Assembly (NCBI GenBank): GCA_035416665.1 | Contig: DAOLNQ010000010.1 | Span: 1,228 to 65,227, forward strand | Source of the DNA: Candidatus Saccharicenans sp. | GTDB taxonomy: Bacteria > Acidobacteriota > Aminicenantia > Aminicenantales > Saccharicenantaceae | DNA length: 64,000 bases | Direction: 5' to 3' | Shown here: piece after piece, positions 1-64,000 of the stretch | Position numbering within the stretch: position 1 is the first letter of the stretch | Layout: each line of letters begins with the position of its first letter | Translations under genes and position numbers: made by a program | The notes under the pieces: model-generated | What the model was told of the DNA's origin: nothing | Database searches by the model: none | The model's input: the letters and a program-made list of their open reading frames with translations, nothing else

Positions 1-6875: not shown

Positions 6876-9800
6876 ATGCCTGAAAAACAAAATAATTATT
6901 CTGTAGAGAGGGTCGACTACTCTAAAATCAAGACGGTTTTTCCGTTGCCTGACCTTCTCGAAATCCAAAAAAAATCTTATGAAGAATTTTTGCAAATTGA
7001 CCTGCTGCCGGAAGAAAGAAAAGACGTTGGTCTGCAAGCTGCTTTTAAAGACGTTTTTCCCATTCGTGATTTTAAAGAGACGACTGAACTGCAGTTTTTA
7101 AGCTATACTATCGGCGATTGGGAATGCAAATGCGGACGGCTCAAAGGGGTGGAAAAGGCCAGGCCTCGCTGCCTGAGCTGCGGCGCCCTGCTACCTTCAG
7201 AAGTGGCTCAAAACGATAATCAGGTTTGTCCCTATTGCGGTGAAAACAAGAAAATTGAACTTCCACTCTGTGACTATTGCGGCGATAAAGTCGGGCTGAA
7301 GATTAAATACAGCCCGCTGGAATGTATCCGCAAAGGCTACACCTATGAAGCACCGCTCAAGCTAAAAGTTCAACTGGTTTCCTGGGAAAAAGATCCAGCT
7401 ACCAAGACCAGAAGGCTGAAACATATCAAACAGCAGGAAGTTTACTTCGGCAATATCCCTTTAATGACTGACAAAGGTACCTTTATTTTCAATGGTGTGG
7501 AAAGGGTAGTGGTCAGTCAGCTGCAGCGATCGCCAGGAGTCTTTTTCCGACCGGGAGAAATGAAAGGTCAATTTGTGGCCAAAATCATTCCTTACCGTGG
7601 AGCCTGGGTTGAATTTGAAAATGATGCTAAAAATATTCTCTGGGTTCGCCTTGATAGAAAGAAGAAATTTCTGGCCACCGTTTTCCTGAGGGCCCTGGGC
7701 TACAGCAGTGACGAGGACATCATCAGACAATTTTTTAAGGTCTATCAGGTAATTCCGGAAGGTGGCCAGCTGTACTTCAAGGTGGACAGTCAGCTTATTG
7801 GCAAGACGGTCAGAGAAGATATCTATCTTCCAGGTAATACCAGAACTTCACTGGTTAAGTCTGGCACAAAAATCGACCAGGAGGTTCTGGAGAAACTTCA
7901 GTCTCAGAAAGTCGACCGGATTAAGATCTCAACTTTAGATCTGGCCGGCGCTTATTCTTTGACCAATGTCAAAGGCAAGGTTAAGGCGGTCGAAGAGCTG
8001 ACGGCTGAGCAGATTGAATATCTGATCACCAGAGGTGAGCCTTTTGAGGTTTTCTTCCCTGCTGAGGAAGAAAGTGCCCAGATGATTTTAAACACCCTGC
8101 GCAAGGATCCCAAGAAAGACCGGCAACAGGCTTTAAGTGAAATTTACAAAAAGCTCCGGCCCGGCGAACCGCATACCGAAGAAAGCGCTCAGGCTCTCTT
8201 TGAAAATATGTTCTTCAATCCTCAGAAGTTTAATTTCTCCCGGATTGGCCGGTTGAAATTCAATATTAAGCTCGGCCTTGATAGCGGTCAGGAAGATTTT
8301 ATCACTGAGACAGAAAAAAAATCTGGCCCCGAAGACCTCAGCGACCGAATCCTGGCCAAGGAAGACTATATCAGGGTTATCAGATATCTTCTCGGCCTTA
8401 AAAACGGAGAGGGAGAAGTTGACAATATCGATCACCTGGGCAACCGCCGGGTTAGACCGGTCGGAGAGCTGATGGAAAATGCTTTCCGCATTGGACTGAC
8501 CAGGATGGAGAGAACAATCAAGGAGAAGATGACTGTTAGCAGTGATCTATCCACGGCTATGCCTCAGGATTTAATTAATTCGAAGCCGGTCATAGCCGCT
8601 TTGAAGGAGTTTTTCGGTAGTTCCCAGTTATCTCAGTTTATGGATCAGATAAACACCCTGGCCGAGCTGACTCATAAGCGGCGGTTAAGTGCCCTGGGTC
8701 CAGGCGGCTTGAGCCGCGAGAGAGCTGGTTTCGAGGTCAGAGATATTCAGGCCTCACATTATGGACGAATTTGCCCGATTGAAACTCCTGAAGGTCCAAA
8801 TATTGGACTGATTTCATCCCTGAGCTGCTATGCCCGGGTTAATGAATACGGCTTTATTGAAACACCATACCGGAAGGTAGAGAAAGCCAGGGTCGTGGAC
8901 TATGTCAAAATTATCCATCCTGGTTCAACTGACTACCGGCCGAATCAACTGGTTCGGAAAGAAGAAGTGGAAAAGGTAGTCAATAGCTTAAAAGACCAAA
9001 AGAGCAAAGTCCTGCCAGTTTATGAGCCCCACATCTTTTACCTCACAGCCTGGGAAGAAGAAAATTATAAAATTGCTCAGGCCAATGTAGAACTTGATGA
9101 GCGGGGTTATATCAAACAGGAAATAGTCAGTGCCAGAGACCGGGGAGAATTTAAAATTATCCACCGCGACGAAATTGACTTTATGGATGTTTCACCCAAA
9201 CAGCTGGTATCAATTTCCGCCTCACTGATTCCATTCCTGGAACATGATGATGCTAACCGGGCTTTGATGGGCTCCAACATGCAGAGACAGGGTGTGCCTC
9301 TGCTTAAACCGGAGCCACCACTGGTCGGCACCGGCATGGAACATATTACAGCTAAGGGTTCAGGCGATGTGGTCGTCTGCCGGCGGTCGGGTGTGGTTGA
9401 GTTTGTTGATGCCGAAAGGATCATTGTTCGAGTAGATGAGAAGGAAAACAGCCTGTATGAACTGGGGACAGACCTTTATCCTCTGACCAAGTTCTTGAGA
9501 ACCAATCAGAATACCTGTGTCAATCAGCGGCCAATAGTCAGGCGTGGTGACCGGGTGGAGAAAGGCCAGATTCTGGCTGATGGTTCCTGTACAGACCGTG
9601 GAGAGCTGGCCCTGGGCAGAAATATCCTGTGCGCTTTTATGTCCTGGCGTGGCTACAATTTTGAAGATGCTATCATCGTCAGCGAAAAACTGATTAAGGA
9701 GGATGTCTTTACCTCCATACATATCGTGGAAGAAATGGTAGAAGCCCGCGATACCAAGCTCGGACCGGAAGAAATTACTCGTGATATCCCCAATGTTTCT

Positions 9801-11213
9801 GAAAATCTGCTGCGCAATCTGGACGAAAATGGCATTGTCAGGATCGGCGCTTATGTCAAGCCGGGAGATATTCTGGTTGGAAAAGTTGCTCCTAAAGGTG
9901 AAACGCAGCTTTCACCTGAGGAAAAACTCTTAAAGGCTATCTTTGGAGAAAAGGCTCTCGACGTCAAAGATGCTTCGCTTTATTGCCCCCCGGGCGTTGA
10001 AGGTACGGTCATCGATGTCAGAATTTTTACCAGGCGTGGTCAGGAAAAGAACGAAAGAGCCAAAGTTATAGAAAAAGAAGAGATAGCCAAGCTAAAGCGC
10101 AATCTGGAAGATGAGATAGCTATTCTCGAAAGAGAAAAATGGCGGCGGATTAAGAACCTGATCAAAGGCGAGGTTCTAGGCAAAAATGCCAAAATCAACG
10201 GCCGAACCATTGAGAAAGGGACCAGGCTAACTGAAAAATTGCTGGAAGTCATTGAGTTTAAAGATTTAAAAGATCTGGAAGAGATGAAGTTACCTTCCCA
10301 TCCAGAGCGTGATGAAAAAATTAAGGACCTGGACCGCAAGGTAAAAAGGCGGATTGATGCTCTGAAAGCCGAGTTTAAGGAAAATGTTGATGTCCTGAAA
10401 AAAGGAGATGAGCTATCGCCAGGTGTTATTCAGGCTATTAAAGTTTTTGTGGCTATGAAGAGAAGGTTGTCAGTCGGCGATAAAATGTCAGGCCGGCACG
10501 GCAATAAGGGAGTTATTGCCAAAATCGTTCCGGAAGAGGATATGCCCCGCCTGCCTGATGGAACGCCGGTGGAAATAGTTTTAAATCCACTGGGAGTTCC
10601 CTCTCGTATGAATCTGGGTCAGATTCTCGAAACGCATGCTGGCTGGGCAGCTAAAAAGTTGAACCTGTGGCTTTCCACTCCTGTTTTCGACGGGGCCAGT
10701 GAAGACGAAATCAAGGTGCTGCTGCGGCAGGCCGGGTTGCCTGAATCAGGCAAAATCAGGCTCTATGATGGTCTGACCGGAGAACCTTTTGACCAGGAAG
10801 TTGCGGTTGGCTTTATCTATATGATGAAGCTTTATCACCTGGTTGATGACAAGATTCATGCCAGATCAACCGGTCCTTATTCTTTGATCACACAGCAGCC
10901 GCTGGGTGGTAAAGCTCAATTTGGTGGCCAAAGATTTGGCGAGATGGAAGTCTGGGCAATTGAAGCTTACGGAGCTGCTTATACTTTACAGGAAATTCTG
11001 ACCGTTAAGTCGGATGATGTCGAAGGCCGGGCCAAAATGTATGAGGCCATTGTCAAGGGAGACCTTGATTTTCAGCCGGGCTTACCTGAATCAGTCAATG
11101 TTTTGATTCGTGAGTTGCAGGGCCTGTGCCTCAATATCGAATTGCTCAAAGGCGAAAGAGACGAGGCTTTGCCCTGGGGCATTTCTATACCTCAGGCAGC
11201 CAAAGGAGATTAA
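6876..11213 (+). CDS. rpoB: DNA-directed RNA polymerase subunit beta
   Basis: 1445 aa with conserved beta motifs ([50 protein letters not shown]). Extra Cys-rich insertion at residues ~81-147. Confidence 0.97.
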
Positions 11214-11216
11214 TAA

Positions 11217-14200
11217 ATGGAGATCAGGCAATCTTTAACGACGAGACCGAAAATTGATTTTGACCGGGTCAGAATCAGTATTGCCTCTCCTGAGAAGATA
11301 AAGAGCTGGTCGTGGGGAGAAGTTACCAAGCCTGAAACGATCAATTACAGAACTTTTAAGCCTGAAAAAGATGGCTTGTTCTGTGCTAAGATTTTCGGCC
11401 CTATCAATGATTATGAATGCTTGTGCGGCAAGTACAAGCGGATGAAGTATAAGGGTATTATTTGCGAACGGTGCGGAGTGGAAGTCACTAAATCCAAAGT
11501 CCGCCGCGAAAGAATGGGCCATATTCAATTAGCTTCACCGGTGGCTCATATCTGGTTTTTCAAGAGTCCGCCGAGCAGGATCGGTCTCATCCTGGATATG
11601 ACCATCAAAGAACTGGAAAAAGTTCTGTATTTTGAATCCTATATAGTCATTCACCCCGGCGATACCGGCCTTAAAGAAAAACAGCTGCTCAACGAAGAAG
11701 AATACCGCGAAGCCCGCGAGAAATTTGGCAACCAGTTTGAAGCCAGCATGGGGGCTGAGGCCATCAAAAAGCTGCTGGAAAAGGTTGATATTGATAAAGA
11801 AAGCGAGAAGCTGCGCCGGGCGATGAAGAAGGATACTTCTCAGCAGAAAAAACTGCACAACGCCAAGAGATTGCGGGTTTTTAAGGGACTTAAGAAATCA
11901 GGCAACCGGCCTGAATGGATGATTCTCGATGTTATTCCAGTTATCCCGCCTGATCTGAGGCCATTGGTGAGACTGGACGGTGGCCGATTTGCTACTTCTG
12001 ATCTGAATGATCTCTATCGTCGTGTTATCAATCGCAATAACCGTCTGAAAAAGCTGATCGAACTCAAGGCACCAGAACTGATCATCAGAAATGAAAAGAG
12101 AATGCTGCAGGAAGCAGTTGACGCTCTGTTTGACAATGGCCGCCGTGGCCGGGTTCATTTAGGTGCCAACCGCCGACCGCTGAAATCTTTAAGTGAAGCC
12201 CTGAGAGGTAAACAAGGTAGATTCAGGCAGAATCTACTGGGGAAAAGAGTAGATTATTCTGGCCGGACAGTCATAGTGGTTGGTCCGGAGCTCAAGCTCA
12301 ATCAGTGCGGCTTACCCAAGAAAATGGCTCTGGAACTATTTAAACCTTTCATCTTTCACAAGCTGGAAAAAGAGGGTTTTGTTCCGTCGGTCAAAGTAGC
12401 CAGAGAATGGCATGAACAGGAAAGACCTGAGGTCTGGGACTGTCTGGAAGAAGTAGTACGAGAACATCCTATTCTTCTTAACCGGGCACCGACCCTTCAC
12501 CGTCTTGGCATTCAGGCCTTTGAGCCATTGTTAATAGAAGGTAAGGCTATTCAGATCCATCCTCTGGTCTGTGCCGCCTTCAATGCTGACTTTGATGGCG
12601 ACCAGATGGCTGTCCATATTCCACTGTCGGTTGAAGCCCAGATTGAAGCCCATACTTTGATGCTATCTTCAAATAATATTCTGTCACCGGCCCACGGGCG
12701 ACCATTAGCCATTCCCAGCCAGGATATGGTTCTGGGCTGTTATTACCTCACTCTGGAGCAGAAGAACGAAAAGGGAGAAGGCCGTATTTTTACTTCTTTT
12801 GATGAAGCTCTGCTGGCTTATGAAGCCGGTGAGGTAGATCTGCACAGCCGGATTAAAGTCAAATACTCTGGTCCTTTTATGAATCTCAAGGCTTTTTATG
12901 ATGATCAGGCTGTTCTGAACTGTCCGGTTAATAATTTAGAAAATGATTTGATTGAAACCACCCCGGGAAAAATTATTTTTAACAGCGTTTTTCCCGAAGG
13001 CGTGCCTTATATTGATGGTCTATTTAAGAGAAAAGGTCTGGAAAATCTGGTCTATTATGTTTATTTGCAGTCGGGACTGGGCAAAACCACTGAGATGCTG
13101 GACAAGCTCAAGCAACTTGGTTTTAACTATGCCACTAAAGCTGGCTTTTCTCTGGGCATAGAGGATTTTATGATTCCAGCCGAAAAGCCAGATATCATCA
13201 AAAAGGCGGAAAAGGAAGTTTCTCAAGTAGAAAAACTTTATCGGGAAGGAACCATCTCCTCTGGGGAGAGATTCAACCGGGTGGTAGAGATCTGGACCTC
13301 GGTTACAGAAAAAGTTACTAACGCCATGATGGAGACGATGAGGAAGGTCAGCTTTGAAGAAAAGAGGTTGAATCCACTTTATGTCATGGCTGACTCCGGT
13401 TCCAGAGGTAATAAACAGCAGATCAGGCAGCTGGCCGCAGTCAGAGGCTTGATGAGCAAACCTTCTGGAGAAATCATTGAAACGCCTATTACTTCCAATC
13501 TGAGAGAAGGGCTGAACGTCCTGGAGTATTTTATTTCCACTCATGGTGCCAGAAAAGGTCTGGCTGATACTGCCCTGAAAACGGCTAATTCTGGTTATCT
13601 CACCAGAAAGCTGGTTGACGTCGCCCAGGAAGTGATAGTTGATCAGCATGATTGCGGGACGCTGAAAGGGGTCAATGTCAGCGCCATTGTTGAGAACGGT
13701 GAAATCGTCGAACCTTTCACGGATAGAATAGTCGGCCGTTATTCACTGGAAAGAATAGTTAACCCTGATGACGGAGAAATAATTGTTGATATGAATCAGG
13801 AGATAACTGAAGCTATTGCCGATAAGATCCAGAATCTGGGCATTGAAAGAATTAAAATTCGATCGGTTCTGACCTGCGAATCGAAGCGCGGTGTCTGCCA
13901 GTTATGTTACGGACGCAGCATGTCCACTGGCCGGCTGGTTGACCTGGGCGAAGCAGTTGGAATTATGGGAGCCCAGTCCATCGGCGAGCCTGGCACTCAG
14001 TTGACGATGAGAACCTTCCACGTAGGCGGTATTGCTATGCGTGGAGCTGAAAAGTCAAAACTTGAAGCTAAAAATGACGGTATAATCAAGTTCAATAATC
14101 TCAACTGGGTAGTTAACCGGGAAGGTACACTGATCGTTGTCAACCGAAATGCCAGTATTGCTATCCTTGATCATCGAGGAAGAGAGATAGAACATTATCA

Positions 14201-15362
14201 GGTGCCATACGGAGCCAGAGTGCTTTTAAAAGATGGTGATCAGGTGAAAGCCCGGCAGGAATTTGCCGAGTGGGATCCTTTCAGTACCTTCATTTTGACT
14301 GAGGAAGCGGGTCGGGTAAGATTCAGAGATGTTGTTCTGGGTATCAGTATGGATGAAATCAGAGACGATTTTACCGGCCTGATCAGCCAGGTTATTACTG
14401 ATCCAAAAGACGAGAAACTGCAGCCCATGGTGGAGATTATCGATCCCAACCAGAAAGATGAGCATGGCGAGCCGTTGGTTAAGAAAAGGTATTTTCTGCC
14501 GAAAGGTGCTAACCTTGATGTTAAGGACGGCGATGAGGTGTTCGCCGGAGATATACTGGCCAAAATTCCAAGAGAAGTGGCCAGAACCAAAGATATTACC
14601 GGCGGTTTGCCCCGGGCCGAGGAACTATTCGAAGCCAGGCGCCCCAAGAACCCGGCAGTCATTTCAGAAATTGACGGTATTGTTCAGATAGGGGATCTGA
14701 CCCGCGGTTATCGCCGGATTGTGGTCAGGAATGAACGAGGCGGAGCGAGAGAATATCTGGTACCGAAGAGCGCTCATTTGCTGGTTTCTGATAATGAGAA
14801 GATCAAAGCTGGAACGCCTCTGATGGATGGGCCGATCAATCCCCATGACATCCTTAAGGTTCTGGGTGAAAAAGAACTGGCTGAATATCTCCTGCGCGAA
14901 CTGCAGGAGGTGTACCGGCTGCAGGGTGTCAACATCAATGATAAACATATTGAGATTATCATCAGGCAGATGCTGCGCTGGGTCAAAATTGAAGAAGTTG
15001 GAGATACAGAATTTCTGGTAGATGAACAGGTTGATAAGTTCAAATTCCAGGAAGAAAATACCAAAATCCTGCAAAGAGGCGGGAAACCGGCCAAGGCTCG
15101 TCCGTTGCTGCTCGGCGTAACCAAGAGTGCTTTGAGCACTGATAGCTTTATTGCTGCTGCCTCCTTCCAGGAAACAACCAGAGTTTTAACGGAAGCTGCT
15201 CTTTATGGCAAAGTCGATTATCTCAGGAAGATAAAAGAAAATGTCATTATGGGTAGATTAATCCCAGCCGGAACTGGTTTTCCTTATTACCGCAATGTTA
15301 TTCTCAAAACAGAGCCAGCGGTTAAGGAAGAAAAAGAAGCTGAAGTCCAGGTTCAGAGCTGA
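11217..15362 (+). CDS. rpoC: DNA-directed RNA polymerase subunit beta prime
   Basis: 1381 aa. N-terminal zinc motif [20 protein letters not shown] and catalytic NADFDGDQM. Confidence 0.97.
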
Positions 15363-15393
15363 TGTAAAAAAAGCAAAATAGTCTGTAATTTTC

Positions 15394-15422
15394 TTGACAA
15401 TTAAGGCTGTTTTTGCTATCCT
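15394..15422 (+). promoter_or_regulatory. sigma-70-like promoter upstream of rpsL (str operon)
   Basis: TTGACA (15394-15399), 17-nt spacer, TATCCT (15417-15422). Confidence 0.4.
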
Positions 15423-15493
15423 TCTGACATATTTCCCGGGAGATTTGTCCCGAGAAAAAGAGGATAAGTTTTTCTATCTGAGGAGAATTTTAA

Positions 15494-15886
15494 GTGCCAA
15501 CTGTCAATCAACTTGTGCGAAAAGGCAGAGCGCCAAAGAGGTATAAGAGTAAGGCGCCGGCCCTGGATGCCTGTCCTCAAAAGAGAGGCGTCTGTGTCCG
15601 CGTTTTTACCACTACTCCCAAGAAGCCAAATTCTGCTTTGAGAAAGGTGGCCAGAGTTAGACTGACCAATAACGTCGAAGTCACAGCTTATATTCCCGGT
15701 ATTGGCCACAATTTGCAGGAGCACTCTATCGTTCTGATAAGAGGTGGCAGGGTCAAGGATTTGCCTGGCGTGAGATATCACATCATTCGCGGGGCTCTTG
15801 ATGCCGAAGGAGTCCAGAACAGGTTTAAAGCTCGGTCTCGCTATGGAGCCAAGAAGCCGAAAGAGAAAAAGGGCGGAGGGAAGTAA
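15494..15886 (+). CDS. rpsL: 30S ribosomal protein S12
   Basis: 130 aa, GTG start, [12 protein letters not shown]...[11 protein letters not shown]. Confidence 0.96.
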
Positions 15887-15906
15887 CCAGATTGAGGAGA
15901 TGAAAG

Positions 15907-16377
15907 ATGCCAAGACGCGGAATAGTTAGAAAAAGAAAGCCACAGCCCGACCCGAAGTATAATTCGGCCCTGGTTGGCAAGTTCATTAATCTGGTTCTGG
16001 GCAGAGGTAAAAAAAGTGTGGCAGAAAGGATTGTTTATAATACACTGGACATGGTGCAGCAGAGAGCCAAGGAAGATCCTCTGAAAGCTCTGGAAAAAGC
16101 GATTGATAATGTTCGGCCGATGGTTGAGACTAAATCGAGAAGAGTAGGTGGTGCTACCTATCAGGTACCGGTTGAGGTGCCTGAGGACAGATCAATTTCA
16201 GTTGGCATGCGCTGGTTGATCAAATATGCCAGTGAGCGAAGCGGCAGGAGCATGGAAGAAAAGCTGTCAGCTGAGATTCTGGATGCTCTGGCTAATAAGG
16301 GCGGAGCTGTTAAGAAAAGGGAAGATACCCATAAGATGGCCGAATCTAACAGAGCTTTTGCCCACTATAAATGGTAA
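15907..16377 (+). CDS. rpsG: 30S ribosomal protein S7
   Basis: 156 aa, MPRRG...PDPKYNS...AHYKW. Confidence 0.96.
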   Translation: MPRRGIVRKRKPQPDPKYNSALVGKFINLVLGRGKKSVAERIVYNTLDMVQQRAKEDPLKALEKAIDNVRPMVETKSRRVGGATYQVPVEVPEDRSISVGMRWLIKYASERSGRSMEEKLSAEILDALANKGGAVKKREDTHKMAESNRAFAHYKW

Positions 16378-16441
16378 ATAGAATATCGGTTAAGCATCTT
16401 ATTAAATTTATATTTTTGCCTATAAATGGAGAAGAAAGTTC

Positions 16442-18544
16442 ATGCGGTCGTGCCCGATCGACAAAGTCAGGAATATTGGCCTTATGGCCCATATTGATGC
16501 GGGCAAGACTACAACTACGGAGAGGATCCTTTACTTCACCGGTATCACCTACAAAATGGGTGAGGTGGATGAAGGCACGGCTGTCATGGACTGGATGGCA
16601 CAGGAGCAGGAACGCGGCATAACTATTACTGCCGCTGCTACCACCTGTTTCTGGCAGGACCACCGGATAAATATAATAGACACGCCGGGACACGTTGATT
16701 TTACCGCTGAGGTCGAGCGGTCATTACGAGTCCTGGATGGGGCGATTATCATTCTTTGTGCGGTCGGTGGTGTAGAATCGCAATCGGAAACGGTCTGGAG
16801 ACAAGCCGATAAATATCGGGTACCCAGGATTATTTATGTGAACAAAATGGACAGATTAGGTGCTGAACCCAGAAGAGTCGTCGAAGAAGTCAAGACCCGT
16901 CTGGGAGCCAGACCGCTGGTACTGCAGATTCCCCTCGGTGTGGAGAGTAATTTTCAGGGAGTCGTTGACCTTGTTGGCAGGAAAGAAATAGTCTGGAAAG
17001 ATGATCAGACCGGGACCAATTTTGAGGTGAGACCTGTTTCTTCTGAATATAAGGAAGAAGTTGAGCAAAAACGCCGGGAAATGCTGGAAATGCTAAGTGA
17101 AGTAGATGATGAGCTGATGAAGAAATATCTCGACGATGAAGACATCCAGCCGGAAGAAATCAAGCGAGCAGTTAGAAAAGGCACACTCGATCTGAAGTTT
17201 TACCCCGTTCTGTTTGGGGCTTCCTTTCGCAATAAAGGGATTCAGCCTCTGCTGGATGCGATTGTTGATTATCTGCCTTCTCCTGTGGATATTCCTCCGG
17301 TCAAAGGCTATCACCCGCGAACCAATCAAGAAGAAGTCAGGAAAGCCTCAGATAGTGAGAGTTTCTGTGCCCTGGTTTTTAAGATTATGAATGATGCCTT
17401 TCTAGGGAATCTGGCTTATTTTCGGGTTTATTCAGGTAAGCTGAAGGTTGGTTCCTATGTTTATAATGCCACCAAAGATCAGGAGGAAAGAGTTACCAGA
17501 CTGCTGGAAATGCATGCTAATAAGCGGCGTGAAATAGATGAGGTTTATGCCGGCGATATAGCTGCTTTTGGTGGTATGAAGGGCCTTTCGACAGGTGACA
17601 CTCTCTGTTTGAAAAGCCGTCCAATTTTACTTGAACCTCCGACTTTTCCGGAGCCAGTTGTTTCAGCTACGATTGAGCCTAAAACCAAGGCCGATCATCA
17701 GAGATTGGTGTCAACTCTCGAAAAATTTATGATAGAAGACCCAACTTTCAGGTTGGTTCACGAGCCGATGACCGGCCAGACTCTGGTTCAGGGTATGGGT
17801 GAACTTCACCTGGAAATAATTGTAGACAGACTGTCCAGAGAATACGGACTGCAGGTCAGATTGGGCCGTCCGCAGGTTGCTTATAAAGAGACTATAACCG
17901 GTGAGGCTCAGGGCGAAGGAACATTTATCAGGCAGCTAGCCGGGAAGGGCCAGTATGGTCATTGTGTTATCAAGCTAGAGCCTTTGGCGAGAGGAAAGGG
18001 CTTTGAATTTGTCAATCTGCTAAAATCTCATGCTATTCCTGAGGAATTTGTGATTGAAATCGAGAGGGGCATAAGGGAGGCGATGGAAGCCGGTCTGGTG
18101 GCCGGTTATCCGGTGACGGATCTAAGAGCCAGCCTCCTTGAAGCCAATTATCATGAAGATGATTCGGTTGCAATTGCTTATAAAATAGCTGCTTCCATGG
18201 CCTTTAAACAGGCTGGCGAGAAAGCTGGACCGGTTATTCTTGAACCGATTATGAAACTGGAAATAGTAACTCCCGACGATTATGTTGGGGGACTAGTTGG
18301 AGATATAAACGCCCGGCGGGGTAGGATCGAAGCTATTGAAATGAAAGGCAGCTCAAGAGATTTAAGGGCTTTTGTCCCTCTGGCCGAAATGTTCGGTTAT
18401 GCTACTGTCTTGAGAACTATAACCCAGGGACGCGGAAGTTTTTCGCTGGAATTTTCAGCCTACGAGCCAACACCGCCTGACGTTCAGGAAGAAATTAAAG
18501 CCAGAGTAGAGGGAAGAATTCCCTTCAGCGAAGCGAGGAGGTAA
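16442..18544 (+). CDS. fusA: elongation factor G
   Basis: 700 aa. [15 protein letters not shown], canonical switch [16 protein letters not shown] and NKMD. Confidence 0.96.
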
Positions 18545-19755
18545 AAAGAGATGGCTAAGGAAAAGTTTGTAAGGACGAAGCCGCATGTGAACGTAGGGAC
18601 GATAGGGCACATAGATCACGGTAAGACGACGTTGACATCGGCGATAACGAAGGTATTATCGACGAAGGGGATGGCGCAGTACAAGAGTTATGATGAGGTG
18701 GCGAAGGCAGATGCGAAGATGTTCAGGCGAGATGCGACGAAGATATTGACGGTGGCGTTGTCGCATGTGGAGTATGAGACAGAGAAGAGGCACTATGCGC
18801 ACATAGATTGTCCAGGGCACGTGGATTACATCAAGAACATGATCAGTGGGGCAGCGCAGATGGACGGGGCGGTGCTGGTGGTAGCGGCTGATGATGGTCC
18901 GATGCCGCAGACGAGGGAGCATATCTTATTAGCGCGGCAGGTGGATGTACCGGCGATTGTGGTATTTATCAACAAGGTGGACTTAGTGGATGATCCGGAG
19001 ATACTGGACTTAGTGGAGTTAGAGGTGAGGGAGCTTCTGAGCAAGTATGATTTTCCTGGTGACAAGACGCCGGTGATCAGGGGTAGTGCGACGAAGGCGT
19101 TAGCTGATCCAGAGGGAGAAGGCGGGAAGCCGATCTGGGAGTTAGTGAAGGCGATGGATGAGTTTATACCGGAGCCGGTACGGGAGATAGACAAGCCATT
19201 TTTGATGTCGATAGAGGATATATTTTCGATAACAGGACGTGGGACAGTGGTAACGGGGAGGATAGAGCGCGGGGTGGTGAAGGTAGGGGACGAGGTCGAG
19301 ATAGTAGGATTTGGGGAGACGAAGAAGACGGTGGTGACAGGGATAGAGATGTTCCGGAAGATACTGGATCAGGGACAGGCTGGAGACAATGTAGGATGTT
19401 TGTTGAGGGGGATAGGTAAGGATGAAGTGGAGAGGGGACAGGTTTTAGCGAAGCCCGGGACGATCACACCGCACAAGAGATTTAAGGCGCAGATATATGC
19501 GTTGACGAAGGATGAAGGTGGTAGGCACACGCCGTTTTTCAATGGTTATCGTCCGCAGTTTTATTTTCGGACGACTGATGTGACGGGGTCAGTGAAGCTA
19601 CCGGCTGGAGTAGAGATGGTGATGCCAGGAGACAATGCGGAGGTAGAGGTGGAACTGATCACGACGGTGGCGATGGAGAAGGGGCTGAGATTTGCTATCA
19701 GAGAGGGCGGACGGACGGTTGGCGCTGGTACCGTCACCGAAATCCTGGAATAGAG
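18534..19755 (+). repeat. 1222-bp direct repeat, copy 2 (last 11 nt of fusA plus tuf)
   Basis: Identical to 2388..3609. The repeat begins inside the fusA 3' end (CGAGGAGGTAA) and ends 2 nt after the tuf TAG. Confidence 0.85.
18551..19753 (+). CDS. tuf: elongation factor Tu (copy 2)
   Basis: 400 aa, identical to copy 1. Canonical str-operon position after fusA. Confidence 0.95.
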
Positions 19756-19792
19756 TGAAGGAAGGGCTTTTTATGGAGAACGAGGAACGAAC

Positions 19793-20110
19793 ATGGAAAA
19801 GATAAGAATCAAACTGCAGTCATTTGACCACAGGCTTTTAGATCAATCGGTGAAGGATATCGTTATTAAGGCCAGAAGAACAGGAGCCAAAATCTCCGGT
19901 CCAATCCCGCTGCCGACCAAAATTCAGCGGTTTTGCGTTCTTCGTTCACCGCATGTTGATAAAAGGTCCAGAGAGCATTTTGAGATGAGAGTTCATAAGA
20001 GGGTATTAGACATAAGCGAATACAGCAATGAAACAATAGAAGAACTACAGAAACTCGACCTGCCAGCTGGTATAGATGTAGAAATTAAAGCTTTTGGGGC
20101 AGGAGAATGA
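19793..20110 (+). CDS. rpsJ: 30S ribosomal protein S10
   Basis: 105 aa, [16 protein letters not shown]. Confidence 0.95.
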
Positions 20111-20112
20111 AG

Positions 20113-20757
20113 ATGATTGAAGGACTTATCGGTAAAAAAATTGGTATGACCCAGATTTTTGATGAAGCTGGAAATGTTATTCCGGTTACCGTCATCAAGG
20201 CTGGTCCCTGTACGGTCATCCAGAAAAAGACCAGGGGAAAAGATGGTTATGAGGCCCTGCAGCTTGGTCTGGTTGAAGAAAAAACCAGGAAGCATCCCAA
20301 TAAACCTGAAACCGGTCATTTTAAGAAGTCGGGTAGCCCTGTTCTTAAAGTTTTAAGGGAAGTGAAATGTCAGGGCGCCGAAGATATTAAGGAAGGTGAC
20401 CAGCTGCTGGTAAATATGTTCGAAGTTGGCGAAAAAGTTCAGGTTACCGGTCTCAGTAAGGGAAAAGGTTTTCAGGGAGTCATGAAGCGTCACGGCTTTG
20501 CCGGTGGTGGAGCGGCTCATGGGTCAATGTTTCATCGAGCTCCTGGATCTATTGGCGCTTCTTCCTATCCTTCCCGGGTTATTAAAGGCATGAGAATGGG
20601 TGGGCGTATGGGTCAGGATAGGATCTCGGTAAAGAATCTGAAGATCGTCCAAATAGATGAAGAGAACAATCTGATTCTGGTCAAAGGAGCTATCCCCGGG
20701 GCTTGTGGCGGTTTGGTCCTGATCAAAAAGGGTTCGTTTAAAGCCAAGAATTCATGA
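20113..20757 (+). CDS. rplC: 50S ribosomal protein L3
   Basis: [17 protein letters not shown]-terminus. AGGAG lies 7 nt upstream of ATG 20113. The ORF track's ATG 20107 is too close to the SD. Confidence 0.92.
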
Positions 20758-20777
20758 ATATGGGTAAAGAGTGTGAC

Positions 20778-21395
20778 ATGAAAGTACAAGTTTTGGATCA
20801 AAGCGGAAAGCCGGTGGAAGAAATAAGCATACCGGAAGATGTTTTTAATTACCCGGTAAAAGAACATCTGGTTTATGAAACGGTGGTCAATTACCTGGCC
20901 AATCAACGACAGGGCACAGCTTCTACCAAGACCAGGGCTGAAGTCAGTGGCGGCGGTCGGAAACCTTGGAGGCAGAAAGGAACAGGCCGGGCCAGAGCGG
21001 GCAGCAATCGTTCGCCACTCTGGCGGCACGGAGGCACGACCTTCGGGCCAAGACCAAGGGACTATAGTTACGAAATTCCCAAAAAGGCCAGAAAAAATGC
21101 CTTAAAATCGGCTCTGGCTGCCAAGCTGGCTGAAAATCTTCTGCTGGTGGTCAATGAGATTAATATTTCTCAGCCAAAGACCAAAGAAGCTGCTAGCTGG
21201 CTGAAAAATATGAACATTGATTCAGCTCTGATTGTTGATTCTAAAGAAAACAATAATCTTTTCCTGGCGGTCAGAAATATTCCAGAGGTTAAAGTAGTGG
21301 AAGGTGAAAAACTTAACACCTATGATGTGCTTAGGTATAAATGGCTGGTGTTCAGTCAGCAAGCCTTCAATTCACTGGTGGAGAGATTGAAATGA
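20778..21395 (+). CDS. rplD: 50S ribosomal protein L4
   Basis: MKVQVLDQSGK start fits L4 N-termini. The ORF track's longer start at 20754 remains possible. Confidence 0.9.
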   Translation: MKVQVLDQSGKPVEEISIPEDVFNYPVKEHLVYETVVNYLANQRQGTASTKTRAEVSGGGRKPWRQKGTGRARAGSNRSPLWRHGGTTFGPRPRDYSYEIPKKARKNALKSALAAKLAENLLLVVNEINISQPKTKEAASWLKNMNIDSALIVDSKENNNLFLAVRNIPEVKVVEGEKLNTYDVLRYKWLVFSQQAFNSLVERLK

Positions 21396-21688
21396 CCAAA
21401 GAAGCCAAGCAAATAATCCTCCGGCCATTAATAACTGAGAAAACTACCAGACTGAGAGATGCCAATCATGAAGTTTGCTTTGAAGTCGCGCCTGACGCTA
21501 ACAAAATTGAAGTTAAGAAGGCAGTCGAAGAGCTGTTCAAGACCAATGTGGAAAGTGTGACCATCGTCCAGTTAAAGGGTAAGGTTAAAAGATTGGGACG
21601 TAGCCAGGGGCGAACTAAAGACAGGAAGAAAGCTTATGTCAAGCTGAAAAAAGGCGAGAAAATGATTGAATATTTTGAGGCAGTATAA
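21392..21688 (+). CDS. rplW: 50S ribosomal protein L23
   Basis: [22 protein letters not shown] overlap with the rplD stop. The ORF track's start at 21341 lies inside rplD. Confidence 0.92.
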
Positions 21689-21690
21689 CC

Positions 21691-22518
21691 ATGGGTATTA
21701 AAATTTATAAACCTGTTACCTCAGGCTTACGGCACCGAACCGGTTTAAGTCATGAAGATGTGACAAGCGAGCAGCCCTACAAGCCGCTCCTGGTCTCTTT
21801 GCCGAAAAGCGGTGGCCGGAACAATAAAGGCCATCTGTCTACCCGTCATCGTGGCGGTGGTCATAAGAAGCTCTACCGGTTGATTGATTTCAAGCGCGAT
21901 AAGATAGGTATTAGCGGTGTGGTAGAGACAATTGAATATGATCCAAATCGTTCTGCCTATATATCACTTATCAAATATCAGGATGGCGAACGGCGCTATA
22001 TTCTTACTCCGGTCAATTTAAAAGTCGGTGACACTATTATCTCGTCTGATCAGCCGGTTGATATTTTACCTGGAAATTGCCTGCCTCTTAAGTATATCCC
22101 GGTTGGGACTATTGTTCATAATGTAGAGCTGACTATAGGTAAAGGCGGACAGATAGCCAGAGGAGCGGGAGCTGGCGTTCAGATTCTGGGCAAAGAAGGT
22201 GACTATGCTCAGTTGAGGTTGCCCTCGTCTGAAATCAGAAAGGTCCATATTAACTGCCGGGCGACTGTCGGTCAGGTTTCCAATCTTGATCATCAGAATA
22301 TCAGTATTGGAAAAGCAGGACGAAGCCGCTGGCTCGGGATCAGGCCGCACGTTCGGGGCACTGCTATGAATCCCATTGACCATCCACATGGTGGTGGTGA
22401 AGGCAGAACCAAAGGCGGACGCCATCCGGTCAGCCCGGAAGGTATCCCGACCAAAGGTTATAAGACCAGAAAAAATAAAAGAACACAGGCTTTTATTATT
22501 AGAAGAAGGAGCAAATAA
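21691..22518 (+). CDS. rplB: 50S ribosomal protein L2
   Basis: 275 aa, [14 protein letters not shown] and [13 protein letters not shown]. Confidence 0.97.
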
Positions 22519-22520
22519 CT

Positions 22521-22811
22521 ATGGGCAGGTCGATTCGCAAAGGGCCCTATGTTGAGCCAAAATTAATGGAAAAGGTTCAGGCGGCACAGGCAGTCAAAGA
22601 AAAGCGCCAGATTATTAAGACCTGGTCGAGACGTTCTATCATTACTCCGGAAATGGTCGGGTTGACTTTCGGCGTGCATAACGGCCGCAAATTTATCCCG
22701 GTTTTTGTAACCGAACAAATGGTTGGTCACAAACTGGGTGAGTTCTCACCGACCAGGACTTTCAAGGGCCACACTTCTAAGACTGCTCGCCAGCTTAAAG
22801 TGGGTAAATAA
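22521..22811 (+). CDS. rpsS: 30S ribosomal protein S19
   Basis: 96 aa, [11 protein letters not shown]...[16 protein letters not shown]. Confidence 0.96.
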
Positions 22812-22813
22812 TC

Positions 22814-23176
22814 ATGGAAAAAGAAAATTATCTATCAGAGGCTAGCGCTCGTTATGTCAGGATGAGCCCCAGGAAGGGGCGCCTGGTAGCCGATTTAATC
22901 AGAAATAGGCTGGTTGGAGAAGCGCTGACCATCCTGAAATTTAACGAGCGAAAAAAGATCAGTGCTATCATAGAAAAAGTTTTACGGTCGGCCATTGCCA
23001 ACGCCCAGCAGAAATCACCCAATGTTGATGTTGATAATCTTTATATAGCCAAGATTCAGATTGAACAGGGACCGATCATGAAGAGAATCAGGCCAGCTCC
23101 TCAGGGCAGAGCTTATCGCATCTTGAAGAGGATGAGCCACGTAAAAATCTGTTTAGACGAAAAGAAAGGGAGATAG
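22814..23176 (+). CDS. rplV: 50S ribosomal protein L22
   Basis: 120 aa, RMSPRKGRLVADLIR, conserved synteny. Confidence 0.94.
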   Translation: MEKENYLSEASARYVRMSPRKGRLVADLIRNRLVGEALTILKFNERKKISAIIEKVLRSAIANAQQKSPNVDVDNLYIAKIQIEQGPIMKRIRPAPQGRAYRILKRMSHVKICLDEKKGR

Positions 23177-23179
23177 ACC

Positions 23180-23848
23180 TTGGGACAGAAGACGCATCCA
23201 ATCGGTTTTCGCTTAGGCTTTAATAAACAGTGGACTTCCCGCTGGTTTGCCAAGGGCAAAGATTATGCCCGTTTGGTTCATGAAGACCTGCAGATGAAAC
23301 AGGCAGTCAGAGACAAGTATGCTCATGCCGGCATTGCCAGTGTTGATGTGGAGAGAGTTGGACCAAAGATCCGGGTGATTATCCATACAGCCCGGCCCGG
23401 AATTATTATTGGTCGCGGCGGGAAAGAAATTGAGAATCTGAAAAGCTTGCTGGAAGGAATAGCCAAAAGGGAAGCGTATGTGGACATCAGAGAAGTTGAT
23501 AAGCCCGAGCTCAATGCTGCTCTGGTTGGAGAAGGCATTGCCACCCAGCTGGAGAAGAGGATAGCTTATAGAAGAGCCATGAGAAGAGCAGTTGAGAATG
23601 CTCTGAAAATGGGAGCCAGGGGTATTAAGGTTATGTGTTCAGGGCGGCTGGGCGGTGTGGAAATTGCGAGAACAGAATGGTACCTGAAGGGTCAACTCCC
23701 TCTGCAAACTCTCAAAGCTGACATTGATTATGCTTTTACCGAAGCTTTTACCACTTATGGTCAGATCGGGATCAAAGTCTGGATATACCGGGGAGACGTG
23801 GAAAAGGTCAGAGTCTCTTCTCAAATTATTGAATCAGAGGAGATCTAA
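23180..23848 (+). CDS. rpsC: 30S ribosomal protein S3
   Basis: 222 aa, TTG start, [15 protein letters not shown] domain. Confidence 0.95.
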
Positions 23849-23850
23849 CC

Positions 23851-24273
23851 ATGTTGATGCCGAAAAAAGTTAAGTACCGGAAGCAGCATCGAGGCCGGAT
23901 GCGCGGTCGAGCCGAGCGAGGAGCAGAGCTGGCTTTTGGTGAGTACGGACTGCAGGCTCTCGAGCCGTGCTGGCTGACTGCCAGACAGATCGAAGCAGGG
24001 CGGGTAACCATTACCAGGTTTCTGAAGAAGCGCGGCAAGATGTGGGTCAGGGTTTTTCCCTGGAAACCGGTTACCAAGAAACCAACGGAGACCAGAATGG
24101 GCCGTGGTAAAGGTGATCCCGAGTTCTGGGTGGATGTCATTAGGCCTGGTCGGATTATCTTTGAAGTAGAAGGAATTGATTTTGCAACTGCTCAGGAATG
24201 TATGCGCTTAGCCGGACATAAATTGCCGATCAAGACCAGATTAATCTCCAGAGAACACAGGGAGCTAAGATGA
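23851..24273 (+). CDS. rplP: 50S ribosomal protein L16
   Basis: 140 aa, [16 protein letters not shown]. Confidence 0.96.
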
Positions 24274-24470
24274 AAATAAGAGAAATAAGAGAGCTATCAG
24301 CTGATGATTTAAGACAGAAGGTAATTGAACTTAAAGATCAGCTATCCAGGCTGCGTTTTCAGAAAGCTATGGGGCAACTGGATAATCCGATGAAAATCAG
24401 GAATATTAGAAAAGATATTGCCAGAATTAATACTGTGTTGCAGGAAATTCAGAAAAAAGAGGCAAAGTAA
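24270..24470 (+). CDS. rpmC: 50S ribosomal protein L29
   Basis: 66 aa. Conserved synteny and the LRFQ motif. Confidence 0.92.
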
Positions 24471-24473
24471 AAA

Positions 24474-24773
24474 ATGGAAGCTAAACAGAAAAAAAGAGTG
24501 ACAACTAAAGTGGGCACGGTAGTGGCTAAAAAATCCGCCAAAACCGTCAAAGTGCTGGTCAAAACTCTCGAGAAGCATCCGCTTTACAAAAAAACGATCA
24601 GAACAAAAAAGATATTTCTGGCTCATGATGAGCTGGACAGATGTCAGGTTGGAGATGTGGTCAGAATTGCAGAGTCGAGACCAATCAGCAAGCTGAAGAG
24701 ATGGCGGGTAGCAGAGATTGTTGGCTTAGCTTCCAAAGACATAGAATCTGAAGTTAAGGATGAACTAACATGA
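24474..24773 (+). CDS. rpsQ: 30S ribosomal protein S17
   Basis: 99 aa, [17 protein letters not shown]...HPLYKK. Confidence 0.93.
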
Positions 24774-25138
24774 TTCAGATGAGAACCAAGCTCAAGGTGG
24801 CCGATAACTCAGGGGCCAGGAAGATCATGGCCATTACCCCCCTGGGCGGAGGTGTTGGCCAGGTGGCAACTATTGGTGATGTTATTTCTGCTTCTGTCAG
24901 AGAAGCTGATCCTGACAGCAAAATTCAAAAAGGGAAAGTGGTCAGGGCAGTCATCGTCAGAACCAGGAAGGAAGTCAGAAGGAAAGACGGTTCTTATATT
25001 CGTTTTGATGACAATGCAGCAGTTATTATCGATAAGACAGGTGAGCCACTTGGCACGCGTGTCTTTGGCCCGGTAGGCAGGGAGCTCAGAGAAAAGAAGT
25101 TCATGAAGATTATCTCTCTGGCTCCGGAGGTACTCTGA
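24770..25138 (+). CDS. rplN: 50S ribosomal protein L14
   Basis: 122 aa, [16 protein letters not shown]. Confidence 0.96.
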
Positions 25139-25467
25139 TGGCCAAATTTCATTTTAAGAAAAATGACCAGGTTATTGTCAGGAGCGGTAAGGATCGGGGA
25201 AAAACTGGCAAAATTCTTAAGGTTATACCTGAGGAGAATAGAGTGGTGGTGGAAAAGGTTAATTTTGTTAAGGTTTTCGTCCGTCCTGATCGCAGCCAGA
25301 ATATCCAGGGTGGGATAATGGAAAAAGAAGCTCCACTGCCGGTGTCACGGGTCATGCTCTACTGCCAGGAGTGTGGCCGCGGAGTTAGAAGCAAATATAA
25401 AATTTTAGAGGACGGGACTAAAATCAGGGTTTGCAGCCGATGTCAGGCCAATCTGGAAAAGTCCTGA
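25138..25467 (+). CDS. rplX: 50S ribosomal protein L24 (with C-terminal CxxC...CxxC)
   Basis: 109 aa. KOW motif (VIVRSGKDRGKTGKI). CQECG...CSRCQ resembles the Thermus-type L24. Confidence 0.94.
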   Translation: MAKFHFKKNDQVIVRSGKDRGKTGKILKVIPEENRVVVEKVNFVKVFVRPDRSQNIQGGIMEKEAPLPVSRVMLYCQECGRGVRSKYKILEDGTKIRVCSRCQANLEKS

Positions 25468-25478
25468 GAGGTTAGAAG

Positions 25479-26021
25479 ATGAGCAGGCTATTAGAACGTT
25501 ATAAAACCGAGATCATTAAAGATTTACAGCAAGAGCTGAAAATTGATAATGTCATGGCTGTCCCCAGACTGGAAAAGATTGTCATCAATGTGGGGGCAGG
25601 TGATGCTATCCAGAATATAAAGCTGCTCGATACAGCCAAGGTGGAATTAAGCTTGATTACCGGTCAATATCCGGCTATCGGTCGGGCCAGAAAATCGATA
25701 TCAGCCTTTAAGCTGAGGAAGGGCCAGCCTATCGCCTGTTATGTCACCTTAAGACGGGCGAGGATGTATGAATTTTTTGATCGTCTGGTCAATATTGTCC
25801 TGCCCCGGGTCAGAGATTTCCGGGGAGTTACTCCCTCTGGTTTTGACGGACGAGGGAATTATACTCTTGGCCTGAGAGATCAGCTGGTTTTCCCCGAAAT
25901 TGATTATACCAAGGTAGAAAGGCCGCGCGGCATGAACATAACCATTGTCACTACGGCCAGAAATGATCAGGAAGCCTATGCTCTGCTTAAAAAGCTAGGC
26001 ATGCCTTTTCGTGAATCTTGA
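25479..26021 (+). CDS. rplE: 50S ribosomal protein L5
   Basis: 180 aa. Conserved synteny and FRGV...[10 protein letters not shown]. Confidence 0.95.
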
Positions 26022-26039
26022 TGAAAGGAAGGATGAAAA

Positions 26040-26225
26040 GTGGCGACCACTGCTAAGATTTATAAGGATTTATCGAAGCCAAAATATTCTATTCGCCATC
26101 GTAACCGCTGCCGCCTCTGCGGCCGGCCGAGAGGCTATTATCGTCAGTTTGATCTGTGTCGTCTGTGTTTCAGAAAACTGGCTTTAAAGGGTGAAATTCC
26201 CGGCATCACCAAGGCTTCCTGGTAA
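26040..26225 (+). CDS. rpsZ: 30S ribosomal protein S14 type Z (zinc-binding)
   Basis: 61 aa, GTG start, [22 protein letters not shown]. Confidence 0.94.
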
Positions 26226-26247
26226 AATTGCTTGAAAGGATGAAGTC

Positions 26248-26646
26248 ATGAGTGCGACTGACCCGATTGCAGATATGCTAACAAGAATCCGGAATGCCGT
26301 CAGGGCAAAAAAGAAAGAAATTAATTTGCCTTCTTCCCGGTTAAAAGTTGAAATTGCTCGTATATTAAAAGAAGAAGGCTATATCAAAAATTACAAACTG
26401 ATAGAAGATAATAAGCAAGGAATTTTAAATATTACTTTAAAGTATACTGATGATAACCAGAGTGCCATTACCGGACTTCGCCGGGTTAGTAAACCAGGCT
26501 GTCGGATTTACTGCAGCCAGGATTCAATTCCAAAGGTTCTGGATGGCCTGGGCATTGTCATTATCTCTACCTCCAGGGGAGTGATGACTGGCCAGCAGTG
26601 CGAAAAACTTGGTCTTGGTGGTGAGGTCCTGTGCGAAATCTGGTAA
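26248..26646 (+). CDS. rpsH: 30S ribosomal protein S8
   Basis: 132 aa, DPIADMLTRIRNA. Confidence 0.96.
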   Translation: MSATDPIADMLTRIRNAVRAKKKEINLPSSRLKVEIARILKEEGYIKNYKLIEDNKQGILNITLKYTDDNQSAITGLRRVSKPGCRIYCSQDSIPKVLDGLGIVIISTSRGVMTGQQCEKLGLGGEVLCEIW

Positions 26647-26667
26647 AACCAGGTGTGAGGTAAGAAC

Positions 26668-27213
26668 ATGTCGAGAGTAGGAAAGAAGCCTATAGAAATA
26701 CCGAACGGGGTGAAGGTAACTATATACTCTGATCGGTTGGAGTTTGAAGGTAAGCTGGGGAAATTATCCTCGCCTCTTTATGCTGGTCTCAAGGCTAAAC
26801 TGGAAGGTAATAAACTGCTCCTGGAAAGGGATAGCGAGGAACAGCAGATCCGGCAATTTCACGGCCTGTGCCGTTCTCTGGCTCACAATGCGGTGGTCGG
26901 CGTCACGCAGGGATACACCAAGCAGCTGGAAATCACCGGGGTCGGCTATCGGGCCAGGGTTGAAAAAAATAAACTCGAGCTAAATGTTGGCTATTCCCGT
27001 CCGATTATTTATGAAATCCCTGAGGGGATAGAGATTATTGCTGAAAAACCAACACTGCTAACAGTTAAGGGAATAGACAAGCAAAAAGTTGGCCAGGTAG
27101 CTGACACGATTAAAAGATTTAGACGGCCTGATCCTTATAAACAAAAAGGTATCAAGCTGGTTGGAGAAACGCTGATCAAGAAAGAGAGAAAAGCGGGGGT
27201 GGCCAGTGCTTAA
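26668..27213 (+). CDS. rplF: 50S ribosomal protein L6
   Basis: 181 aa, MSRVGKKPIEIP. Confidence 0.95.
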   Translation: MSRVGKKPIEIPNGVKVTIYSDRLEFEGKLGKLSSPLYAGLKAKLEGNKLLLERDSEEQQIRQFHGLCRSLAHNAVVGVTQGYTKQLEITGVGYRARVEKNKLELNVGYSRPIIYEIPEGIEIIAEKPTLLTVKGIDKQKVGQVADTIKRFRRPDPYKQKGIKLVGETLIKKERKAGVASA

Positions 27214-27580
27214 GTCAAAGTCCGAAATAAAAAAAGTCAGAAAAGAGAGAATAAGAAAAAGAATAAGAAAAGAATTAAAAGGTACGCCGTTAAGGCCGCG
27301 ATTGATTGTCATCAGGTCTAATCGTTATATCTATGCTCAGGTTGTGGATGATCTATCGGGGAAAGTTCTGGTCTCGGCTTCTACTCTGGAAAAAGAGTTT
27401 CGCGAAAAAGTCAAGAAGACCAAAGACAAAGAAGCCAGCCAGCAGCTTGGTTCTGTGCTGGGCAAAAGACTGAAAGAAAAGAATTTAGAGACAATCGTCT
27501 TTGACCGCAGAATTTATCCTTACCATGGCCGGGTAAAAGCCCTGGCGGAAGCCCTGAGGGCAGAAGGAATCTCTTTTTGA
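27206..27580 (+). CDS. rplR: 50S ribosomal protein L18
   Basis: 124 aa, GTG start overlapping the rplF end. RPRLIVIRSNRYIYAQVVDD. Confidence 0.93.
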   Translation: MLKSKSEIKKVRKERIRKRIRKELKGTPLRPRLIVIRSNRYIYAQVVDDLSGKVLVSASTLEKEFREKVKKTKDKEASQQLGSVLGKRLKEKNLETIVFDRRIYPYHGRVKALAEALRAEGISF

Positions 27581-27604
27581 GTGAGCATCTAAGGAGGAAT
27601 TAGC

Positions 27605-28129
27605 GTGGAACACGAAGATTTTGAAAAGCTTGATGAGCCACTGAGTCCGGAGATTGAATTAAAAGACCAGGTTATCTCGATCAGAAGAGTTACCAAAGTA
27701 GTTAAAGGTGGGAAAAACCTCAGTTTCTCTGCTCTGGTGGCCGTGGGTGATGAGAAAGGAAGAGTTGGCGTTGGCCTGGGTAAGGCACGGGAAGTTCCTC
27801 AAGCCATAGCTAAGGCGGTCGAAGATGCCAAAAAAAATATGATAGAAATCCCACTGAATGGAACGACCATTCCTCATCAGGTCAAAGGTGAAGCTGATGC
27901 TGGTTTAGTCGTGCTGAGGCCTGCCTCCCGAGGAACCGGGGTCATTGCTGGTGGTGCAATCAGAGTTATTCTTCAGCTGGCCGGGGTTAAGGATATCCTG
28001 ACCAAGTCGATCAGGAGTAGCAACCCCATCACCGTGGCTCAAGCGACGATGGATGCTCTGAAAAAGTTAAAGAAGCCGGAAGAAGTCGTCAAATTGAGAG
28101 GCAAGGAAAGCGAACAAATCCAAGCTTAG
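27605..28129 (+). CDS. rpsE: 30S ribosomal protein S5
   Basis: 174 aa, [23 protein letters not shown]. Confidence 0.95.
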
Positions 28130-28141
28130 AGCGAGGTCAAC

Positions 28142-28339
28142 ATGCAGAAGAAAAAGTATCTCAAAATAAAGCTGGTTCGCAGTTTAATCGGACGGCCCGA
28201 GAAGCATCGACTGGTGGCCAGGGGGCTGGGGCTAAAAAAGTTAAACTCAGAGGTCATTAGAGAAGATTGCCCTGAAATAAGAGGGATGGTCAGGAAGATT
28301 TCTCATTTGGTCAAAGTAGAGGAGATTGAACAGCCATGA
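28142..28339 (+). CDS. rpmD: 50S ribosomal protein L30
   Basis: 65 aa. Conserved synteny and [13 protein letters not shown]. Confidence 0.92.
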
Positions 28340-28782
28340 ACCTTAATAAACTAAATCCAGCTCAAGGTGCCAGGAAAAGCAATAAGAGGCGGGGAAGAGG
28401 CCCTGGTTCAGGCCTGGGTAAGACCGCTGGTCGTGGTCATAAAGGTCAATTATCAGGTGCAGGTTATAAAAGAAAATGGGGCTTTGAAGGCGGCCAGATG
28501 CCACTTCATCGCCGTCTTCCCAAGCGAGGGTTTAATAATAAGTTCAGAGTCGAATTTAGTGAAGTTAATCTTGATCAACTGGATAAACTTCCTCTGGCTG
28601 AAATTGGACTGAAGGAAATGGTTGAGTACAGACTTATTCATAATGAAGGAGAAAAGGTTAAGGTTCTGGCCAGAGGCCGTTTATCATCAGCCAAGACCAT
28701 ACAGGCTCAGGCTTTCTCTCAATCAGCGGTTAAAAAGATTGAAGAAAGCGGTGGAAAAGCGATCATTATCGGGAAGGAATAA
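28336..28782 (+). CDS. rplO: 50S ribosomal protein L15
   Basis: 148 aa, [21 protein letters not shown]. Confidence 0.95.
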
Positions 28783-30164
28783 TGTTAGAAAGTATCCGCA
28801 ACATCTTCAGCATTCCTGATTTAAGGAAAAGGGTCATCTTTACTCTTCTGCTGCTGGCTGTCTACCGCATTGGTTGTCAGATTCCAAATCCTGGCATCAG
28901 CGCTTCAGCCCTAGCTGAATTCTGGGAAAGTCAGCGTGGTTCGATCCTTGGTTTTTATGACCTTTTCTCCGGACGGGCTATGTCGAGAATGACCATTTTT
29001 GCTCTTGGCATCATGCCTTATATCAGCGCCTCAATTATACTTCAGCTGTTGACCGTGGTTTGGCCTTATCTCGAACGCTTATCGAAGGAAGGCGAACTGG
29101 GGCGGAGGAAAATTACTCAGTATACCAGGTATGGAACTTTAATAATCTGCTTTATTCAAGCTTTTGGTATCTCCATCTTTCTGGAGAATTTGACCAGTCC
29201 AACCGGAGCCAGAATCGTGCCCAGCCCGGGTTGGGGTTTCAGGCTGTTGACCATCCTGACCCTGACGACCGGCACTACTCTTATTATGTGGCTGGGTGAG
29301 CAAATATCAGAGAGAGGAATAGGCAACGGCATCTCTCTTATCATTTTTGCCGGCATTGTGGCCGGGCTGCCTCAGGGCATTAATAGCCTAATTACTGGTC
29401 TTAGAACAGGCAGTCTTGATCCCCTGCGAATTATTTTTCTGGTTGTTTTTATGCTGGCGGTCATTGCCTTTATCGTCTTTGTCGAGAGGGGTCAAAGGCG
29501 GATCCCGGTCTCCTATGCAAAACGGGTGGTTGGAAGGAAGGTTTATGGGGGGCAGAGTACCCATCTCCCCTTGAGAGTCAACACGGGCGGAGTTATTCCT
29601 ATTATTTTTGCTGCTTCAATTATAACCATCCCTTCGACTCTGGCCACTCTTTCTAAAGCTCCGATCTTTCAGACCATTGCCAGACAATTTGGTCCAGGCA
29701 TGCCTTTATATGTTCTAATTTATATTGCGGCTATCATTTTCTTTACCTATTTTTATGTTTCCATCATCTTTAACCCCAATGATGTAGCCGACAACTTGAG
29801 AAAATACGGTGGATTTATTCCCGGGATCAGGCCTGGCAAGAATACTGCTGATTATATCGATCAAGTGCTGACCCGGATCACACTGGTTGGTGCTATCTAT
29901 CTGGCCGCTATTGCCATTCTGCCTGAATTTCTGATGACCGGATTCAAGTTTGGTTCCCTGCCTTTAATTGGAAACTTTCTGGAAGCTAATCTTCCCCGCT
30001 GGATTACTCAGGGATTGAACATTGATTTTTACTTTGGCGGAACTTCTCTGTTGATTGTGGTCGGGGTGGCCATGGATACTATGCAGCAAATTGAAGCCCA
30101 GCTGGTCATGCGGCATTATGATGGCTTTATGAGGAGCACCCGGCTGAGAGGGAGAAGGGGATGA
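28782..30164 (+). CDS. secY: preprotein translocase subunit SecY
   Basis: 460 aa, about 10 TM segments. LGIMPYISASIILQLL and GISLIIFAGI. Confidence 0.96.
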   Translation: MLESIRNIFSIPDLRKRVIFTLLLLAVYRIGCQIPNPGISASALAEFWESQRGSILGFYDLFSGRAMSRMTIFALGIMPYISASIILQLLTVVWPYLERLSKEGELGRRKITQYTRYGTLIICFIQAFGISIFLENLTSPTGARIVPSPGWGFRLLTILTLTTGTTLIMWLGEQISERGIGNGISLIIFAGIVAGLPQGINSLITGLRTGSLDPLRIIFLVVFMLAVIAFIVFVERGQRRIPVSYAKRVVGRKVYGGQSTHLPLRVNTGGVIPIIFAASIITIPSTLATLSKAPIFQTIARQFGPGMPLYVLIYIAAIIFFTYFYVSIIFNPNDVADNLRKYGGFIPGIRPGKNTADYIDQVLTRITLVGAIYLAAIAILPEFLMTGFKFGSLPLIGNFLEANLPRWITQGLNIDFYFGGTSLLIVVGVAMDTMQQIEAQLVMRHYDGFMRSTRLRGRRG

Positions 30165-30820
30165 GGGTGATTCTTCTTGGCCCACCGGGAAGCGGCAAGG
30201 GAACCCAGGCCGATCTGATTCAACAGAGCTATGGCTTCCCTAAAATTTCTACCGGTGATTTGCTGAGGAAAGAAGTTGATCTCGGGACCGATTTAGGGAA
30301 AAAGGTCAGTCAGGAGATGAAGGCTGGCCGCCTGGTCTCAGACGAGCTGGTACTGGAGCTGGTGGAAAAGCGGATAGCCAGCGATGATTGCCGGCAAGGC
30401 TATGTCCTGGATGGCTTTCCGCGGACGCTTAATCAGGCTCGTCTGCTGGAGAAAGTCGAGGCTAACCGACCGGAGACGGCCTTTGAATTTAAGGTCAATG
30501 AACAGGAAATTTTGCGGCGCTTGTCGGGCCGGATGGTTTGCCTTCAGTGTGGAGCTGTGTATAATATAAACAATAACCGGCCTCAGGCCGATGGGTTGTG
30601 CGATTTGTGCGGTTCGAAGCTGGTGGTCAGAGAAGATGACCGTCCAGAGGTGATAAGAGAAAGAATAAGATTATATCTTGAGACAATAGCGCCTCTTATC
30701 GATTATTATTTCAGTAAGAATGTCCTGTTTGAGATTAACGCCGAGGATACAACAGAAAATATATTCAGAGCGATTCAAGCTGTGCTTGATCGCCGGTTGA
30801 CAGCGGGTAAGGAGCATTGA
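30161..30820 (+). CDS. adk: adenylate kinase (zinc-lid type)
   Basis: 219 aa. GPPGSGKGTQ and a lid CLQCG...CDLCG. Confidence 0.95.
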   Translation: MRVILLGPPGSGKGTQADLIQQSYGFPKISTGDLLRKEVDLGTDLGKKVSQEMKAGRLVSDELVLELVEKRIASDDCRQGYVLDGFPRTLNQARLLEKVEANRPETAFEFKVNEQEILRRLSGRMVCLQCGAVYNINNNRPQADGLCDLCGSKLVVREDDRPEVIRERIRLYLETIAPLIDYYFSKNVLFEINAEDTTENIFRAIQAVLDRRLTAGKEH

Positions 30821-30825
30821 ATTAA

Positions 30826-31590
30826 ATGATAGTTTTGAAATCCGAAGCCGAGATAGCCATGATGAGAGAAAGTGGCCGTCGGGTTGGCCGGATTTTGACG
30901 GAACTCAGAGAGATGATTAAACCGGGTGTGGAGACCAGAGAACTTGACCGTTATGCCGAGAAGAGAACTTTGGAGCTCGGTGCTATCCCGGCTTTTAAGG
31001 GCTATAATGGGTATCCGGCTTCCCTGTGCATTTCTATCAATGAGGAAATCGTTCATGGTATTCCGTCCGGTCGGCGGCTGAAAGAAGGCGATCTGGTCAG
31101 CCTTGATTTTGGTGTTATCTATGGTGGATTTTATGGCGATGCAGCTATTACAGTTCCGGTCGGGGAAGTTTCGGAAGAGGCCAGAAGATTAATGGAAGTG
31201 GCAGAAAAAAGTTTTTACCGAGGTCTCGAACAGTTAAAAGAAGGCAATCACCTGTCTGATATTTCAGCCGCTATCCAGGCTGAAGTAGAAAAGGCAGGAT
31301 TTTCGGTAATCAGAGATTTTGTTGGTCATGGGATTGGACGGGAATTGCATGAAGGTCCGCAAATTCCCAACTTTGGCCAGCCGGGCCACGGCCCGAAGCT
31401 GAAAAAGGGCATGACTCTGGCCATAGAACCAATGATTGCGGCCGGCCATTATGAAGTGGCTATCCTCAGTGATGACTGGACAGCAGTGACCAAAGATGGA
31501 AGTCTGGCCGCTCATTTTGAACATTCGGTCGCCCTGACTGAGTCTGGCGTGGAAATACTAACGGCAGATGATAAAGACTGGCGGCCTTAA
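30826..31590 (+). CDS. map: type I methionine aminopeptidase
   Basis: 254 aa. Metal ligands in DFGVIYGGFYGD, GHGIG, LAIEP and FEHSV. Confidence 0.94.
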   Translation: MIVLKSEAEIAMMRESGRRVGRILTELREMIKPGVETRELDRYAEKRTLELGAIPAFKGYNGYPASLCISINEEIVHGIPSGRRLKEGDLVSLDFGVIYGGFYGDAAITVPVGEVSEEARRLMEVAEKSFYRGLEQLKEGNHLSDISAAIQAEVEKAGFSVIRDFVGHGIGRELHEGPQIPNFGQPGHGPKLKKGMTLAIEPMIAAGHYEVAILSDDWTAVTKDGSLAAHFEHSVALTESGVEILTADDKDWRP

Positions 31591-31606
31591 ATCGGGAGTC
31601 GGGTGA

Positions 31607-31825
31607 ATGCCCAAGCAAGATGTATATGAAATGGAAGGCGTGGTCCTGGAGACTCTGCCTAATGCCATGTTTAAAGTTGAACTCGCTAATAAGCACGTTA
31701 TTCTGGCCCATATTTCGGGTCGGATGAGGAAAAATTTTATCAGGATTCTGCCTGGCGATAGGATCAGGGTGGAGATCTCACCCTATGACTTGACCAAGGG
31801 ACGGATCGTTTACCGCTATAAATGA
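31607..31825 (+). CDS. infA: translation initiation factor IF-1
   Basis: 72 aa, [18 protein letters not shown]...[16 protein letters not shown]. Confidence 0.96.
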
Positions 31826-31833
31826 GGTGAAAA

Positions 31834-31947
31834 ATGAAGGTCAGAGCATCTGTCAAGAAAATCTGTCGTAACTGCAAGATAGTCCGGAGAAAAGGCGTGG
31901 TTAGAGTTATATGCTCTAATCCGAAGCATAAACAAAGACAAGGATAA
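31834..31947 (+). CDS. rpmJ: 50S ribosomal protein L36 (zinc form)
   Basis: Not in the ORF track (37 aa). Hand translation: [37 protein letters not shown]. Confidence 0.9.
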
Positions 31948-31959
31948 AAAGAGGAGAAC

Positions 31960-32340
31960 ATGGCAAGAATAGCAGGTATTACACTTCCACCGGAAAAGAA
32001 GATTGAGATCGGTTTGACCTACATCTATGGTATTGGCAGGTCAAAAGCTAATAAGATTCTGGACGAGGCCAGGATTGATAAAAATAAGAAGGTTAAAGAC
32101 CTGACCGAAGATGAGATCAACAAAATCCGTCAGATTATTGAGAAAAGAGAAAAAATAGAGGGCGAACTGCGGAAAGAGGTTTCGGCCAATATCAAGCGCT
32201 TAATTGATATCGGTTGCTACCGCGGCCTGAGACACAAGCGTAATTTGCCGGTTCGCGGGCAGAGAACGAAAACCAATGCCAGGACCAGAAAAGGGCCTCG
32301 CGGTCATACGATCAAGAAGCTCAAAGAGAAAAAAGCTTAA
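31960..32340 (+). CDS. rpsM: 30S ribosomal protein S13
   Basis: 126 aa, [10 protein letters not shown]...[21 protein letters not shown]. Confidence 0.96.
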
Positions 32341-32364
32341 ATTGTAAAATAATGGAGAAGACTC

Positions 32365-32751
32365 ATGCCTAAAGCTAAAGCCAAGAAAAAAAAGGTTAAG
32401 AGAGAAGTCTCATACGGAGTAGCTCATATTCAATCGACCTTTAACAACACAATTATTACCATTGCTGATCAGCAGGGCAACACCATTTGCTGGGCCAGTT
32501 CTGGTACCTCCGGATTTAAGGGGGCCAGAAAAGGAACACCATTTGCTGCCCAGCTGGCCGCTAAGGATGTGGCTGGTAAAGCGAGAGAATATGGCGTTCG
32601 CTATGTTGATGTCAGGGTCAAGGGCCCTGGCGCCGGGCGGGAATCATCCATCAGAGCTCTGCAGGCTGCCGGGCTGGAAATAAAATCAATCCGGGATGTG
32701 ACTCCCATTCCTCACAATGGTTGCCGGGTGAGAAGGAAAAGGAGAGTCTAA
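32365..32751 (+). CDS. rpsK: 30S ribosomal protein S11
   Basis: 128 aa, [16 protein letters not shown]...TPIPHNGCR. Confidence 0.96.
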
Positions 32752-32778
32752 GAGAATGAAGGTTAAAGGAGATTAGTT

Positions 32779-33405
32779 ATGGCCAGGTATCAAAAGCCAG
32801 ATTGCCGTCTTTGCCGGACGGAAAAAACAAAGCTGTTTCTTAAAGGCAACAAATGTTTAACCGATAAATGCCCTCTGGAAAGAAGGTCTTTCGCTCCGGG
32901 TCAGCATGGCCGGCTGCGGAAAAGAGTTCTTGGTTATGCCATTCAGTTAAGAGAAAAACAAAAGCTAAAAAGATATTATGCCATGTCCGAAAAACAGTTC
33001 CGTCTGTTTTTTGAGAAGGCCGAGCAGCAAAAAGGTGTGACCGGCGAAAATCTGCTGATCCTGCTGGAAAGAAGGCTGGACAATGTGCTTTTTATGGTTG
33101 GATTTTCTCTATCCAGGGCGCAGGCCCGCCAGTTGATCACTCATGGGCATGTCCGGGTTAATGACCGGAAAGTCACCATCCCTTCTTATGTGGTGAAAGA
33201 AGGAGATCTCATCAGCCTGAGAGAAAAAACAGCTCAAAGTGAAAATTTCAAAGCAATAATTGAAGCTAATAAAGGCAAGTCTGTTCCAGGTTGGCTACAG
33301 CCTGACTGGGATAACCTGCAGGCCAGAGTGGCCTCATTGCCCACCAGACAGGACGTTACCATTCCAGTCGAAGAGCATCTGGTGGTAGAGCTTTATTCAA
33401 AATAA
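32779..33405 (+). CDS. rpsD: 30S ribosomal protein S4 (Cys-rich N-terminus)
   Basis: 208 aa. [15 protein letters not shown]...CLTDKC and an S4 RNA-binding domain. Confidence 0.95.
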
Positions 33406-33450
33406 CAGGGAAGGCTGCCTGATAATCAGCTTTCTTTAAAAGGAGGAACC

Positions 33451-34482
33451 ATGACCGAGCTTGGTTTCCAGAAGCCAAGATATTTAGAATGTGATTATGA
33501 AACGTTAACCAATACCTATGGCCGCTTCAAAGCACAACCCTTTGAACGCGGCTACGGAATTACCATTGGCAACTCTTTGCGTCGGGTGTTGTTGTCATCC
33601 ATCAGTGGGGCAGCCATAACCGCCGTAAAAATAGCGGGAGTGTTGCACGAGTTCTCTTCTATTCCCGGGGTGGTCGAGGATGTGACTCACATTCTGCTCA
33701 ACTTAAAAACAATTCCCCTAAAGCTAAAAGTCAATGAGCCAAAAAGGATGACCCTGAAAATGTCGGGCCCAGCTGAGGTTAAAGCTGGTGATCTGGTTCA
33801 TGATTCAGATATAGAAATATTAAACCCTGATATCCATATTGCCAGCCTGGATGCTGATGGTAAGCTGGAAATGGAAGTGGTGGTTAAAAATAATCGTGGT
33901 TACCAGAGTGCCGACCAGAACTTTAGCGATGATTTAAGTGTTGATTTTATCCCTCTCGATTCTTCTCATTCGCCAGTGATCAGGGTCAATTATACGGTTG
34001 AGCCAGCCCGGGTGGGGAAAAGAATTGATTACGAGAGCTTAACCTTGGAAGTCTGGACTAATGGAGCCATTAAACCAGGAGATGCCATTTCGCAGGCAGC
34101 TAAGATTTTAAGAGAGCATCTCAGCATTTTTCTAAACATCGTGGATGAGCCAATACCAAAGGAAGTGACTGCTTCTACTAAAGAAATACCTTATGCTGAT
34201 CTGGTTGATGTTCTGGCCAATAGCATCGATCATCTTGAATTGTCGGTCAGAGCTAATAATTGTTTGCGAGCGGCCGGTATTAGCTATGTTTATGAGCTGG
34301 TCCAGAAAACTGAAGAAGAACTGCTAAAAACCAAAAATTTTGGCCGCAAATCACTGCTGGAAATCAAAGAAACCCTGGCTAATCTTGGACTGGGTTTAAA
34401 CCTTGAGCTTCACCCCAAACTGCTCGAGCAGATCCAGACCATAATAAAAGAGAGAAAGACTGATAAGGAGCTGGAAGCATGA
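33451..34482 (+). CDS. rpoA: DNA-directed RNA polymerase subunit alpha
   Basis: 343 aa. N-terminal domain [12 protein letters not shown] and C-terminal domain [16 protein letters not shown]. Confidence 0.96.
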
Positions 34483-34889
34483 GGCATCAGGTTAAACGCT
34501 ACGAACTCAGACGCAATACATCTCATCGTCAAGCCTTGCTGCGCAATCTGGTCACTTCTCTACTGGAGAAAGAGAGGGTTAAGACTACCCTGGCTAAAGC
34601 TAAAGCAACCAGGCCAGTGGCCGAAAAGATGATTACTCTGGGAAGGCAAAATACCCTGGCCGCAAGGAGGCGGGCTCTTGGATATATCACCAAAGAATCA
34701 GTCGTCCAGAAATTATTTACCGAGCTTGGCCCAAGATTTAAGGAGCGTCCAGGAGGCTATACCAGGATTGTTAAACTGGGCCTGCGCTCCGGTGACGGAG
34801 CTCAAATGGCCATGATTGAGCTGCTGGGGGCAGAATATAAAAAGAAAGCAAAAAAGAAAGAAAAACCCACTCCTCCCGGCGCCAGATAA
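34479..34889 (+). CDS. rplQ: 50S ribosomal protein L17
   Basis: 136 aa, [24 protein letters not shown]. Confidence 0.95.
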   Translation: MRHQVKRYELRRNTSHRQALLRNLVTSLLEKERVKTTLAKAKATRPVAEKMITLGRQNTLAARRRALGYITKESVVQKLFTELGPRFKERPGGYTRIVKLGLRSGDGAQMAMIELLGAEYKKKAKKKEKPTPPGAR

Positions 34890-34907
34890 AAAGCGCCGCT
34901 GTTTTTT
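34877..34907 (+). terminator. candidate intrinsic terminator at the end of the alpha operon
   Basis: CGGCGC (34877-34882) pairs with GCGCCG (34893-34898), 10-nt loop, then CTGTTTTTT. Overlaps the rplQ stop. A second hairpin, CCCTGA/TCAGGG (34960-34977) plus TTTCGTTT, follows. Confidence 0.5.
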
Positions 34908-35009
34908 AGTCTGATCCTGGTTGATTCAGCCAGGAGCAAGAGGGAGATTGACTCTTTCCCCCTGAATTTTTTCAGGGTTTCGTTTGCCTTTCTCAGTCTA
35001 TTTTTCTAT

Positions 35010-35918
35010 CTATTTCTCAGCTGGGGCTCGCCGGCAACCCTGATAAATCCGCTGCCAGTACGCATCACGCAGGTCCGAGATCTGCACTACGGGTTTGTCA
35101 TGAGTGGTAGCATGAATGAATTCATGATCGCTGATCATCATTCCAACATGGGTAATGCTTTTTCCGCCAAAGAAAATTAAATCTCCAGCCTTTTCCTGTC
35201 CTTTTGGAATTTCCATCAGTCCTGAACTGGTGAACTGGATGCCTGCATCTCGGAGAATTTCTACCCCGCTCAGGCGGTAAATCAACTGAGCGAAACCAGA
35301 GCAATCAATGCCCAGTGGGCTGGTTCCGCCCCAGAGATAGGGAAGCCCGAGAAATCTTTTAGCTTGAGCGACCATTTGGTCGGGGGCCAGCCTGGGCCTT
35401 TTAAAAGGGGCCTGCTTTATTTCACCATCTCCCGCCTGGATAAAACCTTTATGACCACAGGGTAGAGTAACCGGTACCCAGCGCTCCTCTGGCTGACCGA
35501 CCTCTAGAACTGTACTGATTGGAGCCATTTTCAAGGGCCTTTGCTCGGTCACATCAGGAGTGGCATAAACAAAGGCCATCAAGCTGGTAACTTCCATGAC
35601 CTGGCCGCTGGTCGCATACAGTTTTTCGCCTGGTTTGTAGAGCCTGACCGCCCGGCTTTCGATCCAGCCCTGGTAGGTATCAGGCGTCTCAATAAAATAC
35701 CAGTTTTTTCCCTGGTCATCTTTTTCGGTCTTAAGAATTTTAACGGTGGTGCCCAGCAGAGCCTGGCTGACCACATCTACCTTTAAACTAGGCTTGGAGA
35801 ACATATTTTCTACCGACTGGATTACCACTCCTCGAGTTGCTTCGGTTTGAGCCAGAAGGCTGGTAGATAAAAGTATTAAGAAAAGAGCCGAACCCCAAAA
35901 AATGATTTTTTTATTCAT
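35010..35918 (-). CDS. secreted SH3b + NlpC/P60 cysteine peptidase (YkfC-like gamma-D-Glu-diamino-acid endopeptidase)
   Basis: 302 aa with a signal peptide. Catalytic GIDCSGF and HVGMM. N-terminal SH3-like repeats. Confidence 0.8.
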   Translation of the reverse strand: MNKKIIFWGSALFLILLSTSLLAQTEATRGVVIQSVENMFSKPSLKVDVVSQALLGTTVKILKTEKDDQGKNWYFIETPDTYQGWIESRAVRLYKPGEKLYATSGQVMEVTSLMAFVYATPDVTEQRPLKMAPISTVLEVGQPEERWVPVTLPCGHKGFIQAGDGEIKQAPFKRPRLAPDQMVAQAKRFLGLPYLWGGTSPLGIDCSGFAQLIYRLSGVEILRDAGIQFTSSGLMEIPKGQEKAGDLIFFGGKSITHVGMMISDHEFIHATTHDKPVVQISDLRDAYWQRIYQGCRRAPAEK

Positions 35919-36032
35919 CAGGACCTCCAGTATAAAATAGCTCCTTCATTATATTAAAAACAATAACGGCCAGCAAAATCTATTTAAAAAGATTAATCGA
36001 TTTTATATACTCAATAATTAGGGAGGTGAAAT

Positions 36033-37166
36033 ATGAATCGTAAAGAATTTTTTAAGACCTCTGGCACTCTCCTGGCTTCATCATTTTTTGTTAATCCATT
36101 ATCAGCCCGTTTTATGGAAAAAACTGTTAAGTCCGGTCGGGTTAAAATCACGACCAGAATTTATGAGCTGCGGTTGCGCCAGGCCTGGACTCTGTCCCGG
36201 GGGACCTGGGATACCAGGCGGAATGTCTTCGTCAGACTGGAAAGAGACGGAGTGGTGGGCTATGGCGAAGCGGCGCCCATCCCCAGATATGAAGAGAGCG
36301 CCGAGAGCAATCAGGCTTTTATAGAAAAAGCCGGGCCAATTCTGGACAGGGATCTCTGGGAGTTTCAGGATCGCTGGCGGGAAATTGAGCGCCTGACCCC
36401 TGGTCAGAATGCGGCCAAAGCGGCTCTGGATATGGCCATTCTGGATTGGGTGGGCAAAAGTCTGAAGATTCCGCTCTATAAGTTTTTTGGCATCAACAAA
36501 AATAAAACCATTCCAACGACTTTCTCCATCGGTATAGCGGAAGTTCCGGTGATGCAAAAAACTGCCCAGCAGGCGAAAAATTTTCAGGTGCTCAAAATAA
36601 AACTTGGTTCTAAGGATGATAAGAAGATTATCGAGGGCTTGAGAGAAGTAACTGATCGGCCCATCCGGGTGGATGTCAATGAAGGCTGGAAAGATAAGGA
36701 ACAGGCGCTAGACATGATTAACTGGTTGGCCGATAGAGGGGTAGAATTCGTTGAACAGCCTATGCCGGCTGCCAATCTTGACGATTATCGCTGGTTAAAA
36801 GAGCGGGTTAGAATCCCGATTATTGCTGATGAAAGCGTCCATAAAATTCAAGATGTGCCAGCTCTGGCCGCAGGTTTCCACGGCATAAACATTAAGCTGA
36901 TGAAATGTGGTGGCCTGCAGGAAGCACTGAGGTTGGTGGCGGTAGCCAGGTCTCTTAATTTGAAATTGATGATCGGCTGTATGATTGAGAGCTCGCTGGC
37001 TATTTCAGCTGCGGCCACTATCTGTCCTCTTTTTGACTATGCTGACCTGGATGGGAATTTGCTCATCAACAACGATCCTTTTAGCGGCTTAAAGCTTGAA
37101 GGCGACCGCTGGCTGTTGTCCGATCAGCCTGGCCTGGGTGTTAAGCCGACCATCCCCGAGTGGTAA
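36033..37166 (+). CDS. enolase-superfamily dipeptide (L-Ala-D/L-Glu) epimerase with an N-terminal export signal
   Basis: 377 aa, MR/MLE-family fold (LKIKLG, VDVNEGW, VEQP, IIADES, KLMKCGG). N-terminal NRKEFFK plus a hydrophobic stretch plus LSA. Divergent from the YkfC-like peptidase. Confidence 0.75.
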   Translation: MNRKEFFKTSGTLLASSFFVNPLSARFMEKTVKSGRVKITTRIYELRLRQAWTLSRGTWDTRRNVFVRLERDGVVGYGEAAPIPRYEESAESNQAFIEKAGPILDRDLWEFQDRWREIERLTPGQNAAKAALDMAILDWVGKSLKIPLYKFFGINKNKTIPTTFSIGIAEVPVMQKTAQQAKNFQVLKIKLGSKDDKKIIEGLREVTDRPIRVDVNEGWKDKEQALDMINWLADRGVEFVEQPMPAANLDDYRWLKERVRIPIIADESVHKIQDVPALAAGFHGINIKLMKCGGLQEALRLVAVARSLNLKLMIGCMIESSLAISAAATICPLFDYADLDGNLLINNDPFSGLKLEGDRWLLSDQPGLGVKPTIPEW

Positions 37167-37211
37167 ACTTATCGTTAGACTGAGCAAACGTTGGAAGCCT
37201 TTTAGCTGCTT

Positions 37212-38141
37212 TTATTTTTCTGAAACGATGCGCCCGTATTCGCTCGATCTCTCCAGGCGATCGAAGTAGCTGAAAGCTGCCTGCCCTATTTGTTTGATAG
37301 TGGCATTGCCCTCTGCTTCCGACTTAAGATAAGTGGTCATAACACAAATAATATAGGGGTGCTTTTTCAGGAAAACCAAACCAGAATCACAGCGCACAGC
37401 TTCTAGTTCTCCCGGCTTATCAGCCACTATTACCCCTTCCGGCACGGCTTGCTGCAGCGGGCTGTCCTTGGGAAGAGCCAGAATATTAAAGAATTCCTGT
37501 CTGTAGGAGAGAGAGAGAAGCTGGCCTTTATAGATTTTTTCCAGAAGGGTCATCATTTCATAGGGTGTCGATATATTTTCTCGGCCTTCCTCGGCCGCTT
37601 TAACATCCATCATTTTGCGCTCGAGTCGCGTCTGATTAAGACCCAGCGACTTCAGCCGGCTGTTGACATTTTTCATTCCGACCCTGTCTATAAGCAGGTT
37701 GGTCGCCGTATTGTCGGACAGAACTACCATCAGCACAGCCAGATCCCGGATGGACATCTTTAGAGATGGATAACCGAGGTAAGCCAGAATCAGGCCTCCT
37801 CCGACCTTGGCTTCTGGTGTCAGATTAATGAACTCATCGAGCTTTAACTGGCCTTCTTCCGCCTGTTTTAGCACCTCCAACAGAACAGCAATTTTAATCG
37901 AACTGGCTTGGGGAAAAATTTCATTTTCATTGATGACGATGGTTCGCCCGGTGGCCAGATCTTTAATCGCCAGCCCCAGCAGGCCATCCAGCTTATCATT
38001 AATGACCTTTATGTCGTTAATCAGCCTCTTTTCCAGAAGATTGGTTTTGTTGTCGGCTCCCAGCTGGCCAGACGAGATACCAATCATAAGCAGAGCCATC
38101 AAAAGATACGTTACCTTAGGACTTTTAAAAAAACTTGCCAT
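37212..38141 (-). CDS. class A beta-lactamase-related serine hydrolase
   Basis: 309 aa with a signal peptide. Motifs SSIK (SxxK), SDN and DKPG (KTG-like), plus an RLERK omega-loop-like segment. Confidence 0.7.
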   Translation of the reverse strand: MASFFKSPKVTYLLMALLMIGISSGQLGADNKTNLLEKRLINDIKVINDKLDGLLGLAIKDLATGRTIVINENEIFPQASSIKIAVLLEVLKQAEEGQLKLDEFINLTPEAKVGGGLILAYLGYPSLKMSIRDLAVLMVVLSDNTATNLLIDRVGMKNVNSRLKSLGLNQTRLERKMMDVKAAEEGRENISTPYEMMTLLEKIYKGQLLSLSYRQEFFNILALPKDSPLQQAVPEGVIVADKPGELEAVRCDSGLVFLKKHPYIICVMTTYLKSEAEGNATIKQIGQAAFSYFDRLERSSEYGRIVSEK

Positions 38142-38178
38142 CTAAGCCTCCCTTCTGATTGCTGACTAATAGCTTTGA

Positions 38179-39852
38179 TCAGTTAAAGCGAATGGTTAGC
38201 TTCTGGCCGACGCTCAGCAGATCGCTCTCCAGATTATTATCCTTCTTGATTTTATCGACGCTGAGCCCGTAATTGCGAGCTATCTCATAAAGCGTATCGC
38301 CTGGTTTGACCACATAATCAATATTCTGGCCGTCCGCTGGTTTGTCAGCCGGGCCAGACACCCGGGTTGATCCGGTTGTTTGCTGATTAGTATCTTCGGC
38401 AGTAGCTAAATCCTGTCCCTGTCCTGGAATCCTCAGCCGCTGACCGGGATAAATCAGCCTGGAACTTTTCAGTTTGTTTAGCCTGACAATGGCTGCTACT
38501 GAGGTATGATAGCGACGGGCAATCTGACCCAGTGTTTCTCCCTTTTTTACTGTATGCCAGCCATAAACCACATCGGGTGGCACCCAGTTGGGCAGCTCAT
38601 TCAGGCAGGCCAGAGTTTGCTCCCCATAACCAGTTGGTACTCGCAGTTCATAGGGATAATTGGGAGTAGAATCATACCTTAACTCAGGGTTAAGCTGACT
38701 CAAAAGGTCGGTTGATAAGCCCAGTTTGGAAGCCAGAACAGAAAGCTTAATCGGTTTGGTCAGACTAACTGTCTCATAAGATAGGGGTGAATCAACCTCG
38801 GGCAGGTTAAAACCATATTTTTCCGGGTTCTCAATAATGAGCAAAGTAGCAATAAATCTAGGTACATAGCGGGCGGTCTCGTAAGGCAGACTGGAAAACA
38901 AATCCCAGAAATTATCCAGATAATCTATTTTCTGATTCCGAATTACACTCTGTACTCTGATTTCGCCACAATTATAAGAAGCAATAGCTGTTGTCCAGTC
39001 ACCAAAGAAATTATGTAGCTCACTGAGATACTTGATGGCGGCCCTGGTTGATTTGACTGGATCCATTCTCTCGTCAATGTACTTGTCTCTCTTGAGACCA
39101 TATCTATAGCCAGTGGAGGCGATAAACTGCCAAAGACCAAGAGCCCTGGCCCGGGACAGAGCTCTGGTTTTAAAGCCGCTCTCTATTAGGGGTAGCCAGG
39201 AAAGCTCTTCCGGTAAACCTGCTTTTTTCAGCTCTTCCACAATCATCGGCCGGAACAGGCCAGATCTTCGGTAAGCCTCTTCAAAAAATTTCCTCTCGAC
39301 TGTTTGAAAGGATTTAACTTCAGCCAGTACCCAGTTATTTTCTACGACAGGAATAGTTTTGTGATTGCTGCCAGGAGGTGTCAATCGAAAAGCATAAACC
39401 TGCTGGATTTTCTGGACAAGTAAGATCCTCAAATCGTTTTTTTCCTGATCGAGCGCTGAACCAGCAGCCGCTTCGATTTTTAGCAGAGCCGCATAGGCCT
39501 TATCCAGAGAAGATAGAGCCTCGTCCAGCTCGCCTTTTTCCAGGGCAGCCTGGGCTTCCTGATACAGGGCATAGACCTCATCGCTGGGTGAGTTATATTC
39601 CTGAGATTCTCCTTCGACCCCGATCGTTTCTGACTGCAGTTCAGAGACAGTTGCTCCGGCCTCGGCGGTTTCTAAATTCTCGTTTTTCCTGTCTTCTGGT
39701 TGTTTAACCGGCTCTTTTCCCGCCGTTGTCTTAGCGGTGGCTGTTGGCACCTGTTTGGTTGGAGTCTGACTCCGATTAGAAGAACAACCGGCAGCCAGCA
39801 AAATTATTATAACTGCTGAAAAAAATTTTAAAAATGATTTGCGTTTAGCCAT
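38179..39852 (-). CDS. membrane-bound lytic murein transglycosylase D-like lipoprotein (SLT domain + 2 LysM)
   Basis: 557 aa. Lipobox LLAAGC, SLT catalytic LPLIESGF...GLWQF, and two C-terminal LysM repeats (HTVKKGETLGQIARRY, YVVKPGDTLYEIARNY). Confidence 0.85.
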   Translation of the reverse strand: MAKRKSFLKFFSAVIIILLAAGCSSNRSQTPTKQVPTATAKTTAGKEPVKQPEDRKNENLETAEAGATVSELQSETIGVEGESQEYNSPSDEVYALYQEAQAALEKGELDEALSSLDKAYAALLKIEAAAGSALDQEKNDLRILLVQKIQQVYAFRLTPPGSNHKTIPVVENNWVLAEVKSFQTVERKFFEEAYRRSGLFRPMIVEELKKAGLPEELSWLPLIESGFKTRALSRARALGLWQFIASTGYRYGLKRDKYIDERMDPVKSTRAAIKYLSELHNFFGDWTTAIASYNCGEIRVQSVIRNQKIDYLDNFWDLFSSLPYETARYVPRFIATLLIIENPEKYGFNLPEVDSPLSYETVSLTKPIKLSVLASKLGLSTDLLSQLNPELRYDSTPNYPYELRVPTGYGEQTLACLNELPNWVPPDVVYGWHTVKKGETLGQIARRYHTSVAAIVRLNKLKSSRLIYPGQRLRIPGQGQDLATAEDTNQQTTGSTRVSGPADKPADGQNIDYVVKPGDTLYEIARNYGLSVDKIKKDNNLESDLLSVGQKLTIRFN

Positions 39853-39939
39853 CTCCGACGCTCTCTTTTAAAATATTAATTAATTTATAGCATCAAAATT
39901 GTTCATAAATCAACACCGAATTGATTTGTCAGCCGACAT

Positions 39940-40908
39940 CTAATGGCGTTGGTGCCATCTCCAGGCTGTTTCTATAATTGTTTTAAGATCAGAAAATTTT
40001 CTTTTCCAGCCAAGATATTTTTCTGCTTTTTCACTGGCAGCCAGGAGAACCGGAACATCTCCCTCGCGCCTCGGACCGAACCTAATCGGTCTGGTCAGAC
40101 CGGTTACCTTTCGAGCTTCTTTAATGACCTCGAGGACAGAATAGCCACGGTTTGTACCGAGATTAAATGTCTGGCTGGTGTTCTCGGCAACCAGTCTGTC
40201 CAGGGCAAGAACGTGAGCTCTGGCCAGATCGGTCACGTGGATATAATCTCTAATAGCCGTCCCGTCAGGGGTAGGGAAATCCTGGCCATAAACCATAAAA
40301 TCGTCCTTTTTCCCCAGAAAATAAAGAAGCAAACTTGGAATCAGATGGGTTTCTGGCTGATGGCATTCTCCCAGCAGCCCTTCTGGATCAGCTCCTGCCG
40401 CATTAAAATAGCGTAAAGAAGTGTATTTCAAACCATAAGCGCGATCATAATCCTGAAGCATCCTTTCCACCATAAACTTGGTGGCTCCGTAAGGATTGAT
40501 GGGATTAAGAGGATGGTCTTCAGTGATGGGTGTTTTTAGAGGCACACCATAGACAGCCGCGCTGGAGGAAAAAATAAAATATCTGACCTTAAACTCAGGC
40601 AGGCAATCGAGCAGATTAAGCGTCGTCCTCAGGTTGTGGTTATAATACTTAGCCGGCTGGGCATAAGATTCTGCTACCTGAATCAAAGAGGCAAAGTGCA
40701 TCACAGCTTCAGGCTGGTAGGCTTTAAAAACCTGCCTGATATCTTCGACCGAGCGCAGGTCACCTCTAATCACGTGGCCTCCGATGATCAGTTCTTCCCG
40801 GCCAGAACTGAAATTATCAAAAATAACCACCTCCTCCTTTCTGCTGAGCAGTTCTTTAACAGTATGAGAACCAATATAACCAGCCCCACCGGTTACCAGG
40901 ATTCTCAT
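39940..40908 (-). CDS. galE: UDP-glucose 4-epimerase
   Basis: 322 aa. GGAGYIGSH, SSSAAVYG and YGATK. Confidence 0.88.
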   Translation of the reverse strand: MRILVTGGAGYIGSHTVKELLSRKEEVVIFDNFSSGREELIIGGHVIRGDLRSVEDIRQVFKAYQPEAVMHFASLIQVAESYAQPAKYYNHNLRTTLNLLDCLPEFKVRYFIFSSSAAVYGVPLKTPITEDHPLNPINPYGATKFMVERMLQDYDRAYGLKYTSLRYFNAAGADPEGLLGECHQPETHLIPSLLLYFLGKKDDFMVYGQDFPTPDGTAIRDYIHVTDLARAHVLALDRLVAENTSQTFNLGTNRGYSVLEVIKEARKVTGLTRPIRFGPRREGDVPVLLAASEKAEKYLGWKRKFSDLKTIIETAWRWHQRH

Positions 40909-42365
40909 GCTTTTTTCTCCTCAATTAATTTTCTGGCCAGCTTAAGACCTTCAGCCCTGGTCTCAAAACGGTTATCCAGCTGATAACGATAGAGCTTCTT
41001 TAGCAGTTGCCCCATAGCCGGGCCAGGAGCTACTCCCAGCTTAATCAGATCTCGGCCCATAATCAAAGGTTTAATTGTTTCTTTATTGACCTTTAGCTCC
41101 TCAAATTTTTTAAATAGCCAGATAGCCTGTCGGTCCAGGCCGGTAACTGGCTTTCTTTTCCGACCGGCCCGATCGGCAGCGTCAAGATAGATTAAAAGAT
41201 CAATTTCGCCCTCGACGGCAGCAGCCAGCCGATTAAAAGCTTTTTTGGTGACGTTGGCTCGGTTCAGCCATAACTCGGAGGCCCGATGATGGTGACGGAT
41301 AATCATCGGAACGACAGAGCGGAGATCAAAACCATTCCAGGAAAAGATTTTTTGACGTGCAAAAAACTTTCTGGCGATTTTTTCACTCAGAATATCATGA
41401 CCATTGTTGGTGATGACCAGTCTGTCTTTCTTGTATTCCCAATCAGCTGTGGCTGGCTTACCGGCATCATGATAAAGAGCAGCCAGCAACAAAGCCAACT
41501 CTCTGGTTATTTCCAGCCCCTCGAGCCGGCTGATGATTTTAGCCTGATCAACTGACAGCAGCAGGTGAGCCCAGACCGTGTGGTGACCGGCTTCATCTTT
41601 TTCCGGGTGAAAATATGAATCCTGGATGGACAGGCTGCAGCGGTAAAGCTCAGGGAAAAGTTGTTTAAGGACGGTTAGCTTGAGCATTTCCTGCAAACCC
41701 CGACTCGGCCTCGGTGATTGAAGGAGTATTTTGAACAGCTCTTCATTAACCCTTTCGACACTCAGCCCACTTAAATCAATCTCTTTGGCTGCCAGATAGA
41801 TCTCGCGGTCAATGTCAAACTCGAGGACGGAGGCGAATCTGGCTGCTCTCAGCACCCGCAGTGGATCATCAGGGAAGGAGCCGGGATTGGTCAAGTGTAT
41901 AATTTTCCGCTCAAGGTCAGCCTGACCATTAAAAGGATCAATGACTTTCCCATCTGCCAATCGCAGGGCCAGACTGTTGCAGCGGAAATCCCGTCGTTCC
42001 AGATCTTTTTCAAGAGGTAGAAAGGGGTCAGCCTCAATGACGAAATCCTTATGACTGCGGCTTGTTTCCTGACTATCAGCCAGTGCCCGGTCTTTTCTGG
42101 GAAGAGCCACATCGTAAGTGCGGTCATCAACGGTAAACTTGATGACTCCAAAACTACGACCGACCAGGTCAACGCGACCATACGGTTTGAGCCTGTCAAT
42201 GATTTCTTCCAGAGGATGGCCCTGGATGAGCAGATCAACTTCCTGCGGAGAACGTCCCAGCAGTAAATCACGCACAAAACCGCCAACTGCATAGACGTCC
42301 TGGCCAAAAAGACGGACAAATAGTTCTCGATGCTCAAAGTCGGCTGGAAGAAACTTTTTCATCAA
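40905..42365 (-). CDS. cca: CCA-adding tRNA nucleotidyltransferase (PolyA_pol head + HD domain)
   Basis: 486 aa. VYAVGGFVRDLLLGR, RRDFRCNSLA and an HD region (ALYHDAGK). 4-nt overlap with galE. Confidence 0.85.
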   Translation of the reverse strand: MMKKFLPADFEHRELFVRLFGQDVYAVGGFVRDLLLGRSPQEVDLLIQGHPLEEIIDRLKPYGRVDLVGRSFGVIKFTVDDRTYDVALPRKDRALADSQETSRSHKDFVIEADPFLPLEKDLERRDFRCNSLALRLADGKVIDPFNGQADLERKIIHLTNPGSFPDDPLRVLRAARFASVLEFDIDREIYLAAKEIDLSGLSVERVNEELFKILLQSPRPSRGLQEMLKLTVLKQLFPELYRCSLSIQDSYFHPEKDEAGHHTVWAHLLLSVDQAKIISRLEGLEITRELALLLAALYHDAGKPATADWEYKKDRLVITNNGHDILSEKIARKFFARQKIFSWNGFDLRSVVPMIIRHHHRASELWLNRANVTKKAFNRLAAAVEGEIDLLIYLDAADRAGRKRKPVTGLDRQAIWLFKKFEELKVNKETIKPLIMGRDLIKLGVAPGPAMGQLLKKLYRYQLDNRFETRAEGLKLARKLIEEKKA

Positions 42366-42367
42366 AC

Positions 42368-45121
42368 CTATTTTACAGATTTTTTAGCTGTCTTGAAGAC
42401 CCGCAGGCCAATATAGTCAGGAGGTGGAACGGTATAATCGCCTTCTCTGGCTGCCCCGGCACGATGAACAGCACTCAGGCCTATAACACGACCCTGACCT
42501 TTATCATCAACTGCCCATTCAGCCACATTGCCCGTCAGTCCATAAATCAGGCTATCTCCAGCTGGCTGAAACCGGTCAACGGGAAGGAGCAACGGAGCTG
42601 GCCCCTTCAGATTGGAAATAGCAGTTTGAAGGGCCCTGCCGTCATCAAAATTAACCGGATAACCTGCCCAGTAATCCAGAATATTATCCTGATTGCCCTT
42701 AGCTTCAGCCATTAGCTTCTGAGCTTCAGTGACTGATGGCAGCCGATAATTGTCTCCGGTTAACTGGCTAAGCCAGCTAACATACTGCCTGGCTTCCTCA
42801 AGGGAGATGCCACTTACCGGATAATTTTCAGTTCCTGGCTGAAATTTATAATTGGGGCGAAAAGCCTGCCACTGAGCTCTGGTCACTTCAAACCGACCTA
42901 CCTGTAAATCCTCCCAGGAGACCGTTTCTGGAATCAGCTGCCCTTTGATTTTAAGCCCGTAGCTCCAGCCGGAACGCGCGTAAGATTGAGCCTTAAGAGA
43001 GAGGTCAAGAGGTGAAAGTTCTTTCAGTGCTTCATTTTTGGGTAAGAGACTTTTAAAAAAATGCCGATCAAACCAGGCCAGTTCCTCTTCCATTTTTCGT
43101 CGTTGATGAGAAAGTTTTCTCAGACCATGAGGTTCGCTGGGGAAAATAATGAATCTGACCGGCGCCTGACCCAGTTGCTGGAGAACCCGGTAATGCTCCA
43201 TTCCCTGGCCAAAGGGCACGTTGGTATCCTCTGTTCCATGGAAAATAATAGTTGGTACTTTCATATCTTTGAAATGAAAAAGGGGCGACAATTGCTGATA
43301 ATAATCAGGTCTTTCCCAGGGTGCACCGAGAAAATAGTAATTGTCGAAGCTGACTCCAAAGGCACAGGTTCCATAGTCGCTGATCCAATCAACATCGGCT
43401 GCTCCGATTCCACCAACTTTAAAACGATTTGTCCAGACGAGAAGAGCAATACTCAAAATCCCGCCGTTTGACCAGCCCATGGTCCCCAGCTGGTCCGGGT
43501 CGACCATTCCCCTGGAGATGAGATAATCAACGCCTTTGACCATATCTTCCAGAGGGTAATCATAATAATGACCTCTAATTGACTCGACAAATTTCTGGCC
43601 GTAGCCGTTTGAGCCATGGTAGTTAGGTTTGAGTACGAAGCAGCCTTTCTGAGCCAGAAGGTTGGGATAATAGGCATAAGATTCATCAAACTCATCCATA
43701 TCAATGCCGGTTGGACCGCCGTGAATATTCAAAAACAGAGGATATTTTTTGCCTGGTTGATAATCATGAGGATAATAAAGGAGTCCTTCTATCTCTTCAT
43801 CCAGCGAACCCTTCCATTTTATAACTTCTGTCCTGGCCATTTTTTTGCTTTTCAAATAGGGATTAAGCTCGACAAGCGGTCTGTCCACCACCAGCTTATT
43901 CTTTTCCAGGTGGCCAAAATACCATTCTCCCGGTCTGGAGGCGGTAGAATGATTGTAAACTATCCAATCGCCGTTTTCCTGGCCGGTTAAGCTATAGACA
44001 TTTGGATAATGCTCACCTTCAATCTCTTCAAAACTGAACTCTTCTGCCTGCCGGTAATATCTTCTCCACTTAGGCCTGGCCCCAGCCGCCAATGGAGCGA
44101 CAAATCCATCGTTTTTAACCAGTAAATATGGTTCCATTAACCCCGCTTCCCAGTTGAGATTGATTTCTCGATAGCCATTGGCTTTGAGATCATAATAATA
44201 AAGAAAATCAGCTCCAGCCGTCTCATTGACCGGATCACTGGTCTTCATTATCGAAAAATAAAATCCCTGGTTGTTTTTATCCCAGAAAATTCCATCGGGC
44301 TTGAAGAAATCTTCTGGAAAGATTTCCCGGCTGGTTTTGTCCTCAAGTTTAATCAGGAAAAATTTCGGTTTTATCTTCCTGTCATTGCTATAGCTCAGGC
44401 TCTGATTGTTACGGGTGATGACCAGTTTTCTGTCAGGCGATAGATAAAAATTGGTGATCTGGTCGCGGTTTTCAGTCAGCCGGTGCCATTTTTTTTCTTT
44501 AAGACAATAGATAAAGAGCCGTTGTGGAATCAGATGTTCCTGATCTTCGAAAATGATTGAATCGTCCTTCTTTTCCTTTTCTTTAATTTCTTTTAAGGTT
44601 TTGCTTTCGCGGGCCAGAATCAGGAGATGATGGTCATCGAGCCAGGCAAAATCGATCAGTCCAAACTCCAGGTCTGTAACCTTTACTGGCTCTCCGCCCC
44701 GGACATCGAGCAGCCATAACTGCTGACCGCTGGCTGCCCGGTCAGCTTCATCCTGGCTATCTTCCTTACGCCCGGAAAGAAAGGCTATTTGCTGCCCGGA
44801 AGGGGAAAAGCGTGGCCGGCTCTCAGAATTATGCCCCCTGGTCAGCTGAACAGGCTGATTGTCTTTCTGCTGCGCGGTCAAACTTAAAAAAAGATGCGAA
44901 ACACGGCTGTCCTTTTCTTGATCAGGCACATTTTTTACCCAGACAACCATCTGACCGTCAGGTGATAGGTTGAAATCAGCCGCCCTTTCCTGATTGACAA
45001 TGTCATCGATTGTCCAGAGAGTAGTGGTGGGCTTTTTTTCTTGCGATTGTAGAGAACAGGTTAGAACAAAAATGAAAACAAAGGTCAACAGGAGACAAGC
45101 CTTCCGGCGATTTATTTCCAT
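42368..45121 (-). CDS. secreted beta-propeller + S9 prolyl-oligopeptidase-family hydrolase fused to a C-terminal FGE-sulfatase (SUMF1-like) domain
   Basis: 917 aa with a signal peptide. TolB/DPP-IV-like N-terminal region, nucleophile elbow GWSNGG with HGTEDTNVP and EPHGL. The C-terminal ~180 aa (FEVTRAQWQAF...YPVSGISLEEARQYVSWL...GNVAEWAVD...GLRVFK) match the FGE-sulfatase fold. Confidence 0.75.
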   Translation of the reverse strand: MEINRRKACLLLTFVFIFVLTCSLQSQEKKPTTTLWTIDDIVNQERAADFNLSPDGQMVVWVKNVPDQEKDSRVSHLFLSLTAQQKDNQPVQLTRGHNSESRPRFSPSGQQIAFLSGRKEDSQDEADRAASGQQLWLLDVRGGEPVKVTDLEFGLIDFAWLDDHHLLILARESKTLKEIKEKEKKDDSIIFEDQEHLIPQRLFIYCLKEKKWHRLTENRDQITNFYLSPDRKLVITRNNQSLSYSNDRKIKPKFFLIKLEDKTSREIFPEDFFKPDGIFWDKNNQGFYFSIMKTSDPVNETAGADFLYYYDLKANGYREINLNWEAGLMEPYLLVKNDGFVAPLAAGARPKWRRYYRQAEEFSFEEIEGEHYPNVYSLTGQENGDWIVYNHSTASRPGEWYFGHLEKNKLVVDRPLVELNPYLKSKKMARTEVIKWKGSLDEEIEGLLYYPHDYQPGKKYPLFLNIHGGPTGIDMDEFDESYAYYPNLLAQKGCFVLKPNYHGSNGYGQKFVESIRGHYYDYPLEDMVKGVDYLISRGMVDPDQLGTMGWSNGGILSIALLVWTNRFKVGGIGAADVDWISDYGTCAFGVSFDNYYFLGAPWERPDYYQQLSPLFHFKDMKVPTIIFHGTEDTNVPFGQGMEHYRVLQQLGQAPVRFIIFPSEPHGLRKLSHQRRKMEEELAWFDRHFFKSLLPKNEALKELSPLDLSLKAQSYARSGWSYGLKIKGQLIPETVSWEDLQVGRFEVTRAQWQAFRPNYKFQPGTENYPVSGISLEEARQYVSWLSQLTGDNYRLPSVTEAQKLMAEAKGNQDNILDYWAGYPVNFDDGRALQTAISNLKGPAPLLLPVDRFQPAGDSLIYGLTGNVAEWAVDDKGQGRVIGLSAVHRAGAAREGDYTVPPPDYIGLRVFKTAKKSVK

Positions 45122-45262
45122 TGAACCTCCTCAGTGGTTAATTTCTTTTTATGAGTATATCTGATCAGCCGAAAATATCCAGAAGAATTTTGGTTGACTT
45201 GAAAGGAAGTAGCTTTTAGGGTATTTTTAGTTCCTTAATCTTAACCTTATGAATTCAGGACC

Positions 45263-46123
45263 ATGAATAACAAAAGAGCAAGGTGGTTGTGGCTGGCCTT
45301 AATGGCTATTCTGCCCCTGCTGATTATATCGGTTAAATTGTCTGTTTCTGCTGCCGCCAGAAACCTGACCATCAGCCTTCAGGACAAAAAAATATCCGAG
45401 CTCAAGCCTGAAGGGTTGACTCTATCATTTTACCCGGCTATCAAAAATAATTCTGATCGAAACTATGTCCTGGCTTCCTACTCCTATCGGGTACTGATCG
45501 ACAGCCAGAACTTTTTTGAACAGCAGGTTTCTCCCGATGAGCAGGTTACCATTCCAGCCAGACAGGTTATTGGCCTCCACTTCCCGGTTAAAATTAGCTA
45601 TCAATATCTGACGGCTGTGCTGCCAGAAGGACGAAAGCAGGCCAGCTGTTTGGTCACAGGCGATATGTACTTTCGAAGCGAAAAAAATAAGATGGAAAAG
45701 GTTCCCTTTACCTTTTCTATGGACTTTCCTATCTTCGAATTTCCTGAAATTACTTTCCTGCCACTGGCCGTTAAAGATTTGACTCTGGGTGGAGCCGAAT
45801 TCACCTTCAGTTTCCAGCTGAAAAATCCCAATCCCTATGATTTATTGATCAAAGACCTCCAGGTGAAATTGCATCTGGGCGACCGCCCCATTTATGAAGG
45901 ATCACTCCGGGGCGACAAGGCTCTGGAGCCGGGTGGAATTAGAACCTTTCAACTCCCGCTGATGCTCGATTTTTTTGAAATGGGCCGAGAACTCAGGGAT
46001 AATCTGGAGAAGGAACTGGTACCCTTTGTGCTAAAAGCTGATCTTGGGGCCGATTCCGCCTGGGGCTGGTTGGCTTTCAGTTTAGAAAAATCTGCTTCGG
46101 TCAAAAAAGAAAAGGTTCAATAA
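45263..46123 (+). CDS. secreted protein with two LEA14/WHy-like (LEA_2) domains
   Basis: 286 aa with a signal peptide. Two repeats of the beta-sandwich pattern (e.g. FSFQLKNPNPYDLLIKDLQVKLHLGDRPIYEG). Recognised by pattern only. Confidence 0.4.
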   Translation: MNNKRARWLWLALMAILPLLIISVKLSVSAAARNLTISLQDKKISELKPEGLTLSFYPAIKNNSDRNYVLASYSYRVLIDSQNFFEQQVSPDEQVTIPARQVIGLHFPVKISYQYLTAVLPEGRKQASCLVTGDMYFRSEKNKMEKVPFTFSMDFPIFEFPEITFLPLAVKDLTLGGAEFTFSFQLKNPNPYDLLIKDLQVKLHLGDRPIYEGSLRGDKALEPGGIRTFQLPLMLDFFEMGRELRDNLEKELVPFVLKADLGADSAWGWLAFSLEKSASVKKEKVQ

Positions 46124-46142
46124 GTCTGGCCGGTTGTGACCA

Positions 46143-46982
46143 ATGGTAAGTGCTATCATCGTCACCTATAATCGTTCTGAGTTTCTATCTGAAGCCATTG
46201 ATTCTGTTCTTGCTCAGACTTATTTCAAAAAGAATCCAGCAGAGTGGGAACTACTGATCATAGATGATGGTTCGACTGACGAGACCGGATCTCTGGTCAG
46301 TCGCTATCTCCAGGTTGTGCCCAATATTCGATATTATTGTGAACCTCACCGGGGGGTGAGTGCAGCCCGCAACCGGGGTCTGTCCGAAGCCCGGGGAGAT
46401 TTTATAGCCTTTCTTGATTCAGATGATCTGTGGTTGCCTTCCAAGATAGAAGTTCAGATGAGCTATCTGCGGGCCTTCCCCTCTGCTCCTTTTTGCCTGA
46501 CGGAAGAAATTTGGATAAGACAGGGCAAACGGGTCAATCAAGCCAGAAAGCATCAGAAGCCCTCAGGTTATATCCTGGAAAGAGCCTTATCGCTCTGTCT
46601 TTTAAGCCTGTCGTCTGCCTTGTTCCGGCGGCAACTGCTCGATGAGATTGGTTGGTTTGACGAGGCTCTTCCCGTCTGCGAGGACTATGATCTGGGCTTG
46701 AGAATTGCCCTGCGCTATCCCTATTATTACCTGTCGTCACCTCTTATTATCAAAAGGGGAGGGCATGCTGATCAGCTGTCCAGAAAATACTGGGGAAACG
46801 ACCGCTGGCGGGTGGTGGCTATGCTCAAGGCCCTGTCCACCGGTCCTGATGAGCCGACAGCTACCTTGATCAGAGAGGAAATTAAAAGAAAAGCTACCAT
46901 TCTGGCTAAAGGCTTTAGAAAAAGGGGTGAGCTTAGACAGGCTGAATATTATGAGAATATTATCAATTCCGTAACGATTTAA
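46143..46982 (+). CDS. family 2 glycosyltransferase
   Basis: 279 aa. VSAIIVTYNR, IIDDGSTD and FLDSDD. Confidence 0.85.
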   Translation: MVSAIIVTYNRSEFLSEAIDSVLAQTYFKKNPAEWELLIIDDGSTDETGSLVSRYLQVVPNIRYYCEPHRGVSAARNRGLSEARGDFIAFLDSDDLWLPSKIEVQMSYLRAFPSAPFCLTEEIWIRQGKRVNQARKHQKPSGYILERALSLCLLSLSSALFRRQLLDEIGWFDEALPVCEDYDLGLRIALRYPYYYLSSPLIIKRGGHADQLSRKYWGNDRWRVVAMLKALSTGPDEPTATLIREEIKRKATILAKGFRKRGELRQAEYYENIINSVTI

Positions 46983-47001
46983 TTTTTTACCCGATTAAAA
47001 A

Positions 47002-47040
47002 ATCTGCCGGGCCCGGTTTTTGTTCCGGAACCCGGCAGAT
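47002..47040 (-). terminator. intrinsic terminator downstream of the OMP gene (between convergent genes)
   Basis: 10-bp stem ATCTGCCGGG / CCCGGCAGAT. On the minus strand it is followed by TTTTTAATCGG. Confidence 0.6.
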
Positions 47041-47071
47041 AGATGGATAGTGGAAATGGAGAGCTTAATTA

Positions 47072-47842
47072 TTAAAACCAGTAATTTATTCCAGCGACCA
47101 GAGTATAACCACTCAGGTCGAAACTTTCAAAACCCTCAAAAGCGTCCTGGAATTCTGGCTTTAAGAATTGATAGCGGAAATTGAGATCGAGCGTAACCTG
47201 TCTACCCAGAGGAACCATTACTCCGGCAAAAACACTGGAACCAATTGAGATGCGTTTTGATTCACTGGCATAGGTATAATAAACTGGATAGATAGTTACC
47301 TCACCACCAAGTTGTTCATCTTCCAGGGAATAGGGATCAGAAAAGTCAATCATGTCACCGCTGAGCTTAACCGACCAGAAATAAACTCCTAAACCTCCAC
47401 CAAAATAGGGGACAAATCGGACCTGCCGGCCGAGAGGAGTAACTTTCAAAGATACCTGCAGCGGCGTTTGAGATACACTGAAAGAATGGATAATCATATC
47501 GCCATAAGGATAATATTCCACCGGCAGAGCAAAGTCGATGTCATCTATTGTATATAATGACCAATCCTCGTAAAAGCCAGCTTTATCCCGACTGTAAAAA
47601 TCTACCGAGAAGACCAGACTGAACTGACGGTTCAGAAAAAGCTCATAAGCCAAGCCCAGCATGCCTGTTTGATAATCTGACTTCTTAAGTGTCATATTGT
47701 CAAATTCAATCTTCCAGAGGCTGTCTTCTCCGCCGCTTGTTCTGGGAACAAAATAACCATAGCGGAAAGTAAAGATATCAGCCGAAGCTACAACTGGAAG
47801 GAGCATCAAGGTGATTAAGACGATGATCAGTTTCTTTTTCAT
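47072..47842 (-). CDS. outer-membrane beta-barrel protein
   Basis: 256 aa with a signal peptide (LPVVASA). Alternating amphipathic strands and a C-terminal ...GINYWF. Confidence 0.65.
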   Translation of the reverse strand: MKKKLIIVLITLMLLPVVASADIFTFRYGYFVPRTSGGEDSLWKIEFDNMTLKKSDYQTGMLGLAYELFLNRQFSLVFSVDFYSRDKAGFYEDWSLYTIDDIDFALPVEYYPYGDMIIHSFSVSQTPLQVSLKVTPLGRQVRFVPYFGGGLGVYFWSVKLSGDMIDFSDPYSLEDEQLGGEVTIYPVYYTYASESKRISIGSSVFAGVMVPLGRQVTLDLNFRYQFLKPEFQDAFEGFESFDLSGYTLVAGINYWF

Positions 47843-47991
47843 TTTTACCTCCTCACCCGACTATTATAGCAAATTTTGTGCCAGCCCAGATACCTGTTAT
47901 TCCCTGCCTGATTGTTCTGTTTTGGCGACAGCTGTCCCATTTTCAGGCTTGTCAGCAGGTTAAACTTGGACTATTTTAAGAAACAGAGATT

Positions 47992-48663
47992 ATGGCTGGC
48001 CCTTGGGGTCGAAGTGAGGTGATTGGCGTGGCCAGAATATTCAGACTGATTGAGTCAAGACTCAAAGACGAAGAAGAGGAACTGTTGGCTGCCATTTTAA
48101 ACCAGGGGGAGATCCTCATTTTTCCCACCGAAACTTTTTATGGGCTGGGGGGACTGGCTACCTTTCCAGCTGTGCATCAAAAAATTTTTGAGCTCAAGGG
48201 TCGTCAAGCCGACAAGCGATTGCCTTTCTGCGCTTCAGATCTTGATATGGTTCTTCAATTCATAGAGGAGCCCTCTGACCTGTTTTTTCGGCTGGCCAGA
48301 GCCTTCTGGCCCGGGCCGCTGACTCTCGTCCTGCGAGTCAGGGAAGGCCTGTTGCCAGGGCACCAAAAGACACTGGCTGTTCGCGTCCCTTCTCCGGACT
48401 GGCTGAGGCAGCTTATTAAAAAAGCCGGTTCTCTTCTGATTTCAACCAGTGCTAACCTTAGTGGCCAACCGCCACTTTCAGCCTTTGATGATGTTTACCG
48501 GCTTTTTGCCGATCGGGTTGAGTTTTTTATTGACGGTGGGAAAACAACAGGGGACCTGCCTTCAACAATCGTCGATTTAACCGGGTCAAAAGCCATTTGC
48601 CTCAGAGAGGGAAAAATTCCTCTGGCCGAACTGTCACCATTCCTATCTGAAGGTAAACTATAG
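47992..48663 (+). CDS. tsaC: L-threonylcarbamoyladenylate synthase (YrdC/TsaC family)
   Basis: 223 aa. ILIFPTETFYGLGG, WPGPLTLVL and SANLSG. The true start may be the internal GTG (MARIFRL). Confidence 0.85.
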   Translation: MAGPWGRSEVIGVARIFRLIESRLKDEEEELLAAILNQGEILIFPTETFYGLGGLATFPAVHQKIFELKGRQADKRLPFCASDLDMVLQFIEEPSDLFFRLARAFWPGPLTLVLRVREGLLPGHQKTLAVRVPSPDWLRQLIKKAGSLLISTSANLSGQPPLSAFDDVYRLFADRVEFFIDGGKTTGDLPSTIVDLTGSKAICLREGKIPLAELSPFLSEGKL

Positions 48664-48675
48664 GCTAATTCTGAT

Positions 48676-50631
48676 CTATTTGACTTTGGTCCCGGGTGGA
48701 ATCTCCCGGTCAAAAAACGGGATGATGGCTCGGCCGTCAACCTCAGCCGCCAGCAGCATTCCCTGAGATTCAATTCCTCTGATAACGGCCGGTTGTAGAT
48801 TGGCAATAACGATAAATTCTTTGTTCAACAAATCTTCTGGTGAATAGGTTTCTGCCACTCCAGCGATGATCTGCCTCTGTTCAGTTCCAAGGTCAATCTG
48901 CAGCTTTAAGAGCTTTTTGGTTCCCTCTACTCTTTCGGCAGCTATAACTCTGGCTACCCTCAAATCCATCTTTTTAAATTCGTCATAGGTTATATAGTCC
49001 ATCTTTTTCTCCTTGGATTCTTTCTCTCCGCTGGCCGGTGGCTCTTTTTTAGAGCTGTCGCTTTCTCTCATAAATTCTTCCAGATCAATTCTGGGGAAAA
49101 TGGCTTTAGCCCGGTTGATCCGGCGAACAGGTTGAAAATCATAAAATTTGAAGTCTGAGGTCAGCAATGCGGCCGGCTTTCTGTCCTCACCCAGCAATTC
49201 CCAGATTTTTTCAGAAGTCTGAGGCATAACCGGATAAAGGAGGTAGCTGGCCCCTCTGATCGAGCAAATAGCCTGAAAAATGACCCTGGCCAGCCTGTCC
49301 CTTTTTCCCGGTTGCCCGGCCAGTTTCCAGGGTTCGTTATCGGCCAGATATTTATTGACGATATTGAGGAAGAACCAGACTTCCTCCAGAGCCCGGTTCA
49401 GAGCATGGTCATCATAGAGGTCATAGACCTTATTTTTAGTATCTTCAAACTGCCTGGCCAGTTCCTGGTCGGCCTCGGTTTCTTCGCCCAGAGAAGGTAG
49501 GTGCCCATCAAAATAGTTGACCGCCATGGTCAAAGTTCTCTGAACGAGATTGCCCAGATCATTAGCCAGATCTGAATTTATCCGGTGGATAAAACCCTGA
49601 TAAGAGAAGCTGCCATCCAGTCCGATAGGGATTTCCCTCAACAGAAAGTACCTGAGAGCATCGGGGCCAACTTTATTCAGGATAAAATAAGGGTCAAGAA
49701 CATTGCCTCTGGATTTAGACATCTTAGCTTCATCTTTGAGCCACCAGCCATGGCTGAAAACTGTTGCTGGCAGTTCAAAGCCAGCTGCCATCAAAAAAGC
49801 CGGCCAGAAGATAGCGTGAAAACGCAGAATATCTTTGCCAATCAGGTGAACGTCAGCTGGCCAGAATGTGTTAAAAAGTTCTGGATTCCAGTCATAGCCA
49901 ATAGCGGTTACATAATTATGAAGAGCATCAAACCAGACATAAATGGTATGCTTTGGATCACCCGGAACCGGTATGCCCCAGCTGACCGAGGTTCTGGTAA
50001 TACTCAAGTCTTTCAACCCCTGGCGGACAAAGCTAACCACCTCATTCATCCGGCTGGCCGGACGAACAAAATGTGGATGTGACTGATAAAAATCCAGCAG
50101 AGACTGCTGATAAGCTGATAGACGGAAAAAATAGCTTTCTTCCTCTAAAAGAACAGCCTTTCGCCCGCAATCGGGACAGATTTTATATCCCTCTGCTTCC
50201 AGCGGAACATCTTCGGAGAGAAAGTTTTCTTCCGACACACAATACCAGCCCTGATAAGTACCTTTATAGATATCTCCTTTATCGAGCAACTTCTTAAATA
50301 TTTTCTGGACTCCCTGCTCATGAAATTTTTCCGTTGTCCGGATGAAATAATCATAAGAAATATTCAGCCTTTGCCACAGGTCTTTAAAACGAACCACCAC
50401 TTGATCAGCCAGTTGTTGAGGAGACAGGCCTTTTTCGGCCGCGCTCTTTTCTATTTTCTGCCCGTGCTCGTCGGTGCCGGTCAGGAAAAAGACTTTTTTC
50501 CCCTTCAGCCGCTGATAACGGGCCAGGGCATCGGCAATGATGGTCGTATAGGCATGGCCAATGTGTGGCACATCATTAACATAATAAATTGGAGTCGTAA
50601 CATAAAATGTATTTTTAGCTTTCTCTTCCAC
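48676..50631 (-). CDS. metG: methionine--tRNA ligase with C-terminal tRNA-binding (Trbp111-like) domain
   Basis: 651 aa. HIGHAYT (HIGH), KMSKS and a zinc knuckle CPDCG. Confidence 0.95.
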
Positions 50632-51232
50632 CTGGCAGTCCTCCTCTGATGAGCATCATGGCTTCTGTCCGGGTAGCTGGATTGTTACGGAATGAACCGC
50701 GGACAGCAGAAGTCACGGTTATGGCTTTGGGCTTTTTAACGCCTCTCATTGACATACAAAGATGTTCGGCTTCAATGACCACCATTACTCCCAATGGGTT
50801 AAGGATGGCATTCAGGGTGTCGGCGATTTGTTTGGTCAGTCTTTCCTGCACCTGAAGTCTTCTGGCCAGGGTATCAACCAGCCGGGCAATTTTGCTCAGT
50901 CCGACAATTCTTCCTTCCTTTGGAATGTAAGCGACATGAGCCACGCCGGCAAAAGGCAGAAGATGGTGCTCGCATACCGAGTAGAGGGGAATATTCCTGA
51001 TGAGGACCATTTCATCATGCCTTTCATCCTGGAAAACTTCCAGATCTTCGGCTGGATCAATTTTAATTCCGCCGAGAATATCATCAAGCATCCTGGCCAC
51101 CCGGCCGGGGGTTCCTCGCAAACCCGGTCGGTCAGGGTCTTCACCAATCCCTTCGAGCAAATGGTAAACCGCTTCTTCTATTTTTTTTTGATCCATACTT
51201 TTTGCCGATTTATTTGTTTTGCTGGCTGTCAT
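50615..51232 (-). CDS. folE: GTP cyclohydrolase I
   Basis: 205 aa. CEHHLLPF and MCMSMRG-type motifs. Its 3' end overlaps metG by 17 nt. Confidence 0.92.
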
Positions 51233-52400
51233 GGCTACCTCTCTTTTTGATTTTTTCCAAAGACAGAAGAATGACCTTCTTCAGCGGCAGGTTCAGAGCC
51301 TCGGCTGCCCGCCGGCAATCCTCATATTCAGGCTGAATATTTATTCTTTCCTTCCCCAGGAAGGCTTCTTTAATTCTGATTCTGTGCGAGCCGAGTTTGA
51401 CTTCGGTTATTGTCCTCTGTAAAGTCCTGCGGGCCACAGGAAAATACCTCAGCCCGATGGTCGTTGTTTCCCGGAAAATAGCCTCAATCAGGGTTTCTAT
51501 TTTATCAGCCTCAACCAGCACGGTCAATTTCGTTCCCGGGCGGCTTTTTTTCATCACAACCGGCGTCAGATAAGTTTCGAGTGCCCCTGAATTAAGGGCT
51601 TTATCCAGAAAATGGCCAAGAACTTGAGGCGAAGAGTCGTCGATAGTTGCTTCTATTTGAAAGACAGTCGCAGGCAGTTTGGACGATTTTAACTCGCCAT
51701 AGAAAGAACGCAGAACATTGGGTTGCAATTGAAGTTCTTTCTGGCCAAGGCCATACCCGACTTGATCGTAAGTGAGCTGGGGCCATTCTGTCCAGCACTC
51801 TCCGAGAGTGGTCAGAATCGCTGCCCCGGTAGGGGTCAGAAGTTCCGTCTGCTCTCCGCTCCTATAGACCGGATAACCTTTCATCAATTCGGCCACGGCC
51901 GGAGCAGGCACCGGTAAGAGGCCATGACTTGTTTTGATAAAACCGCTGCCGAGGTTAACCGGGGAAAAATAAACCCGGTCAACTTCGAGCCGCTGGAGCA
52001 GCCAGCAACTGCCTGTAATATCCACCAGAGCATCATCAGCTGCTGCCTCATGCAGATGAGTTCGGACAAAACCTGTGCCGTGAACCCGGCTTTCGGCTTG
52101 AAAAAGCCGCCGGAAAATCTGGATAGCCTTAGCTTTTATCTCTGCCTCCAGTCTGGAGCGGTTGATAACCTTCCTGACCTCCTCAAAATTTCGGGGTGAT
52201 GACTGGCCGGAGGTTATGACCTCAACTCTGGTGCCGACCAGGCCCTGCGCTTTTCCTCTGCTCACCTTGATTTCAACCGGGAGTTTCAATCCCTGGATGG
52301 CCTGCTGGAATTCTTCGACCGGAATCCCCAGAGAGAGCAGAGAAGCCAGGATCATATCGCCGCTGGCCCCGCTGGAACAGTCGAAATAAATATATTTCAT
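51210..52400 (-). CDS. larC: LarC-family nickel insertion protein (DUF111, nickel-pincer cofactor biosynthesis)
   Basis: 396 aa. N-terminal [18 protein letters not shown]. Its 3' end overlaps folE by 23 nt. Confidence 0.8.
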
Positions 52401-52531
52401 AATTTATTACCCTTAAAATATTGATAACAGCATAGCCTTTTGCCACAAAAAAATCAAAATATCTTGACTGAATAACGGCATAAATAGTATAGATTAGCTT
52501 TAAGAAGAAGCTAAATAAGAGGTAGTTAAAA

Positions 52532-53410
52532 ATGAATCAGAAAGAATTACCCGAGGTCAACATTGGCATTCTGGGGGGGACTGGTCTCTATCAGATTGAT
52601 GGCTTGCGTCAGGCTCGCGAAATTTCTTTAGATACCCCCTTCGGCCCGCCATCCGATAGCTATATCGTTGGTGAACTGGAAGGGATGACGGTGGCTTTCT
52701 TGAGCCGTCATGGGCGGGGTCACCGTTATATGCCATCTGAAGTCAACTATCGGGCGAATTTCTTTGGTTTTAAGTTGCTGGGCGTCAAAAGAGTAATTTC
52801 GGTTAACTCCGTTGGCTCACTTAAGGAAGAAATAAAGCCCAGGGATATTGTTCTGGCTGATCAGTTTTTTGACCGGACGAGACGTCCCAACACCTTCTTT
52901 GGGCAAGGGCTGGTGGCTCATATCAGCCTGGCCCATCCGGTCTGCCCGGTTTTATCCAGGCATGTTTACCAGGTAGCCAGAGAGCTTGACCTGACCGTTC
53001 ATCCGGCAGGGACTTATGTCTGCATTGAGGGCCCGGCCTTTTCGACCGTCGCTGAGTCTAAGGTTTATCGTCAGTTTGGAGCCGATGTAATCGGGATGAC
53101 TGCTGCGACTGAAGCCAGACTGGCCAGGGAAGCGGAAATGTGTTATGTCACCCTGAATCTGGTCACTGATTATGATGTCTGGAAAAGCCAGGAAGAGTCG
53201 GTGACTGTCGAGCTGGTTCTGGCCAATCTTCAGGCTAATATTGCCAACGCCAAGAATATCATCAAAAAAGCACTGGCCTCGATTGATCAGCTTGAAGGTG
53301 AAAAGTGTGATTGCCAGGAAGGACTTAAAAACACCATCATCACTGCCCCCCAGGCCAGAGATCCCCAGACGGTGAAAAATTTGTGGCCGCTTATTGGTAA
53401 GTACCTGTAA
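52532..53410 (+). CDS. mtnP: S-methyl-5'-thioadenosine phosphorylase
   Basis: 292 aa, PNP/MTAP family (IGILGGTGLY, FLSRHGRGH, YVCIEGPAFST, GMT). Confidence 0.88.
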   Translation: MNQKELPEVNIGILGGTGLYQIDGLRQAREISLDTPFGPPSDSYIVGELEGMTVAFLSRHGRGHRYMPSEVNYRANFFGFKLLGVKRVISVNSVGSLKEEIKPRDIVLADQFFDRTRRPNTFFGQGLVAHISLAHPVCPVLSRHVYQVARELDLTVHPAGTYVCIEGPAFSTVAESKVYRQFGADVIGMTAATEARLAREAEMCYVTLNLVTDYDVWKSQEESVTVELVLANLQANIANAKNIIKKALASIDQLEGEKCDCQEGLKNTIITAPQARDPQTVKNLWPLIGKYL

Positions 53411-53422
53411 ACGAGGCCAGCT

Positions 53423-54322
53423 TTGAATCTGGTCATTGTTGGTTCGGTAGCCTTTGACACCATTGAAACACCAGCTGGCCGACGGGATCGAATTCCCGGA
53501 GGTTCTGGGACTTATGCCTCTGTAGCCGCCAGTTTTTTTACCAGACCCGGGCTGGTTTCGATAGTTGGCCAGGATTTTCCGCGATCCATTCTGGCCCTCC
53601 TCCGTTCAAGAGATATTGATTTAGCCGGGCTCAAAATAAAAAAGGGAAAAACTTTAGCCTGGCATGGACTGTATGCTGCTGATCCCAATCAGCGGACCAC
53701 TCTCAGGACCGAACTCAATGTCTGGCAGGATTTCCGGCCAGTTATCCCTGCCAGTTACCGGCGGGCAGACATCATTTTTCTTTCCAATCTTGATCCCGAC
53801 AGCCACGATTATATTCTGTCTCAAATGAAGGGGGTTAAACTGGTGGCCATGGATACTATTCGTTACTGGATCGAAACCAAGCCAGAGGCTCTTTTCCAGG
53901 CAATCCAGAAGGTAGATATTTTGTTCGCTAATGAAGAAGAGGCACGCCTTTTGAGCAGTGAATTCAATCTGGTCAGGGCTGGCCGCCAGCTTCAGTCTTC
54001 TGGCCCAAAAATAATTATTGTCAAGAAAGGGGAGCATGGGGCCATGGTTTTTGGCCGTAATTTTGTCTTCAGCGTGGTGGCCAATCCGTGTGAGAACGTA
54101 GTTGATCCAACAGGAGCTGGAGATGCCTTTGCCGGTGCTTTCCTTGGCTACCTGGCCAGCCTTGGGAAATTTAACCGCCGTGAGATAAAAAAGGCAGCTG
54201 TCTATGGCAATCTGGTTGCTTCTCTGGCTATTGAAGATTTTGGTCTGTCCGGTTTGCTTCGGGCTTCAGAGCTTGATCTCATCCAGAGATATAAGAATTT
54301 TAAAAAAATCGTTTCATTCTAA
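53423..54322 (+). CDS. PfkB-family carbohydrate/nucleoside kinase
   Basis: 299 aa, TTG start. GGSGTYASV and DPTGAGDAFAGAF. Confidence 0.8.
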   Translation: MNLVIVGSVAFDTIETPAGRRDRIPGGSGTYASVAASFFTRPGLVSIVGQDFPRSILALLRSRDIDLAGLKIKKGKTLAWHGLYAADPNQRTTLRTELNVWQDFRPVIPASYRRADIIFLSNLDPDSHDYILSQMKGVKLVAMDTIRYWIETKPEALFQAIQKVDILFANEEEARLLSSEFNLVRAGRQLQSSGPKIIIVKKGEHGAMVFGRNFVFSVVANPCENVVDPTGAGDAFAGAFLGYLASLGKFNRREIKKAAVYGNLVASLAIEDFGLSGLLRASELDLIQRYKNFKKIVSF

Positions 54323-54384
54323 GGGTCAAAATATAATAAAATCTTCATATTGAGTTTGGAAATAATTTTTTGGGGGTGGAAGAT

Positions 54385-55773
54385 ATGAACATAAAAAATC
54401 TAAGACCGCCGCTTGAACCTTTCCGCATTAAGACCGTGGAAAGGATTAAGCCGACCAGCCGCCGGGAAAGAGAAAACATTCTGAAAGAGGCTGGCTTTAA
54501 TGTCTTCAATATTCCGGCTGAAAAAGTCTTAATTGACCTGCTGACTGATTCTGGCACCTCAGCGATGAGTGATCAACAATGGGCTGGTTTGATGGTTGGT
54601 GATGAGTCTTACGCTGGAGCCAGAAGTTTCTATCACTTCGAAGCAGCCGTTAAAAACATCTTTTGCTTTAAACATGTTATTCCGGCTCATCAGGGCCGGG
54701 CGGCAGAAAGAATTCTGTTCGGGGCTATGGTCAAAAAGGGAGATTTTGTCCCGAGCAATAATCATTTTGATACCACCAGGGCTAATATCGAAGCCAGAGA
54801 AGCTTCAGCTGTTGACCTGGTCATCGATGAAGCCTATGATCCTGATTCTGATTTTCCGTTTAAGGGTGATCTGGACACGATCAAGCTTAAAAAGTTTATT
54901 GAAAAAAAGGGAACCAAAAAGATACCGCTGGCCATGCTGACCATAACCAATAACAGTGGTGGCGGTCAGCCGGTTTCACTTAAAAATATTAAAGAGGTCA
55001 GTCAGATCTGCAAGCAGCACAAAATCCCGCTTTTCTTTGATGCCTGCCGTTTTGCTGAGAATGCTTATTTTATTAAAAAACGTGAGAAGGGCTATGAGAA
55101 TAAAAGTATTCTGGAAATAGCTCAGGAGATTTTTTCCTATGGCCAGGGAGCGACGATGAGTGCCAAAAAGGATGCCCTGGTTAACATTGGCGGTTTTGTC
55201 ACTCTGGATGATGACCAGCTGGCGGAGAAGATCAAAAATTTATTAATTTTAGGCGAGGGCTTCCCAACTTATGGAGGACTGGCCGGACGCGATCTGGAGG
55301 CTATAGCTCGCGGGCTGGAGGAGGTGCTGGAAGAGGATTATCTTGATTACCGGGTCGGTCAGGTGGCTTACCTTGGACAATTGCTTGATCAGGCCGGTGT
55401 ACCGGTGCTCAAGCCATTTGGCGGTCATGCCATTTACCTTTTAGCCGATCGTTTCTTATCCCATATTCCGAGGCATCAATATCCGGGCTGGGCTCTGACC
55501 GTAGCTCTTTACCGGCAAGCCGGTATCAGAACATCAGAAATCGGGGCAGTGATGTTTGCCAAAAAGGATCCAAAGACGGGCGGTGAAATTTACCCCAGGC
55601 TGGAGCTGGTGCGCCTGGCTATACCGCGGCGGGTTTATACCAGTGCTCAGATTGAATATGTGGCTGACTCAATCATTAAATTGTATGAAAAGCGGGAAGA
55701 AGTGCGGGGAATGAGAATTGTCCGCGAATCTCCGCAGCTAAGGCATTTCACCATCAGGATGGAAGAAGTCTAA
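54385..55773 (+). CDS. tnaA: tryptophanase / beta-eliminating lyase family (Trp or Tyr indole/phenol-lyase)
   Basis: EPFRIKTVE, DLLTDSGT and SAKKD (PLP lysine). ATG 54385 has GGTGGA 7 nt upstream. The ORF track's TTG 54370 is less likely. Confidence 0.85.
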   Translation: MNIKNLRPPLEPFRIKTVERIKPTSRRERENILKEAGFNVFNIPAEKVLIDLLTDSGTSAMSDQQWAGLMVGDESYAGARSFYHFEAAVKNIFCFKHVIPAHQGRAAERILFGAMVKKGDFVPSNNHFDTTRANIEAREASAVDLVIDEAYDPDSDFPFKGDLDTIKLKKFIEKKGTKKIPLAMLTITNNSGGGQPVSLKNIKEVSQICKQHKIPLFFDACRFAENAYFIKKREKGYENKSILEIAQEIFSYGQGATMSAKKDALVNIGGFVTLDDDQLAEKIKNLLILGEGFPTYGGLAGRDLEAIARGLEEVLEEDYLDYRVGQVAYLGQLLDQAGVPVLKPFGGHAIYLLADRFLSHIPRHQYPGWALTVALYRQAGIRTSEIGAVMFAKKDPKTGGEIYPRLELVRLAIPRRVYTSAQIEYVADSIIKLYEKREEVRGMRIVRESPQLRHFTIRMEEV

Positions 55774-55781
55774 AATAAAAA

Positions 55782-55821
55782 GATAAGAGGAGAAGAGAGA
55801 CAACGCTCTTCCCCTCTTATC
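55782..55821. terminator. bidirectional terminator hairpin between convergent tnaA and trpB2
   Basis: 16-bp stem with one mismatch, GATAAGAGGAGAAGAG / CTCTTCCCCTCTTATC, 8-nt loop. Flanked by an A run (upstream) and TTTTT (downstream). Confidence 0.6.
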
Positions 55822-55847
55822 CTGACTGGACTTTTTACTTACTTCTG

Positions 55848-57131
55848 TCACTTATTTTTGCGGTCATAAGCACTGATATCAAGGAAGCCATGTCCGGAAA
55901 GATTGAATAAAATATTGACCGGTTGGCCCGTCTTTTTAGCCAGAAGAGCTTCATCAATAACAGCTGCTATAGCATGAGCTGATTCTGGCGCAGGCAGAAT
56001 ACCTTCTGTCCTGAGAAAAAGTTCTGCCGCCTCGAAAACTCTGTCCTGGGGATAGGCTTTAGCTTCGACCAGTCCTTGCTTGACCAGATGGCTGACCAGC
56101 GGGGACATGCCGTGATAGCGCAAGCCGCCGGCATGAATGGCTGGAGGGATGAAGTCTTTGCCCAGAGTGTACATGTAAAGTAAAGGGGTGAGGCCAACGC
56201 TGTCGCCAAAATCATAGGTCAGTTCTCCAGCGGTAAGAGAAGGACAGACCTCTGGTTCAACAGCTAAGTATCTAGTGGCGGCTTTTTCTTTCAAATTACG
56301 TCGAACAAAGGGAAAACTTAAACCGGCAAAATTGGAGCCACCGCCAACACAACCAACAATCAGATCTGGCTCGAAACCAATTTCACGACATTGAGATTGA
56401 GCTTCGAGGCCAATGATTGACTGATGAATCATGACAGTATCAAGCACCGAGCCTAAAGAATATTTGACCTCAGGACTTTTCAGGGCTACTTCGACTGCTT
56501 CAGAAATAGCGATGCCGAGGCTGCCCGGATGATCTGGATTTTCCTGATAATATTTTCGGCCGGCATCGGTAGTTGGACTGGGGCTTTCGGTGACTTCGCC
56601 GCCAAAAAGTTGCATCATGATACGTCGGCCAGGTTTCTGGCGGAAGCTGCTTCTGACCATATAAACCCGGGCTTTAACTCCGAAAAGTGCACCAGCATAG
56701 GACAGAGCTGTGCCCCACTGTCCGGCTCCGGTCTCGGTGGAAAGAGTGGTCACTCCATCCTGACTCGCTAAATAGGCCTGCATAAGGGCAGTATTGGTCT
56801 TGTGGCTGCCGGTCGGGCTGACCCCTTCAAATTTATAGAAGATCCTGGCCGGGGTATCGAGATAAGATTCCAGTTTAGAAGCCTGGATGAGAGGAGTTGG
56901 CCGAAAAACTGAATAAGCTTCGCGCACTTTCTCAGGTATAGCCAACTCTCGCTCCAGTGAAACCTCCTGAGCGATAAAGCTTTTGGGAAAAATAGCTTCC
57001 AGATCGGAAGAATTGAGGGGTTCTCTGGTCGCCGGGTTCAGGGGTGGTGGGGGCAACTCAGGCAGATCAGCCTTTAGATTGTAAAAATTAGCTGGCAAAT
57101 GTTTTTCATGTCTTGAGGCATACCTCAACAT
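55848..57131 (-). CDS. trpB: TrpB-like PLP-dependent enzyme (tryptophan synthase beta, TrpB2 class)
   Basis: 427 aa. N-terminal extension with LPELPPPPLNP, PLP lysine in PTGSHKTN, plus TETGAGQWG and GCVGGGSNF. No trpA or other trp genes in the window. Confidence 0.88.
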   Translation of the reverse strand: MLRYASRHEKHLPANFYNLKADLPELPPPPLNPATREPLNSSDLEAIFPKSFIAQEVSLERELAIPEKVREAYSVFRPTPLIQASKLESYLDTPARIFYKFEGVSPTGSHKTNTALMQAYLASQDGVTTLSTETGAGQWGTALSYAGALFGVKARVYMVRSSFRQKPGRRIMMQLFGGEVTESPSPTTDAGRKYYQENPDHPGSLGIAISEAVEVALKSPEVKYSLGSVLDTVMIHQSIIGLEAQSQCREIGFEPDLIVGCVGGGSNFAGLSFPFVRRNLKEKAATRYLAVEPEVCPSLTAGELTYDFGDSVGLTPLLYMYTLGKDFIPPAIHAGGLRYHGMSPLVSHLVKQGLVEAKAYPQDRVFEAAELFLRTEGILPAPESAHAIAAVIDEALLAKKTGQPVNILFNLSGHGFLDISAYDRKNK

Positions 57132-57213
57132 TTTATCCTCCTTGAATTTTTTGTTGTCGAAAAATAAATAAATTAATCAGAGATTAATAAAGTGGTGGTA
57201 AAAGATAGTTCTA

Positions 57214-57231
57214 GGGCGGGTCAGTCCGCCC
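57214..57231 (-). promoter_or_regulatory. GC hairpin in the trpB2 leader overlapping the last Trp codon and the leader-ORF stop
   Basis: Minus strand GGGCGG-ACTGAC-CCGCCC, a 6 G:C/C:G pair stem. The 5' arm begins in codon W28 and the leader stop TGA is in the loop. Confidence 0.55.
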
Positions 57232-57313
57232 ACCAGAACCAGGAAAGAAGGGAAAAAGAGAGGGCAGATTGCGGGCTTAAATTGATCTCGTATAAGCTCA
57301 AATCCTTGCTCAT
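57221..57313 (-). CDS. candidate trp leader peptide (30 aa, MSKDLSLYEINLSPQSALSFSLLSWFWWAD)
   Basis: Hand translation of the minus strand. ATG at 57313, TGA at 57223-57221. TGG codons at positions 25, 27 and 28. Lies between a consensus promoter and trpB2. Below the ORF-track size cutoff. Confidence 0.6.
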   Translation of the reverse strand: MSKDLSLYEINLSPQSALSFSLLSWFWWAD

Positions 57314-57322
57314 TTCTCACTA

Positions 57323-57351
57323 ATTTTAATCATCACTATAGTGGCTGTCAA
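57323..57351 (-). promoter_or_regulatory. sigma-70 consensus-like promoter for leader ORF and trpB2
   Basis: Minus strand TTGACA (57351-57346), 17-nt spacer, TAAAAT (57328-57323). The leader ATG begins 10 nt after the -10 element. Confidence 0.55.
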
Positions 57352-57506
57352 GAGTTGGACATAAAATTTTTAAAAGCTGGCGGGAGAAATCCGTTTCATC
57401 TGATTTTAATCTGGAGCCTGACAACTTAGTTTTTAAGTAACTGTTCTCACTATATTTTGATGTAAGGAAAAAAATATATTAAGCTGGACAATGAAAGGAG
57501 AAAATT

Positions 57507-58895
57507 ATGGACAAAAAAGATCAATCGCAGCCAGATATCAACAGTCGGCGCCAATTTTTAAAGCTGGGGCTGACCGGAACAGCTGGCCTCTGGTTGACAG
57601 GAAGAAAGCTGGAAGTCAGGGGTCAGGCCAGAAAAGAAACCCCTCCAGCCGCCACTGATTATGGACCTCTGTTTACCAGCCCGCCACTCAAGGTGGTGAG
57701 GGTGGGTTTCGTCGGAGTTGGCGGTATGGGTTCTGTTCATGTCCGTAATTTTCTTAATATTGATGGGGTGGAGATTAAAGCTATCTGTGATATTGTCGAA
57801 GAAAAGGTGGCCAGAGCCCAGAAATGGGTGGAAGAAGCTGGCTTTCCCCGGCCCAGAGGTTATTCGGCCGGTCCCTGGGATTTTAAAAGAATGTGCGAGG
57901 AAGAAGACCTGGATCTGGTTTTTACCGCCACACCCTGGGAATGGCATGTTCCCGTGTGTGTCACGGCCATGAAAAATGGTAAGCATGCGGCTACAGAAGT
58001 TCCAGCCGCAGTTACGCTTGACGAGTGCTGGGAACTGGTGGAAACAGCGGAAAAATATAAGAAACACTGCCTCATGATGGAAAATTGCTGCTATGACCGC
58101 ATTGAGCTCATGAGCCTCAACATGGTCAGACGCGGATTGCTGGGCGAGATACTTCATGCTGAAGCCGGATACCTTCACGATTTGCGGGAGGTTAAATTTT
58201 CCAACGAGGGTGAAGGACTATGGCGGCGGCAGCATTCCTGGAAAAGAAACGGCAATCTGTATCCGACCCACGGCCTGGGGCCCGTGGCCCAGTGTATGAA
58301 CATCAACCGCGGCGATGCTTTCGACTACCTGGTGTCCATGAGTTCGCCTTCCCGCGGGTTGCAGCTTTATGCCCGAGAGAAGTTTGGACCGGACTCACCG
58401 CAGGCCAAAGAAAAATTCGCCCTGGGTGATGTCAACACCTCGCTGATTAGAACGAAGAATGGCAAGACCATCATCCTGATTCATGATACCAACCTGCCTC
58501 GGCCATACACTCGCATTCATCTGATTCAGGGAACCAGAGGGATTTTGCAGAAGTGGCCTGATCAGATTTATGTGGAAGGCCGGAGCCCGCAGCACCAATG
58601 GGAAGACATTGAAAAATATGCCGAAGAGTTTGAACATCCGCTGTGGAAAAAGCTCAGCCAGAAAGGTGAGGGCCGAGGCCACGGCGGCATGGATTATATC
58701 GAAGATTATCGTCTGGTTGAATGTCTGCGCACAGGAAGCCCGACGGATATGAACGTTTACGATGCGGCGGCCTGGAGTGTGGTGTCTGCCTTGAGTGAAA
58801 AATCTGTGGCCGACCGTTCCAAACCAGTTGATTTTCCAGATTTCACCCGCGGTCGCTGGAAGACAACGCCACCGCTGGGAATTATTGAAGGCTGA
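57507..58895 (+). CDS. Tat-exported Gfo/Idh/MocA-family NAD-dependent oxidoreductase (GH109-like)
   Basis: 462 aa. Twin-arginine signal SRRQFLKLG, Rossmann GFVGVGGMG and a MENCCY segment typical of GH109-like proteins. Confidence 0.7.
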   Translation: MDKKDQSQPDINSRRQFLKLGLTGTAGLWLTGRKLEVRGQARKETPPAATDYGPLFTSPPLKVVRVGFVGVGGMGSVHVRNFLNIDGVEIKAICDIVEEKVARAQKWVEEAGFPRPRGYSAGPWDFKRMCEEEDLDLVFTATPWEWHVPVCVTAMKNGKHAATEVPAAVTLDECWELVETAEKYKKHCLMMENCCYDRIELMSLNMVRRGLLGEILHAEAGYLHDLREVKFSNEGEGLWRRQHSWKRNGNLYPTHGLGPVAQCMNINRGDAFDYLVSMSSPSRGLQLYAREKFGPDSPQAKEKFALGDVNTSLIRTKNGKTIILIHDTNLPRPYTRIHLIQGTRGILQKWPDQIYVEGRSPQHQWEDIEKYAEEFEHPLWKKLSQKGEGRGHGGMDYIEDYRLVECLRTGSPTDMNVYDAAAWSVVSALSEKSVADRSKPVDFPDFTRGRWKTTPPLGIIEG

Positions 58896-59889
58896 GCGGC
58901 AATTTGGTCTTTTTCTTTTTTCTTTCTTTTAACTGGAAGTAGCTCAGGCACAGAAGACCAATCCCGGCATAAATAAGAGCAATAACTCTTCGCACGAGCG
59001 AGAGAGAAACTCCCTTTTCCGGGCTCAAGCCAAGCAGCACAAAAACAGCCACGTTGGTCAGCTCATTAATGCCCAGAGCTCCGGGTATGGCCGGGATGAC
59101 GGCGGCAATGGTCGTCAGAGTGATAATCAGAAAACTTTTAAGCGGGGTCACGCCGGGTGTGTCCATGTAGGCCAGAGTCAGGTAGATTTCATAGGTCCAG
59201 ATGAAAAAGGTTAAAGCGTAAAAAACATAGGCTTTTAAAAATAACTTGGGATGATGACGGTAATAATTGGAAATGTGATGGTCCAGTTCAACAATTTTTT
59301 CCTGCGAACGCTGGATAATCCTGGGCTTGATTTTTATCTTGGCCAGAAGCTTTACCAGCCAGGTGAAGAATCCCTTTTTTTGTTTTATAACTAAGAAAAA
59401 GAGGAAAATGGCGGCCCCAAAGGAAAAAGTCAGAAAAACCACTTTCATTTTCCCCGGCATCTTTATACGGCTGATGGCGACAATCACCCCGATGATAGTA
59501 AAGGATAAGATGGACACCAGTTCAATGGTCTTGTCTACGATGACCGTGGCCAGAGCTCGACGCCGGTTGGTGCCAGGTGTCATCATGGCCCGGACTGGTT
59601 CTCCACCAAACAGGTTAGAAGGGGTCAGGTAGCTTATGGCGTGGTCGGCCAGGCGGGCGGAAAGAAGAGCCGAGAAGGGATATTTTTTATCCTGGTCATC
59701 AATAATTAATTTCCAGTTGATAGTCCGAGAAATCCAGTAAATCAGCCTTAAAGCCATCAGAATGAGAAAATTGACCAGACTGATAGCCCGGAAGTCGTTG
59801 ATGATCTGACGCAGGCCCGTCTTGTAAATTACCAGAATAAACAGCAGCAGGCCAATCAGCAACGAAATGTTGAGAAACTTCCTGGCCAA
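58882..59889 (-). CDS. flippase-like / lysyl-PG-synthase-TM-domain (UPF0104) family membrane protein
   Basis: 335 aa, about 8 TM helices, TTG start. The 3' end overlaps the convergent oxidoreductase gene by 14 nt. Confidence 0.55.
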   Translation of the reverse strand: MARKFLNISLLIGLLLFILVIYKTGLRQIINDFRAISLVNFLILMALRLIYWISRTINWKLIIDDQDKKYPFSALLSARLADHAISYLTPSNLFGGEPVRAMMTPGTNRRRALATVIVDKTIELVSILSFTIIGVIVAISRIKMPGKMKVVFLTFSFGAAIFLFFLVIKQKKGFFTWLVKLLAKIKIKPRIIQRSQEKIVELDHHISNYYRHHPKLFLKAYVFYALTFFIWTYEIYLTLAYMDTPGVTPLKSFLIITLTTIAAVIPAIPGALGINELTNVAVFVLLGLSPEKGVSLSLVRRVIALIYAGIGLLCLSYFQLKERKKKKTKLPLSLQ

Positions 59890-59999
59890 ATTAACTTCTC
59901 CGATCCAGGCCTCTATTATTTTTATGGCCCGGCTTTATAGCCAAGAATTTTATCACAGCCGGCCATCTTTTTGAAACGTTTGAGCCAGAAACATGAGTC

Positions 60000-60028
60000 T
60001 TGACTTGGCCAGTGGCTTTCTCTATAAT
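60000..60028 (+). promoter_or_regulatory. near-consensus sigma-70 promoter for the TetR/efflux operon
   Basis: TTGACT (60000-60005), 17-nt spacer, TATAAT (60023-60028). ATG 60035 lies 7 nt downstream. Confidence 0.55.
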
Positions 60029-60034
60029 AAAACT

Positions 60035-60721
60035 ATGAAAACTAAAAATGTTTTATCAGTATCATCATCCGGGGACCAGTTCCGCCAGCGCCTGGTGACT
60101 CAGAGCCGGGAACTTTTCTTCAGGTACGGGTTTAGCCGGGTAAGCATGGATGAACTGGCCGAAGACCTGGGTATTAGCAAGGCCACCATCTACCGCTACT
60201 TTCCGGATAAAGAATCTTTATTGCGCGAAGTTCTGAAAGAGGTCAGGGGGGCTATGCTTTCTCAGCTCGAAGAGCTCCAGAGTAAAGCCGAACTTAGCTG
60301 CCGGGAAAAGCTTATGAATTTTTTCACCTCTCTGGGTCAGACCATGTCTTTAATCAACCGGGAATTGTTGAAAGATATCAGGTTCAAGTTGCCGGACGTC
60401 TGGCAGGAAATTGAAGCCTTCCGCCGTGAAAAAATTTTCCCAATCTTTTGCCAGATGGTTCTGGAAGGTGTAAAGAAAGGAGAAATCCGTTCCGACCTTG
60501 ATGCCAGGTTATTCCTGGAAATTTTCTATTTTCTGGCTCAGGAATTTGTCAACCCGGACTGGCTGGTCAAGAATGATTATGCTCCCTGGCAGCTTCTGGA
60601 TTCCATCATGAGAATATTGTTTTTTGGCATTTTCCTGGAGAAGGATAAGGCAGCCGGAGGAAAAAATGGACGCCACGAAAAAAACAAGAAGAGAAAAGGA
60701 CACAAAGATGAGAAAAAATAA
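60035..60721 (+). CDS. TetR/AcrR-family transcriptional regulator
   Basis: HTH SMDELAEDLGISKATIYRYF. The ORF track's start at 59993 would place the promoter inside the gene, so ATG 60035 (MKTKNVL) is preferred. Lys-rich C-terminal tail. Confidence 0.8.
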   Translation: MKTKNVLSVSSSGDQFRQRLVTQSRELFFRYGFSRVSMDELAEDLGISKATIYRYFPDKESLLREVLKEVRGAMLSQLEELQSKAELSCREKLMNFFTSLGQTMSLINRELLKDIRFKLPDVWQEIEAFRREKIFPIFCQMVLEGVKKGEIRSDLDARLFLEIFYFLAQEFVNPDWLVKNDYAPWQLLDSIMRILFFGIFLEKDKAAGGKNGRHEKNKKRKGHKDEKK

Positions 60722-61718
60722 AACGACAAAAAAATTGACCAAGATCTTCTTCAAAGGTCAGTTATTATTGTGGGCAGGCGTTTTGTCTTTCAATTTTCTC
60801 GCCTGTCAGCGGAACCCTGAAGAAGGCTACATCACGGCTACGGGCACGGTTGAGGCCCGGACTTCCAGGATAAGTCCCAGGGGCAGTGGTCGAGTGCTGA
60901 GAATCCAGGTAGAAGAAGGACAGGCGGTAAAACCCGGAGATCTGTTAGTGGAACTGGAACATGATTATTTAGACCTGCAATTAAAACAGGCTGAGGCTAA
61001 CCAGAAGCAGGCTGAAGCCCAGTTAGCTCTTTTGAAAAAAGGAGCCAGGGCAGAAGAAATAGAGCAAGCCCAGCAGCAGCTCAAACAGGCTGAAATTAGC
61101 CTGAACCAGGCCCGGGTTGATGCTGAAAGGTACAAAAACCTCTATGCTAGGGGAAGTGTGACCAAAAGACAGCTGGAAGAAGCTGAAAACCGACTGGCTC
61201 TGTCTGAAGCTCAATACCATCAGGCTGAGGAAATGCTTAGAAAACTTAAAAAGCTGGCCAGACCGGAGGAAATTAAGGCCGCCGAAGCCCGGGTAGCTCA
61301 AGCAGAAGCGGCGGTGGAGTTGCTCAGGAAGAATATTGAAGATTGTCTGGTTTTATGCCCGGTGGCCGGCGTGGTTACAGCCAGGGCAGTGGAACCAGGC
61401 GAACTGGTCAATCCATCTTCTGTTCTGGTGACTGTTTCCAAACTGGACCCGGTTTACCTCTGGGTTTATCTGAGCGAAGTAGAGGTGGGGAAAATTCGGC
61501 TGGGTCAAAAGGCAGAAGTCTCTGTAGATAGTTTTCCGGGGCAGAAGTTTACCGGTCAGGTTGTTTACATTTCGCCTGAAGCTGAGTTCACCCCCAAAAA
61601 TATTCAGACCAAAGAAGACCGGGTGAAACTGGTCTTCCGGGTAAAGGTTGAAATTCCCAACCCTGAGGGCCGCTTAAAACCTGGCTTGCCGGCTGAAGCG
61701 CTACTTAAGGTTTTATGA
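60666..61718 (+). CDS. HlyD-family membrane-fusion protein (YbhG-like)
   Basis: TM anchor, long coiled-coil (QAEAQLALLKKGAR...), beta-barrel C-terminus. ATG 60666 follows GGAGGAAAAA. Alternative starts are 60624 and 60708. Confidence 0.8.
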   Translation: MDATKKTRREKDTKMRKNKTTKKLTKIFFKGQLLLWAGVLSFNFLACQRNPEEGYITATGTVEARTSRISPRGSGRVLRIQVEEGQAVKPGDLLVELEHDYLDLQLKQAEANQKQAEAQLALLKKGARAEEIEQAQQQLKQAEISLNQARVDAERYKNLYARGSVTKRQLEEAENRLALSEAQYHQAEEMLRKLKKLARPEEIKAAEARVAQAEAAVELLRKNIEDCLVLCPVAGVVTARAVEPGELVNPSSVLVTVSKLDPVYLWVYLSEVEVGKIRLGQKAEVSVDSFPGQKFTGQVVYISPEAEFTPKNIQTKEDRVKLVFRVKVEIPNPEGRLKPGLPAEALLKVL

Positions 61719-62650
61719 CCTCCATGTCCGATTTGGTGTTGAAAATTAAAGGGCTGGGCAAGAGCTTTGCCGGGGTGAAAGCCCTGGATGGAGTGGACCT
61801 TGAAGTTGGGCGTGGGGAGTTTGTCTGTCTGGTTGGGCCGGATGGAGCGGGCAAAACTACCCTCATCCGCCTCATCTGCGGTCTGGAGCAAGCAGACCGG
61901 GGGGAGATTGAATATTTTGGCCGCCAACAGAAAAAGCTGGGTTCAAAGGAAAGGGTCAGGCTCGGCTACCTTTCCCAGTATTTCAGCCTTTATGAAGACC
62001 TGACGGTGGAGGAAAACCTGGATTTCTTTTCTCGCCTTTACGGTCAGGCCAGAAATCAGGAGCTCGTAGAAAGGCTCCTGGAATTTACCAGAATGACGCC
62101 TTTTCGGCAGAGGCAGGCGGGTAAATTATCCGGGGGCATGAAACAAAAGCTGGCTCTGGCCTGTACCCTGGTTCATCAGCCTGACCTTTTGCTGCTGGAT
62201 GAGCCGACCACCGGCGTGGATCCGGTTTCCAGACGAGATTTCTGGCAGATTCTTTTTAACCTGCAGCTTCAGGGCAAAGCCATACTGATGTCCACACCTT
62301 ACCTGGATGAGGCCGAACGAGCCAGCCGGGTGGCTCTTATTCATCAGGGAAGGCTCCTGGCTTTTGAGACGCCAGATAACCTTAAAAAACAATTCGCTGG
62401 CCGGGTGTTTGAACTTATCACTTCTGACCCACAGAGCTGGTATAAGAGGCTAAAAAGCCAGGCAGTGTTTCTGGACCTTCAGCTTTTTGGTGACCGCCTT
62501 CATCTGGTGGTCAGACCGGAAGTACAGGTTTCCGAAATAGCGGAATTTCTGATCAATCAGGGAGTTAAAGTGGAGCATCTTGAAGAGGTCCCCCCGGGTT
62601 TGGAAAATGTCTTTATTTTCCTGATTAATAAAAGCGGAGGTCAGAATTGA
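61715..62650 (+). CDS. ABC transporter ATP-binding protein
   Basis: 311 aa. Walker A GPDGAGKTT, signature LSGGMKQK, Walker B LLLLDEP. Confidence 0.9.
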   Translation: MTSMSDLVLKIKGLGKSFAGVKALDGVDLEVGRGEFVCLVGPDGAGKTTLIRLICGLEQADRGEIEYFGRQQKKLGSKERVRLGYLSQYFSLYEDLTVEENLDFFSRLYGQARNQELVERLLEFTRMTPFRQRQAGKLSGGMKQKLALACTLVHQPDLLLLDEPTTGVDPVSRRDFWQILFNLQLQGKAILMSTPYLDEAERASRVALIHQGRLLAFETPDNLKKQFAGRVFELITSDPQSWYKRLKSQAVFLDLQLFGDRLHLVVRPEVQVSEIAEFLINQGVKVEHLEEVPPGLENVFIFLINKSGGQN

Positions 62651-63594
62651 GCCGGCTGGCCGTTGAAGCTCAGGGTTTGAGCAAAAAGTTTGGTCCTTTT
62701 CTGGCCGTGGACCATGTTTCTTTGAGCATAAGTTATGGGAGTATTTTTGGGTTTCTGGGAGCCAACGGCGCTGGAAAATCAACTACCATCAGGATGCTTT
62801 GTGGCCTGCTGCGGCCGAGCGCTGGCTGGGCCCGGGTGGCTGATTATGATGTTCTTACCGAGGCCGACCGAATAAAAAAAGTCATCGGCTACATGTCCCA
62901 GAGGTTTTCTCTTTACCAGGATTTAACCGTGCAGGAAAACCTTGAATTCTTCGGCCGGGTTTATGGTTTAAACGGAAGCAAGTTAAAAAGCCGAATAACA
63001 CAGGTGAAAGAACTGGTAGGTCTTCAAGGACTGGAAAATAAGCTGACCGGGAAAATGCCTTCTGGCTGGAAGCAGAAACTGGCTCTGAGTTGCGCTATTT
63101 TACACGAACCTGAAGTTATCTTTTTGGACGAGCCCACCGGTGGGGTGGACCCCATTTCTCGGAGAAACTTCTGGGAACTGATTTATAAAATGTCTGAAGA
63201 GGGTCGGGCCGTGCTGGTTACCACCCATTATCTGGATGAAGCTGAATACTGCCACGAACTGAGCCTCATTCACGCCGGTCGGATAATTGCCAGCGGCGGC
63301 CCGCGGGAAATGAAGAAAAATTATTTTCCGGGCAACCTTTTAGAACTGGCCTGCTCGAAACCTCTTAAAATTTATGAAAAACTAAAAACCTGGCCTGAGG
63401 TTCAGGGAGTTTCTCTTTTCGGGACCAGGTTACATGTCCTGGTGGAAAAAGAAGGCCTGCAGAAGTTTAAGCAGAGGTTAGAAAGTCTTGGACTGGAATT
63501 TTCTCTCAGGCTGATAAATCCGACTCTGGAGGATGTTTTCATTCATCAACTGGAAAAGGAAGCGGAGAAGGATAAGGCCAATGGGCACAGTTAG
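62647..63594 (+). CDS. ABC transporter ATP-binding protein (second ATPase)
   Basis: 315 aa. Walker A GANGAGKST, signature-like MPSGWKQK, Walker B VIFLDEP. Confidence 0.9.
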   Translation: MSRLAVEAQGLSKKFGPFLAVDHVSLSISYGSIFGFLGANGAGKSTTIRMLCGLLRPSAGWARVADYDVLTEADRIKKVIGYMSQRFSLYQDLTVQENLEFFGRVYGLNGSKLKSRITQVKELVGLQGLENKLTGKMPSGWKQKLALSCAILHEPEVIFLDEPTGGVDPISRRNFWELIYKMSEEGRAVLVTTHYLDEAEYCHELSLIHAGRIIASGGPREMKKNYFPGNLLELACSKPLKIYEKLKTWPEVQGVSLFGTRLHVLVEKEGLQKFKQRLESLGLEFSLRLINPTLEDVFIHQLEKEAEKDKANGHS

Positions 63595-64000
63595 GATAAA
63601 ACCGGTCATCCAGAAGGAGCTGCTGCACATCAGGCGCGACCCGCTCAGTCTGGTGCTGCTGCTGGTCCTTCCAGTGTTTATTCTTGTTCTTTATGGCTAT
63701 GCCCTGAATTTTGATGTCAAGCACCTGAGCCTTGCGGTAGTGGACCTGGACAACAGCCAGAGCAGCCGGGAACTGGTGGCCAGGCTCACCTCTGGAGAAT
63801 ATTTTGACCTTAAGTATCGGCCAGAGAAAGTCTCAGATCTGGACGAGCTCTTTGACCACGAGAAGATAAAGATAGCTCTAGTCCTACCGGAAAATTTTGG
63901 TCGGGACCTGGTTTCTGGCCGCGGGCCTGCAGTGCAAATTTTACTGGACGGGACCAACCCCACACCTGCTCAGACCGGTTTAGGTTATCTGAGCAACATC
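63581..64000 (+). CDS. ABC-2 type transporter permease (5' partial, runs off the window)
   Basis: Hand translation: MGTVRIKPVIQKELLHIRRDPLSLVLLLVLPVF...LLDGTNP, with no stop before 64000. N-terminus is typical of YbhS/YbhR-like permeases. Absent from the ORF track. Confidence 0.8.
   Translation, partial: MGTVRIKPVIQKELLHIRRDPLSLVLLLVLPVFILVLYGYALNFDVKHLSLAVVDLDNSQSSRELVARLTSGEYFDLKYRPEKVSDLDELFDHEKIKIALVLPENFGRDLVSGRGPAVQILLDGTNPTPAQTGLGYLSNI

What the first reader, a model, noticed from the sequence alone, without database searches (positions are those of the whole stretch)
57132..57351. Unannotated 30-codon leader ORF ending ...S-W-F-W-W-A-D-stop between a consensus promoter and trpB2: candidate tryptophan-sensing attenuator
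- **Promoter (minus strand):** TTGACA, 17 nt, TAAAAT (57351..57323).
- **Leader ORF:** the ATG at 57313 lies only 10 nt after the -10 element, so the ORF would be nearly leaderless. It reads MSKDLSLYEINLSPQSALSFSLLSWFWWAD with TGA at 57223-57221.
- **Trp codons:** three of four consecutive codons are TGG (57241-57239, 57235-57233, 57232-57230). Trp is normally the rarest residue, and the gene 90 nt downstream makes tryptophan.
- **Hairpin at the Trp codons:** the Trp codons run straight into the 5' arm of a 6 G:C/C:G pair hairpin, GGGCGG-ACTGAC-CCGCCC (57231..57214), whose loop contains the leader stop codon.
- **Terminator-like shape:** TGGT immediately 5' of the hairpin (within the TGGTGG of the Trp codons) can pair with ACCA in TACCACCAC downstream. 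That is followed by CTTTATTAAT, giving a terminator-like overall shape whose 5' arm is the Trp codons themselves.
- **Possible anti-SD:** CCTTCTT inside the leader ORF (57251..57245) is complementary, with one G.U pair, to the trpB2 SD AAGGAGG (57143..57137).
- **Proposed mechanism:** a ribosome stalled on WFWW under Trp-tRNA shortage would mask both the hairpin arm and the anti-SD. This could relieve termination, SD sequestration, or both.
- **Novelty and limits:** I am not aware of leader-peptide attenuation described for a stand-alone trpB2. I cannot resolve the exact mechanism (transcriptional, translational or Rho-dependent) by eye.
Basis: partly seen in the sequence, partly recalled or inferred. 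Interest (0 to 1): 0.85.

Follow-up and report, generated by a model that had tools for sequence, protein, structure and literature searches.

The report
Leaderless tryptophan-sensing leader peptide before trpB2
A 30-codon reading frame with three tryptophan codons built into a strong RNA hairpin sits in front of a tryptophan-making gene, recurs in 55 related leaders including some before complete tryptophan operons, and so is very probably a switch that turns these genes on when tryptophan runs short.

Summary
Comparison with related sequences shows the element is real, although the window sequence alone gives no significant signal.

- **Conservation:** the same module occurs upstream of trpB2 in every Aminicenantes-type genome locus with upstream sequence (31 plus the window). 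It also occurs in 25 metagenome contigs.
- **The module:** a sigma-70 promoter, an ATG 6-10 nt after the -10 box (leaderless), a 19-46 codon ORF ending ...W(x)WWA..., an invariant hairpin GGGCGG-N6-CCGCC[C/U] that starts inside the last Trp codon, and a G-poor spacer.
- **Link to tryptophan:** four further contigs carry the module in front of trpE (one continues trpE-trpGD-trpC). This ties it to tryptophan supply.
- **Translation:** the peptide sequence is not conserved, but the frame, the length and the Trp codons are. That is the signature of a regulatory leader peptide.
- **Output is inferred and differs by clade:**
  - In the window's clade the hairpin extends to a 14-bp stem (-19.7 kcal/mol) followed by UCUUUU, which looks like a terminator. 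A weak anti-SD lies just 5' of the Trp codons.
  - Sister clades lack the U tract but have anti-SD:SD duplexes of -20 to -28 kcal/mol.
- **Known families:** there is no antiterminator and no Rfam match. The closest analogue is the mycobacterial leaderless poly-Cys short ORFs.
- **Verdict:** a new variant of a known kind, untested experimentally.

The parts
57323..57351 (-). Sigma-70-type promoter TTGACA-17-TAAAAT. The expected transcription start is at about 57316-57313, which makes the mRNA leaderless.
   Evidence: The promoter matches 11 of 12 consensus positions. A promoter in the same position is conserved in related leaders, with the ATG 6-10 nt after the -10 box in 43 of 47.
57221..57313 (-). 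Leader ORF of 30 codons plus TGA: MSKDLSLYEINLSPQSALSFSLLSWFWWAD*. The Trp codons are W25 (57241-39), W27 (57235-33) and W28 (57232-30).
   Evidence: The sequence is confirmed. The frame is open in all 32 genome leaders, whereas the other two frames are open for a median of 15-16 codons. Thirteen distinct leaders have exactly 30 codons despite unrelated N-terminal sequences, and substitutions are spread evenly over codon positions.
57266..57305 (-). P1, a weak hairpin inside the 5' half of the leader ORF. It may act as a pause or timing hairpin; this role is inferred.
   Evidence: P1 appears in the MFE structure. Over 48 leaders this segment folds better than dinucleotide shuffles (mean z = -0.97), but in the window z is only -0.38.
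57242..57268 (-). Pyrimidine tract directly 5' of the Trp codons. It contains the anti-SD CCTTCTT (57251-57245).
   Evidence: The tract pairs with AAGGAGG in the MFE structure, and 0.85 of the SD's pairing goes to it. The window's duplex is only -9.2 kcal/mol. Across the family, each tract binds its own SD better than other leaders' SDs (permutation p = 0.0002).
57206..57241 (-). Extended hairpin. The core P2 is GGGCGG (57231-26) / CCGCCC (57219-14). It is extended by UGGUUCU (57241-35) pairing with AGAACUA (57212-06). The 5' strand consists of the W25-F-W27-W28-A codons, and the stop codon is in the loop.
   Evidence: The hairpin has dG -19.7 kcal/mol. In the transcript truncated at the U tract its pair probabilities are 0.77-1.0. 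The P2 core is invariant in 39 of 39 aligned leaders, with 7 G-C to G-U changes at the closing pair. The extension is seen only in the window's clade.
57200..57205 (-). UCUUUU tract immediately 3' of the extended stem. This is the putative premature termination point, giving a transcript of about 115 nt.
   Evidence: A U tract of 5-7 U in 9 nt follows the extended stem in WIN, L001, L002, L004, L067 and L103. It is lost in L003 and absent in other clades. The consensus scan does not call it a terminator.
57144..57199 (-). G-poor A/U/C spacer between the attenuator and the trpB2 ribosome-binding site.
   Evidence: The window's spacer is 4.5% G. Across the family the spacer is 9% G and 23% C, against 21-26% in the window as a whole.
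57129..57143 (-). trpB2 Shine-Dalgarno AAGGAGG (57143-37) and start codon ATG (57131-29).
   Evidence: The sequence is confirmed. The SD's predicted unpaired probability is 0.14 in the window. The median is 0.14 over 55 leaders, against 0.39 for 41 other SDs in the window (Mann-Whitney p = 2e-7).
55848..57131 (-). trpB2, the regulated gene. It encodes a stand-alone TrpB-like PLP enzyme that makes Trp from indole and serine. It is monocistronic.
   Evidence: The protein matches NF009057 and TIGR01415 above their cut-offs and Pfam PALP. A canonical terminator follows at 55823..55780.

Best explanation
This is a ribosome-mediated attenuator that reads the supply of charged tRNA-Trp.

**How it works**
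1. Transcription starts at or within a few bases of the leader ATG, so a 70S ribosome loads on the 5' end while RNA polymerase is still in the leader.
2. The three Trp codons (W25, W27, W28) form the 5' strand of a 14-bp hairpin. The anti-SD tract lies within the 12-15 nt behind them.
3. When Trp-tRNA is plentiful, the ribosome runs to the UGA in the hairpin loop and leaves. The hairpin then snaps shut. In this clade it is followed by UCUUUU and ends most transcripts at about 57200. Any RNA that reads through has its trpB2 SD paired with the pyrimidine tract.
4. When Trp-tRNA is scarce, the ribosome waits on a Trp codon. Its footprint holds the 5' strand of the hairpin and the anti-SD at once. 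Polymerase therefore passes the U tract, and the SD is available.

**What is shown and what is inferred**
- Shown by comparison: the translated leaderless ORF, the Trp codons, the hairpin in fixed register with them, and the association with trpB2 and trpE.
- Inferred: that termination is the main output here, that SD occlusion backs it up, and all of the timing.
For: **Module conservation**
- The module is present in 31 of 31 Aminicenantes-type trpB2 loci with upstream sequence, plus the window.
- It precedes trpB2 in 25 metagenome contigs.
- It precedes trpE in 4 contigs; one of these continues trpE-trpGD-trpC.

**Evidence for translation**
- The frame is always open.
- A 3-nt indel preserves the frame.
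- Length is conserved while the peptide is not.
- The ATG lies 6-10 nt after the -10 box in 43 of 47 leaders.

**Link between hairpin and Trp codons**
- The hairpin starts at nt 2 of the last Trp codon, or 3 nt later. Its distance from the promoter varies with ORF length from 19 to 46 codons.

**Terminator in the window's clade**
- The hairpin has dG -19.7 kcal/mol and pair probabilities of 0.77-1.0 in the truncated transcript.
- An extended stem plus U tract is found in 6 clade members.
- The genome uses stem-plus-U-tract terminators, as at the trpB2 3' end.

**SD occlusion**
- Median SD unpaired probability is 0.14, against 0.39 for other genes in the window (p = 2e-7).
- Cognate anti-SD:SD duplexes are stronger than non-cognate ones (p = 0.0002), reaching -28 kcal/mol in sister clades and in a trpE leader.

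**Precedent**
- Stalled ribosomes unmasking an SD from a leaderless short ORF have been demonstrated in mycobacteria (10.1101/834739).
Against: - **No experimental data** of any kind exist for this element.
- **Hairpin covariation:** the core hairpin never varies, so covariation gives it no statistical support. The extension is not above shuffled controls family-wide.
- **Weak terminator features:** the U tract has only 4 consecutive U's and the consensus terminator scan does not call it. It is absent from most clades, and L003 lost it.
- **Ribosome passage:** the ribosome must pass through the hairpin in both states, so termination requires fast release at the stop codon. No antiterminator exists.
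- **Weak anti-SD in the window:** the window's own anti-SD duplex is only -9.2 kcal/mol and ranks 0.56-0.72 among non-cognate pairs.
- **Footprint masking:** masking a stalled-ribosome footprint raises predicted SD accessibility only from 0.14 to 0.21, because other pyrimidine or U-rich tracts take over.
- **Non-independence:** the sequences are phylogenetically related, so the p-values are optimistic.
Confidence: 0.55

Rival explanations
1. The sensor is the same, but the output is purely translational. The hairpin acts only as a clamp that brings the pyrimidine tract next to the SD. A ribosome stalled on the Trp codons frees the trpB2 ribosome-binding site, and there is no regulated termination. 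This is the mechanism of the mycobacterial Cys short ORFs and of ermC.
For: - The SD is predicted to be paired in nearly all leaders.
- Cognate duplexes are preferred over non-cognate ones, and reach -20 to -28 kcal/mol in clades without a U tract and in the trpE leader L148.
- The anti-SD lies within the footprint of a ribosome stalled at the Trp codons.
- A demonstrated precedent exists.
Against: - The window's duplex is weak (-9.2 kcal/mol).
- Groups C and L160 have no upstream anti-SD (-2 to -7 kcal/mol).
- Footprint masking hardly frees the SD in silico.
- The model does not explain why the GC hairpin is invariant.
- The module also occurs 129-343 nt from the gene in L005 and L008.
Confidence: 0.3
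2. The output is Rho-dependent. After release at the leader stop codon, the naked G-poor, C-richer spacer loads Rho. Ribosome stalling or trpB2 translation prevents this, in a tna-like or mgtA-like manner.
For: - The spacer is 9% G and 23% C, with CCAUCC, CCACC or CCCCC runs just after the hairpin in most leaders.
- No canonical terminator is present in most clades.
Against: - A ribosome stalled at the Trp codons ends about 25 nt before the C-rich tract, so it would expose that tract rather than cover it.
- The spacer is short, at 50-75 nt.
- No G-rich partner exists that could sequester a rut site in the stalled state.
- In the window the spacer is mostly A/U, with 18% C.
Confidence: 0.08
3. 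GGGCGG-N6-CCGCCC is a DNA palindrome bound by a dimeric repressor acting as a roadblock or operator. On this view the ORF is incidental.
For: - Both arms are invariant in sequence with no covariation.
- The spacing is 6 nt in most leaders.
Against: - The palindrome's position is fixed relative to the Trp codons, not relative to the promoter; its position varies with ORF lengths of 19-46 codons.
- C-to-U changes keep a G-U pair only in the sense RNA in 7 leaders.
- L004 has GGGGGG/CCCCCC.
- The loop is 5 nt in L005 and L016.
- The ORF and its frame are conserved throughout.
Confidence: 0.03
4. The leader encodes a TnaC-like arrest peptide that senses free tryptophan or indole in the ribosomal exit tunnel, rather than sensing codon starvation.
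For: - The C-terminal WWA motif is conserved.
- A tryptophanase-like gene lies next door in this clade.
Against: - The distance from WW to the stop codon varies from 2 to 9 codons, and the flanking residues vary.
- WWA is explained by the RNA constraint UGGUGGGCGG, and becomes WWRA when 3 nt are inserted.
- Induction by high Trp is the wrong logic for trpE operons, which carry the same leader.
Confidence: 0.03
5. The leader encodes a small functional protein, or the ORF is a chance one.
For: The window's leader alone does not fold better than shuffles (z = -1.61).
Against: - The module recurs in 55 distinct leaders.
- The N-terminal two thirds of the peptide is unconserved and substitutions are equal at all codon positions.
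- The module is associated with two different Trp-pathway genes.
Confidence: 0.01

Closest known systems
Mycobacterial leaderless polycysteine short ORFs (the 'Cys ribulon'; Canestrari et al., bioRxiv 10.1101/834739)
   Same: - A leaderless short ORF is the first cistron.
- The regulatory codons are clustered near its 3' end.
- A ribosome stalled there blocks an RNA structure that otherwise sequesters the SD of the next gene.
- Several loci of one pathway share the device.
   Different: - The amino acid sensed is Trp, not Cys, and the phylum is different.
- Here the codons themselves (UGG) cannot pair with the SD; a neighbouring pyrimidine tract does so instead.
- An invariant GC hairpin overlaps the codons.
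- In the window's clade that hairpin looks like a terminator.
- There is no sequence relationship between the two systems.
Classical trp leader-peptide attenuator (E. coli trpL, Rfam RF00513; Corynebacterium and Streptomyces trp attenuators, PMC1262725)
   Same: - A short ORF with 2-3 adjacent Trp codons lies upstream of Trp-biosynthesis genes.
- A GC-rich hairpin lies between the leader and the first gene.
- The logic is the same: starvation switches expression on.
   Different: - The leader ORF here is leaderless rather than SD-led.
- The Trp codons lie in the 5' arm of the hairpin itself, not in an upstream segment 1.
- No alternative antiterminator (2:3) pairing was found.
- The stop codon lies in or just after the hairpin.
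- There is no match to RF00513 even at E <= 10.
E. coli pyrBI attenuator
   Same: The leader ORF runs through the terminator hairpin, and the ribosome itself, by sitting on the 5' strand, is the only antiterminator.
   Different: The pyrBI signal is UTP-dependent polymerase pausing, not a hungry codon. That leader is SD-led.
ermC and cat translational attenuation
   Same: A ribosome arrested in a leader ORF remodels the leader RNA so that the SD of the downstream gene becomes free.
   Different: Arrest in those systems is caused by a drug plus the nascent peptide, not by codon starvation. They use a four-segment hairpin cascade, for which the G-poor spacer here offers no partners.
tnaC-tnaA leader
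   Same: It is a Trp-related leader peptide containing W-F, next to a tryptophanase gene.
   Different: TnaC senses free Trp, stalls at the stop codon, blocks Rho and induces catabolism. Here the leader precedes anabolic genes and the spacing between the Trp codons and the stop codon is variable.

Membership tests
Classical leader-peptide transcription attenuator (trpL type, RF00513) | A short leader ORF with tandem codons for the regulating amino acid | tested here: met
   The leader ORF contains WFWW. WW or WxWW is present in all 55 leaders.
Classical leader-peptide transcription attenuator (trpL type, RF00513) | An intrinsic terminator (GC stem plus U tract) before the first structural gene | tested here: inconclusive
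   The window has a 14-bp stem of -19.7 kcal/mol followed by UCUUUU. The consensus scan does not call it a terminator, and the U tract is absent in most clades.
Classical leader-peptide transcription attenuator (trpL type, RF00513) | A mutually exclusive antiterminator (2:3) whose formation depends on ribosome position | tested here: not met
   Constrained folds with a stalled ribosome show no alternative partner for the 3' arm. The spacer is 4-9% G. Only group C has an upstream CGCCCGCC that competes for the 5' arm.
Classical leader-peptide transcription attenuator (trpL type, RF00513) | Sequence and structure match to the Rfam model | tested here: not met
   There is no RF00513 hit or any other relevant hit at gathering score or at E <= 10.
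Leaderless short-ORF translational attenuators (mycobacterial Cys type) | The short ORF starts at the 5' end of the mRNA (leaderless) | tested here: met
   The ATG is 9 nt after the -10 box in the window, and 6-10 nt after it in 43 of 47 leaders. This rests on promoter prediction only; no transcription start site has been mapped.
Leaderless short-ORF translational attenuators (mycobacterial Cys type) | RNA duplex between the stall region and the SD of the downstream gene | tested here: inconclusive
   Such a duplex is present in the MFE structure. Family-wide, cognate duplexes beat non-cognate ones (p = 0.0002). The duplex is weak in the window (-9.2 kcal/mol) and absent in some clades.
Leaderless short-ORF translational attenuators (mycobacterial Cys type) | Expression responds to supply of the amino acid through the codons | not testable with these tools
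   This needs reporter assays or omics data from an uncultured phylum.
T-box riboswitch | Specifier loop, T-box sequence and antiterminator bulge | tested here: not met
   No T-box match was found in the window region at E <= 10, nor at gathering score in the whole window or in 15 related loci.
TnaC-type arrest peptide | Conserved W...D...P-stop spacing, with stalling at the stop codon | tested here: not met
   There is no conserved Pro before the stop codon. The distance from WW to the stop varies from 2 to 9 codons.
TrpB2 (TIGR01415 / NF009057), the regulated gene | Score above the curated cut-off of the equivalog models | tested here: met
   The protein scores 654 bits against a cut-off of 366, and 618 bits against a cut-off of 519. 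It scores only 140 bits against the TrpB1 model TIGR00263, whose cut-off is 392.

The most novel reading that the evidence does not exclude
The invariant hairpin fused to the Trp codons may be a self-contained, portable sensor module. On this reading a ribosome waiting for Trp-tRNA holds one fixed GC hairpin open, and evolution has wired that module to different outputs in different lineages:
- an intrinsic terminator in the window's clade;
- a long anti-SD helix in sister clades;
- closing long-range helices in others.

The module has also been attached to different genes (trpB2, trpE operons). This would be a leader-peptide counterpart of the aptamer/expression-platform modularity of riboswitches. 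The strict invariance of the hairpin might further reflect a new requirement, such as recognition by a factor or amplification of hungry-codon pausing at the ribosome's mRNA entrance.
Probability: 0.25. Interest if true: 0.8.

Novelty: new variant of a known kind. Interest (0 to 1): 0.6.

Why it matters
- **Role of TrpB2.** The in vivo role of stand-alone TrpB2 (indole salvage versus something else) rests mostly on enzymology. A sensor of Trp-tRNA shortage shared with trpE operons is independent genomic evidence that TrpB2 serves tryptophan supply in this lineage. In the window's clade trpB2 sits tail to tail with a tryptophanase-like gene. Unregulated co-expression would cycle Trp and indole, so tight control makes sense.
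- **Reach of leaderless sensory ORFs.** Ribosome-sensing short ORFs of the leaderless kind have so far been shown in mycobacteria. This finding extends them to an uncultured phylum and to tryptophan.
- **A minimal attenuator.** There is no antiterminator, and the regulatory codons lie inside the OFF hairpin. It is small enough to dissect or to reuse as a Trp-responsive part.
- **Annotation.** The finding gives a simple signature for annotating such leaders in metagenomes: promoter, ATG, ...WW, then GGGCGG-N6-CCGCC.

Tried and rejected
1. **Known RNA families.** I searched Rfam over the whole window at gathering score, over the region at E <= 10, and over 15 related loci. The only hits were five tRNAs elsewhere in the window; nothing relevant, and no T-box or Trp_leader, was found.
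RNAfold does not choose it, and the ACCA is not conserved (L002 and L003 differ).
3. **Classical antiterminator.** No alternative partner for the 3' arm was found, because the spacer is G-poor.
4. **Covariation support for the hairpin.** The core is invariant (0 compensatory pairs). The 7-bp extension is not above shuffled controls family-wide (76.6% against 75.9% of cells paired).
5. **A post-hairpin C-rich tract as a specific anti-SD.** It shows no preference for its own SD (p = 0.17).
6. **A clean thermodynamic switch.** Masking a ribosome footprint at the Trp codons raises SD accessibility only from a mean of 0.15 to 0.21.
7. **A family-wide terminator.** Only 5 of 55 leaders have at least 6 U in the 9 nt after the outermost stem, and two of those five (L012, L117) come from local folds that do not extend the core hairpin.
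8. **Other copies of the motif.** None were found in the 64-kb window or in the flanks of the 43 genome loci.
9. **Firmicute and archaeal TrpB2 loci** (<= 60% identity). They have no such leader and no Rfam element.
10. **Metagenome pattern scan.** About two thirds of the 120 hits are chance matches inside GC-rich coding sequence and were discarded.
11. **Literature.** No paper on this element or on regulation of stand-alone trpB2 was found in the held library.
Full report
**1. What is in the window**

- The promoter is TTGACA-17-TAAAAT at 57351..57323.
- Nine bases separate the -10 box from the ATG at 57313.
- The ORF has 30 codons, MSKDLSLYEINLSPQSALSFSLLSWFWWAD, and ends at TGA 57223-57221.
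- The hairpin is GGGCGG-ACTGAC-CCGCCC at 57231..57214, with the stop codon in its loop.
- CCTTCTT lies at 57251-57245 and the SD AAGGAGG at 57143-57137, followed by the ATG of the downstream gene at 57131.

The promoter matches 11 of 12 consensus positions, the joint-best match in 20 kb.

The downstream gene (55848..57131) is a TrpB2-family enzyme. It scores above the curated cut-offs of NF009057 and TIGR01415 and far below that of the TrpB1 model. It is monocistronic, ends in a canonical 18-bp stem plus U-tract terminator (55823..55780), and converges on a tryptophanase-like gene (54370..55773).

The window comes from a Candidatus Aminicenantes (Acidobacteriota) genome. The closest TrpB2 loci, at 86-91% identity, are Aminicenantes and Acidobacteriota MAGs.

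Taken alone, the leader does not fold significantly better than shuffles (z = -1.61). The case rests on comparison.

**2. The element is conserved, and it is translated**

A scan of one genome per species returned 43 TrpB2 loci.
- All 31 loci of the Aminicenantes type that have upstream sequence carry TGGTGGGCGG-N(5-6)-CCGCC[C/T] 50-115 nt upstream of trpB2. Two outliers have it at 129 and 343 nt.
- The 11 firmicute or archaeal loci (<= 60% identity) do not carry it.

In every motif-bearing locus the TGG TGG lies in an open frame that begins with an ATG.
- That frame is open upstream for a median of 32 codons, against 15-16 in the other two frames.
- The peptides end ...SWFWWA[DAV]*, ...CWWAAPSA*, ...SWWADLPAL*, ...FWWAGPSAQ* and ...WVWWRAARSAR*.
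- The last type differs by an inserted CGG (TGGTGG[CGG]GCGG), a 3-nt indel that keeps the frame.
- Thirteen distinct leaders have exactly 30 codons although their first 18 or so codons are unrelated. Substitutions are spread evenly over the three codon positions: 998, 1140 and 1137 differences; 215 synonymous against 1417 non-synonymous codon differences.

So frame, length and Trp codons are under selection, while the peptide is not. This is the pattern of a regulatory leader peptide and not of a functional small protein.

**3. It is leaderless**

In 43 of 47 leaders with a promoter match of at least 9 of 12 positions, the ATG lies 6-10 nt after the -10 hexamer, that is, at the expected transcription start. 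One trpE leader (L160) has a longer, SD-like 5' UTR instead. A second gene in the window, a TetR-family gene, has the same arrangement: TTGACT-17-TATAAT, six bases, then an in-frame ATG at 60035. No transcription start site is mapped, so this remains a prediction.

**4. The same leader precedes tryptophan operons**

- About two thirds are chance matches inside GC-rich coding sequence.
- Twenty-five have the short ORF and a TrpB2 gene downstream.
- Four (L093, L121, L148, L160) have the short ORF, the hairpin and the spacer in front of a different gene.
  - In L093 and L148 that gene scores above the cut-off of the anthranilate synthase component I model (TIGR00564).
  - L121 is a truncated near-identical copy of L093.
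  - The L160 ORF is interrupted after 54 codons and is identified only by N-terminal similarity.
  - In L148 it is followed by trpGD and trpC.

An element shared by trpB2 and trpE, whose only constant coding feature is tandem Trp codons, is most simply a tryptophan-responsive regulator.

No Rfam family matches the element in the window or in 15 related loci. I found no description of it in the held literature.

**5. Anatomy shared by all 55 distinct leaders**

An ungapped alignment of 39 representatives shows T-G-G-T-G-G-G-C-G-G and C-C-G-C-C as the only invariant columns.
- The 30 nt before them are almost purine-free. That tract is 34% C, 41% T and 9% A.
- The spacer after the hairpin is 9% G, with a short purine run, then a C-rich run, then a U-rich run.

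The hairpin core shows no covariation: 5 of 6 pairs never vary, and the closing pair is G-C in 32 leaders and G-U in 7. Its status as RNA rather than as a DNA palindrome therefore rests on other evidence.
- The C-to-U changes keep pairing only in the sense RNA.
- L004 has GGGGGG/CCCCCC.
- The loop is 5 nt in two loci.
- Above all, the hairpin keeps its register with the Trp codons while its distance from the promoter varies with ORF length (19-46 codons).

Part of the invariance is explained by the 5' arm being the codons UGG-GCG-G.

The 5' part of the leader ORF tends to form a hairpin (P1) with different sequences in different clades. Mean z against shuffles is -0.97 over 48 leaders, but only -0.38 in the window.

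**6. The output differs by clade**

*The window's clade.*
- In WIN, L001, L002, L004, L067 and L103 the core hairpin is extended by UGGUUCU:AGAACUA across a GG bulge, giving 14 bp at -19.7 kcal/mol, followed at once by (A/G)UCUUUU(U).
- In a transcript truncated at the U tract the stem forms with pair probabilities of 0.77-1.0.
- L003 has the stem but has lost the U tract.
- This is terminator-like but weak. The consensus scan does not call it, and other clades lack it.

*Sister clades.*
- In L006, L007, L009, L036, L040, L063, L066 and L073, and also in L015 and the trpE leader L148, the pyrimidine tract directly 5' of the Trp codons is complementary to the SD and its flanks. Duplexes are -20 to -28 kcal/mol.
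- The flanks differ between loci in a matching way. For example, L007 has CCUCCUUCAGUGG with CUACUGGAGG, and L015 has a 13-bp duplex.

*Family-wide tests.*
- Over all leaders this tract binds its own SD region better than the SD regions of other leaders: -12.8 against -11.35 +/- 0.30 kcal/mol, permutation p = 0.0002. The C-rich tract after the hairpin does not (p = 0.17).
- The SD is predicted to be paired in almost all leaders. Median unpaired probability is 0.14, against 0.39 for 41 other SDs in the same window (Mann-Whitney p = 2e-7).
- These p-values ignore relatedness and are optimistic.

*The window and other groups.*
- The window's own anti-SD duplex is weak (-9.2 kcal/mol).
- Group C and L160 have essentially no upstream anti-SD.
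- Other groups instead close the domain with long-range helices: AGAUUUUUACA/UGUAAAAAUCU, GAUAGAUU/AAUCUAUC, UUCAGG/CCUGAA. Group C also has an upstream CGCCCGCC that competes for the 5' arm.
- Masking a ribosome footprint at the Trp codons increases predicted SD accessibility only slightly (mean 0.15 to 0.21), because other pyrimidine or U-rich tracts take over in the model.

**7. Mechanism I commit to**

*The sensor (confidence about 0.9).*
- A 70S ribosome initiates on the 5'-terminal AUG and translates the leader.
- If charged tRNA-Trp is short, the ribosome waits with W25, W27 or W28 in the A site.
- With the usual footprint of about 12-15 nt on either side of the P site, it then covers 57256-57223. 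That span contains the anti-SD (57251-45), the whole 5' strand of the extended stem (57241-35) and the 5' arm of the core (57231-26).

*The output in the window (confidence about 0.55 for the combination).*
- With ample Trp-tRNA the ribosome reaches the UGA in the loop and is released. The 14-bp hairpin forms, and polymerase terminates at the UCUUUU tract (57205-57200).
- Read-through RNA has its SD paired with the pyrimidine tract.
- With a stalled ribosome, neither OFF structure can form.
- P1 may hold polymerase until the ribosome has started. This is inferred by analogy with the 1:2 pause hairpin of trpL, from general knowledge.

*The weak point of the termination model.* The ribosome crosses the hairpin in both states, so the difference is only dwell time. 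This is the logic of the pyrBI attenuator (general knowledge), not of trpL.

*Rivals.* A purely translational mechanism is the main rival (0.3), and it is probably the main mechanism in the sister clades. It is exactly what was shown for mycobacterial leaderless poly-Cys short ORFs. Rho dependence (0.08), a DNA operator (0.03), a TnaC-like sensor of free Trp (0.03) and a functional peptide or chance ORF (0.01) fit the data less well, for the reasons given under the rival explanations.

**8. Comparison with known systems, and novelty**

The element works like a leader-peptide attenuator.
- It is not a member of the trpL/RF00513 family. It has no model match, no antiterminator and no SD-led leader, and its regulatory codons lie inside the OFF hairpin.
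- It shares the leaderless short-ORF architecture of the mycobacterial Cys attenuators. It has no sequence relationship with them, senses a different amino acid and has an extra invariant hairpin.

I therefore rate it a new variant of a known kind. It appears to be undescribed, is phylum-wide, and is attached to both trpB2 and trp operons.

It matters mainly for four reasons.
- It is genomic evidence that stand-alone TrpB2 belongs to the tryptophan-starvation response.
- It extends ribosome-sensing leaderless short ORFs beyond mycobacteria.
- It is a compact attenuator design.
- One sensor appears to be coupled to different outputs.

**9. Limits**
- All structures are thermodynamic predictions.
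- The MAG taxonomic labels are unreliable. Several loci are labelled Eubacteriales, Patescibacteria, Brachyspira or Exilispira.
- The metagenome scan was truncated and was biased by the pattern I chose, which required AGGAG 45-75 nt downstream.
- The affiliation of the trpE contigs is unknown.
- No experiment exists.

Noticed in passing
window 60000-60037 (+): A near-consensus promoter, TTGACT-17-TATAAT, lies inside the longest ORF of the TetR-family gene (59993..60721). An in-frame ATG at 60035 follows 6 nt after the -10 box. The gene is probably leaderless and 14 codons shorter than the longest ORF.
   Followed up: partly
window 52532-55773 (+): A PNP/UDP-family phosphorylase gene, a PfkB-family kinase gene and a tryptophanase/tyrosine-phenol-lyase-family gene form a tight cluster that converges on trpB2. 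This synteny is kept in 8 related loci (L001-L004, L006, L007, L009, L036) but not in other clades. Co-expression of the lyase and TrpB2 would cycle Trp and indole.
   Followed up: partly
window 55780-55823: An 18-bp stem with U/A-rich flanks lies between the convergent trpB2 and tryptophanase-like genes. It is probably a shared bidirectional terminator.
   Followed up: no
window 2405-3607 and 18551-19753 (+): Two 400-aa ORFs encode identical proteins (100% over 400 aa). The sequence looks like elongation factor Tu (GHIDHGKTT motif). One copy sits by a tRNA cluster and the other lies between the rpoBC-sized ORFs and the ribosomal-protein-sized ORFs.
   Followed up: partly
L018, L019, L021, L022, L041, L126 (leader, about 35-25 nt before the WW codons): These leaders carry an upstream CGCCCGCC inside the leader ORF that can pair with GGUGGGCG, the 5' arm plus the Trp codons. 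That pairing is more stable than the core hairpin. It is the only clade with a true alternative hairpin. They also have a third Trp codon five codons upstream and a duplicated CCUGAAAAU.
   Followed up: partly
L064:4727-4830: This is a relic of the leader. The hairpin, C-rich tract and SD are intact, but a gene ends 11 nt before the Trp codons, so there is no leader ORF. No trpB2 or other ORF follows the SD.
   Followed up: partly
L047, between the leader and trpB2: An extra 11-codon ORF (MRCPCRTSPIN) with its own SD lies between the Trp leader and the trpB2 start. Here trpB2 starts 141 nt after the CTGG of the Trp codons that begin the motif.
   Followed up: no
L005 (Exilispira MAG) and L008 (Brachyspira-labelled MAG): TrpB2 proteins 70-80% identical to the window's are found in AT-rich contigs labelled as spirochaetes. 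The WW-hairpin motif is still present but lies 343 and 129 nt from the gene, after much longer leader ORFs (69 and 62 codons). This could be horizontal transfer with a decaying leader, or mis-binning.
   Followed up: partly
L028, L029, L031, L032, L034, L035 (firmicute TrpB2 loci), about 60-90 nt upstream of the start: These loci share a different conserved upstream block (…AAGTCTTGCTGAAA.GGACTTTTA.C.TAGAATTAG.TTATA…) and a GTG start. No Rfam match was found. It may be a distinct regulatory site for TrpB2 in that lineage.
   Followed up: no
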